DNA of 64,000 nucleotides from contig NC_086098.1 of the NCBI RefSeq assembly GCF_963921235.1, positions 155,496,001 to 155,560,000 on the forward strand. The letters run 5' to 3'. The translations under genes and the position numbers were made by a program. The number at the start of each line of letters is the position of its first letter. Position 1 is the first letter of the stretch. The stretch comes from Mobula hypostoma (Eukaryota). Shown here in pieces: positions 1 to 64,000 of this stretch. Under the pieces are notes generated by a model. That model had not been told where the DNA came from. It worked only from the letters and a program-made list of their open reading frames with translations, and ran no database searches.

Positions 1-464
1 ATATTGAACCTGTTTCTGACACTTCTACTGGAAGTTCGTTCAACACTTACGTCAAGCTCCCCCGACTCCCCTGATAATTGACATTGCTATATTCATGCGA
101 GGAAAATATGCGCTGTGTGTTTAATATTAAATTCGTTAGATAAACCCTTTTAGAAACGAAATTGAGTGTATTAGCCAGTGATCACCGATATTCTGGTAGT
201 GATTAACACCCCCCCCCCGAACAGAATCGCCAAAAACGATTTGTAGAAAAATAATCGGCAGGTGCACGCATGCGCAAGTCACGCATGCGCACTTGTGCCC
301 GCGCAAGGCCTCATGGTCATTGTAGTCTTTCTCTGGGTAAACACAACGTATTTGACTGCTACTCTTGTCCGTTGGCAACTATTCCCCCGCCTCAGTCAGC
401 CAGTCCGCAAGAATATTGTCAACCTGAAACTGGTCCGCAGTGCGAAAAAGGTTGGGGACCCCTG
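1..464. mobile_element. End of a non-autonomous hAT (MITE-like) element, truncated by the window edge
   Basis: Ends in GGTTGGGGACCCCTG (450-464), the reverse complement of the TIR CAGGGGTCCCCAACC of the complete TSD-flanked copy at 59424-60560. The internal sequence is the reverse complement of that copy. Confidence 0.85.
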
Positions 465-3277
465 TCCTAGACCTTTGTCTCTGGCCACACTTTGCTTGTT
501 TCCTGGGCTCGTTGCTCATGTTCCAAACTAATGAGTGAGCTAATTGCTGAACCATTAGGATGCCAGTTTGTTGGAGCTGTGCTCTGAACCAATTCAAAGC
601 TCTGTCTTGCTATTTGCAAATCCTCCATGGATTTTTCAAATCAATCATCTTCCACCGTTGTTCATTATGATACGTCAGTAGCCTGTCTGTTGTCATTTGA
701 CATTACCCTTTCCATACCCACCTTCATAGCCAGTACTGTCTGTTTCATCTGCTCCACACTATGGATAAATATAAATGGATACAAACCCCTTGTCCTCTCC
801 TTCGCCAAATGTTCCTCATTCTGTGATTGAACAGTATCCAATTGTCAACTTTATAAATCATCTTGGAATGTTCTTGTTGCATTAAATGCATCATAAAAAT
901 GTAGGCAGCTCGGTAGCTGATGTCAGAATCAAAAGGCATGTTTCTCATGAAATTCAGGAGTTGTGTTCAAATGAGACCATGTGGTGCTAAACACCTAGCT
1001 GGCAGGTCAAGTTAGATGCATAATGCGATCTCTGCAAGGTATCACCAGGTAGGTGTTGGCTACTGTCGTGACAGTAATTTGTCATGGAGAAGAGGTTGTG
1101 CTGGTTCTACTAGAGAATCAAACATAAGGGAATAGAAGATTTGTGTCTGCAGGTAACAGAGTGGAAAGGATTAAATAGGATCAAGTTGTTTGTGAATCAC
1201 CCCTTCCTTGCTGTAATTTCAGCAATCATCAGAGTAGTAATTAGGGATGATACGGTTATTATTAACTGCACATCATTGAAATTTATTTCTGGTGAATTGA
1301 TTCCCATTATTATTCTGTAAGTGAAGTACTGGACTGCCTTTGCTTAGCAATGTCTGTAATGTCATGATGTATAATGGTGAGTGCAGCAGCTCTTGGTATA
1401 ATTCAGTGAACTGAGAAAGTTGTACTCTGCCAAAGTTGCATTAGGGCGAGTGACATTGAGGGTTTAGTATTGGGACACTATGCTTTATAAGTATTACAGT
1501 CATATAATCCAAGCATACCCTTTCACTTCATAATTCTTAACAGTGCTACTCTCTTTCCAAATTCTTATTCGTATTATTTTTAATTTTGTGTTTATAATTA
1601 AATTGTATTTGTGCTATTTATTCTTTTTTTCGCGTGTTGGGTGTTTGATGTTTTCCTGAACGGGTTCCATGATGTTTCTTTGTTTTGTGGCTGCCTGCTG
1701 GAGAACGAATCTCAGAGTTGTATTCTGTATACATAAATGTACTTTGCATTTTTGAACTTGTATTTGGAATTTCGAAGTAGATCAATGCAGTGTGTCTTTC
1801 AAAGCCTGTCAAATATTGTGTGATGGACAGGTTGGTAGTCCCAGTCATTATCCTTTCACATCAGCCCAAACCTCCTTTATCAGAAGGTTTTACAATACGC
1901 TCATTAATGGATGTAACTATTGCATGACAATCTTAATTACACAGTTTAATTCTTGAGTAGCCCCAGAATAGTTGGAACAAGTTATACTTGAAACTTTTTG
2001 ATGTATTATTTTTACAGCCACTATGGTCTGTTGTCTTGTACGCCAGGAGATTAATAAACCTAAATATCTGTAACTGATACCAGTTAACTGATTTGACTAA
2101 CTAGGGGGATGCCTGTACTTCCAAATAGATCAAACTCAGTAGTCAGATAATTCATAAATAGTGCTTGGGATTGTTTCTTCAGTCAGATTTAGATATTTTG
2201 TGTTCTTGGGATTTCCCCTTGGTATAAACAACCTATTTCTGTGCAGCGCACTAGTGCTGTATGTAAAGATAACAGACCAATCTTTCGGTTACGTTTCTTT
2301 GCATTGGACAGCCGCAGAGGAAGGACCAGCATTCAGTCGCGTCTGCATGGATCCCATGCTGCACAGGTGCACATTTACATTGCGGCTTCTTACAAAATTG
2401 TCTGCTTGTGAACACTGCTCAACTACCACATGCAAATATATTGAACTGTGTACAGTTTCAAATTTGTTGTGATTAAGTACAATGTGTATTCCAAGCAGTT
2501 AGAAATAACTATTAATATTTGAGAATAGCTCGAGTTGAGTTTCTCGCAGTGGCCCAAGATTGTAATTGGGAACATTAATGTAATTTTTATGTTTTTGTCA
2601 AAAATACTGTGTGGAAAATGTCTCTTAAAACCAACCTTGCCGTAAAAGCATCTGATATTTACTATGAAGTGTTTGCCAATATGAACCTGAACTGAAGCTA
2701 ACCGATTCATCTGATCAGTGAGGGTTAAGGGAGCAGATACTTTTCATGTATGTGTGTGGGAGGTGTTCTGTCCAAATTGAGTTGTTGTATTACTCCCAAG
2801 CTTGAAAACAATAAAAAAAAGAGCAGATGAAATTGGCCATCGTGCTTAGTCAGAAATCTCACTGAAGATTTCTGTTTGGCTGCTGCTCCAGAATGCAGTG
2901 TACTTTGTTACAGCCTGTTTCTTCGGTAGGCTGTCAGTAAGTCCATGGATCCTGATGGGCTTGGTGCTGCCAAATGTCCTTGGAAGCAATCCAGCATAGA
3001 CTTATTATATGATGTACTTGCACACATGGGGAACTTCAATTACTGTTACAGCCCAATTCTTCATTACTGGAAGAATAATATGACGTCATTATAGAGATGA
3101 TGCGCAGACTCTTATCCAGTACTTTGTGAAGGTGACTAATACTTCTAATCCTTGTGGGTGACTTTCCAAAGGCATTATTAATATGTAATGATCTGTTTCC
3201 AATGAGGGATGAAGTAGTAGTCCAGTAAAATTGACCTGTGTCAACCTATTATCTCATTTAATTGTTTTATTTTACAG

Positions 3278-3400
3278 GAATTTGATCTCAGATAAGCAGG
3301 ACTCACTGGTTCAGTGTGCAGATTATCGCAGCTGCTTAACTTCTCAGGAGGCCATGTTGTGTTCTGGACCCTTGGCTACTGTGCAGGGATGTGGAATAAA
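3278..3400 (+). CDS. HIRA: HIRA internal coding exon (..W/NLISDKQDSLVQCADYRSCLTSQEAMLCSGPLATVQGCGI..)
   Basis: ttttacAG acceptor and GTGAGT donor. Translation matches the recalled vertebrate HIRA C-terminal region (NLVSDKQDSLAQCADFRS..DAMLCSGPLA). Splice phase fits the next exon. Confidence 0.93.
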
Positions 3401-3559
3401 GTGAGTAATAGGATTCGTGTATGTTTTAATGCTAGGATTATTATGGGTATGGGTGATGAACTTGCAGCATAGATCAGTACATGGATCAGTATCTCAAACT
3501 TGGTTGAGAGAGGGGCAGGAATGGGTGATGAATTTAACAGGTTTTCAAAGTTTTAGAAA

Positions 3560-5730
3560 AGATAGAGGAGGAGTAAAAGTGGGAGGGTGAGGGGTTTATG
3601 GAAAGTACCCGAGTAATCAAAGAAAACATCACAGTTGCACTCAGGAGAGAAATAGCGGAGGGGTCAGGCACTGTCAATTTGGGTAGAACTCAGGAATAGG
3701 AAGGGTGCAATCACACAGATAGGATTGTACTACAGACCGCCCCCCCCCCCATAGCCACCAGGACATTAAGGATCAGATATGTAATCAGATTAAGGAAATC
3801 TGTAAAAGTAATGGGGTTGTTGTCATGGGCGATTTCAACTTCCTTTATATAAACTGGGTCCTTCTTAGTGCAAGGGGGTTAGATGGGGCAGAATTAAGAA
3901 GAGTTAATTGGAAACACCTTTTTTTCTGACAAGTCCACATCAGACATGTGGAGGTTGTTTAAATGTCAATTGCATAGAGTACAGGAAAGGCATGTTCCTG
4001 TTAGAAGGAAGGACGGGGATGGAAAGATAAGAGAACTTTAGATTTCCAGCGAGGTGATGGATTTATTCAAGAAGAAAAAAGAAAAGTATATAAAACTTTG
4101 GAATTTAGGATCAAATGAAGCACATGGATATAAAGAAGCCAGAAAAGAACTGAAGAAGGGATTTAGGAAAGCCAGGAGTGGCCAGAAAACATCTTTGGCA
4201 AGTAGGATTAAGGTTAATCGCAATGCATTCTATACATGCGTCAAGAGTAAGAGGATAACTAGGGAGATAGTGGGACACTCAAGGGTAAAGGGGGGAGAAT
4301 TTGCTTGGATGCAGAGAGTGTGAGTGACATACTTAACGAGTACTTTTTTAAGGATATGGAGAACCAGGAGATCAGTGCTGAGTGTATAAGTATGGTAGGG
4401 CATTTAGAGGTCAAGGAGAAGGAAGTGTTGGACTTCCTAATGAGTGTTATTGTGGATGTCCTCATGGCCTGATGGGATTTACCCCCAGGTTATTGAAGAA
4501 GGCAAGGTACGAGATTGCTGGGCCCTTGACCAGTATCTTCATGCCCTCTCTAGCCACAGGCAAGGTCCTGGAGAACTGGCGAGTGGCTAACGTTGTACCT
4601 CTATTTACGAAGGGAACAAGGGAAAATCCTGGGAACTATAGATAGTGAATCTCGTGTTAGTTGTAGGGAAATTGCAGAGAAAATTCTTAGGGATAGGATA
4701 TATGAGCATTTGGAAGCTCATGGCCTAATTAGAAAAAGCCAGCATGTTGTGTCTTACTAACCTGATTGAGCTTTTTGACAAGGTGAGGAGAGAGATTGAT
4801 GAAAGTAGGGCAGTGGATATTGTCTATATGGATTTTAGTAAGGCATTTGACGAAGTCCCTCATGGGAGACTAATCCAGAAGATCCATGGTGAATTGGCTG
4901 TTTGGATCCAGAACTGTTTGCTCATAGAAGACAAAGAGTAGTGGTTGAAGAGACTTATTTGAGCTAGAGATCTGTGATTAGTGGTGTTCCACAGGGATCT
5001 GTGCTGGGATCTCTACTGTTTGTGATGTATGTAAATGACCTGGATGAAAATGTAGATGGGAAGGATAATACCAAGACTGGTGGAGCTATGGATAGTGTAG
5101 AAGTCTGGCAAAGAGTACAGTGTGATGTAGATCATTTGAAGATGTGGGCAGAGAAATGGCAGATGGAGTTTAACCCAGATAAATGTGAGGAGTTGCACCT
5201 TGGTAGGGCAAATGCAAGACCCTTAACAGTATCGCTCAGCAGAGAGATCTTGAGGTTCATTGCTTCTTGAAAGTGGCTACACAGGTCGATAAGGTGATTA
5301 AGAAGGCTTATGGAATGCTTGGTTTTATTAGTCAAGGCATTGAGTTCAAAAGTCAAAAGGTTATGTAGCAACTTTATAGAAATCTGGTTAGGCCACATTT
5401 GGAGTAATGCATACAGTTCTGGTCGCCCCACTGTAGGAAGGTATGTTGTGGTGAAAGGGGTGGGTGCAGGGGGGATGTGAGGGATAAGTGTTTTACTCTG
5501 AGAATCGTGGATGCCTGAAATGCGCTGCCTGGTATGGAGGCAGAGACTTTTAGGAGAGGTTTGGATAGGCACATGGGTATAAGGAAAATGGAAAGGTATG
5601 GACATTATGTAGGTAGAGGGATTGGTGTTTGGATGTTTTGAATGGCATTTTAGCTGGTCGGCAGAGCATTATGAGCTGAATGGCCTGTTCCTGTGTTGTA
5701 CTGCTCCCATGTTTTATGTACATAGGATAG
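3560..5730 (+). mobile_element. Degraded CR1-clade LINE ORF2 (endonuclease, RT and 3' end) in a HIRA intron
   Basis: Broken ORFs with WVELRN..YYRPP, CLTNLIE.FD, VDIVYMDFSKAFD.VPH, SGVPQGSVLG and KWQMEFNPDKC, ending in a CR1-type 3' tail. Confidence 0.9.
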
Positions 5731-5982
5731 AGGGATGATTTTCATGGTCTGAATATAATCATTAATTTTTCCCATGTTTTCTGTAAGCTGGACACATTTT
5801 GTTCTGCTTTGTTCAGTTCATTGATGAAATGCTTCTCAGTTTGACCTGTATGACTTATCCAAATCCCAAAGCTTGCCAGGGGATCTGGCACCTCAGCAAG
5901 TTGTGCAGTAGGATACAGAAGCACACTGCATAGCTGGCACAGAGCTTTTACTTTCTGTACCCTACCTCAAACCTTTCCATAA

Positions 5983-6720
5983 GACCATTAGATATAGGAG
6001 CAGAATTAGGCCATTTGGTCCATCAAGTCTGCTCCACATTCCATCATGGCTGGTTTATCATCCCTCTCAATCCCATTCTCCCTCCTTCTCCCCATAACCT
6101 TTGAGAAGGGAATTGGGAAAACCAGGAGAGGCCATGGATTGATTTACTAATCAAGAATCTATTAACCTCCACTTTAAATATATCCAGTGACTTGACCTCC
6201 ACAGCTGTCTGTGGCAATGAATTCCACAGATTCACTTCTCTCTGGCTAAATAAATATCTCTTCATCTCTGTTCTAAACTCTGGGGATGGAACTGGACTCT
6301 CTCACGGTGGTGTCTGAAAAGAGGATGCTGTCCAAGTTGCATGCCATCTTGGTCAATGTCTCCCATCCACTACATAATGTACTGGGTGGGCACAGGAGTA
6401 CATTCAGCCAGAGACTCATTCCACCGAGATGCAACACAAAGCGTCATAGGAAGTCATTCCTGCCTGTGGCCATCAAACTTTACAACTCCTCCCTTGGAGG
6501 GTCAGACACCCTGAGCCAATAGGCTGGTCCTGGACATTTCCTGGCATAATTTACATATTATTATTTAATTATTTATGGTTCTATTACTATTTATTATTTA
6601 TGGAGCAACTGTAACGAAAACCAATTTCCCCTGGGATTAATAAAGTATGACTATGACTAAAGGAAGGTCCTTGTATTCTGAGGCTGTGCCTTCTGGTCCT
6701 AGACTCCCCCACTTGATGAA
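5983..6720 (-). mobile_element. CR1 3' fragment interrupted by a Rex1 insertion
   Basis: Minus-strand translation KRYLFSQREVNLWNSLPQTAVE. The sequence resumes after 6661. Confidence 0.8.
6278..6656 (+). mobile_element. 5'-truncated Rex1/Babar-type LINE 3' end
   Basis: ORF MELDSLTVVSEKRMLSKLHAIL..RHRKSFLPVAIKLYN, (TATGAC)n tail, CTAAA duplicated at 6273-6277 and 6657-6661. Same family as 56404-59171. Confidence 0.85.
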
Positions 6721-7067
6721 CTTGCATTGGTTTTGCTTTGTTCTTGCTGGTTAAGGAGGGAAAGCCAGTACATACTGTGCCTTTCCCGAACACTTTATCC
6801 AGAGGATGGTGTGAATGTGAAGCTTGCTAATACATGGAGACATTGGAGCAAATAACATTAGTGTATAATGGAGAATCTACTGTATGTATGGTTTGTACTG
6901 ACGGGGTAGTGTGGAGGAGATTCCTCTAAATGCTGTCATAGTCAACTTCAGTTGAATCAGCTGTTTTCACACACAAAAGTCAGTAGTTTTTTGTGAAGGA
7001 ATTAACTGTCTCTGTTGTAGGTTATTTTATTGTGTTCTGTTTTCATTGGTGACGTGCTGTTTTCCAG

Positions 7068-7231
7068 TGCTGGACGTCAGGCTGCCAGACTCTCTTCGAT
7101 GCCCCATGTTTTACAGCGAGGGACCACACTGGCTTATCTCGAGAACCAGGTTGCAGCTGCAATGACGCTAAAATCTAGCCAGGAATATCGGCACTGGCTT
7201 CTCATCTACACCCGTTATTTAGTAAATGAAG
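7068..7231 (+). CDS. HIRA: HIRA coding exon (AGRQAARLSSMPHVLQRGTTLAYLENQVAAAMTLKSSQEYRHWLLIYTRYLVNE)
   Basis: tttccAG / GTGAGG splice sites. Contains the HIRA Hir1-type motif TLAYLENQVAAA..EYRHWLL.Y.RYLVNEG. Confidence 0.97.
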
Positions 7232-7311
7232 GTGAGGGAGTTTCTTGTTGCTTTGACTCGGTGATCTGAATCACAAGCATACACTCCACTGACATTTACT
7301 TGTAATTGCAG

Positions 7312-7400
7312 GATTTGAACCGCGCTTAAGGGAACTCTGCAAAGATTTGCTCGGCCCAGTTCACAACTCTTCCAGTAGCCAGTGGGAATCGACTGTTTTG
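7312..7400 (+). CDS. HIRA: HIRA penultimate coding exon (GFEPRLRELCKDLLGPVHNSSSSQWESTVL)
   Basis: ttgcAG / GTAGGC splice sites after an 80-bp intron. Frame is continuous with both neighbours and matches HIRA RLRE.CKDLLGPVH...QWESTV. Confidence 0.96.
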
Positions 7401-7489
7401 GTAGGCAGTTCGGTTTTTTTTCAAAAAACACAATGAAAACATTCATAATGTGATAATGTTGACAGTTTAGAGAAATTAAAGTTAATCTT

Positions 7490-7825
7490 TCAAGCACAAA
7501 CCATCAACGCATTGCATCATATCCTGGTATGGAAATACCAACGCCCTGGATCAGAGAAATTGTACAAAAAGCTCCTAAACTAGCATTGACAATTTCACTC
7601 ACTTCGACCCTGAACTGAGCGCTAAGCTGCAGACTTACTTTCAAGGACTACAACTCATGTCCTCAGTATCTGTCTATCTGTCTGTCTGTCTGTCTGATTT
7701 ATCTTTTGTTCAAGTATAGTTCTCATAAATTCTATTAAACTTATTTATTGCCGGCAAGAAAATGAATCTCAAGGTGGTATGTGGTTACATATAAATACGT
7801 TGATAATAAATTATGACTTTGACCA
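7490..7825 (+). mobile_element. Old L2/Rex-like LINE 3' remnant
   Basis: Degenerate CI.SWYGN RT C-terminal motif followed by a tail resembling those near 1600-1790 and 54120-54320. Confidence 0.5.
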
Positions 7826-9321
7826 GCTTTTGCTTTTGATTAAGACTGTCAGTAAATTCCAGTGGGCTTGTCTCTTGCGTCCTCTGACCTGAGGCCCAGC
7901 AGCCGTTCAGGCCTAGCTGCTGTATTTGAAGGTGCAGAGAGCTTGTGCGATCAGCTTGCTCCGTTTAGTTCAGTTAAATGTACGTGCGCAAGAGCCATGG
8001 ATGACAGGCCTACTTAGCTCGACCTGGCCCAGTGTACCGGAATATACTACAGTACATCTAATATACAGTAGTTGCAGTTCACACCTGCTGGTTTCCTGTT
8101 TGATCTATTAGCTTTCAAGAGAGCTTTCTTGTATACTCCCTTGGATTTTAACATGCCTTGTGTAGTTGGCAAATGCACAGGACCGGTCAGAAAGCACTTG
8201 TGCTTGACCTGGGGTAGCTGACTGTAGGGTCTATTACAAGCTATCTTGTTGAGAAAAAAGAGCAAAAGTGTCAGTCTCTGCAACCCTGCTAACAAGTGGA
8301 TAGACATTGAAGTCAAGACTGAAATTCCCTGAGTTTCCCTGTGCTTTTCTAATCATGGACGTGGAACTGTGCTTCAGGACATGATGCTATCTGTAGCACA
8401 GGAGAGGAAGGAAAATGATGCCCGCTTTATCCTTTTCCTCTGGAAGCTTGGGTTTATTAATGTGTATATTTTCTTTATAAGCTGTGTTGCATATTGGCCA
8501 GCAGTTGGCAAATACATGTAATCATTCCGTGTAATTAATCCTTGCAGTGAAATGTAACAAATCATTTCGCTACAAAAACAACATGAATTAAGTTATTCCA
8601 TTTATCTGTACGTATTCACTTGTGCTGTATTTGTCCATGTACAAATATTTGCCAGGATACTCAGTTTATGCGGGCAGCTCTGTGATGCGGTGGGGAGAGC
8701 GGTTTCCTCACAGCTCCAGGGACCTCTGCTGCCTGTGTAGAGTTTGCATGTTTTCCCTGTGACAGTGTTGATTCCCTGCAGGCTCTCCAGTTTATTCCCA
8801 TGTCCCAAGGATGTACATGTTCATAGGTTAGTCTTTCACTGTAAATTACTCCTGGAATAGAGTTGGAGGGAAGAATCCGGGAGGAGTGGATGGGAATTTG
8901 GGGAGAGCCAGATGGAATTAGTGTAGGGATTGGCTATACTGGACTAGAGGGCCCGTCTCCCTGTATAATGATTTTATGGCTTTACATTACCTAATTATTC
9001 AGGAAGGTGAAGAAACAGGGAAGGACCTAATGCTATTTGAGAGCCTGGCTGTTCAGATTTGCTGCTTTGTTCAAGTGAGACGTTGGGTCTGTAGCCTGCA
9101 ATGTGAAATGTGAATGAGGGACTGAACTGGGAGGGCAGATGCCACAAGTGGCTGTGTTAATGGGAGTGAGTGTTGGTGCTTAAAAACCTATTTCTACATC
9201 TCAGTGAGTGTGAACTTAGTATGTGGAAATCTCTTCCTTAAAATACTTAATAATTTTTCTCCTTCTTGCTTGCATGACAGAACTATGTTGTAGTTATTAA
9301 ATCTCCTTGTTCCTTTGCCAG

Positions 9322-9438
9322 GGTCTTCGGAAGAGGGAGCTACTGAAGGAGATGCTTCCAGTGATTGGCCAGAACCTTCGGTTCCAGAGGCTCTTCACAG
9401 AGTATCAGGACCAGCTGGATCTCTTGAGGGACAAGTAA
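9322..9438 (+). CDS. HIRA: HIRA last coding exon (GLRKRELLKEMLPVIGQNLRFQRLFTEYQDQLDLLRDK*)
   Basis: cctttgccAG acceptor, phase 0, TAA at 9436-9438. Near-identical to the recalled human HIRA C-terminus GLRKRELLKELLPVIGQNLRFQRLFTECQEQLDILRDK. Confidence 0.97.
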   Translation, partial: GLRKRELLKEMLPVIGQNLRFQRLFTEYQDQLDLLRDK

Positions 9439-10187
9439 CACTGCCCTAGTGGGTGCTTGATGAGGATCTGACCGCGAACGCTCTCTGGGAGATTTGCTGC
9501 GGCCGGCAGGTGACCCTACCTGGGAGCGATGGACTTTAGAAGGTTTGGGTTTCAATCTGAGGGAAGAGTCCGTATTCAGCTACACTAGGCTGGCCCACTG
9601 CAGTGGATGACATGCTCACAGAAACAGCGCAACAGACGGTGCTGGTCTTAATGCATCACTTCACAACAAGCGGCCGTGCAGCGCACGGGAGAGATGATTG
9701 ATAAATGTACTGGGGGACATTGGTGAGCAGGGAGCCAGTACTGCACCCAGAGAATGGTTACAAGCAACCAAACTTTAACATCTCTAGCCACTGTGTGACA
9801 AACACTGGCCTCCCTACTTGCCAGATATTGACTTCTCAGTCCTTGCTCATTTTATAAACTGTCAAGTCCAATACTGTTCAACACTCAGAAGTTTACTGTT
9901 GTTCCTTGCCTTGGAGAGGCAAGGACAGCACAACTGAAAGCTGTCAGTCTTCGGACCCTCTTGGTTAGAAGATGAACTGCTGAGTTCAGACTTTTCATGG
10001 TGTTAGTTTTCTGTTTGCCTGATGTTACTAAATTACATACTTGTTTAATGTATGTCCTTGTTAGATGTGTGAATGGGGAGAAAAGAATTCTAATGAGCCA
10101 CCATGGGCACGGCAGAGATGTACAGAAACCTAATTCGCCCTTTGGTACCGTTTAACTTTATACAGGCAAATTTTTCGTCTTTTTTTT

Positions 10188-10198
10188 AATAAAATAAA
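10188..10198 (+). terminator. Candidate HIRA polyadenylation signal (two overlapping AATAAA)
   Basis: AATAAAATAAA about 750 nt after the stop codon, preceded by a U-rich tract. A further AATAAA lies at 10577-10582. Confidence 0.55.
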
Positions 10199-10589
10199 GA
10201 TAGAATATTGCATCCCTGTTTCTCCCTTCTAGGTACACAGTAAAGCCTCTTTGATTTGCAGGTAAAACACTGTGTGTCAGGCACTGAGAGACTGCACTTT
10301 CCTGGCAGAGAGGTGCATGTGGTTGCAGCAAGCTGCTGAATTATATGGAGGGAGCGGGTTGTTCCAGCTGGATTGGAAGATGCTGGAAACTGGTATTTAC
10401 AACTTTACCATTGCAGTAAATCAGCTGCACGAAGCCCAGGATGTTCAGGATTACTATTCCATTGCAGTAATAGGCCTGAAACCCAAGTGTGAAATCAGTT
10501 GGATCTGAAGACTGCTCTCCTGGCTTTCCACTGGCGCCCTGCTGATCAGCATGGTCCCCTGATACCTTTATGTGGAAATAAAGTAAAGC

Positions 10590-11465
10590 TAAACTGCTGT
10601 GCACGTAAACCAGTATAGACAGGAGCAGGCTCTTCTGTCCATGATATCTGTGCCAAACACAATGTCCAATGAAAATGAATTGCTACTCCCTGTACATCTG
10701 TATGCCTGTATTCCCTGCGTATTCATGTGTCTGTTTAAAAGCCTCTAAACTGCCACTATGGTGTCTGCTTCCACCAGCACCCCCAGCAGCCCGTTCCAGG
10801 CACCGACCACTCGTTAAAACCATCACTTGCCCCATACATTTCCTTTAAAGTTCCCTCCCCTCATGTCCTCGGGTATTTCACATATCTATCCTGGGAAAAA
10901 GTAGCTCTTGGGTAGTCTTAGATAGAAAAATGGAGGACTATGTAGGAGGGAAGGGTTTGATTGATTGTAGAGTAGGTTAAAAGGTCAGCACAACATAGTG
11001 GGCCAAAGGGCCTGTACTGTTCTGTTCTATGTGAACCCTATCTATCCCTCTCATAATTTTATGAACTGCCATCAGGTCTCCTCTCAGCCTCTGCTATTCC
11101 AAAGAAAACAACTCAAGTTTCTCCGATCTCTCCTGAAAGCTAATACTCTCAAACAACTCAAGTTTCTCCGATCTCTCCTGAAAGCAGTTTGTATCTTCTC
11201 CACAGTCTGCACATCCGTTTATTGTGAGTACCAGAAATGCACACAATAGTCCTAATTGTCGTCTAACCAAAGTTTTATAGAGCTGTAACATGACTTCCTT
11301 GCTCTTATACTTAATGTCTCAGTCAGTGAAGGGAAACCTACCATCTGCTGCCTTTTTCTGGTGGATCCTCTTTCAGGAACCATGGAGTTGAAGCTCAAGA
11401 TCCTTCTGCACATTAATACGGTTAAGAGTCCTGACATTAACTGTATGCAGATCAATGTGGTCACC
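10590..11465 (-). mobile_element. Rearranged CR1 3' fragments (mostly minus strand, with a short plus-strand tail at about 10910-11030)
   Basis: MLQLYKTLVR.QL..CAF.. motif on the minus strand. 35-bp direct duplication at 11106-11140 and 11151-11185. Confidence 0.7.
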
Positions 11466-12828
11466 AACCATGGGCTCTGTCCTCATTTTGTACTTCACTT
11501 TGGGATTCAGTCTTCTGACTGAACCTTGTTCTGAGGGAAGGGAACAGAATTATTGCAAGTTGGGCACCTGTGCAGAAAATAAGGGAGCATAACTGCTTTT
11601 CCAAAAAAAAGTGTAAGTGCACCCCTACTGGTGGTGTCTCAGGGTCAGAGGTTTTGTGTATTAGAAAGCCGAGCGTCCTGTATACGACTGAAATGTCCGA
11701 ATAAAAGGAGTCCTTGTTAAGTTGGTACAAACACGGATACATGGACATACGGATAGAAGCATGAGTATATTAATTGGCCTCTGCATCCCTACACTGCGAA
11801 GTGGAAACATTTCGGCTGTTCCTGCTGAGAGCACTTCAGTCATTACTGCAAGTTGCAGGCAGGGTGTGACTGATGATTTAGCACAGATTTGGATGCAGTT
11901 GTGATAACAAAAGGGAAATGGGTGATGGATTTGATGCACAAATACTGGAGTAGTTCATCCTTGCACATTGCTGGGAATCTCTATAACCTGTACTTAAAAA
12001 TAGGAGACGTCAAGTCAGTGTGTCAAATGGGAATAAAAATTTATAGAACACTTTCACATCCTCAGTTCTTTATGACCAATGAAGTGCTCCTAAATGCAGC
12101 CGATGTTGAAGGCAAAAAACGTTGTTTTAACTTGGGCACAAAAAGATCCCACGATGTAATAAAATGTTTACCAGATGGCAAATTTCAGTGAGACGCAAAA
12201 GAATGTAGATGTTATAGTCTGGAGCAAATAAAAATATTGTGGAAGAACTCAGCAGGTTGAGCAGCATCTGTGGAGACAGGATAATCTACATTTCAGGTTG
12301 AGACCCAGCAGGTGGCTGATGCAGGGTCTCTACCTGAAATGTGAATTATCTGTTTGTTTCCACAGATCCTGTTTCATTGAGTTCTTATAACAATTTTTTT
12401 CGCAAGCTGTTTTATTGAACTTTGTTTAGCGTAAAATTGCTCCTCACACCAAAAATGTTTTCCCTGCTTTTCTCCAAATAATTAACACCGTGAGGTATAG
12501 GAGCAGAATTAGTCCATTTGGCCCTTCGAGTCTGCTCCACCATTTCATTGTGACTTATTAATTTTCCCTCTCAGCTCCAATCTCCTGCCTTCTCTATGTT
12601 TTTCTTTCTCCAACGGCGTTCAGAGAGGCGGGACTGTGCAGGCGTGTGACGTCGGGCAGTGAAGCGCGGCAGATTTAAAAGGAACAGAGCCTCATAGAGC
12701 GGGCAGTGTAGTTTGCGGGTGGCGGAGTGAGCCGGGAGCAGAGTGAAGGCTTAAGGGCTTCGGCTCAACAGGCGAGGCGAGGAAGGTTTGGTATTCATTT
12801 TCTGTTGTTATTTGAGGAGGGGGGCAGT

Positions 12829-13756
12829 ATGAGTGTGAGGGCAGTTTGTTGTTCTCGGTGTCGGATGTGGGAGGCCCTGGAGTCTCCAAGCCTCCCGGAC
12901 GTCTACATCTGTGCCAAGTGCATCGAGATGCAGCTCCTAAGGGTCCGCGTTACGGAACTGGAGCTGCAGCTCGATGACCTTCGTCTGGTCAGGGAGAGTG
13001 AGGAGTTGATAGAGAGGAGTTGCAGGCAGGTGGTCACACGGGGCCACGGGAGGCAGACAAGTGGGTCACGGTTAGGAGGGGGAAGGGGAAGAGTCAGGTA
13101 ATAGAGAGTACCCCGGTGGCTGTGCCCCTTAACAATAGGTACTCCTGTTTGAGAACTGTTGGGGAGGACAGCTTACCCGGGGGAAGTGACAGTGGCCGTG
13201 CCTCCGGCACAGAGTCTGGCCCTGTAGCTCAGAAGGGTAGGGCAAGGGAGAGGAGGGCAGTTGTGATAGGGGATAGTAAGGGGGTCAGATAGGCGATTCT
13301 GTGGACGCAGTCCAGAGACCCGGATGGTAGTTTGCCTCCCTGGTGCCAGGGTCCGGGATATTTCTGATCGTGTTCAAGATATCCTGAAGTGGGAGGGTGA
13401 GGAGCCAGAGGTCATGGTACATATAGGTACCAATGACATAGGTAGGAAAAGGGATGAGGTCCTGAAGAGAGAATATAGGGAGCTAGGAAGGGAGTTGAGA
13501 AAAAGGACTGTAAAGGTAGTAATCTCGGGATTACTGCCTGTGCCACGCGACAGTGAGAGTAGGAATGTGATGAGGTGGAGGATAAATGCGTGGCTGAGGG
13601 ATTGGAGCAGGGGGCAGGGATTCAAGTTTTTGGATATTTGGGACCTCTTGGCGCAGGCGTGACCTGTACAAAAAGGACGGGTTACACTTGAATCCAAGGG
13701 GAACCAATATCCTGGCAGGGAGATTAGCGAGGGCTACTGAGGTGACTTTAAACTAG
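12829..13756 (+). pseudogene. CR1 ORF1: N-terminal Cys (Zn-finger-like) motif, coiled coil and SGNH/GDSL esterase domain, disrupted by about 3 frameshifts
   Basis: CCSRC..CAKC; VVIGDS, VHIGTND and DGLHLN esterase blocks distributed across different frames. Confidence 0.85.
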
Positions 13757-13761
13757 AATGG

Positions 13762-16700
13762 TTGGGGGGTGGGAATCAAATTAAAGAGGCTAGGCGAGAG
13801 GAGGTTAGTTCACAACAGGGGGATGGGAACGAGTGCAGAGAGACAGAGGGGTGTAAAGTGAGGGTAGAAGCAAAAAGTACTAAGGAGAAAAGTAAAAGTG
13901 GCAGGCCGACAAATCCAGGGCAAGCATTAAAAAGGGCCACTTTTCAACATAATTGTATAAGGGCTAAGAGAGTTGTAAAAGAGCGCCTGAAGGCTTTGTG
14001 TGTCAATGCAAGGAGCATTCGTAATAAGGTGGATGAATTGAAAGTGCAGATTGTTATTAATGATTATGATATAGTTGGGATCACAGAGACATGGCTCCAG
14101 GGTGACCAAGGATGGGAGCTCAACGTTCAGGGATATTCAATATTCAGGAGGGATAGACATGAAAGAAAAGGAGGTGGGGTGGCGTTGCTGGTTAAAGATG
14201 AGATTAACGCAATAGAAAGGAAGGACATAAGCCGGGAAGATGTGGAATCGATATGGGTAGAGCTGCGTAACACTAAGGGGCAGAAAACGCTGGTGGGAGT
14301 TGTGTACAGGCCACCTAACAGTAGTAGTGAGGTCGGAGATGGTATTAAACAGGAAATTAGAAATGTGTGCAATAAAGGAACAGCAGTTATAATGGGTGAC
14401 TTCAATCTGCATGTAGATTGGGTGAACCAAATTGGTAAAGGTGCTGAGGAAGAGGATTTCTTGGAATGTATGCGGGATGGTTTTTTGAACCAACATGTCG
14501 AGGAACCAACTAGGGAGCAGGCTATTCTGGACTGGGTTTTGAGCAATGAGGAAGGGTTAATTAGCAATCTTGTTGTAAGAGGCCCCTTGGGTAAGAGTGA
14601 CCATAATATGGTGGAATTCTTCATTAAGATGGAGAGTGACATAGTTAATTCAGAAACAAAGGTTCTGAACTTAAAGAGGGGTAACTTTGAAGGTATGAGA
14701 AGTGAATTAGCTAAGATAGACTGGCAAATGACACTTAAAGGATTGACGGTGGATATGCAATGGCAAGCATTTAAAGATTGCATGGATGAACTACAACAAT
14801 TGTTCATCCCAGTTTGGCAAAAGAATAAATCAAGGAAGGTAGTGCACCCGTGGCTGACAAGAGAAATTAGGGATAGTATCAATTCCAAAGAAGAAGCATA
14901 CAAATTAGGCAGAAAAAGTGGCTCACCTGAGGACTGGGAGAAATTCAGAGTTCAGCAGAGGAGGACAAAGGGCTTAATTAGGAAGGGGAAAAAGATTATG
15001 AGAGAAAACTGGCAGGGAACATAAAAACTGACTGTAAAAGCTTTTATAGATATGTAAAAAGGAAAAGACTGGTAAAGACAAATGTAGGTACCCTACAGAC
15101 AGAAACAGGTGAATTGATTATGGGGAGCAAGGACATGGAGACCAATTGAATAATTACTTTGGTTCTGTCTTCACTAAGGAGGACATAAATAATCTTCCAG
15201 AAATAGTAGGGGACAGAGGGTCCAGTGAGATGGAAGAACTGAGCGAAATACATGTTAGTAGGGAAGTGGTGTTAGGTAAATTGAAGGGATTGAAGGCAGA
15301 TAAATCCCCAGGGCCAGATGGTCTGCATCCCAGAGTGCTTAAGGAAGTAGCCCAAGAAATAGTGGATGCATTGGTGATAATTTTTCAAAACTCGTTAGAC
15401 TCTGGACTAGTTCCTGAGGATTGGAGGGTGGCCAATGTAACCCCACTTTTTAAAAAAGGAGGGAGAGAGAAACCGGGGAATTATAGACCGGTTAGCCTAA
15501 CGTCGGTGGTGGGGAAACTGCTGGAGTCAGTTATCAAAGATGTGATAACAGCACATTTGGAAAGCGGTGAAATGATCAGACAAAGTCAGCATGGATTTGT
15601 GAAAGGAAAATCATGTCTGACGAATCTCATAGAATTTTTTGAGGATGTAACTAGTAGAGTGGATAGGGGAGAGCCAGTGGATGTGGTATATTTGGATTTT
15701 CAAAAGGCTTTTGACAAGGTCCCACACAGGAGATTAGTGTGCAAACTTAAAGCACACGGTATTGGGGGTAAGGTATTGATGTGGATGGAGAATTGGTTAG
15801 CAGACAGGAAGCAAAGAGTGGGAATAAACGGGACCTTTTCAGAATGGCAGGCGGTGACTAGTGGGGTACCGCAAGGCTCAGTGCTGCGACCCCAGTTGTT
15901 TACAATATATATTAATGACTTGGATGAGGGAATTAAATGCAGCATCTCCAAGTTTGCGGATGACACGAAGCTGGGTGGCAGTGTTAGCTGTGAGGAGGAT
16001 GCTAAGAGGATGCAGAGTGACTTGGATAGGTTGGGTGAGTGGGCAAATTCATGGCAGATGCAATTTAATGTGGATAAATGTGAAGTTATCCACTTTGGTG
16101 GCAAAAATAGGAAAACAGATTATTATCTGAATGGTGGCCGATTAGGAAAAGGGGAGGTGCAACGAGACCTGAGTGTCATTATACACCAGTCATTGAAAGT
16201 GGGCATGCAGGTACAGCAGGCGGTAAAAAAGGTGAATGGTATGCTGGCATTTATAGCGAGAGGATTCGAGTACAGGAGCAGGGAGGTACTACTGCAGTTG
16301 TACAAGGCCTTGGTGAGACCACACCTGGAGTATTGTGTGCAGTTGTGGTCCCCTAATCTGAGGAAAGACATCCTTGCCATAGAGGGAGTACAAAGAAGGT
16401 TCACCAGATTGATTCCTGGGATGGCAGGACTTTCATATGAAGAAAGACTGGATGAACTGGGCTTGTAATCATTGGAATTTAGAAGATTGAGGGGGGATCT
16501 GATTGAAACGTATAAAATCCTAAAGGGATTGGACAGGCTAGATGCAGGAAGATTGTTCCCGATGTTGGGGAAGTCCAGAACGAGGGGTCACAGTTTGAGG
16601 ATAAGGGGGAAGCCTTTTAGGACCGAGATTAGGAAAAACTTCTTCACACAGAGGGTGGTGAATCTGTGGAATTCTCTGCCACAGGAAACAGTTGAGGCCA

Positions 16701-16792
16701 GTTCATTGGCTATATTTAAGAGGGAGTTAGATATGGCCCTTGTGGCTACGGGGATCAGGGGGTATGGAAGGAAGGCTGGTGCAGGGTTCTGA
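13762..16792 (+). pseudogene. CR1 ORF2: AP endonuclease plus reverse transcriptase, one frameshift near 15000 and an in-frame stop at 16466-16468
   Basis: NARS, GITETW, VYRPP, GDFN, SDH (EN); YRPVSLTS, DFQKAFD, GVPQGS, FADD (RT). Confidence 0.92.
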
Positions 16793-19744
16793 GTTGGATG
16801 ATCAGCCATGATCATAATAAATGGCGGTGCAGGCTCGAAGGGCCGAATGGCCTACTCCTGCACCTATTTTCTATGTTTCTATGTTTCTATTCCTTCATGC
16901 CCTGACTCATCAAGAATCTATCGTCCTCTGCCTTAAATATATCCAATGACTTGGCCTCCACAGCTGCCTGTGGCAACAAATTCCACAGATTCACCACTCT
17001 CTGGCTAAAGAAATTCCTCCCCATCTCTGTTCTAAAAGGACACTCCTCTATTCTGAGGCTGTGCTCTGGTTTTAGACTCCCACAGCACAGGAAATATCCT
17101 CTCCACATCTACTCTATTGAGGCCTTTCAATATTTGATGGATTTCAATGAGGTCACCTCTCATTATTCTAAATTCCAGTGAGGAGAGGCCTAGAACCATC
17201 AAACACTCCTCATGTGAAAATCTTTTCAATCCTGGAATCATTTTTATGAACCTCCTTTAAACCCTTTCCAATGTCTGCACATCGTTTTTTAGATAAGGGG
17301 CCTGAAACTGCTCACAATAGTCCAAGTGAGGCCTCACTAGTGCCTTGTAAACCCTCAATGTTACATCCTTGCTTTTATATTCTAGTCATCTCAAAATTAA
17401 TGCTAACATCACATTTGCCTTGGTCACCACTGACTGAACCTGAAAATTAATCTTTAGGGAATCCAGCACGAGGACTTCCAACACCCTTTGCACCTCAGAT
17501 TTTTCAATTTCAATTTAGAAAATAGTCTACCCTTCTACTGCATGGCCATACACTTCACAACACTGTATTCCATCTGCCACTTCTAATCTGTCAAATTCTT
17601 TCTGTAGCCTCTCTTCTTCCTCAAAACTACCTGTCCTTCCACCTATCTTCGTATTGTCTGCAAACTTGTCCACAAAGCCATCAATTCCATCATCCAAGTC
17701 ATTGACATATAACGTAAAAAGTGATCCCAAAACAGACCCCTGTGGAACACTCCTAGTCACTGGCAGCCAGTCAGAAAAGGCTCCCTTTATTCCCACTCTT
17801 TTCCTCCTGCCAATCTGGCATATGCTAGAATATTTCCTGTAATACATGGGCTCTTAACTTGTATAGCAGCCTCATGTGTGGCACCTTGTCAAAGGCCTTC
17901 TTAAAATCCAAGTGCACAATATCGACCAATTCTCCTTTGTCAATTCTGCTTGTTATTTCTTCAAAGATTTTCCCCTAAGGAAACCATGCTGACTACGGCC
18001 AATCGTATCATGTCTCCCAGTATCCTGAAATCCCGCAGTCTTTTATAAACACCTGAGGACGCAGATTTAATATCCAATCAAAAAACCAGCACTTCTGCTC
18101 ATGTAGCTTCTGTCTGCATCGCACAGCATGGGCCTGTCAACTTGCATTGTAAATTGATATCCAAAATTAACTTGACAAATACAAGTGACTATTTTGAATT
18201 TCTTTCATGGGCATTCTATGGGATAAAGTGTGATCATATTCAGGTGCAATATCCATGAGTTCTGTTGTCTTCTGCCTACCTGGAATAAGGGGTCTGTGAG
18301 GTTATAATATTTACACAAATCAAATATTTTTGTCCTCTTCCCGCTTGCGTGTCAAGCATATGCAAAATTTGGATCAACAGCTGAAGGTATGATAAGGGCA
18401 TTGTGGACTGTGTTTGGAAAACATTATTGACCACGTTGTTCTGGTTGATAGCTAGTAGCTCCAGAGGTTCTGGTTGGCAGATGCTGGCATATTTGAGTCT
18501 AGAGATTGAAGAGGGAAGTACAAAGGAGTGATTCCAGATGCACTTTGCATTCTACCCTTGCGCTATACTGGGAAGATCTGACGTGGGAATAGTGATCCCA
18601 TTCACTTGCATGAGGCACCTCACGTTGTGGGAAAGATGTATGCTTTCTTAGCTTACTTTCAATTTTTTGGTGTTTTAGTGTACATTTAATTTTAAAAAGG
18701 TAATTCTAAAAGGTGTTAAAATGACTTTTACATGTTTTGATCGCTGGAAGGCTGTCAGGCTGTTCTGAGACTGGAATCTTGGAACAAACTGCCCGACACC
18801 GACTGGTACAACACGGCCTGATCTGTCTTACTGGATTCCCGTCAGATGAGGGCAGCAGAGTGCCGCCGCTCACAGACCGGCTGCTCAAAGCAGCCGGAGA
18901 TTCAGGTTTAATCCTGACCTCCTACGGTTCCTAAGTGGAGGTCGCTTGTGGTCCATGAGTCGCGGGTGCTCGAATTCCCACCTACATCCCAATGACGTGC
19001 GAGCTGATTGTTCAGTTGGCTGCAGTAAATTGCCCCTAGAACGTGGGTCATTTGTAGAATGGGTGGTGGTGAAGTAGTTGAGTTGAATGTGGGAAGCAGA
19101 TGCTATAGGGAGATCTGCATGTGTAAGGGGGTGCGGGTAGTTGGAATAAGAATATTCTGAAAAACAGTGTGCACTCGGGGGCCATTCAATGTCATAAGGG
19201 AGTATGGATTAGGAGGGGGTAGAGTGGGGGTGTGCGTGTGGAGGCGGGGAGAAGGGGAGTGGGCACGTCTGGGAAGCAGGCAGTGAATCCAGGCAGGAAC
19301 CAAGTAAATAAAATTCTGAATTCTTAAAAGAGTGATCAAGTTCTGTTGAATGGCCATCAACCTGAAACATTAATTTTGCTGAAAGTAAAATCAAAACAAA
19401 AAATAAATAAACACACAGATGCTGGAAATCTAACATAAAATAAACCGCTGGACAATCTCAGCTTGGCAGGTTCCAAGGGTGGGAACTGAAATCGAATTAA
19501 CATTTGGGATCGAGGATTCTCATCCTACGCAGTGCTGGTGAAGGTTGGTGGAGTGGGTGAAAGGTATATTCCATTTTTATGTACAATATAACATTGCAAC
19601 ATTATGGAAAATTCGCACATTCTGACGAGAATAGAAGTGGACTTCTCTTTCTTAAAGTGTTTGGAGTCAATTTTGGAAATTACTTCGAAGCAAGACACTG
19701 TAAGTGGTTCTGACTGACGGGAGTAAAAGGTCTTGACGCTTCAT

Positions 19745-19758
19745 CCACTAGAGGGCAG
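19745..19758 (+). promoter_or_regulatory. CTCF-like motif CCACTAGAGGGCAG
   Basis: Full match to the CTCF core CCASYAGRKGGC in apparently non-repeat sequence between HIRA and the Ig gene. Confidence 0.55.
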
Positions 19759-22559
19759 CAATTGTTCAGTTTTGGAGTTCACACTCTGAGGCAGCAGATG
19801 TGACTTTCAGTTCCGCAGCTTGTCAAACAAAGATTAAATATAGTTTACTCCAAATGTAATCTACTAGCTGTAGATAAATGTACAGGATTACTGTTTAGTG
19901 TATCACCTTCATGTGTGTTCAGTCAGGGATAAATGTTCTGTGTATATACTGTACCGTTAAATACTTAGCAAACTCTGGCACAGTAATAAGTGATTAGATA
20001 CAAAGTGAAGCTCTCTCCCAACTGTTTCAAGCATCTGACGTCCTTCTTCAGCCATCGTTCTTCTTCCCGCTTGCTAGGTTCCAAAAATTTCCCCAACTCA
20101 TGCCAGTTTATGTCAGCTTCTGCCTTCTTTCCCAGCTGTACTGGTCACGTTTGCATCCCCTCCAGCTTGATTTAGAAATGGACAGTCCGTGTATTTAATC
20201 ATGTTTAAGATGGCTGGTATTGAAATGGGAAAGTCGCTAAGTGCAGATGCTGAGAATCTGAAACCAAAACAAACTCTGCTAGAAATACTCAGCGGCTTAG
20301 ACGTCATCTGCGGAGCAAGTTGCTAGGTGATCTCACAACAGGATGAGGGAAATTTAGTTTAAGACATTATAAGAATGATGTGAAAACTTTAGAGAAGGTG
20401 TAGAGGAGATTTACTTGGATACTACCTGGACTAGAGAGCATGTCTTATGAGACATGCCAGCTTATGGCAGCTTTGGCTTCTGGTTGAGCAATCTGGAGTT
20501 TTTCTCTTTGGACTGAAAGAGGATGAAAGATACAGATTAAGCGGGCAGCCATAGACATTTTCCCAGCTTGGAAATGATTAATACGAGGTGGCATATTTTT
20601 AAGGCGATTGGAGGAAAGTATGGGGAATGGGTTAGGTAGGTTTACACAGTGGTGGGGAAAGGTCTCTGGCTATCCACTCGATTGCAGTATTCCGCTGTTA
20701 CAGAGAAGCAGTGCTTTATTCAGAAATCCACAAAACCCATTTAATTTAAGATTTTAAACCTACTACTAGACCAGGTTTGCCTGCCTATTCTGATATATCT
20801 TCCACGAGGCTTGGTGACTTTTCTTTGTTTGATAACACTCCATTGAAAGTCATTACAGCACTCTACTTCTGATCAGATCAATTGTACTTCCTTGCTTCTC
20901 AAAAGTTAGAAAAATAAAAATTATACAGAGGGTGCAGCTTCCATACCTCAACTGCGTCTTGAATTGTTAAGCAATGGTCAATGACGAGGCAGCATCTTGC
21001 TTTCCATAGACATGCCATCATATAACTTTCAGACAATTTCAGTGTCTTCAGTTAACTTGCTGCCATGATGTGGTGGTGACACTGTGTATGGATTCCATTC
21101 TAACATAATTTCACAGCACAGAGCCATTTGCAGATGGTTGAAGTAAAAGAAGTCAGGGATCTTCACATTTAAGACTTGATAGCAGACTTGATGGTGCACC
21201 TGGAAGAGCTGTTGCCTCAATACCAGAGGCCCCAGTTCAATGGATGCCACCCCTGTGTGAGCTTTGCTCAATTCCAACGTGGCAGTGTGGGATTCCTCTG
21301 GGTGCTCCTGCATTCCAAAATTGTGTTAATTGGCCACTGTAAGATCACTACGTGTGTGTGAGTAGTGGTAAAATCTAGGATGGGGGGGTGAGGGTTGGAG
21401 GGTTGATTAAAATGTGGGAAGATTAATAAATAGGATTAATATGAGATGGTTGATGGGCATGTGGATGATGAGCCGAAGGACCCATTTCCCTGCTGGATCT
21501 TTCTTTCTTTCTTTATTAATCTTTTTATTGATTTAAAAGGAACATAAATACAATCAGCTGGAGACAGGGGTTAAAGGTTATTTGAATAGCATGCCGTTCA
21601 CCTATTGGACGGTTTCTGGGGCAGTATCTTTCTATGACTCCATGAGATTAGTTTATTTTATAATATATTATTGCTACAAACATAATTTTGTTTGGTTTTG
21701 AGAAATAATCATTTCCGTCCATTTTAAATGTTAGATTCTATTTTTTTGGAAACTTTGGATAGTTGCATTCCTTCCCACCCCCGATTTGAAACCTTCCTAT
21801 AAATTAAAAAAAAAATAAAGATAGAGAAACTGTGCACCTTTGACTAGAAGTTGAAGTACTTAGGCTGTGAACAGAGCAATGTTATTTTATTGACAACTTA
21901 ATTTGCTTTCATTGAAAGGTCTCCACTTTACACCAACTATAACGTAGTAAGATGTGGGCAAGGACAAAATCAGACCAGTGTGGGATTTATCTCTAATTAG
22001 ATGCTAAGAATATTCAGTAAAGTTAAAGAACAGGCTTCTAAACCATGAGAAAATATTGAGATCAAATTGTTTCTTATCTCTTTATTCTCAGTTACGATAG
22101 TATTCTATGACGCAAACAGAAATAAACGTGACGTGATGACCACAATAGTGGTAGAGTGACCAAGACTGCAAGCCTTGGTCACTCAAATTGAACGCAGAAG
22201 GACAGGCAAAAAAGAGGAGGAAATGAGATGAGGCAAGTTCACATTCAAGTTTGTTGTTGTCTGACTGTACACATATACAACACGGTGCACTCAGAAACCA
22301 TATATCAGGCATAACAAATGATTTGACTCACGATCAAGAAGTAGAATTGGTTTGGCTGGAAATAAACAACATGGAAAGGAAGTCACTGGTAGTCTTGTCT
22401 AGTGGCAGCTCTATTGTAGGGTACTATAAAGCAAGAATTCACATAGGGATGAATGAAAGCTGTAAGAATAATTGTGGGTGCTTTTAATGTTCAGGACAGG
22501 AACATAAAATTGTCAAAGCCAATTTGGAGATTATTGTTTAGTTGTTCCTCTTCAACTTT

Positions 22560-23125
22560 TCAGAATCAGAACCAGGTTTATTATTACTGGCATGTGTCGT
22601 GAAATTTGTTAACTTAGCAGCGGCAGTTCAATGCAATACATGATATAGAAGAAGAAGAAGAAAAATNNNNNNNNNNNNNNNNNNNNNNNNNNNNNNNNNN
22701 NNNNNNNNNNNNNNNNNNNNNNNNNNNNNNNNNNNNNNNNNNNNNNNNNNNNNNNNNNNNNNNNNNNNNNNNNNNNNNNNNNNNNNNNNNNNNNNNNNNN
22801 NNNNNNNNNNNNNNNNNNNNNNNNNNNAACAGAAATAATATATATTCAAAAGGTGAGGTAGTGTTCACGGGTTCAATGTCCATTTAGGAATCGGATGGCA
22901 GAGGGGAAGAAGCTGTTCCTGAATCGCTGAGTGTGTACCTTAAGGCTTCTGTATCTCCTACCTGATGGTAACAGTGAGAAAAGGACATGCCCTGGGTGCT
23001 GGACGTCCTTAATAATGGACACTGCCTTTCTGAGACACTGCTCCCTGAAGATATCCTGGGTACTTAGTGGGCTCCATCTTGGGTACGAGCCTACAAAATG
23101 TACAACCCTCTGCAGCTTCTCGTTT
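22560..23125 (-). mobile_element. L2/Rex-like LINE 3' end spanning the assembly gap
   Basis: HPGHVLFSLLPSGRRYRSLKVHTQRFRNSFFPSAIRFLN* followed by an AT-rich tail. Confidence 0.75.
22667..22827. other. Assembly gap (161 N)
   Basis: Run of n directly in the sequence, inside the low-complexity tail of a LINE. Confidence 0.99.
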
Positions 23126-23644
23126 GGCATTTTATCATTATTAACGTCTGGTACCTAATTTTCATCCAATGCGTTCTCTTTAATTACCCTGCCATCTTCA
23201 AGCTCTTTTCAAAACTAGGACTTGGAAAAACCTGGACTTGAAAAAATGTCACCTTGGCTTGTTCACTATACTTTATATAGTTACGTTATGTGCAATTGGT
23301 GGTAATGGGAAGGTGGAAGAAATGGCGAATAGTTTAAGCTGGGGTGCAATAGATGAGCAGATAATATTTAAAACGAAATGTCCAACCAAATATAAGATAG
23401 GTCTTGCAAATTTATTGTATCTGAAGTATAATTACCAACTGAGCAAATAATAAATGAATAATCAGTTCAAACTGTGTATCAGAACAATAAAAGATAGAAG
23501 TTTATGGACATTGAAGTAATCCAAGATATATAGAGATGTCTTTTTCTGGAGAATCTCCAGTTAAGTCATAGTACCACAGTGAGATAGAGAGAACCACTGA
23601 GAAAGTGCAATGTAGGTAGGCAATAAGTTGTAAGTATCAACGAA

Positions 23645-24440
23645 GTAGATTCTGAGGTGAGAAGTTCATCTAAGGAACCATTTAATAGTCTTGTAACAGT
23701 GTGGTAGAAGTTGACCTTGAGCCTGGTGGTATCTACATCCAGACTTTTGTATCTTCTGCCTAAGGAGACGGGAGAAGAGAGAACGTCTGGGGTGGGTGAT
23801 TATGCCAGCTGCTTTGCTAGGGCAGTGAGAAGTGTAAACAGAGGCCATGGAGGGGAGGCTGAGCTTTATCCACAATTCTCTGAGATTTCTTGTGGTCACA
23901 GGCAGAGCAATTGTCATACCAAGCCGTGATGCGTCCAGATAGGGTGCTTTTTTGTGGTGCATTGATATAAATTGTTAAAGGTCAAAGGGGACATGCGAAA
24001 TTTATTTACACCCCCCCCCCGAGGGAGCAGAGATGCTGGTGAGCTTTCTTGGCCATGAAGTCCACGTGGATGCACCAAGACAGGAGCTTGGTGATGTTCA
24101 CTCCCAGGAAATTGAGGCTGTGATGCTGTCAACCTTTCAACCTCTACACCGTTGATGAAGACAGGAGATGTGCACCGCCTTCACTTCCTGTAGTCAATGA
24201 CGAACTCTTTTATTTCGCGGACATTGTTGTTATGACACCATGTTCTTGAGCTCTCTATATCGTTCCTGTACTTGGATTCGTTGTTTGAGATACGGCCCAA
24301 TATGCCGGTATCACCTACCAACTTGTTAGGGCAAATTCTGACCTCGCGGCCATCCGTGTACGGGGGGGGGGGGAATGGTAGGTAAGAGTAGGGGACTGAG
24401 GACGAAATCTTGCAGAGCACCAGGGTTTGGAATACTTGTG
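23645..24440 (-). mobile_element. Degraded L2/Rex-like LINE RT C-terminal fragment
   Basis: Frameshifted WCHNN, FRMSPLT..NLY.C, HP..SLFS.L motifs. Confidence 0.65.
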
Positions 24441-27159
24441 GCGGAGGTGTAGCTGCCTCTCCGTACTGATAGTGGTCTGTTAATCAGAATTGGTTCGATT
24501 TAGAAATTAGTATTCCCGTTTATCAGATATTTAGAAATGATTGGGCAACTACAGCAAGGAAGAGTGGCCTTTAATTGCTTGTCAGGAGAATATAAGTAAT
24601 TAAAATCATTGGAGACCTGCGGTTAAAATTGAGGATAAGGCAAGCCTGAATAGGGTTATATCTATGTTATGAATTTATGCATTCTGCCAGATCACTGTTC
24701 GGATGGGAGTGCTGTGGCAGAATGGTTAACTTCAGAGTTTAGCAAAGCTATACAGCAAACATCAAGTTGCATTAGTAGGGGATTTCATATTTTATACATA
24801 CACTCGGGAAAGCAGAGTAACTCTGTCGAGGAAAGTAATTTGTTCACATTAAAAATAGTTTTCTGCAGCAAACTCTTCTGTATTCAGGCCACGAATAATT
24901 ACTGTAAACTGTGTATTAGCAATAATCAATTAGATGATAAAATTTGTATGTTATATATCCCCGGTGAGAAAGTGAAACACTTTCCAAATAAACATAACAT
25001 ACACTTTGGAATATAATGCAACGTAAAAGAGAGTATTCTTGATCCAAGAGACGGTGGAAAATTAATCATGATAAGAAAACAGCAAGGGAAACAATCACCA
25101 CCTAGCGATCAGCTGAAACCAGTCCTCGACTCACTTTCACTGATAGGTCGTTGTCCCAATCAAGGTTTTCAATTGTTCTGGGGTAAACCAAAGAACTCAA
25201 CTCACTCTCTCCAGTACACCGCTTTGAGTTTGAGACTGGTGTTGTTTTACCGAATAAACGGTTATTTCGAAATCCAGCTTGTTCTATTGACTGGCTTCGG
25301 ATCTCATCAGTAGCTACAGGTGCACGAACACAACAGAAGCCATAAAAGTCAGAAAGAGCTCCAGAAAGAGAATACAAACACATGTGAACGAAATATCTGT
25401 AATCACTTTGCAATTGTATTCAAAACTAACCAGTGAAGGTTAATGCAGTTGCTTTAAAACAGATGGATACAATTAGAAATGTCATACGTTGGAAAATAAC
25501 TTGGTTCCAGCCCTTACAACAGAAAAGAATCCTCAAGAACACAATAGGAATTGCATTGCTCAAATCTGCCCTGCTATTCAGTATGTTCATGCTGTTCAGC
25601 TGGTCTACCTACGCTGGCCTCAATTTCTCTGCCGTGATAGTTCCCCATATCTCTCAATTTCCAGATCTCACTTTATCTTCTTGTACGTTAAATACATGTA
25701 ATAACTTAGCTCCCTGGAATATAGAATTCCAGGCATTTACCATCCACTGCAAAAAGAATTTTTATGTACCTTTGTTTTAAATGATCAGAGCTTTATTTTG
25801 CCAAGTTTATTCTCATATGCACAAGTACACGTATGCACATGTGCAATGAAATTCTTGCCTGCGTCACCCTCACAGGCACATGATATTAGAAACACAACAT
25901 TCACAAGAAAAAACATACATTGAATATAACATACAAAATTATACAAGGAAGAACACATAATAAAAAAAACTATTACAAAGTGGTCAAAATGTTGTTATAC
26001 TGAGGATTAAGGTTGTGCACCTTGTTTCAAGGACCAGCTGATTGAAGGGAAGTAGATATTCTTGAATCTGTTGGCATAGACATTGGGCTTCTGTACCTAT
26101 GGAGGCTGTGAAAAGATGGCACAGTCAGATGGTATGAATCTTGGATGACAGATGTTCACTTCTTGAGCCAGCGCCTCGTGTAGACCATATCCACTTATTC
26201 AAGACTCTCCCCTAATCTTTCAAGATTTATGCTGTCGTGTCCTATCAGTATCTCAGAACAATAAGGACACCTCCCATTCTTCTGAATCCAAGGTTTATTG
26301 GCCCAAACTATTTAACTTCATTTGTTAGGACATCCAGAAATTGGCCTGGTGAATCTCTCTTTGACTGCTTCCAATGCTTTAATATTTATTTTTTAGGTTA
26401 GAAAGTTAAAACTTAGCACAGTATTCCAGGAATGACCTTACCAGCACTCTCTACATTTGTATAAATTTTCCCTAGTTTAAAACTTCAACCGTTTGTAATG
26501 ATTTATCTAAATGCCACAGAAGGTAATGTCATGAGGACGGAAACTAACTAGAATTGACACAAGGTAGGACGTAACACTGAAAATAGCAGCGAGAACTGAA
26601 AAATCGATTTCTTTTCCACACTAGGATTTGAAAGGTCAGTAACTGGCAGGTTGCTGCAAGTGGTGAGTGCGGGTTCAATTTCAGCATTTGAGAGAAATTT
26701 CGGTAAGTACATGGATGGGAGAGGTATGGAGGGCTATGGTTCAGGTGTAGGTCGATGATACTACTCAGTATAATAGTGTGGCACAGATTAAATGGGCCGG
26801 ATGGCCTGCTTCTGTGCTTTAGGACTCTATGATACAATTTACCGCACACAGAGCAACACTGTTCAAGCCTAATCCATTGCTCATTGCAGACCGTTCCAGA
26901 TCTCATTGCCGGCAGCAAGGCGAAGAAGGAGATTCTGCTGTCGGCATAATTTCAGTGACGCTCTTCTGTCTGTATCTTGTTTTACGGCGGTTGGCATCCA
27001 GCTTAATGGTGCATTACCGCCACCCTCTGCTCCAGAATGTGCACTAGACATACATTCTAAATCCCTTCACCCAATCACACACACACACACTCACCTACAC
27101 TTCACCCTCCCATCTTTGACCATCCTAGTATCCTATTCCTGTTTATTCGTCATATTCTA

Positions 27160-27540
27160 TAAAAAAACCCCTGTACCCCTTAAAAATGCTAAAAATACCC
27201 GGACTTGTGCTCTCTCACCCATGCCCAGCAACCCTTTTAATGTGAATTCCTGCATCCCCAACTCCCTTAATTTATTTCTCATCATCTCTCTCTGTATCCC
27301 ATACTTCCTGCAACACAAAACTACATGTTCTACTGACTCCTCTTCCTGACATTCCTCACACAATCCTGTCTGGTGTTTCCCTATTATTTTCAATGTTTTG
27401 TTTAATGCACAGTGTCCCAGCCTTAACCTAGTCCACACAGTTTCCTCTCTTCTGTTTCCATTACCTACCCTAGTAACTGCAACACTCTTTTGTATTTGAT
27501 ATAAATGCCTCCCTTTCCCATCCCTGTCCCATCAGTGACG
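27160..27540 (-). mobile_element. I/Nimb-clade LINE 3' fragment with C-terminal Zn knuckle
   Basis: TRLRLGHCALNKTLKIIGKHQTGLCEECQEEESVEHVVLCC..Y..FL..TG. Confidence 0.7.
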
Positions 27541-29037
27541 CTCTTGTTAAGCTCCTGTGATTTTATTGTGCTCCCACGTTACCCGCCAAGTTCAATCAAT
27601 CAATCTGAGATCACACGGGGAGGCTTATCCGAAATAGCTGTTTATTAAAACAGTTTAATTGCAAACAGTCATCATACCACAGGCAAATTTCCTGTAGATT
27701 ATATCAGGAAAAGCACGACATTAGTAGAGAAGTGAGTCAATTATAGAGGGTATACAAAAATGCAAAATGTACCGTTGATGCACAGTATGTGCTTGAGGAC
27801 ACTGAACTAGACGAAGAACTGTTTGTGTCATTACCCTTCCACTCAATTCAAGGGAACTTGGACACATGTTTCACGTATTCTTAGAATTGGAAAAAATCAC
27901 TTCAGAATAACCTGACGGAAGATCTCAAAATTACTGTTTTCTTGCTTCTAAGCTCACTTATAACCACATTGAACCCATTTGCACGCTACAAATGAGGCAC
28001 CCAAACGAACGGCTCGTGTCTGCCCCTCTGGGGCCGGGCCATGCCACAGGAAACCGCAACAAAAGTGAGGTGTATAGGGTAAGACGGGGGGATAGCAACT
28101 CTAGTAGAGAACTTGTCTTGTCCATTCTGGGGCAGCTCACTCATCTTTCGCCCTACGGGATATCAGCTCCCAGGTGTGGCTCCAAGTAGCTGTTTGCATA
28201 CAACAGTGGGGCACCCCGGTACACCGCTTCGACAGTAGGGCTAAACCAGGTGAGGGTAGCTGGTGGGCCTCATAGCCCGGTGAGACAGGGATCTGTCTGT
28301 CCTAGCACGTGAAGTCAGCTCCAGCGGATTTAACTCTCTTCCTCTGCTGCGTTTTTCCTCCATTCTCTGTTTTCCAGCAGTAAAGGTGAACAAGGCAAGG
28401 GAGAGAAATGGAAATCCTGTCGGGAGGAGGAGCGGAGCTCCTTCAAGATGAAAGCTCCCAGAGGAGAAGTGCTGGTGAAGTGAATAGTGATGCAAAGTAA
28501 AGTATTGCCCAGCAGTTCAGGCAGCACCTGTGGAGAGAGAAACAGAGTTAAAAGCTTTGGCTTGATGATATTTTGTCCAACACACAGCTCAGGGCTACAT
28601 ATGAAAAAAAAAAGCGCAGATAGATCAATGTCAGGATGTAGTTACAGAACTGATTGAACATTTCTGTTCGGACAGTTAGGCAGCGATTCAGAGACAGCGG
28701 TGGGGGGATGGTGGTGAGGACTGGGGGTGTGGTAAATATGTGACTGGGATAATGTTGCTGACGGCCAGCAGACATTATGAGAATTAGAAAAGGCCTTGGC
28801 TACACCCTTGGACAACACGAGGAGTAGAAGGGAGCGAGCGGAGAAAAACCTGCCGTGGTGATTCTAAGGCCGTGATTGAATAAACCACGGACAAAATCCA
28901 GCGTGTCCAGTGCCGTGCGGTTTGAATTTCGACCAGAAGATGGTGTGGAAGGTTGAAAATAGGCCGAGGGAGCTGATCCTCTCCCCCTCCCCCTCCCCCT
29001 CCCACTTTCAAATCTCTTACTAACTCTTCCTTCAGTT

Positions 29038-29072
29038 AGTCCTGACGAAGGGTTCGGCCTGAAACGTCGACT
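29038..29072 (+). ncRNA. Minimal type I hammerhead ribozyme motif in a Penelope-derived terminal repeat
   Basis: AGTC-CTGACGA-AGG gttcgg CCT-GAAA-CGTC-GACT: intact CUGANGA and GAAA cores, 3-bp helix II, palindromic ACGU helix III, AGUC/GACU helix I. Confidence 0.65.
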
Positions 29073-32000
29073 GCACCTCTTCCTAGATATGCTGCCTGGC
29101 CTGCTGCATTCACCAGCAACTTTGATGTGTGTTGCTTGAATTTCCAGCATCTGCAGAATTCCTGTTGTTCGAGGGAGATGATGGATACATTGCCCGTGAA
29201 AGTATCACGTTGCATGTCATTGGCGACTTCGGTCAGAGCTGCTTCGAGGAAAAAGTATGGAGAAGGGTTGATGCCGCCGGGGCGTTGTGACTGGAATGTT
29301 ATTGATATAGAGTTACAGGTTTGGAAGGTTATTTGTAGGAGGTCTTAATGGGGGAAAAGGGATTGTTAGTTTACGAGGATGGAAGATCAGAATGTGTGTG
29401 TTCATGAATACGGAACTCGGGACCGTAAAGAACACCCCCCCCCCCACTGCAAGGTGAGTATAGCCATTGAGCGCTGATCTGAACAATACGCAAATAAATA
29501 CAGATGAGCAACCAACCATATGCCTGCCTAGCTTTTCCTCTATCCCACCTATCTTCTGAGGTGTACCGGAGAAGCGATGACTTTAACAGCAAAATTTCAG
29601 AAAGCATCGGCCATTAGGCGAATGGTCATGCAGTATTGAAACGCTTACCTCCGCCAGCGAATAAGTCTCTACCATAACAATAAAGGGAAAATAATGACCG
29701 AGTGAACCGTAGGAAGAACAGATTACTCAGTCCATCTGGAACACTCCCCTATCTAAGCGGGGCATCATGCACTAGTTAATTTAACAGCACTCTTAACAAC
29801 AGTACTCACCCAACAGCAGTTGTACCAAGTAGGGAGATAAATGGCGAAGCAACAACACGTCATGAAACAAAGTAACAAACACACAACAGGCCTGTGCAGC
29901 ACACAGAAATCTAGGGGCAAATTCAACTTAGGCCCACCCTTCCAAAACTAAAAAAAAAATTGGACGAACCCCCATTATGTTACAACGTCAGCTCTCCAGA
30001 AGTAACAGGAAGGAGTCAGGCCACAAAAGGAATATCAAGCAAAAGACATTTATTAAATTAAAGTTAAGGTAATGGGGAAACGGGTGATATGTGGTGTGGT
30101 AGTACTGGCTGAAGAATGAGAGTGAGAGAAAGAAAGAAAGAAGGCGGCCTTGTTTTTAAGTAGTCCAAACGGGTGCCGGCGATGGAAGGGTACTTGCAGG
30201 TCTCCCCGGGAACTGCAACACAGGATAAAGAGGAAAGACAGGCCAAGAAATGTTCAGGAGCAGGGAGATGGACGGGCCGAACAATGATGGAACTGTGAAG
30301 AAGCTGCTCGCTGCCGCTTGGCACCAGACTTTCAAACTGCGGCAGGGTTAATGAATGTGGATTAAAAAATTATGAGCAATTTTGCAGGGAGAAAAATCCA
30401 AGCATGTTACTGTGACTAAATGGTTTGAGTTATCAGGACAGAATGGATAGGCTGGGACTGTTTTTCTCAGAAGCCGAAGGGTTTATAAATTCACGAGGGC
30501 CATAGATAAGGTAACCATAAGAGATTCTGTAAATGCTGGAAATCCAGAGTAATACAGAAAATTCTGAAGAAACTCAGCAGGTCAGGCGGTATCTATGGAG
30601 TAGAATAAACAGTCGACATTTCGGGTTTCAGGACTGAAAAGGAAATGGGAAGAAGTCAGAATAAGAATTCGGGTTGAGGTGATATGTAGAAAACTCAAAA
30701 GAGTGAACAAGAAGGAACCTATTAGAAGAGGAGAATGGGTCATGGGAGAAAAGGAAAGAGGAAAGGCACCAGAGTGAAGAGATAGGTAGGTGAGGTGAAG
30801 AGAAGGGGCAGACATCTGTGTTTCAAGGAAAGTGGTACATGCAGGTACATAGATAGGGTAAATTATTACAGTCTTTTTCCGACGGTTACTGAGTCTAAAC
30901 CTATAAGGTGCAGACTTAATATGAGAGGGGGAAGATTTAAATGCGACTCCAGTGGTACCCTTTTCCACTCATTGATGGATATGTGGAATAGTCGGTCAGA
31001 AGAACTGCGAGAAGCGGGTACAATTATAATAACTCAAAGACACAGACAGATTCATAGATAGAAAGTGTTTAGAGGAATATAGGACACAGGTAGAAAACAA
31101 TGGCCGAGCTCGGGTGAGCACCATGGTCAATGTGGACAAGCTGGGCCGTACGGCCTGTTTCCTTGCTGTATGAGAATAACTTCGTGTGATAGTAATACGT
31201 CTAGAGGAATAAATGTTTGCGGCCATACGTTTTGACCCCAAACGTTATGTTGCCAGGTTTAAATGCATCTCCTTTGGTTAAAAAGGGGGTTAGAGTGAAA
31301 GAGAACAAACTTCCTGGTCGTATTCTATCCCGGACAAAGAAAAAAAAATCTGCTGATGGAATATGCTATGAGTCGGATCCTCACGGAAACTGGAGCTTCA
31401 GATGTAAAGGATGAGCAAAATGTAAAAAGTAAGGTGATTTAGTACAATCCAATATTTAGGGAGAAGCATGGTAGAAGAGCCTCTCGGAAGAATCTATCTG
31501 GATTCAAAATATGATTTATTCTCTTTAGGTGCAAAGAAAACAACTGTTAATTACATAAAATTGCAACAATTATATTTGCATAGTTTACTTCAGTATTGTA
31601 GGTGTGGTCAAGTAGTTCCACAGAGTTACATATTTTCAATGGAAATACATCTCAATTGACAGGCACGTCTGAACATTCAAACAATCTTTGGCAAGCCAGA
31701 ATCCATTTAACGATGTATTAAGGATGGCTCTCTGGAAATACTGTACATACGTCCCAAATTTGTCCATGACCACGTTCTCATGATAGCACATGCACTCTAA
31801 ACCGGGCAGCATCTCAGTAAACTTCCGCACCCTCTCCGAAGTCTGAACATCCTTCCCATAGTTGTAAATATGAGACAAAAGTCCGGTCTTAAACTAGTCA
31901 TAGTGCCTTTCTAACTACTTGCTTTACATATACTTCAACTTTCAGTCATCCTAAGGTGTTTCTAAACACTGACAACTTTGTCTCGCACCCCTTAAAGCAC

Positions 32001-32110
32001 ACTTATTTTGTTTTTAACCGAGATTCGTGACCTCACATTTTTCATGCCAAAGGTTTCCATCCACAGCCTAGATGTATTCACCCACACTGCTCTTAGAATC
32101 ATACTGGCAA

Positions 32111-32980
32111 CCTGAGTTCCCGCTAAGCTGTGCGCGTGTGCGCGCGCACACGCGGTTTTCAACCGGCGCACAAAGGAAATTAATGTGCGCACAAAAGGTT
32201 AGCTACCTAAAATAATGTAGTAATTAATAATTATACTTATTGAACATAATCTTTTAGCTAAATGTTTCTGTTAACTAGTTTGTCGGTTTTTCAAGTACCA
32301 CAATGCACGTCACCTTACATTTCCTGTTCCGGTTTGTACAGCTGCATCACGGCGGGGACTATTTTTAGCGGACAGTGTTCGTACAGTAAAGTTTACAAAG
32401 ATCTGTTTCAAATCCTGCAGATAGCTTACTAAGTTTTAATTGAAAAAAAATTCACTATGTCGAATTCAAAAGAAGCGAAGGGCGTGAAGCGGAAAAGAAC
32501 TTTACAGGTTTTAAGTAATGTCTTTGATGAGCATCACTTTGAAGTAGCTTTACAGGTTTTTAGTGATATCTTTGACGAACTGGCTGCACTGTGCAAGATT
32601 CTGCAAAAAAGTGGCCTCACACCGATTGATTCACTTCATTTTGCGCGAGGCAAAATTAACAAGAAAACAAAGCAGTATCTGGGAGACAATGTTTCGTAGA
32701 GTGACAAAGTTCAAAAGTTTTGCTAAGCCAACAACGTGAAGAAAACATCACAGTAAATACAAGTTCACTGTTGACTTTTATAAATAGTCTTTGTGTTCAT
32801 TTAGAAGAAAAGTTTCCTGAAGATGAGGTACAAGAATGGTCAGTTTTTGATTTCTCTGCAATTGCAGATTGTGACTTCACATTTATCGATGAACAAGTTA
32901 ATGCCTTATGTCTTAAATATCATTATTTTCTAGCTGAAAATACTGTAATAGTTTGCACAGTAGCAACCATCGTTTCATGA
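32111..32980 (+). mobile_element. Internally deleted hAT transposase relic (ZNF862/PRKRIR-like C-terminal half)
   Basis: Frames reading DIFDELAALCKILQK and LEEKFPEDEVQEWSVFDFSAI. A GC-rich left subterminal region starts near 32111. No right end identified. Confidence 0.5.
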
Positions 32981-34029
32981 TCCCTAAAATATTATACAAC
33001 GTCTCCTCATCTAAATCGTTAATGTGGATTTTGAATGGCCGGGGTTGCAGTCCGATTCCTGAGGCGCCTGACTAGAGAGATCTTGCAACCGAAGTAACCT
33101 TTTAATCCTATTTTCTATTTTCCTGATGTTAACATGCCGCCGTAGCATCGTTGTTATTGCGACACTGTTACAGCTCAGTGCGTTCCGGACTTTGGAGTTC
33201 AACTCCAGTGCCGTCTGTCAGGAGCTTGTACGTTCTCCCCGTTAACCGGGTGGGTTTCCTCTGGATGTTCCAGTTTCCACCCACCGTCGAAAGACATACA
33301 AGTTAGTAGGTCAATTGGTCATTGTAAATTGCCCCGTGGTTAAGGTAGGATTAAATGCATGGGTCGCTGGGTGGTGAGGCTCATTTGGCCGGAGGGGCCT
33401 GTTCCACGCTGAATTCCTAAATAAATAGATACCCAATCTTCACTTCAGTCAGGATATTATTCCTGTTACGGGTATTTTAATTCTTGCTTAATAATCTCTT
33501 GTTATGCAACTTTTCAAAAGTCCGAACACATCACATCCATCGATTCTGTCCTTTGTGTTCCGTTTGTAGAATACTTGACAAAACTCTAATAGATCTGTCA
33601 AACATCAGTTCCCTTTCGTAAACTTATGCCCATTCTGCGATAAACCCATTATTGTTTTCTAGCTGTCTTCAAAATCGAATGTAATTAAATTTTTCCTCTC
33701 CTGTTGCCATTTGCCAGTTTCCCTCCTCTTCTGATTTAGGGTTCTAGTCACTATCTTCGCTTTTTGATTTTTGGGAATGTTAGAAAATGCACAGCTTCAG
33801 CAAACACTCTCTCCATCGTCAACTCTTTCAAAAGACGGAGGTGCAGATCAGCAGGTCATGGGAATTTATTTTATTCCCATTCCGTTAATTCGTCAAATAC
33901 TACGACATTTCAGGGCCAGTATGTTCCTGCATTTAAGCTAGGTGCAACAGATGTAAGGATTTGGAGGGATTTCGAGAGTTGGATAAAGACAAAAAAGGAA
34001 GTTAGTGCCACGTATAGACAGGAGAAGTC

Positions 34030-35160
34030 CAGCAGGAGTTTACAAAGTGCGGGGTGCACTTAAAAGGAAATTTGGAAACAAAAGAGGATGCACGAAAAAT
34101 ATATTGATCTGATATGATGAAACGGAAGACATTTTAATTAAGAAAAAAAGAATAACCAGAAAAAGAGTAGTACATCTAGAGACCATCGTGATAATTTGTG
34201 CGTGAAACCAGAACGTATCGGCTAGGTCCGAAATTAATACTTCCCATTGGTATTGGCTAAAGATAGGAATTTATAGATGGCGACAGCATGGAAGAGGTTT
34301 ATGAAAGTCCAGTGCAGGTTTCCATTAAAATAGGGGAGACACTTAAAGCTTTAGTGGGATTACAGGTGAATAAATTCCCAGGGCTGTAAGCGATTTATCC
34401 CAGGCTGCTATGGATAGGGGCAAGGAAGGTGATTGCTAGGGATCTAGCTGAGATTTTTAAACATTAGCTGGTCGCAGTTCAAGTACCCGATGATCAGCTG
34501 ACTGGGATATGGCAAAAAGGTCTGTTTGTAATAATGAGAGTAGGAAAATGCATACTAAACACAGACCCTTGAGCCTGTTATCCATGGCTGTGAATCTATT
34601 GGTAAGCATTTTGAGAGTCGGACTTCATAATCACTTAGAAAGGTAGGAACGAATCAATGATATTCATATATGTCAAGAGAAAATCTCGACTAACCAATCT
34701 GTTAGAAAAATTTTAAGACATAATAAAGTGTACTGATGAGGACAGGGCAGTAGATTTGGTTCAAAGATAACACTACCTCTTTGGTAAGGTCACGCACGGA
34801 AATGGCTAAAAAGATAAGGCTCTAGTTGGCAAATTGGATCCAATTACAACGGCAATGGGAGATAGGGGAGGGTGGTAGAGGATTGCTTTTGTGGCTGGAT
34901 GCCTGTGAATAGTAGTGTTCCACGGGGATTGGGCTGGGACTATACGTGAATGACTTGGATGCGACTGAGAAGGCGTGAACAATATGTTAGCAGATGGCGC
35001 GAAGGCTGGTTGAGTTGTTGATGTGGCTAGTGGGAGTGGTGGTAACCCCAGGCTGCTATGGTCTATTAAATGGCAAATGGAGTTAAATTCTGATACATAC
35101 GGTGTGATGCATTCAGGAGGACCAATCATGCTATGGGGATATTGAGAAACAGTAACTTAG
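34030..35160 (+). mobile_element. Old, highly degraded CR1 ORF2 fragment
   Basis: Residual KSPG..IYPRLL, TNL.E.F, SVP.G and WQMELNSD motifs. Confidence 0.6.
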
Positions 35161-36766
35161 TGCCCAAGTGCAAAGATCATTGAAGGTTTCAGCACAGGCA
35201 GGTAGAGAGAGAGAGAGAGAGAGAGCGATTAGAGATTATCGTTATTTGCACCAAGCATAACGAAACATGCGAAAAGCGTCGTTTTTGCATCAACGACCAC
35301 CACAGTCCGAATATGTGTTGGGGGAGGGGGGTGGAAGTGTCAGGACACTTCTAGCGCTAGCATAGCATGCCCACAACTAACTGAACTTAACCAGTATGTC
35401 TTTGGAATGTCCTAGGTAACCAGAGCACCCGGAGGAAGCCCACGCGTTCACGTGGGGGGGGGGGGTGGGCGTAAAAATTCCTTACAGACAGAACCCCGAT
35501 CGCTGATCGCTGGTCGCTGGTGCTGTAAAGTGTTACGCTAACTGCTGCGCTACAGTGCGGGCCTAATAATGACCTTGGTAAAAAAAGGCATATGAGGTAG
35601 TAGACTTCATTATTCGGGGACATCAAATGCAAGAGCAAAGAGGTCCTGCTCCAACATTAAATATTGTGTCAGATCGCAGCTGGAGTACTGCATGCAGTTC
35701 TGGTTATCATGAAATAGAACAAACGGGGCAGTGCTGGCGAGGTTGCAGAGAACAGTCGCTAAGATTTTGCTCGACATGGAACGTTTTAATCATGTGGAAA
35801 ATATGGACAGGCTGGGTCGTTTTCTCTGGAGCAGAGCAGGTTAAAGGGACATATAACTGAGGGGTGTAGAACTTTGAGAATGTGCCTCCTCCCCCGCCTC
35901 CCCACAATTTTCTCCTCGGCTCTGCGGGAAGGAATGAGCGAAACGCAGACAAGTGGCTCCTGGCGACAGAACTGTGCATCGCCATCAAACTTCTGAAGTA
36001 TTTCAGGGGTATGAAATAGACAGGGCAGCCAAGGTTTTCTACCCAAACGTCTGAAAAGTTCGGGTTGAAAAATATTTACTTCTAATTCATATGAACCACA
36101 GGTCTGGAAAGTCGATCAATGTTGAACGAAGTAATATTGAAACAAAAAAAAGACATCAAGGTGTAATGATACAGCCCTGTTTGACTCCAGTATTGAACAG
36201 TGACAGGTTCTGAATCGGCGCCAATAACCACAGCTTTAAATCTAATCTTCCACATGATCCGTGGTGCATTTGACGATAGACTCAAAAGAATAGCGCCGGT
36301 TCGTTATAGGGTTCCGCCGCGATGTGAAGGCGGATCGCTGGATTCATAGTACAGAGTGCAGGGGAGAAAACTCGGCGGGTGAGATGGAGCGAAATGGGCA
36401 GTCGACGTTTGGGTTCGAGACCCTACAATTTGATTGCTACCATTTGACTCCACTGACCCCCTGAGTTCACCCAGTAATTTGTTTCTTTTTGTTCCAGATT
36501 CCGGCATTTTCAGTCTCTGTCTCAGAAATAATCTTAACATTTTAAGGGATAGTGGTCCTTTGGTAGAACTATATAACGGCTAGCCTCGCAACCGTTGAGT
36601 TGATTAAAGAATAACAACAACGTAATAGCTCACGAAATGTGATTATATTGTACAACGTGAACGAGTGGCATGCTTATGACATCAAACATGTTTACAGCGA
36701 AAGGAAAAAAACGAAGAGTCCCGACTTTTGTTCGATAACGACTGAAAGCATCTATTGAGAATAATG

Positions 36767-36772
36767 TTTAAT
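36767..36772 (-). terminator. Candidate polyA signal ATTAAA of the Ig light chain
   Basis: TTTAAT on + strand about 30 nt past the C-exon stop. No closer AATAAA seen. Confidence 0.5.
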
Positions 36773-36800
36773 CGTCGCCGATGGTAAATAACAGCGGCCA

Positions 36801-37135
36801 CTAAGATGGCGTACACTCCGATCTCCGGATGCTTCGCTTCAACTGAGACACGAGAGACGCGTGTGTAACCCCGCAAGTGTACACTTCGTGTGAGTTCCAC
36901 TCGGAGGCGGTCAGGGTGAGGTAACTGCTCAGTCTGTAGGTCTGGTCGGTGTCCTTCACTGCTCGAGATGTCTTAACACCTGCGTTGACCACCATGCCGT
37001 CGGTGCTCCAGGAGACCGTCACCCCTTCAGGGTAAAAATTATTGACTAGGCACACCAGAGTCGCCATCTTTCCTTTAGTGATCTGATCGGACGCCGGCAG
37101 GAGAAGGGAGACCTTAGGGCTGGACAATTCTTGGG
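36801..37135 (-). CDS. IGLC: Ig light-chain constant exon, lambda/type II-like (SQELSSPKVSLLLPASDQITKGKMATLVCLV...SSYLTLTASEWNSHEVYTCGVTH...RSECTPS*)
   Basis: (T)n-tacAG acceptor, phase 1 matching J. C1-set Cys-Trp-Cys, terminal interchain Cys, no transmembrane segment. SDQIT..MATLVCLV and ASEWNSHE match recalled shark type II (lambda) C regions. Confidence 0.95.
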
Positions 37136-37719
37136 CTGTAAAAAAAAAGAGATTTGGAGGAACTAGATAATGAGGGTGTTCATTTGAAACGGAAAGAAAA
37201 GAATTGTTTGAGAGGAGATCCTTAGCATTTACCAATGCCCCGGGACCGACGGTGGAATATTCTCTAAATAATTTGTTAATGTACCTAAGATTTTGGGTAT
37301 GAAGTACATTGACAGAGTTTCCTTGGGGCACAGTTTAGAATTTTCCCAGAAAGTTAATATTCATTTACATCACCATGTAACTACAGTCTTGCTGAGATTT
37401 GCTTCCCGACAATCGGTCACCATAAATGTACAATAGCGGACTGTAACGAACGAAGAAAAGATAACCAACATATAAAACGTCCGGTATGGTAATCGGGCCG
37501 GCATTATAGCGCGGATAAATGGCCCGCTTTGGTCATTCCATTTAAAATTCTAGTTGTAATATAGATAAAAATTAAAATCTCATTCCACGTTCTCTCTGCT
37601 CCCATTCTGCTTGAAGTGCTTCCATAAAAAGGCCCCATAGACTATCTTGTCTGCCCTATGATAAACGATAAATAACTAGCTGTCTATTACGAAGATACAC
37701 AGCATTCCAGAATTCAGGG

Positions 37720-38420
37720 TTTCTTGAAAACTCAATCGTAATGCCTCCGCAGTCTTTTCAGCTATCTCCTTCATAACCCTGGGCTGTAGTCCATCTGGTC
37801 CAGGTGACTTATCTAACTTTAGACCTTTCAGCTTCAGTCTCCTTACTAATAACGAGTATAAACTCCTCTGGCCCCTGACACTGTTGCAGTTTTAGCATAC
37901 TGCTGGTATCTTCCACAGTAAAGGCTGACGCAAAATACTTATTAAGCATCATTTTCAAGCAGTCTAATATCCATTCTCGCCTTTCTTTTACTCTGCGTAC
38001 ATCTGAAAATACTTCCGGTATCCTCGGTATTTATTTTATTTGCGAGCTCACCTTTTTTCATCTTTTCTCACCTTGTGGCTTTTTGTAAATTGCCTTCTGT
38101 TGGGTTTTAAAAGTTTCCGAATCCGCCAAATTACTACTAACTTTGGCTGTATTTTATGCCTCTATTTTGCTTTTATGCTGTCCTTGACTTTTTTTGTCGG
38201 CCATTATCCTCCCTTTAGACTACTTTTTCATCTTTGAGATGTATCTATTCTGTGCTTTCCGAACTGCTCCCAGAAACTGCTTTTCTGCAGTCATTCCTGC
38301 TCCAATCAATGTTGGCCTGTTCCTCTATCATGCCTCTGTAAATGCTTTTACTTCATTGTAGTACTGATGTATCTGACTTGAACTTCTCCTTCTCAAACTG
38401 TATGGTGAATTTTATCTCTT
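37720..38420 (-). mobile_element. Degraded CR1 ORF2 fragments in the J-C intron
   Basis: Reverse complement resembles the CR1 linker (K.DKSPGPDG.QPRV) seen in the young CR1. Confidence 0.65.
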
Positions 38421-38834
38421 GCTATCTTACTCCTTTAAACAAAAAAGTGTATCGACCTCTACGGAGAAAGTGTGGATGAACCATGTTGACACTGAAGCTG
38501 AGTCTTCTTGCAGTGTCTAATACAGGAAAACAAAGTAGGACAGGTCGGGGGTTGGTGCGGGGGGAAGGAAGAAGAGTAATATTTAGCCTCTGCATCTCAG
38601 ATGGAGTCCCGAAGAGAAAGGTCTCAAAGTTAACGATTTTCATTGAGTAGTTCGAATGATTAAGACATAACCCATGGCGCTGGAAACCCATCAGGTTCTC
38701 CATCAAAACAACAAGATTTATATACAAGGGATACCTTTAAAAACGTCACCATATGCTACATATATGAAAAAAATATTAATCCACGGTACCAAATATTCAA
38801 TCGTACGTCTATCCGACGGATTAAGGTTACTTAC

Positions 38835-39194
38835 ATAACACCGTTAGCTTCGTTCCAGTTCCGAAGTTATATGTGTTACTGGAGCTTACCCACACACCGC
38901 AATAGTAGTTCGCTTCATCTTCTTTTTGAACCCCAGTGATGGTTAAATATCTGGAGTTGAGTGACGAGTCACTTCTACCGGAGAATCGATCTGGAGTACC
39001 TGATGCCCTGACTAGGTCTTGAGAATTATGGCGCAGGAGATACCGAGGAGGAGCATTTTCAGTCCTTTGCTGGTACCAGGTTATTAAAGCGTTTCCCATG
39101 ACGACGCCTTTCAAAGTACAGTAAATTTCGACGTTCCCTCCCGAGTCAGTAGAAACAGATAGTGGTTGGCTTAGAATAACTTGTGCCTTTGATT
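38835..39194 (-). CDS. IGLV: Germline-joined VJ exon of an Ig light chain (ESKA|QVILSQP...IYC...TWYQQ...YYCGVWVSSSNTYNFGTGTKLTVL)
   Basis: ttttAG acceptor and GTAAGT donor. 360-nt open frame with Cys23, Trp41, D..NYYC, an 11-aa CDR3 and FGTG. No heptamer/nonamer between V and J. Confidence 0.96.
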
Positions 39195-39303
39195 CTAAAA
39201 GGGAAGACAGGCAATTTTGAAATATCTCAGAATATTTAATATAGTGCTTTAACCTTAGTCACGGTGCGCTCAACAAGGAAGGAAAAGCTAACGACATACT
39301 TAC

Positions 39304-39352
39304 CTGAGACCAGAAGCACTATCAGAATGACAACACCAAGACGCTTACACAT
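39304..39352 (-). CDS. IGLV: Ig light-chain leader exon (MCKRLGVVILIVLLVS)
   Basis: ATG at 39352, hydrophobic signal peptide, phase-1 GTAAGT donor, 109-bp intron to the V exon. Confidence 0.93.
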
Positions 39353-39428
39353 GGCGAAGAATTTAATAAACCCAGAACTGCTCATGACACGCCTCGGAAA
39401 TTGATCGATTATCTGTGTCCCAATCTCC

Positions 39429-39469
39429 TTTTATCAGCCTTATGAAGAAGGATCCAAATTTATGCAAAT
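39429..39469 (-). promoter_or_regulatory. Ig light-chain promoter: octamer ATTTGCAT (39462-39469) and TATA-like GATAAAA (39429-39435)
   Basis: Octamer in light-chain orientation about 110 nt upstream of the ATG, the canonical IgL promoter position. Confidence 0.88.
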
Positions 39470-40479
39470 CCTTAACCAAAGGGCAGAACACGATTGGAGC
39501 ATCTGAACTGAGGTCAAGTCAAACGCAAGCTCTGTAAGGAATGACGTTAGTGCGTCATGCACACGGAGCTATACAATTCTGAATACGGTGTTCTGACTTT
39601 CTGCAGATAGGGGTTATGCCATATTATATATTACATCTTCGGGGTTGGCAACTAATTGCTAGCTGCAAAATCAGATTGTATATTAATAATGAATAAATAA
39701 GTCGCGTGTTCAAAGCGAATCCCATGTCATGAATTTCAAATAAAGCAGTCTTGGAAATGCGAACGCTGCGTTTGCGGTGTTGATTCAATTATATGACATT
39801 AATAACGCTCTATTCTATTTTCGATTGCGATTAAGCATATTATGTTCAATTCGAAGGACTGTGACCGATAGTGCACAACAGGGCAGATTATTTCCATGGA
39901 GATTAAAGCATATTTAATATGTATTTTTGTCTTGCGGGATCATTCTCACGAACAGAGCAGCTGGGGAGCGGTTTGTTCACTTGCAACCCATTCCAGTCTG
40001 TTGACGTCCTGAACAATACCAACGTAAAATGTACTTTTTTTTTAACTGCTTACGCTTTTCTTTGAGCATTCGGAGCAAATGCTATTCCAGCGCGCTAATT
40101 TATCGCTGAAGTAGGGGTACATTCTATACACAATATTATTATTATTTAAAATGGGTCAGATATTTGTTCCTGCAAGTTAACACGGGAGAAATATTCTCAC
40201 TGGGCTGGAAATGGTTCGCCATATTTTAGCTTCAAAAATCAATGCTTGGCTTTTCAGGATATCGGTGACGAGAAATATCTTCACTCAGAAGCTAAATATT
40301 TCAGTAATTCTCTACCCAAGAGGCATGTGGAGGCTTGATCTCTGAATAATTTGAAGGCAAGTGTAAATTGATATACGATTACTTTATGAAAGCGGCGCGG
40401 CAGTCGTAACATTATTGAATGATCACAATCCAAACGATTCTACACCTTCCGATCGTAGATAACCTCTTTTTCTTTGTAA

Positions 40480-40990
40480 TTTATTTTTTTTTTCAATTGA
40501 AATTCAGCATCATACAAACATTTCTGTAAGATGTGTTTCAGATACTGTATGTATGTATAGTCATAGTCATAGTCATACTTTATTGATCCAGGGGAAATTG
40601 GTTTTCGTTACACTTGCATCATAAATAATTAAATGGTAATAAAACCATAAATAATTAAATAGTAATATGTAAATTATGGCAGGAAATAAGATCACATATT
40701 CATGTTTGCCACAAATCTCCACATAGTATTTATCTGAGGTATACACTTATAGAAAAGAAAAGAAAGAACAAACAAAAGGAACACTATGTACAAATAGGGA
40801 GTGATCTGTTTTTTACAACATAATCATTGATTTGTGAGAATAAAATCAGGGCTGTGGGGTGTTATGTAGTCAAACCATTTTTCCCAGTGTGAATCGAATT
40901 GTTCCGATTTATGACGGACAGATGCTGTTTGGAAATGGATAACCTCGTTCACTGACTTCATTTCATTTTTTACCAACAGAGCCAACCTAC
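40480..40990 (-). mobile_element. L1/Tx1-like LINE 3' end containing a short Rex1 tail (about 40558-40690)
   Basis: The (ATAGTC)n...GGGGAAATTGGTTTTCGTTAC segment is the reverse complement of the Rex1 tail at 6540-6656. Confidence 0.55.
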
Positions 40991-41399
40991 TCCCGCTGCC
41001 TACCTGTCAGTCATAGAGCATAGAACGAAAAACAGTACAGCACAGGGACAGCCCTTCAGCCCACAACGTCCTAAAAACTAAGTTAAAAAAAAACTAATCC
41101 CTCTTACCCACACAATGTCCATATCCCCTCATCTTCCTCATATCTATGCGCCTATCTAAACGTCTCTTAAAAAAAACCTCTAATATATTTGCCTCTACCA
41201 CCATACCAAGCAGCGTGTTGCAGGCAGGAAAACCCATAACATTGGAACAGTTCTGCACAGCTATTTTGCAGATGTGCTGGTGTTAAAATTCAGCTGTCCT
41301 TTCGACACAATATGTATCCTTGGACGTTAAGCTCCCAGCTATAATCTTCATTCAGTCACGATGCCCGCCACTTCGTACATGCCAATCTGTAACTGTGTT

Positions 41400-43190
41400 C
41401 CAAGTTCATCTACCTTATTCCGTCTACTGCGTGTATTCAATTTTAGGACGCAGTGATCATAATATGATAGAATTCACCCCGCAGTTTGAGAGTGAGAAGC
41501 TAACAATCAGAGATAGATGGAGGGGCAGATAGTGCTGAGGAAGCAGGGAATCTGGAGCAGGAATTAGAGTTGGAGAATGTGACAGAGAAGTCGCAGATGG
41601 TATACGTTGCACAGAAGTGTATGTTCATGTACTTTACTAAGAGAAATAAAGGCATTGGTTATTTTCTAAATGCGGAGTAAATCCAAAAAGCAGGTGCAAA
41701 ACGACTAGGGAGTCCTCATGCAGGGTTCCCTAGAGGTTAACTTGCAGGTTGAATTGGTGGTAAGGAAGGGAAATTCAACGGTAGCAGACATTTTGAGAGG
41801 ACTAGAATAAAAAAAAAATCAAGAGTGTCATTCTGAAGTTTTATAAGGCATTTATCAGACCGCACTTGGAGTATTGCGAGCAGTTTTGAGCCCCTTATCT
41901 ATGAATGAATTTGCTGGTCTTAGAGAGGTTGCAGAGGACGTTCACGAGAATTATCCTGGAAATGAAAGGGTCTGAGGAGCGTGTGGTGGCTTTTGGCTCG
42001 ACTTCGCTTGAGAATATTTATTGAATGTTTATTGGCCAAGATAATATATGGAGGGTATCTTACCTGTAGCGGGGGAGTCTAGGACCAAAGGACACAGCCT
42101 CAGAATACAAGGAAGTCCCTTTAGAACAGAGATGAGGAGGGATTGCTTTAGCCAGAGGGTGGCGAGTCTGTGGAATTCATTGCCGCAGACGGCTGTGCAG
42201 GCGGATAGTGGTTAAGTTCTTGATCACTAAGAGGATCAAATGTTACGAGGGGAAGGCAGGAGAATGAGATTGAGAGGCCGGTAAATGGCGACTCCTTTCC
42301 TTGCATCTTCGGAAACAGTTTCTATCTTTGATATCTCTTTTTTCCCTTTTCAAAGTTCTTTTGAAGACCCTGACCTGGAGTTACACTCTGACTTCGGCTC
42401 TGTGCGGGAGTGGGACCCGCTCTCAGGGCCTCACGGCGGGCCTCTTTCTGTTATCCCACGGACGCGGCTGGAAGGCGAGTGCGCCTTCAGGGTTTCGGGT
42501 TTCGTGGCTCTGGGGACGTGTTGATTCTACGTCGGTGCCCCTGACTGAAGCGTTGCTGGAGAACACGGGACATCGGGAGCAGCGGGTTAGCTGCCGTGGG
42601 CTGTGTGCCCAGAGAGCTTCGCCTTTCTTGGGCCGACTCTCTGGGCGCAGAGCTCGGAAAAGGAGACGCAGCAGACTTTTAACATCGTAAATCAGCAATT
42701 TGCTTGTTATGTCTCCCCTCTTGCTGTCCAACGGAGAAACCTCTTTTTCCTTATTAGAGAGAGAGAGAGAGCCTGTAGTATATCGAATTACCGGGTGAAA
42801 GAGTAGACGTTGGGGTACTGCAAGTATGTGTCTTTATTGCTGCTTGCTGCACGCTTGAGTGCTCGGTGGAGGGCGGTGATGCTTTTTTACTGGTGGGGGT
42901 GGGGAGGGTGGTTGTCTTTTTCTTGCTCTTGCTTGTGCGTGGGAGAGGGGAGCTGGTGGGCAGCGGTACTTTAGGGTTCTAATGTTTATCTGTCATTCAT
43001 TCTTTGAGGCACTCTTCTGTTTCCGAGGAAGTTTGCGAAGAAAAAAAAATTCAGGATGTATAATGGATACATTTCTCTGGCATTAAGTGTACCCATTGAA
43101 ACTGAAATCAGCAACCTTGCAATCGTAGAACAGACTCGATGGGCCGAATGACCTAAGTTTGCTCTTAAGTTTTATGGTGTTATGGTCTTA
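41400..43190 (+). mobile_element. Degraded CR1 whose 3' end is interrupted by an unrelated repeat of about 0.8 kb (about 42291-43084)
   Basis: RSDHNMIEF, YKAFIRPHLEYC and FRTEMRR..SQRVASLWNSLPQ motifs. The CR1 tail resumes at about 43085. Confidence 0.6.
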
Positions 43191-44591
43191 TATATTAACA
43201 CTTCCCTTTTGTTGCTCCGTCCACAGACGTTGCCTAACCTGCTGAACATCCACTCCATTTCCTGCTTTTTACCCATCACTCAAATATCTTCACTCGGAAT
43301 CTAGAAAGTCCTTGTAATTCTTTATCCAAGAGGGCGGTAGAGGTTCAGTCTCGGAATGTAAACAAGGCAAGTGTAAATGCCTATTAAGGAGTCAAAGAAT
43401 CTGCGATTACTTCAAGAAAGTATTCTTGCAGTTCTCATATTATTGAATGGCCGAACAGGCTCGCAGCATGCTACAGCGATACTCAGCAGCTCAGGTAGCA
43501 TCAGTGAAAAGAGAAACGGTGTTGAGGTTTCAGGCTTCGTTCTATTTTCGGCCGGCACTATTCACTGGACTGTAAAGTTGAAACAATTTGGTGTTGCATA
43601 TTCTTCAGTAAACAAGTGAATTCCACTTTTTCCAAATTACTCAAAATCACCTCCACGGTCGGTGAGGCGAAAATATTGCTCTCCCAACGCTTCCTCTATT
43701 TTTTTTTTTTACAGCTGCACGGCCCAACAATTGCTCTGAGCAGGAAATTTTTACACAGCCTGAACACTGCGCGGCTCTTTAAATGTTGTTTACGTAATAT
43801 GCATCCTATATATACTTAGAAAGAAAGTTGAAAAAACACATAAACTGGAAAGTAACGGTATAGGTTGCACTGGGAACTTCAAATCCATTCACGGGCGCTC
43901 ATTGACGCCCAGTGTCAATAGCGAAAGTAGGAGACCTTCACCAAATTACCAGTGATCCATCACTTCTCCCCGCTTTTAAGCAGATGTTGCCCCAACTGAT
44001 TGAAATATTTCAGATTTTGCGTTGGCCCCAGTAGCCATCCCAGAACCGGGCTGGAGAAAGTGATCCTCAACACCAAGGGCCCAAGGCGAAGAAGAGTCCC
44101 ATAGGCCCCTGAGTGCACGTGGCTTTGCAGCATTGCAACTGTGTTCCACCTTGTCTGAAAATAGGAAGCTGTGTATTAGTGAATGGCTGCCATAACTAAT
44201 TAGCTGGGAGAATGTATTAGCCGTCAAATGTGGGGTGAGAGTTGCCGTAGTGTAACGTTATTAGGTGTAGGTGACAGTTGATGAGAGTTATTGCTATAGC
44301 AGCGATGTATGTGCAAACCACTGAACCATCTAGGATATTCGTTGTCTGCTTATTGGTATTTGTCAATGTGTGTATTCATCATAAGCGTGTGCATGATGTC
44401 AGTAAGTGTTTTCCCAGCAATAGATCTATGTCATCAATCAATGATTTTTGTCCTTAACACGGATGTTACTGACCTTCTCCAACACTGTTGTTTCATGGTA
44501 ATCTGGATGGATTCCTGGGCCTCTGAGCGCCGGGGAACCATTTTCCCACTGCACCTCTTTATACAGGACTCGTGAGGAAATAAAGGCTGAC

Positions 44592-45680
44592 TGTCATAAA
44601 GGGCGCTGCTGGCGGACCCAAATGCAAGACACAGACACTGAAGTACTAGGAACAGGATAGGACTGGAGACTAGAGTTAGGGACGTGACTGGATGCAGACA
44701 AGGAACTGGGACAAGAATACAGACTTGGGCTAGGACATTGGCTGGGCAAGCGAGACCAGGACTAGGAACTGGGAACTAGGAACCTGGGTCTTAACTGGGC
44801 TCGGACTCCGGAAGCAGGCGAGGACATGACGTGGCTACAGGACTGGACATGGTTTGAGTTCCTCGAGGCGAGGACATGATGTGGTCTTGGAAGACAGGAA
44901 CCTCGGAATACAAAGCTGGAAGCCTTGACTTGGTCTTGGCGAGGACAGGAACACAGAGCCTTGGTCTAGAGCACGGGAATACGGAGCCTTGGACTTGAGA
45001 GACAGGAACATGGAACACAGAGCCGGGACCCCTCCTTGGGAACAGGACGTAGGGTCGGGGCTCATAAACAGAATGCTGAACACGACGAGACGGTTCACAA
45101 TACTAGGTAGCGGCAAACGGCCGGACCTACCTAGGGAAGGCGTGGACACAGAGACGGTTCCCAACACTGGGTAGAGGCAAACGGCCGGACCTACACAGCG
45201 AAGGTGTGGACACACAGACAGTTCCAACTCAGCGATAGGCAGTTCCTTATCTTGACACAGCAAGGCTCTGGTCTTGCTCCGGTGGTTGAACTTGACAAGG
45301 TTGCAAGCAAGACTCCAGACACAGGTTGCAGGCAAGGCTTCAGAAGGAAGGGGAAGGGAAAGGAGTAGTTCAGCCTCAGCTAACGGCAAAGACGGCCTGG
45401 CTTACTCAACGGAGGTAAGGACAGGAAGGGACGGATCCAACTGCAGGGTAACGGCAAAGACGGCCTGATTTACCCTACAGAGGCGAGGACGGGATACTGA
45501 CGAGACGAACCAGCAACCCCACTCGAACCCAGAGCCACTTCTATTACCAGGCCCAAGACGAGCATCAGGTGCCTATGATTAAGCCCAACTGAAACAAGGA
45601 ACAGCCGGAAGACCTGGAGTCCGGAGTCCATGAACCTGACCGTGAATCGGAACGTGGACTTCAGGGACCGGACCATGACA
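44592..45680 (-). mobile_element. Solo LTR (1089 bp), Gypsy/BEL type
   Basis: TGTCAT...ATGACA termini and a perfect 5-bp TSD CTGAC (44587-44591 and 45681-45685). Orientation inferred from LTR-like internal motifs. Confidence 0.88.
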
Positions 45681-46289
45681 CTGACGTTTTATGCCCTACT
45701 TAAGTATGGATTGCAAATATGAAAATAAAGCACAGAAACAATTGAAGTTATTGAACACTTCCGCTCTGAGATGCAGTGAAATCTTTGATCACTGCCTTCA
45801 GCTGGTGGGAACTACTCTCAAAACTGCATTTAGAGAATAAGAACAAGAATGATAAATCGCTGGTCACGATCGCAATACTGAGGGGACAGGATGAAATATG
45901 AACAAAATGATCATGAGTTACTCACTCATTAAATTGCTGGCATATAATTATTCCTTTTCTACATTTAATTTGTTAAGATAAAGACAGGTTGGAAACGGGG
46001 ACAACCTGTGGAATGCTTTGGAATCAACAGAACTCATTGTTAACATCTTAGGTTAATACATTTAAAGGCCACAACAAATAACAGAACATAGTCATATAAT
46101 CACATAAAAATGGGAACCAAGCAAAACATCGCTCATATCTTGGTAAAACTAGATTAAGTTTGAAGCTGTAGAAGCAAATGCAGATTTTATTTTGATGCAG
46201 TTTATTTGCAAAAGCATGAAGTTAGGAAGGTAATTCTAAGAGGCAGGATCTATCTGAGTTTGCATGGCTAACGCTGATTAAAGAATGTA

Positions 46290-47420
46290 GTCTTACGAAT
46301 TTAGCTTAGTGGTTTGAAGGTATGACCAAGAATTTTGACGAGAGCAAGCAGTAGAAGCTACCTAATGGATCTTAGGATGGCTTTCAGCAAGGTTCCTCAT
46401 GGCGGACTGCTCCAGAAGGAGAATCACAAAGGATCGGGAGAGCAATTGCCAGGTGGGTAATAAAGTGGCTTGGTGGAAGGCAGTAGAGGCTAGTAGTGGA
46501 GGACTGGTATTCAGTTTGGAGTCGTGTGATAATTCGTATGGCGCAGGGACAGTCGCTTTGTCCCCTGTTTTTTTGTTAGATATATTATCGATGTGGATGA
46601 GGATCCAGGTGGCAAGATTATTACATTGAAAGATGATACTAAAACTCATGGCATAGTAGATAATGAAGTAGGTTGCCTAAGTTTACAGCATGGTGTATGT
46701 TAACTGGAATGGCGAGCAAATGAATGGCAGATGGAAGTTAACTCAGAGAAGAGAAAAGTGATACATTTTGGAAGGTTATTTCAGGTCGGAACTTATTACG
46801 GAGCCCAGAGGAGTGGTGGTGAACGCAGAGACCATGTGGTTCAAGTGCAGATCCCTGAGAGTGACTACACAGTAGACTAGTTGGTGAAGTCGTCCTGAGG
46901 CATGCTTGCCTTCTTCGGGTGGGGCAGTTGAGCACAGCAGTCAGATGTCAAATAACAGCTGGAATATTGTGCGCGTTTCCGCTCACCATGCAATAAGTGT
47001 TCTATGATAAGTGTATAGCAGAGAAGAAAGGAAGTCGCTAGGACTGGACAACTTGAGTTAGGAGGAGGGACTGACTAGTGTGGGACTATTTTCCCTGGAG
47101 CGAATGAGACTGTAGCGTGACCCTCCAAACGGCTATAAAATAATGGGGGGCATTCATAAGGTGGATAGTCAGTCGTTTCCCCAGGATAGGGGAGCCTAAA
47201 ACTAGAATACAGAGGTACAACGTAAGAGGGGGAAAAGAGGATCTGAAGGGCAAGATTATTACACAGAAAGTGATTAGTACATGGAACGAGCTGCCAGACT
47301 AATTGGTAGAGGGCGGTGCAATTACAACGATTAAGGGACACTTGGACAGGTTGATGGAAATATTTAGAGGGAGGTGGGCCAAATGCAAGCAAGTAGAACC
47401 AGATCAAATTTGGGCTGTCT
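46290..47420 (+). mobile_element. Old degraded CR1 RT/3' fragment
   Basis: Residual LTNL, FSKVPH and WQME.N motifs and a CR1-type tail. Confidence 0.6.
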
Positions 47421-48504
47421 TGTTTCCCAACTGTACAAATCTATTTAATCTATGCTGTTGAATCTTGTGAATCACATTGTTTACGTCGGATTATTCTTTA
47501 AAAACCACTGGTTTATGGGGACATATTGATCATTATTTCTTGGAGATAAGAAGAACGAAAAATTATCCTTCTGAAGTATATTAGGGTCCAAGAGAACGTG
47601 ACAAAAAAGTTGCTTTGAGGATGTGTTCCCCTTGGTGGAATTTGGAACAAAGGGACATCAGCTTCGAATGGGCTCAGTCATTGCAATAGGGTGAGGATGA
47701 ATTTCTTCACACGGCACATAGCGAAATTCGAATTCTTTAGCCTTGAGAGTTGTGGAGGCTGGATCAATGTATTTATTCATAGCCAAATAATACCTTTGGC
47801 GTCGGCGAGACAGTCTATAAAACAAAAGGCTGAAAAGTCGAGGCGAGGCAAAGCTCGATCATCCCTGATCTTCCTTGATATTAGAATGGGTTCAATGGAC
47901 GAGATTTCCCGCCTACTGCTGCTTGCGTTCTGTTCTTATATTTGTCAGTTTTGCATTGATTTGAAAAGACAAGATTGAAGCAAAATATATTCCAACATAG
48001 TTCAGCATGTCTGTACTCACGTCATATTTTATATTTTGTTCGGATTCTTATGGTACCTTTATAAAATCTTATTCGCAATTAACAACATACGAACGTAAGT
48101 AAAGAGACTGGAATATCGCTGTAGGACCGTAGCAACCCCTAAGTACACTGCCCATTCCTGTCTCAAATTAAATCATGGTTTACTCGATCAGTTGCTCGTT
48201 TTCCAGCTGATCCCTATATCGATGATCCCCGCTGTGTTCCAAAACCTATCAGTCTCACCACTGAATGCACCCAGTGACGGATTACCCTCAGCTCTTTGAG
48301 CAAGAAAATTTGAAATAATCGATACAGAGGGATACTCAGTTTTTCCACTTCTAAAACAATGGATCTTATCCCGGCAGCGCTCTCTCCAGTTCTGGATTTA
48401 ACAGCAAAAGGAAAGGTCTTCTAAAATTCATGTTATTCACCAAATTTTTTTGCATGTCGCAATGAAAGCAACTCTCATTTTGCTGAAATCCGGTATCCGT
48501 TAAC

Positions 48505-48640
48505 GGAATTAATAACGCATAATATTACTGGTGTATTTCTGTAGCGCAGTCCTATTATCAGACATTTAAGTCTTCTTAAGTGTCTGGTAATAGGACTACA
48601 CTACAGAAATACAGCAGTAACATTGTGCGTTATTAATTCC
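48505..48640. repeat. 136-nt imperfect palindrome (66-bp arms, 4-nt loop)
   Basis: The right arm reverse-complements the left arm with 7 substitutions and no indels. Loop TCTT at 48571-48574. Confidence 0.92.
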
Positions 48641-49985
48641 AAAGCATGTATAAACTATCCTGGATAAAGAGAAACAAAATGAAATCAGTACTCCACATGT
48701 ACTGTATTCTCGGGAGCACCCTGTACAATTACAGCAACACGTTGGAATAATTGTCATTATACGTAATGGAACATGAAATAATATGAGCCAAATTAATATT
48801 AAACTTGTTTGCTGCTAATTATGACAAACTAAAGAGAGAAGAGCGAAAAAAAGGTATCGGAGAAGATGTCGGGATATCGACTTTAAAATTTTAAATGTCA
48901 CAACTTAATATTCCATTCTGCAACATCGCAATGTCGATCCCATCTGCTATAAAAAGCTAACCTCTCTAGATTTGGAATACAGAAGGAATGGGTGCCTTAA
49001 CACAACTGTGAATGCTGAAATAATTCGTAAGATCACTGACTTCAAATGATCGCATTGATATTCACTCCTCAGAAGCTGTTCGTTATGCTGAGTGATTTTG
49101 GTTCAGGGATCCATTATATTCTGATTCAGATTTTCAACATGAGTTATGTTCTATGCAGAAACGAATATATGCCTAGAGCGCACAGAAAGTGTGCGTAAAT
49201 GGGATTTAGTCGAAGTCAGGGCACAAGCAACATGGATTTATATGACCACAAGGTTGGGAGTTTAGAATGCAAATGAGCAGCATGCGTATTGGAAACCAGT
49301 GACAAACATCAGAAGGGCGAAGGAGGGGTGTGGAGTCACAATATCTCCAATTTTGCCAATTTTATTAGTTCCATTATATCCTCTAGGAATCTGTTAAGGT
49401 AGTGTTCTTCCGTTTCCTGTGCCCATACCTGTATATTCACATTGCACGTTACTGTATCCTCCTCACAACCCACAATGCAAACAATTTGGATGTCCTGCAT
49501 CCGGTCTCCGTATATAGATCATTGACGTAGATTGTGAACAACAGTGGTAGTAGCTCTGAAACTACCTGAATAGCCACGATTACCCAAACAAAACGAGCTC
49601 TTAACCCTTAGTCCCTGTCAATATATTGCCTCTAATGCAGTGTTTCTTTTAAATCTTGAGTATTAACCCGTTGTTATGCTTCCATTCGAAGGCCTTCTGA
49701 AAGTCCAAATACACAATGCCATTGATTATACCTTCTGCATTTGGCTACTAACAGCCTCCAATCAACCACCTCAGCGTTAATTCCCAATTATAAATCCATG
49801 CTGATTCTGTCAATTCCCATAATTATTTTCCAAGTGCCTTCTTACCAGTTCCTATAGTTAGCTATTGCTTTATTTTCCTCCTATTGATGAGCAGTTGAAC
49901 TGCTTGCAGTTGCCAGCGTCATTCTCTAAATGATGGCGTTCAAATGGCAACCTTCTAATGAATAAGAAACACTTTAAATTTACAG

Positions 49986-52900
49986 TAGGGTTTCTCAACA
50001 GGGATTCCGCGTGAGGTCGCCAGGAATTCCTCGACAGACCGTGATAAAAAAAACATAGTTTTTTTGAACTTCGAGAAATTCGCGGTTCTAGCGCTTGCAG
50101 CCGTGGGCAGTGACCGAACAGCCCCGTTAGCAATCTCGTTAGAGGTCGAGATTGCTCTCAGCCCAGTGTGGCAGTGCGCGGCAGCACCACGTTTATTTGC
50201 TTGAGACCATTCTCAGTTTTTGACGCGAGATAGGGAAAGCGTTGATAATTTGTGAGCGCTGTATTGCACGGAGGGGAGGACGGTAGGCTGATAATTGGTG
50301 AATGCTGTATTGCACGGAGGGGAGGACGGTAGGCTGATAATTGGTGAATGCTGTATTGAACGGAGGGGAGGACGGTAGGCTGATAATTGGTGAATGCTGT
50401 ATTGCACGGAGGGGAGGACGGTAGGCTGATAATTGGTGAATGCTGTATTGCACGGAGGGGAGGACGGTGGGCTGTTAATTGGTGAATGCTGTATTGCACG
50501 GAGGGGAGGACGGTAGGCTGTTAATTGATGAATGCTGTATTGAACGGAGGGGAGGACGGTAGGCTGATAATTGGTGAATGCTGTATTGCACGGAGGGGAG
50601 GACGGTAGGCTGATAATTGGTGAATGCTGTATTGAACGGAGGGGAGGACGGTAGGCTGATAATTGGTGAATGCTGTATTGCACGGAGGGGAGGACGGTAG
50701 GCTGATAATTGGTGAATGCTGTATTGCACGGAGGGGAGGACGGTGGGCTGTTAATTGGTGAATGCTGTATTGCACGGAGGGGAGGACGGTAGGCTGTTAA
50801 TTGATGAATGCTGTATTGAACGGAGGGGAGGACGGTAGGCTGATAATTGGTGAATGCTGTATTGCACGGAGGGGAGGACGGTAGGCTGATAATTGGTGAA
50901 TGCTGTATTGAACGGAGGGGAGGACGGTAGGCTGATAATTGGTGAATGCTGTATTGCACGGAGGGGAGGACGGTAGGCTGATAATTGGTGAATGCTGTAT
51001 TGCACGGAGGGGAGGACGGTGGGCTGTTAATTGGTGAATGCTGTATTGCACGGAGGGGAGGACGGTAGGCTGTTAATTGATGAATGCTGTATTGAACGGA
51101 GGGGAGGACGGTAGGCTGATAATTGGTGAATGCTGTATTGCACGGAGGGGACGACGGTTGGCTGATGAGGAGCGCGAAGTGCGTTTTCCGAACTTTGAAT
51201 GGGATTCGCCCAACTTGTGCTGTGACGTCAGCCTCTTCCTTATCACTTAACTCCCCTAACTTCTCTTTACAGGCGCCGAATGACTAAGGGAAGCGAACAA
51301 ACCACCAATGTAGCGAGAATTGGAGAGAACTTTCCATTCTAAAGAAGGAAGTTTTAGACTCAGCTTTTGGCTTTGCTGTTGTTGTAAATTTTGCAAAGGT
51401 GGATTGTGTAGTTTAGAAGTGAATTGTATTGTGAACCCGTCCTGCCGAAGGGCTTTGGCTCCTAACGTCGACTGTACTTTTTTCCCCATAGATGCTGCCT
51501 GGCCTGCTGAGTCCCTCTAGCATTTAGTCTGTGTTGCTCCGATTTCTAGCACCTGCAGATTTTCTTATGGTTCTGTATTGTGAAGTTTTCGTATTTTCTG
51601 CGGTTTATTTTTTCGTTCAGTTATGTATTATGCCTTTCTTATTATATAATCCGTCTTTATAATGGAAGTTACTTTTCAGTGGGTTTTACATGGATTGGTG
51701 ATACAAGTTGTCCTATTCCATTGTGTCTAGTCTGTGACAAACAACTTGTAAATGCAGCAATGGCTCCAGAAAAACTGAGAAGGTACTTAACTACAAATCA
51801 CAGCCGTATGACACGTAGAAAGCTAATTATTGTACGCGGCTATTGGAAGCTTAAAACAAACAGAGTAAAGCTTTTGTTAATAAAGTCAGTCAGTAAAAGG
51901 TTTCGGAAGTAAGCTATTACCCACAAAAAGAAACGTCACACAGTTGGTGAGAACTTAACAATGCCAAGATGTAAAATTATAATGGGTAAAATTCTAGGGC
52001 AAGGTGCAGTACGAAAAATTGAAAAGATTTCACCTACAAACGGTATGATAGTCGATGTATTGTTGACATGTCACATGATACTGAAGAGGTTTTGTGTGAT
52101 AAACTGAAAAACAACAGCTTCTCTATCAAGGTTGATGAGTCAACAGATTTCTCCAATAAATGTCATGTTGTAGCATTTGTAAAATTTATAAATGATGGTG
52201 AAATTCAAGAAACCTTTTTTTTATCGTTGCAAAGAGCTGACCGAAAAAAGAATAGGCTTAGATATATTTAATGTCTGGTCTTCATATCTGGAAACAAAGT
52301 GTCTATCTTGGGGGAACTGTGTTGACGACTGTACTGATGGTGCCCCATCAATGGTTGGTTCCATGAGAGGTTACGTTTCTCTTGTGAAACCCGCTTTTAC
52401 TGGCTGTCTCTGGAAAACCAACTCGTTAGCCCCTCGCTAATAACTATTGGATTCCGCGGTGATAAACCCATCTTTCTCCAGCTTCGTACGACTAGGGTGT
52501 ATACAACTTTGGTACAGGCAAATCCTGGTTGTGTGAATGCTGTATGATTCGCTGCCCTCGGCAGGAAATAACAGATCGTACACTGCACACAATTTATAAA
52601 ATATATTTAAGAATGTTGATTTAAACAAATAGTTATTAAATGAAAGAAAGAAAATAAAAACAAAAAGAGCCCATTACTCTAAAACAGTCAAATGTGTTCT
52701 TAAGTTGGAGCTCATCTTGAACTTGTCTGTCACTCACGCGCTGGACCCTAGGTCTGGTGAAAGCACACATCACTATCCGAGCGTCGCTCGAAATCCATCT
52801 CGGACAAACGGGTCTCCCACGGGAGTATTGGTTCTTCCTTCTGAAGCCATTCATCTACACAAAGACCTTATGCAACAGGCACGGCAGCCTCAGCCATCTT

Positions 52901-53599
52901 TCCCCCCTGTCTTCTTCCCGCTGCCGCCAACAAGAACCTTCAACGCAGTGTTCTCCAGAACCTTCTCTGAATTCCACTATCCTGATTGGCTGGCAGCACA
53001 TTCCTAAGTTGAAGAACAAAACCTCTTATTTTAGCTCAAACCCAAACAAGCTGAAAGCAGAACAGACTCCTCTTGCAGAACGGCTAAAATGAAATACCTA
53101 CAGCATAGCAGTAAAAATCTTAACCCGGGCGTTACACCTGTTAAAAAGAACATTCTGATGTTCTCACAACACACTCCTTGGATATTGCAAACAATTTTGC
53201 ATGCTATAAATAGCATTAATTGAAATTAATTTACAACCTTTATTTAAGTTGAATCTACCGACCATACCTTTAGAAAAATTAAATCTCATTTTGTCTTAAG
53301 CCAGTTCTTTAACTGAAATTTGTTATGTTTTCATTGAGCTTATTAACATTTATGAAAGGGAAAGTAAAAGCTTAATTTCAAGAAAGGCAAGCTAAGCTTA
53401 ACTACCTGTTTTTTTAAAGAAAAAATTGGCTAAAAATTCGTACTGTTCTGAAAAGAGTATCGACAATTATTATTGCATTATGATATTGACAACTTACTGA
53501 TCACGCTAACGTACCGTCTGCTGTGGATATAATAATTGTTACGCAGACCTGACATGTATTTCAAGGGTTCCTCCAGGGCAAAAAGTTTGAGAAAGGCTG
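49986..53599 (+). mobile_element. Decayed hAT transposon of the Charlie/Buster (ZBED5/SCAND3-like) group
   Basis: Termini TAGGGTTTCTCAAC and GTTTGAGAAAGGCTG, right flank CTCTAGAG (hAT-type target). Transposase fragments GFTWIGD..P.PLCLVC..MAPEKLRR, FSIKVDESTD and CTDGAPSMVG at about 51680-52390. Confidence 0.82.
50241..51166. repeat. 46-bp minisatellite, 20 units, organised as three 276-bp higher-order repeats
   Basis: Unit GCTGATAATTGGTGAATGCTGTATTGCACGGAGGGGAGGACGGTAG. Variant order A-B-A-C-D-E is repeated at 50287, 50563 and 50839. Confidence 0.95.
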
Positions 53600-54320
53600 C
53601 TCTAGAGTGTTAAGTATATCCTGTCCACATGGAATTAACCCCTACGCCCAGATGCAAAACGGTCGACTCCTTTTCATGTCAGCGCATTCGCATCCATCCT
53701 TTGAAAGGGATTTACAACCTGAGCGTCTCGGTAGTGTAACAGTTAGCGCGACGCTCTTACAGCTTGCGGTAGCGGAGTTCGGAGTTCAATCTCGACGTCC
53801 TCTGTAAAGAATTCGTACATTCCTCCCCGTGAACGCGCGGGTTTCCACCCGCCCCCCATATTCCAAAGATCGATATTATAACTTGTCCTGTGATTAGCCT
53901 GGGATTAATAGATGGATTGCTGGGTTTTGCGGCTTATTGGGTCGGAATTGCCATGCAAATAAATTAAAAAAAAAGTTGCAGGTGCCGTCTTATTAAGATA
54001 GTATGTGAATACACTATTGGTTTATTTACCAATATGATCAAAGCCTCTTGCTTTAATCGATTGCTTTAATTTTCAATTCGTGTGGATGGTTAGAAGCAAC
54101 AGAAGGGGCCGCAAGGCTTGTTTCATTAACATTCTGACTGGTTTTGTGGCTGTTCGTGAACTTCAGTAATGCATGCTATTTGCGTATTTTATTTGCTTGC
54201 AAGATTTGTTTTTCCTTCTGCACAGTGGGTGTTTGACGGCTTTCGTTTTTAATGGGTTATATTGGGTTTCTTTGTTTTGTGGCTGCTTGTCAGGAGATGG
54301 ATATCAATGTTGTATATTGT

Positions 54321-54670
54321 TGTCACGTACCCCGTGACGGGAATAAAGAACCAGCAGAGATGGAAAACACTTTGGAGTCTAGTATTGCTATTAACTAATA
54401 ATATTTATTAGTAACTACGGAATACAGTAATATAAATGTAGATAAATCAAACAGGTTAGCAATGATTATATATATATATATGTACGTATATCAGCAGAAA
54501 TCCAAAAGTTACTTCCAGTGCCTTAAAGTGACAGTCCAACAGTTAGTCTTAGTCTCTCTCTCCCTCTCTCTCTCTCACTCTTTTCAAAACAACATGTCGG
54601 TGTCAAATAACTCTCTTTCTCTCTCTTTTCAAAAGCACAGTTCACAGGGGTAATTCAGGACCCCGTCACA
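54321..54670 (-). repeat. 3' LTR (internally deleted, 350 bp)
   Basis: Matches both ends of 62295-63291 but lacks the middle. Adjacent to the PPT. Confidence 0.9.
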
Positions 54671-54682
54671 CTCCCCTTCCTC
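54671..54682 (-). other. Polypurine tract GAGGAAGGGGAG
   Basis: Purine run on the minus strand immediately 5' of the 3' LTR. Confidence 0.85.
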
Positions 54683-54874
54683 AGAAAAAAATTCTGACGA
54701 AGGCGAGAGTTTTTTTTAGTCTAAATGTAAAGTACACAGTTTGAAACAATACAGGTAAAATCATCAGATGACAGAGCAAAAATGTGTACAATTTCCAACT
54801 TAATATCTGGATAACTAATCAGCTATAATATTGTCAGTACCTTTTACATGTTTGATTTTTAAGTCATATTCTTG

Positions 54875-55739
54875 TGTTACATGGTCAAGGAGATCTGTTT
54901 TTTTTGTGAGAATGATGTAATGGTCTTTTGGAGGTCACCTGATGTGATTTTCCCGCCGATGTGAGGTCACGTAATGACATGTGCCCTCCGTGACTATATA
55001 AGAGTCGACCCAGGTGACACAGTGGGTTTTTTTTTAGTTTGTAGATTTCCAGGTAGAACGTGCTGTATCTCCGTTTCTGCTGCGTGCTTGTTTTTATGAC
55101 GCAGTTTCATTTTTAAAACGGCTGTGCGTTCTGTTGCAAGATACAATTATTATTTGGACTGGAAATTTTTGCTAAATGTGTTGATTTACTCAATTCCAAC
55201 ATTAGAGGGAGAGTGAAGAATTTATCGAAGTGCAGGATCGAGGGATCGAGAGGAGTCGGCATCGTTTGGCAGTTTCATAAAGGATCGACCTTATTGAGTC
55301 TTCGTTGGAGTAGTAGCTACCTGCATTAAAGATAACTCTTGCCAAAAAAAGAAAGGAGTTCATGCAAAAAGATGCTCTCTCTCTCTAAAGGAATTTGAGG
55401 TCAGTCTATTTAAACTGTTTATTTTCGGCATCGTGAATCCTGTGGACAGAACCAGAGGTAAAGTTGCGTCTGTGAAGAAATCCTTCTCCAGAGAAGTCTC
55501 TCCCAATTGAACGTGTAAATCTGTTGGACTTACGAAGTTATCGCTTTAAGAACTGTTTTCGCATTTAACGCTTTAAGAACCAGAGCCCAGTGGCGGGTTG
55601 GTGAAGGGCTGCATATCTGTTAACTTCCGGTTCAGGTTTTCGTTTTTTTTTCCTTATCGTTTATCCGTGTTTAATAAATGTTTGGTTGTTTTTATATAAC
55701 CTGTCTCGATTGATATTCATTGTTGCCGTTTACATAACA
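54875..55739 (+). mobile_element. Solo LTR (865 bp) of a second family inserted in the host RNase H
   Basis: TGTTAC...TAACA termini, TATATAA and AATAAA inside, TSD CTTG/CTTA. Host frame reads LNWSLMS | QEYDLKIKHVKG across the insertion. Confidence 0.85.
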
Positions 55740-55740
55740 C

Positions 55741-56403
55741 TTATGACATCAGACTCCAATTTAACAACCTTCTATTATTCTTCATCTTAGTTAGAAATAT
55801 CAACGGATTATAACCCATGTAAACTACAAGTGATCTCTGGGCAACAGAAAGATTTCGAGGCCTCTGCACATAGACCTCAAAATGTTGTAAGATCAGAATA
55901 AGTGCTAATAATTCCTTTTCAACAGTTGAATAATCTTTCCGGTGTACATTAAATTTCTTTGAGAAATAAGCTACTGGATGTTCAATGTCATTCACTTCTT
56001 CCTGTAACAGTACTGCACCAGCAGCTTCATCACTAGCGTCTGTTGCTATAGAAAATAGGTTTGAAAAATCTGGTGCTTTGAGCACAGGATGATAACACAG
56101 GATGATAACACAGGATGATAACACAGGATGATTTTCAGACGTTCAAATGCCTCCTGGCAATGGTCATTCCATACAAATCTTTCACTCTTCCCTAGGAGAT
56201 TTGTTAGGGGGAGAGCGACGTCAGCAAAGTTCTTACAGCACTTATAATAATACCTAACCATTCCTAAAAACCTTCTTAAAGCTTCCTTGCCAGTCGGAAC
56301 AGGAACTTGAGCAACAGCTTGAACCTTGGCCTGTCCAGGAGCCAGGTGGACCTGGCCAACTACATAACCCAGATATGTAACTGTGGCATGGCCAAACTCA
56401 CTT
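55741..56403 (-). pseudogene. Gypsy RT C-terminal part and RNase H relic
   Basis: EFGHATVTYLGYVVG, LRRFLGMV.YY, TDASDEAAGAVLLQ, HPVAYFSKKF, YSTVEKELLAL. Confidence 0.9.
56083..56132. repeat. 13-bp tandem repeat CACAGGATGATAA x about 3.8
   Basis: Units start at 56083, 56096, 56109 and 56122. Confidence 0.95.
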
Positions 56404-59171
56404 TTATGTAGTGGACGGGAGACATTGACCAAGATGGCATGCAACTTAGACAGCATCCTCTTTTCAGACACTACCGTGAGAGAGTCCAGTTCCATCCCCA
56501 CAACATCACTGGCCTTAAGAATGAGTTTGTTGATTCTGTTGGTATCTGCTACCCTCAGCTCGCTGCCCCAGCACACAACAGCAAACATGATAGCACTGGC
56601 CACCACATACTCGTAGAACATCCTCAGTATCGTCCGGCAGATGTTAAAGGACCCCAGTCTCCTCAGGAAATAGAGACGGCTCTGACCCTTCTTGTAGTCA
56701 GCCTCAGTATTCTTTGACCAGTCCAGTTTATTGTCAATTCGTATCCCCAGGTATTTGTAATCCTCCACCATGTCCACACAGACCCCCTGGATGAACATAG
56801 GGGTCACCAGTACCTTAGCTCTCCTCAGGTCTACCACCAGCTTCTTAGCCTTTTTCACATTAAGCTGCAGATAATTCTGCTCACACCATGTGACAAAGTT
56901 TCCTACCGTAGCCCTGTACTCAGTCTCATCTCCCTTGCTGATGCATCCAACTATGGCAGAGTCATCCTAAAACTTCTGAAGATGACAAGACTCTGTGCAG
57001 TAGTTGAAGTCCGAGGTGTAAATGGTGAAGAGAAAGGGAGACAAGACAGTCCCCTGTGGAGCCCCAGTGCTGCTGATCACTCTGTCGGGCACACAGTGTT
57101 GCAAGCATACGTACTGTGGTCTGCCAGTCAGGTAATCAAGAATTCATGACACCAGGAAAGCATCCACCTGCATCGCTGTCAGCTTCTCCCCCAGCAGAGC
57201 AGGGCGAATGGTATTGAATGCACTGGAGAAGTCAAAAAACATGACCCTGACAGTGCTTGCTGGCTTGTCCAAGTGGGCGTAGACACGGTTCAGCAGGTAG
57301 ACGATGGCATCCCCAACTCCTAGTCGGGGCAGGTAGGCGAACTGGAGGGGATCTAAGTGTGACCTGACCATAGGCCGGAGCAGCTCCAGAACAAGTTTCT
57401 CCAGGGTCTTCATGATGTGGGAGGTCAATGCCACCGGTCTGTAGTCATTGAGGCCGCTGGGGCGCGGCGTCTTCGGCACAGGGACGAGGCAGGACGTCTT
57501 CCACAGTACAGGAACCCTCCGGAGCCTCAGGATCAGGTTGAATACATGGCGAAGTACTCCACATAGCTGAGGGGCACAGGCTTTGAGCACCCTGGTACTG
57601 ACACCATCCGGTCGTGCAGCCTTGCTTGGGTTGAGACGTTTCAGCTGTCTTCTCACCTGTTCAGCTGTGAAGCCCACCGTGGTGGTTTCGTGTGGGGAAG
57701 GGGTATAGTCATGATAGCAGGGTGCGGGACTGTGAGGAGGGGTAGGGGGGGAGAGTGCAATAGGTGTTGGTTGGGTCCGACAACAGATGGCTCATGTGGG
57801 GGATGGGCAGGGGTCACAATGTCAAATCTGTTAAAGAACAGGTTAAGTTTATTGACCCTGTCCACACTGCGTTGAGCTCCTCTGTTGCTAGTTTGCCGGA
57901 ACCCAGTGCTGGTCCTCACCCCTTCCAGACCTCTTTCATGTTGTTCTGCTGGAGTTTCCACTCAAGCTTCCTCCTATACCTGTCTTTAGCCTCCCTGATC
58001 CTGGCTTTCAGGTCCCTCTGTATTGCCCTCAGCTCCTCCCTATTTCCATCTCTAAATGCCCTCTTTTTAGCGTTCAGGATGTCCTCAGTGTCCTTTGTCA
58101 CCCATGGCTTGCTATTTGAATATCAAAGGACAGTTCTTGTCGGATCATTGCAGTCCACACAGAAGTTGATGTAATCAGTGAAGCACTATGTGAGCCCATC
58201 AATATCCTCTCCGTGTGGCTCACAGAGTGCCTGCCAGTCTGTCACCTCAAAACAACCCTGGAGCGCTTCATAAGCCTCCTCCGACCATTTTCTCACTGTC
58301 CTCGAGGTTGCTGGTTTACTCTTCACCAGGGGCACGTAGCAGGGTTTTAGATGCACCAGGTTGTGATCTGACCTTCCCAGGGAGGGATGTACACAACAAC
58401 CATAATTGCATGCGAGATTTCCCTTGACAAATAATAAGGCCGGTGTCCAACAGCAAAAAGTTCAATATCCGGGCTACAAACACGTTCCTTGATAGTAATA
58501 TGCCCAGGATTGCACCATCTGTTGTTTACGAGAACCGCCAGCCCCCTCCTTTACGCTTACCGCTCTCAGTGCAATTCCGGTCAGCCCGAACGGTCTGGAA
58601 GCTCTCTATGGAAACGCTTCGATCGGGTATGTCCTCGTTCAGCCACGTCTCAGTAAAGCACATGACACTGCTCTCCCGAAATGTTCTCTGACTCCTGACA
58701 AGCGCCGTCAGTTCGTCGATTTTATTCCCAGGCGATCTTCACATTTCCCATGATGAGAGAGGGGAGACACGGCTTATAACTTCTCTTCTCCATAAGCCTC
58801 TGTTATCCCGACCCGGTCCTCTTCCCTCGCCTTTTTGATTCCCCTCTGCATCCTCTGATGTTTTCCTCCAGATTTCAGCCGGGATGTCCGTTGCTCTGTT
58901 TGCTAAACCGGGGGACATGAGCGCAATCAGTTGGTCCCTGGAATACGCAATGCGGCCATCCTGCTGCCACGCTAACGAGACGTGTCCGAATGTAACTATT
59001 TCCAGCGCTAGAAACAAGTAAAACTCTCTCCACCAGCGTGTTAGAGAGGGTGCAGCTCCAACGTGCTACCGTGAGAAAAAAAATACAACAAATAACTAAG
59101 TTAAAAAGTTTAGAAGTAAAAAACTACGGAGCAACTGTAACAGGCTGCATGTACGACCGGCGCATGCGCAC
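56404..59171 (-). mobile_element. Rex1/Babar-type LINE with intact 5' end, EN and RT relics, 3' end deleted
   Basis: YSRDQLIAL N-terminus, CFTETW, GGGLAV (EN); DYRPVALTSHIMK, QFAY, FFDFSSAFNTI (RT). Its end matches 6286-6377 and then breaks off. Confidence 0.9.
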
Positions 59172-59423
59172 TATATGACCTGATGGACCTTATCAGTAAT
59201 ATTTTCCAAAACAATGGAATTCTGACATTTTGGTGAGACTAGATTCAGTGGGTAAACATGTTTTTCCACTCCATTATCAGATTCCATGACTCCATTTTGT
59301 GCCATAACAATTCTCCCAGCTGTAATTCTAGCAACCAAGTGTCTTATTTTGATTCGATCTTGTAAACTTTCCTTTGCAAGGACACTAGGAAAAAGTTCAC
59401 GAAAAGCAGATATTCGTTTAAGT

Positions 59424-60560
59424 CAGGGGTCCCCAACCTTTTTTGCGCTGCGGACCGGTGTAAGATTGACAATATTCTTGCGGACTGGCCGACCTGGGAG
59501 CGGTGGGGGGGGGGGGGGGCGGGTAGGGTTGTGAACGGACAAGAGTAGGGTTTGCCCCGAGAAAGACTACAATGACCATGAAGCCTTGCCCGGGCACCAG
59601 TGCGCATGCGTGTACCTGCCGCTATTCTTCTCTGCAAACCGTTTTTGGCGATTCTGTTCGGGGGTGGAGGTGGTGTTAATCACGACCGGAATATTGGTAA
59701 TAAGTGGCTAATACACTCAATTTCGTTTCTAAAAGGGTTTATCTAACGAATTTAATATTAAACACACAGCGCTTATTTTCCTCGCATGAATATAGTGATA
59801 AGTCAATCATCAGGGGAGGATGGGGAGCTTGAAGTATGTGTTGAAAGAACTTGCAGTAGAAGTGGTAGAGGCAGGTTCGATATTATCATTTAAAGAAAAA
59901 TTGGATAGCTATATGGACAGGAAAGGAATGGAGGGTTATGGGCTGAGTGCAGGTCGGTGAGACTAGGTGAGAGTACCTTTCGGCACGGACTAGAAGGGCC
60001 GAGATCGCCTATTTCCGTGCTGTAATTGTTATATGGTTATATAAGTCACTTATAATAGCATCATAACATTTTAAGTAACGTTTGGATATTAAAAATACAG
60101 CGCATATTTTCCTCGTATGAACATATAAAATCATTGCAACGCACCAATATCGCTGAATCAGTGGGAGCCAGCGATACTTGAACGGGGTTCCTTATGTCCA
60201 GTCTATTCCGCAATTTAGTTTTTGTTACATTCATCGCAGAGATATGTTGGAAATGGAAGCAATGTTTTTAGTGCTTCCGTAGCTATCTCAGCATATTCAG
60301 CCTTGACATTGATCCGGAATGCCGGCAGAGATGTTATGTCAAACACTTTTCAGCCCGCCGTCATTTGCAAGTTTGAGGAGTTGATCTCCTTCCCGCGCTG
60401 ACATGGATGACGCGCGGGTTTTGACCTCGCGTGCGTAAAGGCTCAGCAGTGGGCGTGACAGGGAATGAGGAAAGGTGCAGCTGACTCATATCGCCAAATC
60501 ATATCGTTTCGCCGCGGCCCGGTAGCGCATGCTTTGCGGCCCGGTGGTTGGGGACCGCTG
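59424..60560. mobile_element. Complete non-autonomous hAT element (1137 bp)
   Basis: 15-bp TIRs CAGGGGTCCCCAACC / GGTTGGGGACCGCTG and a perfect 8-bp TSD GTTTAAGT (59416-59423 and 60561-60568). Confidence 0.95.
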
Positions 60561-60568
60561 GTTTAAGT

Positions 60569-62250
60569 AGTGTTACCTGAATAATCTGATTAGATTTCCC
60601 AGCAGCTTGACAGGTATGGAAAACCCTGTTACAATTCACAACATCCTTTCTTAAACTAGGCCAGTAAAATTCCTTCGTAATCCTGTTCACTGTCTCTCTC
60701 ACTATATGATGTCCACTTAAAGGCATACTGTAAGCCATGTTTAAAATTTCAGCCCTGTAAACTTCCAGAACCACCACGTGACTTGCAGGCACTGTGGCTG
60801 GTATCCACCTCCTCATCAACACCCCACTGACTCTCTCTTAACCTCCTCTCCTGTGAGAGCTATCTCCTTTAAAGCCACCATTTCAGAATCTCGCTTCTGT
60901 TCCACTATAAATTCCTTCCTCAATAAGGACAAACCTTTCCTTTTCTCCTTGCTTTCCTCAGCCTTACTACCCTCTAAGTCCTGCGGAAATCTGGAAGGTA
61001 GAAAAGACTGTGACACATCATTATAATTTAAACCTCTGGTTTTGCCATCATAGGTCTCAACAACAGCCTTATTCATCAGCTGAATTGCTGAAACACTCTT
61101 ATCTTGGAGAGGTGTCAACATGCCTCCATTGTTTACTAAACTCAGCACCATCACCAGGCTGATGAAAACCATGTATACATTATGGAAGAGGCCAAACAAT
61201 ACATTCATTTGATTACAACTTCCATTTTGACTTTCTTCCTTAGCAACTTCCACCCCAAAACTATAACAATTCTTCTTCTCCTCAACAACATCATAACCTT
61301 GTAGGTGTCCAAACTTCGTCCTGCAAGCAGGGTCAAGAGTCGCGCAACCAATCCACCCTTTTCCAGCACTTTATCCAAAGGTCCAGGAAGAGCAATTTTC
61401 CCATTATTTTCAGCAACACTGACCTTACTAATTTCCACCTTTTCACCAACTTTTAAAACACGGTCTAATACAAATGACTGAGAATCCTCACAATCCACTG
61501 GTACCAAGGTTAACCCCTTATTCACTGAACCAAGATCATCTGACACAAAAAACTGCATTCTTTTCTAACCAAGCCAGACACCTCAGACTTCAACTGAGCC
61601 TCAACACAAGGTTTAGAATCCTGTGAACTCAGAGGTACTTCAACAACCTGAACACATTCAATCGGAACAGCTGCCTCTTCTGGGTTGTCATCATGTGTCT
61701 CAGTTTCAAATTCAAGGTCATCCCGAACCTCTCAGCTATTCTCTGGCAAACATTCATCTGGAGTAAACTCAACCTCGTGGGTTAAAACTTCTTCGTCTGC
61801 TTTTTTATCAACCCCCTGCAGGGTAGCTGCATCCTCTGCATCTGGGTATGCCCTTACATCATCAAGAACACAACTTTTAAATTTATCACACAAAACAAGC
61901 CCTTCGGAGCTGGAAAAATCATCAGGGTCCGACACTGAACTTCTTTGCTGCAACCTCTCTATTTTTTCCAGCTCGAACCGCTTCTGCTTGTCTGCCACGT
62001 GATCCTCACGTTGCCATTTCTCCCTCTCGAGCTGCCTCTGCCTTTCTGCCTCTTCTCTCCGTTTTGCTGCCTTTGCTCTCTGTTTTGCTGCCTCTCTAGC
62101 CTCTCTCTTGAGCTGTCTCAATTTCAATTCTTGCTCCATTCGTAATTTTTCCAACTGAAGCTGAAGCTTATCCTCAATAATAACATCAATTTCTGCTGTA
62201 TTTCCACACAACCAAATCAAAAGGGAATTTCTCCCAATCAATTCAAACAA
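60569..62250 (-). pseudogene. Gypsy gag, protease and integrase Zn-finger relics
   Basis: Coiled-coil gag with DKFKSCV..ADEEVLTH; degenerate protease ..SQSFVL..; integrase H2C2 (GHH..ETVNRI...FYWPSLRKDV..C..CQ..GKSNQ). Confidence 0.8.
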
Positions 62251-62272
62251 GCCTCCCGACCAAATTGTTCAT

Positions 62273-62290
62273 ATCCCGGACGAACCCCCA
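62273..62290 (-). other. Primer-binding site complementary to tRNA-Pro
   Basis: TGGGGGTTCGTCCGGGAT, a 17/18 match to the complement of the tRNA-Pro 3' end (ATCCCGGACGAGCCCCCA), 4 nt inside the 5' LTR. Confidence 0.88.
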
Positions 62291-62294
62291 GTTT

Positions 62295-62585
62295 TGTCAC
62301 GTACACCGTAACAGGAATAAAGAACCAGCAGAGATGGAAAACACTTTGGAGTCCAGTATTGCTATTAACTAATAATATTTATTAGTAACTACGCAAAACA
62401 GTAATATAAATGTAGATAAATCAAACAGGTTAGCAATGATTACATATATAAGTAAGTATATCAGTAAGTGTGGAAATATATGTATGAAAAACCAAGCTTC
62501 TTTAGGTCTAGGGGTAAAAAGATATAGTCTTACGATGATGACTAAAGTTCAGTTCAGTTCAGTTCATGGTATTTAGTTAAGTAGT

Positions 62586-62626
<41 letters not shown>

Positions 62627-63291
62627 AGAGATTTGAGTGTTCAAGTGAGCTGACGCCGTTCGATCTTCTCGTTGTCCTCAGAAATCCTTTAAAAGTCACC
62701 GACTGTGACTTTAGCAAAGGGGACCGGTTTTCTGTGGTGGAGCTATCCCCCAGGCCAAGGTGGACACATGGATAACTCCTCACCAGTCAACCCTTTTCCT
62801 CTTTCCACTGCAAGAGCTACTGATCGATCCGCCTGATCGATCCTCCAAAACCCACTTTTCCTGCGGGCACAACAATGCTCATTCAGTGTCCAGAGCATGT
62901 GTCTGAGGTCTATCATCTGACCTCCTATTTTATCTTCTCGTGCTGAGCATCAATTGTCATTCAAATAACTCCTCCTTCCTCTCTTTGTGAAGAAATGCAA
63001 GCAGGCAAAAGTCCTTGAGGAGTGTCAACAACCTGCCGGGAATCATAACATCGAGTGTCCATTATTTAACACCGCCTTCGGTCACCATAGCAACTTACAA
63101 GCTGCTCGGTGCCATCTCCAACTCCAACTCAGCAGAAATCCAAAAGTTACTTCCAGTGCATTAAAGTGACAGTCCAACAGTTAGTCTTAGTCTCTCTCTC
63201 TCTCTTTTCAAAACAACATATCGGTGTTATATAACTCTCTCTCTCTTTTTCAAAAGCACAGTTCATAGGGGTAAATCAGGACCCCGTCACA
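62295..63291 (-). repeat. 5' LTR (997 bp)
   Basis: TGT..ACA ends, adjacent PBS, TSD on the outer side. Confidence 0.92.
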
Positions 63292-63319
63292 TTGTAAACA
63301 CTGATCATGAATGTACTTT

Positions 63320-64000
63320 GAAATTTGAAAGAAGGGTACGGCTTGCCAACACCTATCCCGACAGTCTTTAGTGCCCTACCGTTCACTGTGTAAGATCTAC
63401 TCTGGTTGGCGCTACCAAAGGTCAACACCTTGCACTTGTCAGCATTAAATTCCATCTGTTATTTTTTAGCCCATTTTTTGTACTGGGCCAGATCCCTCCA
63501 GAAGCTCTGATAGTCTTCGTCACTATACACTACACTCCCAAATTTGAAGTCAACCACAAATTTGCTGATCTAGATAACCACATTATCAACCAGGTCATTG
63601 ATATAGATGACAAAGAACAACGGACCCAGCATCAATCGCTGCGACACTCCAATAGTCACAGGCGTCCAGTAAGAGATCTAACCATGTAAAGTCATTCTCC
63701 AGTTTCTCCCACAAAGTCAATGTCTAATCCATTTAATTACCTAAACTTTAATACTGATCAACTTGACCTTCTTAACCAGTCTCCCATGCGGGACCTTTTC
63801 AAATGCCTTGTAGACAACATCCACTGCCTCGCCTTCATCCAATTTCCTGGTAACTTCCTCGAAAAACTTGGTTCGTCTCGACTTACCACGCACAAAGCCA
63901 TGCTGACCATCCCTAATCAATCTCTCTCCATCCAAATACTCATATATTTGGTCTCTTAGAACAACCTCCCAACAACTTTACCACGACTGATGTCAGGGTC
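63320..64000 (-). mobile_element. Degraded CR1 RT fragment running off the window
   Basis: LIRDGQHGFVRGKS..FFEEVT...AVDVVY.AFEKVPHGRL. Confidence 0.8.

Follow-up and report, generated by a model that had tools for sequence, protein, structure and literature searches.

Organization of the light-chain gene

The window (the whole stretch of 64,000 nucleotides that was analyzed), whose host is most probably the devil ray Mobula hypostoma, harbors a compact immunoglobulin (Ig) light-chain gene on the minus strand. When positions 36500 to 39800 were read on that strand and spliced by script, the leader (L), VJ, and constant (C) exons, together with the octamer and the 1.7-kb intron, fell exactly where a first-pass annotation of the sequence had placed them. 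Upstream of the coding region, a CCAAT box (39493-39497) lies 5' of an Ig octamer (ATTTGCAT, 39462-39469), and both elements are invariant in an alignment of five elasmobranch lambda-cluster promoters, i.e., this one and four others (manta A, Pristis A and B, and Heptranchias A and C, the letters denoting the phylogenetic lineages described below). A TATA-like ATAAAA element (39429-39434) sits inside the GATAAAAGG block, which is conserved in lineage A.

The leader exon (82 nt, 39304-39385; donor GTAAGT) is followed by an intron of 109 nt (39195-39303, GTAAGT..TTTTAG) and by a fused V-J exon of 360 nt without RSS (38835-39194). This exon is one open frame that runs from FR1 through YYC and a CDR3 of 11 codons spanning the former V-J joint (38866-38898) into a J-derived FR4 that translates as FGTGTKLTVL (38836-38865). 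The J-C intron (1,699 nt, 37136-38834) begins with GTAAGT and ends in TTTTTTACAG (3' end ACAG), and it contains a very high-copy interspersed repeat with a decayed LINE-like reading frame (37668-38465, unstranded), over which the summed contig depth rises to as much as 2.8 × 10^5 in the DNA runs versus ~9 in the flanks. The C-lambda exon (335 nt, 36801-37135) includes the TAG stop (36803-36801) and encodes a C-terminal Cys for the H-L disulfide. A poly(A) signal, ATTAAA, lies 28 nt past the stop (36767-36772), and RNA-like depth ends between 36756 and 36869. All splice sites are GT..AG, both introns are in phase 1, and the spliced coding sequence comprises 777 nt (258 aa), in keeping with the canonical sites and matching phases noted earlier.

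A heptamer/nonamer scan of both strands from 38700 to 39300 recovered no RSS, as the first-pass annotation had proposed; the same scan recovered both RSSs of a split cluster from the sevengill shark Heptranchias perlo (L003), which served as the positive control. Pfam searches with the spliced protein returned a V-set domain (1e-17) and a C1-set domain (2.8e-27), and translations and alignments display the Cys-Trp-Cys core of V, the FGxG of J, the intradomain Cys pair of C, and the C-terminal Cys. The protein is identical over all 258 aa (100%) to RefSeq XP_062929520.1 of Mobula hypostoma. Given the Pfam scores and the identity to this independent gene model, the Ig nature of the gene is far above chance level. 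The gene model is thus already in RefSeq under the generic name "immunoglobulin lambda-1 light chain-like"; the protein is the same, and the automatic name is silent on the germline-joined state and on the lineage. Searched by tblastn with the leader, the V part, and the C part as queries, the 64-kb window yielded no second Ig exon above noise, Rfam gave zero matches at the gathering threshold across the whole window, and the other long open reading frames of the window yielded only LINE endonuclease and reverse-transcriptase fragments in Pfam. The remainder of the window consists of LINE debris and a minisatellite.

The closest solved structures are human V-lambda for the V domain and human C-lambda for the C domain, and the best PDB and database relatives beyond cartilaginous fish are all lambda chains, the trees having been built without a kappa or sigma outgroup. 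By its nearest relatives and by the RSS type of its sister lineage, the gene would therefore be assigned to the lambda isotype.

Several details distinguish the ray genes. The window gene has two in-frame ATGs in its leader exon. The shark start codon corresponds by homology to the second (39352); the first (39385), which rays have in addition, sits 33 nt 5' of the shark start and lengthens the leader by 11 aa. This 11-aa N-terminal extension is seen in Mobula, Hemitrygon, Pristis, and Narcine, and at the corresponding shark position the nucleotides are otherwise conserved and the ATG is missing. Because the 5' ends of the RNA-like contigs lie only 0 to 7 nt before the first ATG, translation may begin at the second ATG (39352), giving a protein of 247 aa instead of 258 aa. 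The alignment also reveals one additional Pro in FR2 of rays; the long CDR2/FR3 of the window gene is nothing special, as lineages A and B have this form in every species aligned.

Transcription and selection

Expression was assessed from the assembled contigs of sequencing runs, which we call RNA-like where the "RNA" label was guessed by the tool. In RNA-like run X13, from the same species, a 706-nt contig aligns to 36879-37135, 38835-39194, and 39304-39392 and carries both predicted joints exactly (37135|38835 and 39194|39304). Both L-VJ-C joints also occur in run X9 from a sister species, and neither of the DNA runs has them. The spliced L-VJ-C transcripts that the first-pass annotation had called for are thus found in RNA-like contigs of two species, with leader ends at 39392 and 39384, and the RNA reading is convincing because these intron-free joints are missing from the DNA runs. 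The gene is therefore transcribed and spliced L-VJ-C. Words from the VJ exon were present in one (X13) of the three RNA-like runs of the same species, the other two belonging to the same study, and in four runs of the sister species (organism B), a distribution that fits tissue-restricted expression. Minor V-region contigs in X9 carry 2 to 6 differences, although contigs cannot tell mutation from error or from alleles. The earlier description of a "fixed" light chain stands for junctional diversity and for that alone.

Selection was estimated by the Nei-Gojobori method on pairs among manta, sawfish, and sevengill shark, for which dS in the VJ exon is 0.7 to 0.9. The dN/dS ratio is 0.20 to 0.30 for the VJ exon as a whole, 0.19 to 0.21 for the frameworks, 0.19 to 0.53 for the CDRs, and 0.24 to 0.45 for the C exon, a pattern that indicates purifying selection on the gene throughout. 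The intact frame, the spliced RNA-like contigs, and the low VJ ratio all agree with the functional gene predicted at the outset.

Germline state and lineage of the V-J joint

In DNA run X1, from the same species, a contig of 2,420 nt crosses 38161-39700 unbroken at a depth of 9.85, compared with 8.3 to 9.6 in the single-copy flanks, so that the VJ exon of the window gene stands at single-copy depth. A contig of 2,386 nt from DNA run X5, of a sister species, crosses the same span and is likewise unbroken. The X1 contig departs from the window at two nonsynonymous positions, 38889 and 38848 (in CDR3 and J), which are probably allelic. Orthologues with V and J in one exon were located in the sawfish Pristis pectinata (L001) and in Heptranchias perlo (L002).

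CDR3 is 11 aa long, with a recognizable common motif, in 10 of 10 lineage A sequences (the window, M. birostris, Hemitrygon, Pristis, Narcine, Heptranchias, Heterodontus, Pristiophorus, Cetorhinus, and Mustelus). The joined status in Hemitrygon, Heterodontus, and Mustelus comes from protein models only, and that in M. birostris from a protein model together with the X5 contig, on the assumption that organism B is M. birostris, which is based on a V>M change at 38841. The orthologous protein of M. birostris differs from that of the window by 4 aa. Such conservation of CDR3 across species excludes a somatic joint, and, taken together with the single-copy DNA depth in two species and the joined orthologues, it establishes that the V-J fusion is inherited rather than somatic. 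The germline-joined state advanced in the first-pass annotation is thereby confirmed.

To place the gene among other chondrichthyan lambda-like chains, we used homology searches and two maximum-likelihood trees. The trees resolve two chondrichthyan groups, namely, (C,(A,B)) and a clade D that includes light chains of chimaeras, and the sister group of the two combined is sturgeon plus tetrapod lambda. Within the first group, the window gene belongs to lineage A, a starred clade (100/98) of sharks and rays in which the ray members form a starred subclade. Lineage B also comprises sharks and rays, and the duplication that separated A from B is therefore older than the shark-ray split. Lineage A is low in copy number: the homology searches returned a single orthologue from each species, from the sharks and the three ray orders alike, and it is on these one-to-one orthologues that we base the view that the V-J fusion most likely predates the shark-ray split. 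C exons of neighboring clusters evolve in concert.

Joined genes occur in lineage A (Mobula, Pristis, and Heptranchias), in lineage B (Pristis, L004), and in lineage D, where two neighboring genes are joined in Pristis (L005). Lineage C is split in Heptranchias (L003): its V is followed by a heptamer (CACGGTG), a spacer of 23 bp, and a nonamer (ACCAAAATT), and its J lies ~230 bp downstream of V, behind a nonamer, an 11- to 12-bp spacer, and a heptamer. This V-23/J-12 orientation fits the lambda type. According to reviews, all lambda (type II/NS3) genes are germline joined in every cartilaginous fish studied, and the nurse shark has only six lambda loci (PMC4279169, PMC5192425). The first-pass annotation had made the same general statement about the lambda clusters of cartilaginous fish, and the reviews bear it out, but one Heptranchias cluster within the lambda clade is split.

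Origin of the joint, possible roles, and known systems

Overall, the locus is very probably a functional Ig lambda mini-cluster (L-VJ-C) whose V and J became one exon through an ancient germline fusion. The cluster is transcribed from a CCAAT/octamer/TATA promoter of its own, its transcript is spliced L-VJ-C, and it encodes a complete light chain, which would be made without RAG cutting, as the missing RSS suggests. The data establish the anatomy, the inherited state of the joint, splicing, orthology, and purifying selection; RAG independence, pairing with heavy chains, and any later diversification by hypermutation are predictions. The joined state of lineage A is derived, since both the sister lineage C and the bony-vertebrate relatives are split. 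The fused VJ exon, inherited as one unit ever since, was most likely produced when RAG, active in germ cells, joined the V and J of a split V-23/J-12 lambda cluster. Germline joining of the RAG type has been reconstructed for the nurse-shark NS4 genes (Lee et al. 2000, PMC2193156).

Three other accounts of the joint and of the gene's present state would compete with this mini-cluster. An assembly that had caught the rearranged allele of a lymphocyte, with the true germline locus being split, is conceivable a priori if blood or spleen was sequenced, and one DNA contig does carry two differences from the window, in CDR3 and J; the joined form nevertheless occurs at single-copy flank depth in two species, the sawfish and sevengill-shark orthologues are joined alike with equal CDR3 length, and a somatic joint would not show conservation of CDR3 across species, so that we give this account practically no credence. 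The idea that the VJ exon is primordial, i.e., that no RAG transposon ever entered it and no secondary joining took place, draws on the occurrence in sharks of nonrearranging VJ-C1 genes such as UrIg (PMC12227049). The window gene, however, nests among the lambda genes, the sister lineage C retains canonical V-23/J-12 RSS, its bony-vertebrate relatives rearrange, and joining of the RAG type in the germ line is documented in sharks (Lee et al. 2000), all of which makes a primordial exon most improbable. It is also very unlikely, if marginally less so, that the gene is a decaying relic, germline joined but abandoned as a light chain. Some joined clusters are indeed pseudogenes, and joined NS4 genes are barely expressed in adults (Lee et al. 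2000, PMC2193156), but here the 258-codon frame is intact, the splice sites are canonical, the promoter is conserved, dN/dS is well under 1 across a synonymous divergence of 0.7 to 0.9, and two species have RNA-like contigs of the spliced form.

A different question is whether the functional mini-cluster has a specialized role. Rather than an ordinary repertoire light chain, the gene could encode an invariant partner chain, innate-like or of surrogate type, whose binding role is conserved and which has remained single copy since before the divergence of sharks and rays. Its single orthologue per species, the single-copy depth of its VJ exon, the fixed CDR3 length, and a CDR dN/dS under 1 would all suit such a chain, and neonatal IgM1gj of the nurse shark pairs preferentially with a germline-joined sigma-2 chain (PMC5192425, PMC4279169). 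On the other hand, CDR identity (49 to 60%) is lower than framework identity (63 to 73%), lineage B is equally or more conserved, which means that the pattern is not peculiar to the window gene, and the gene is built as a complete V-C light chain, unlike VpreB/lambda5. Given the level of conservation in lineage B and in the CDRs, we regard this reading as speculative and rather unlikely. In its fuller form, which we hold equally tentatively, lineage A would be an innate-like invariant chain whose partner or ligand is conserved (e.g., the germline-joined heavy chains of early life), and in myliobatiform rays it would additionally be free of the C-exon homogenization that ties A to the neighboring lineage B cluster elsewhere.

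As a functional mini-cluster, the gene is an ordinary example, in a new species, of the long-known germline-joined lambda arrangement. Like the type II/NS3 clusters of the sandbar shark, horned shark, skate, ratfish, and nurse shark (PMC4279169, PMC5192425), it has a joined VJ-C organization, its own octamer promoter, a single C exon, lambda-like V, J, and C, and expression without junctional diversity. It differs from the published summary of those clusters in belonging to a new species and to sub-lineage A and in being single copy, with one orthologue per species, and ray lineage A goes beyond that summary with the 11-aa N-terminal extension and the extra Pro in FR2. The nurse-shark NS4 (kappa) genes resemble it in their germline-fixed joints of the RAG type, some of which are in frame, and in the retained octamer (PMC2193156). 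The NS4 joints are, however, recent and species specific and lie amid many split paralogues, whereas the window joint occurs in sharks and rays alike. The lambda genes of tetrapods and sturgeon, the nearest nonchondrichthyan relatives, have the FGxGTKLTVL J motif in common with the window gene, and its long CDR2/FR3 matches that of human V-lambda 5 and 6, but those lambda genes are split and rearrange somatically, in contrast to the joined gene described here. The surrogate light chain (VpreB plus lambda5) is likewise nonrearranging and lambda-like, but it consists of two polypeptides with unique tails, whereas the window gene is a single L-VJ-C frame without an extra tail.

Taken alone, the gene is of little import, as joined lambda clusters are textbook knowledge for cartilaginous fish and the gene is in RefSeq. 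Its value is comparative. A joint that is common to sharks and to three orders of rays is among the oldest datable germline V-J fusions, and together with a sister lineage that has RSS it offers a natural before-and-after pair for the remodeling of antigen-receptor genes by RAG in the germ line. A light chain that is single copy, conserved, and presumably RAG independent is, in addition, a candidate chain for antibodies with an innate-like or neonatal function.

Correspondence between these lineages and classical nomenclature is to be read with the composition of the trees in mind, which held neither kappa or sigma outgroups nor authenticated type II/NS3 reference sequences; a third homology search, meant to recover type II/NS3 proteins under their classical names, yielded nothing but automatic "lambda-1-like" labels. 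The sawfish IgL-lambda of Ohta et al. (2025) is XP_051887747. Because the accession that follows it in number, XP_051887748, belongs to a lineage D gene with a D-type neighbor, the lambda reference of Ohta et al. (2025) is probably a member of lineage D.

Constant exons of lineage A and lineage B clusters

Lineages A and B are sub-lineages of chondrichthyan lambda-like chains, and the devil-ray light-chain gene belongs to the former. We compared A/B protein pairs from six species (P0028/P0030, P0009/P0007, P0011/P0008, P0003/P0004, P0019/P0005, and P0125/P0010). Within a species, the C domains of the two lineages matched at 98% in Narcine and 92% in both Heterodontus and Pristiophorus, with lower values for Pristis (83%) and Mustelus (80%), whereas C domains of lineage A orthologues matched between species at 66 to 75%, well below the within-species A-versus-B values in all cases except Mobula, the exception at 68%. 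The V domains of A and B chains from one species matched at only 46 to 55%. Outside Mobula, this contrast between similar C domains and divergent V domains suggests that the C exons of A and B clusters evolve in concert.

Cluster arrangement and germline joining

In the sawfish Pristis pectinata, a lineage A cluster and a lineage B cluster lie head to head on CM019871.1 (~10.22 to 10.24 Mb) with ~12.6 kb between them, and two lineage D clusters (~10.88 to 10.90 Mb) occupy this chromosome at a distance of ~640 kb. Around the devil-ray gene, no second Ig gene is present within the window, which covers 36 kb on one side and 24 kb on the other. Reviews describe the joined state for every lambda gene studied in cartilaginous fish (PMC4279169, PMC5192425). 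In contrast, a lineage C cluster of the lambda clade in Heptranchias perlo (CM068661.1, L003:4238-4877; protein P0018) is not joined in the germline: the 3' end of its V is flanked by a heptamer and then a nonamer, separated by a 23-bp spacer, and its J, ~230 bp downstream, is preceded by an RSS with a 12-bp spacer.

Leader and VJ exon variation

A ray-specific, in-frame upstream ATG (window 39352-39385) lengthens the leader by 11 residues. Since transcript contigs end 0 to 7 nt from this codon, the second ATG may be the actual initiation site. Within the VJ exon, a DNA contig from the same species (run X1) carries two nonsynonymous differences from the window, at 38848 (Lys>Asn, in J) and 38889 (Val>Ile, in CDR3), with a single further difference across 1,540 nt; an RNA-like contig (run X13) agrees with the window. 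These two differences are probably alleles. In a run of the sister species (X9), low-depth V-region contigs with two to six differences each (window 38842-39005) accompany main contigs at depths of ~940 to 2,150, and these variants may stem from hypermutated transcripts, from alleles, or from errors.

Repeats and other features of the window

The J-C intron contains an extremely abundant interspersed repeat (37668-38465), in which the gene strand carries a degraded LINE-like reading frame; the repeat's summed contig depth in DNA runs of two species reached 2.8e5, versus ~9 in the flanks. Pfam searches revealed LINE remnants at 13762-16468 (+) and 56046-57677 (-), one with endonuclease and reverse transcriptase ORFs (Exo_endo_phos, 4e-12; RVT_1, 6e-33) and the other a reverse transcriptase fragment. 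A run of 161 N (22667-22827) represents an assembly gap or mask, and a minisatellite at 50243-51166 repeats a 46-bp unit 20 times (96% matching).
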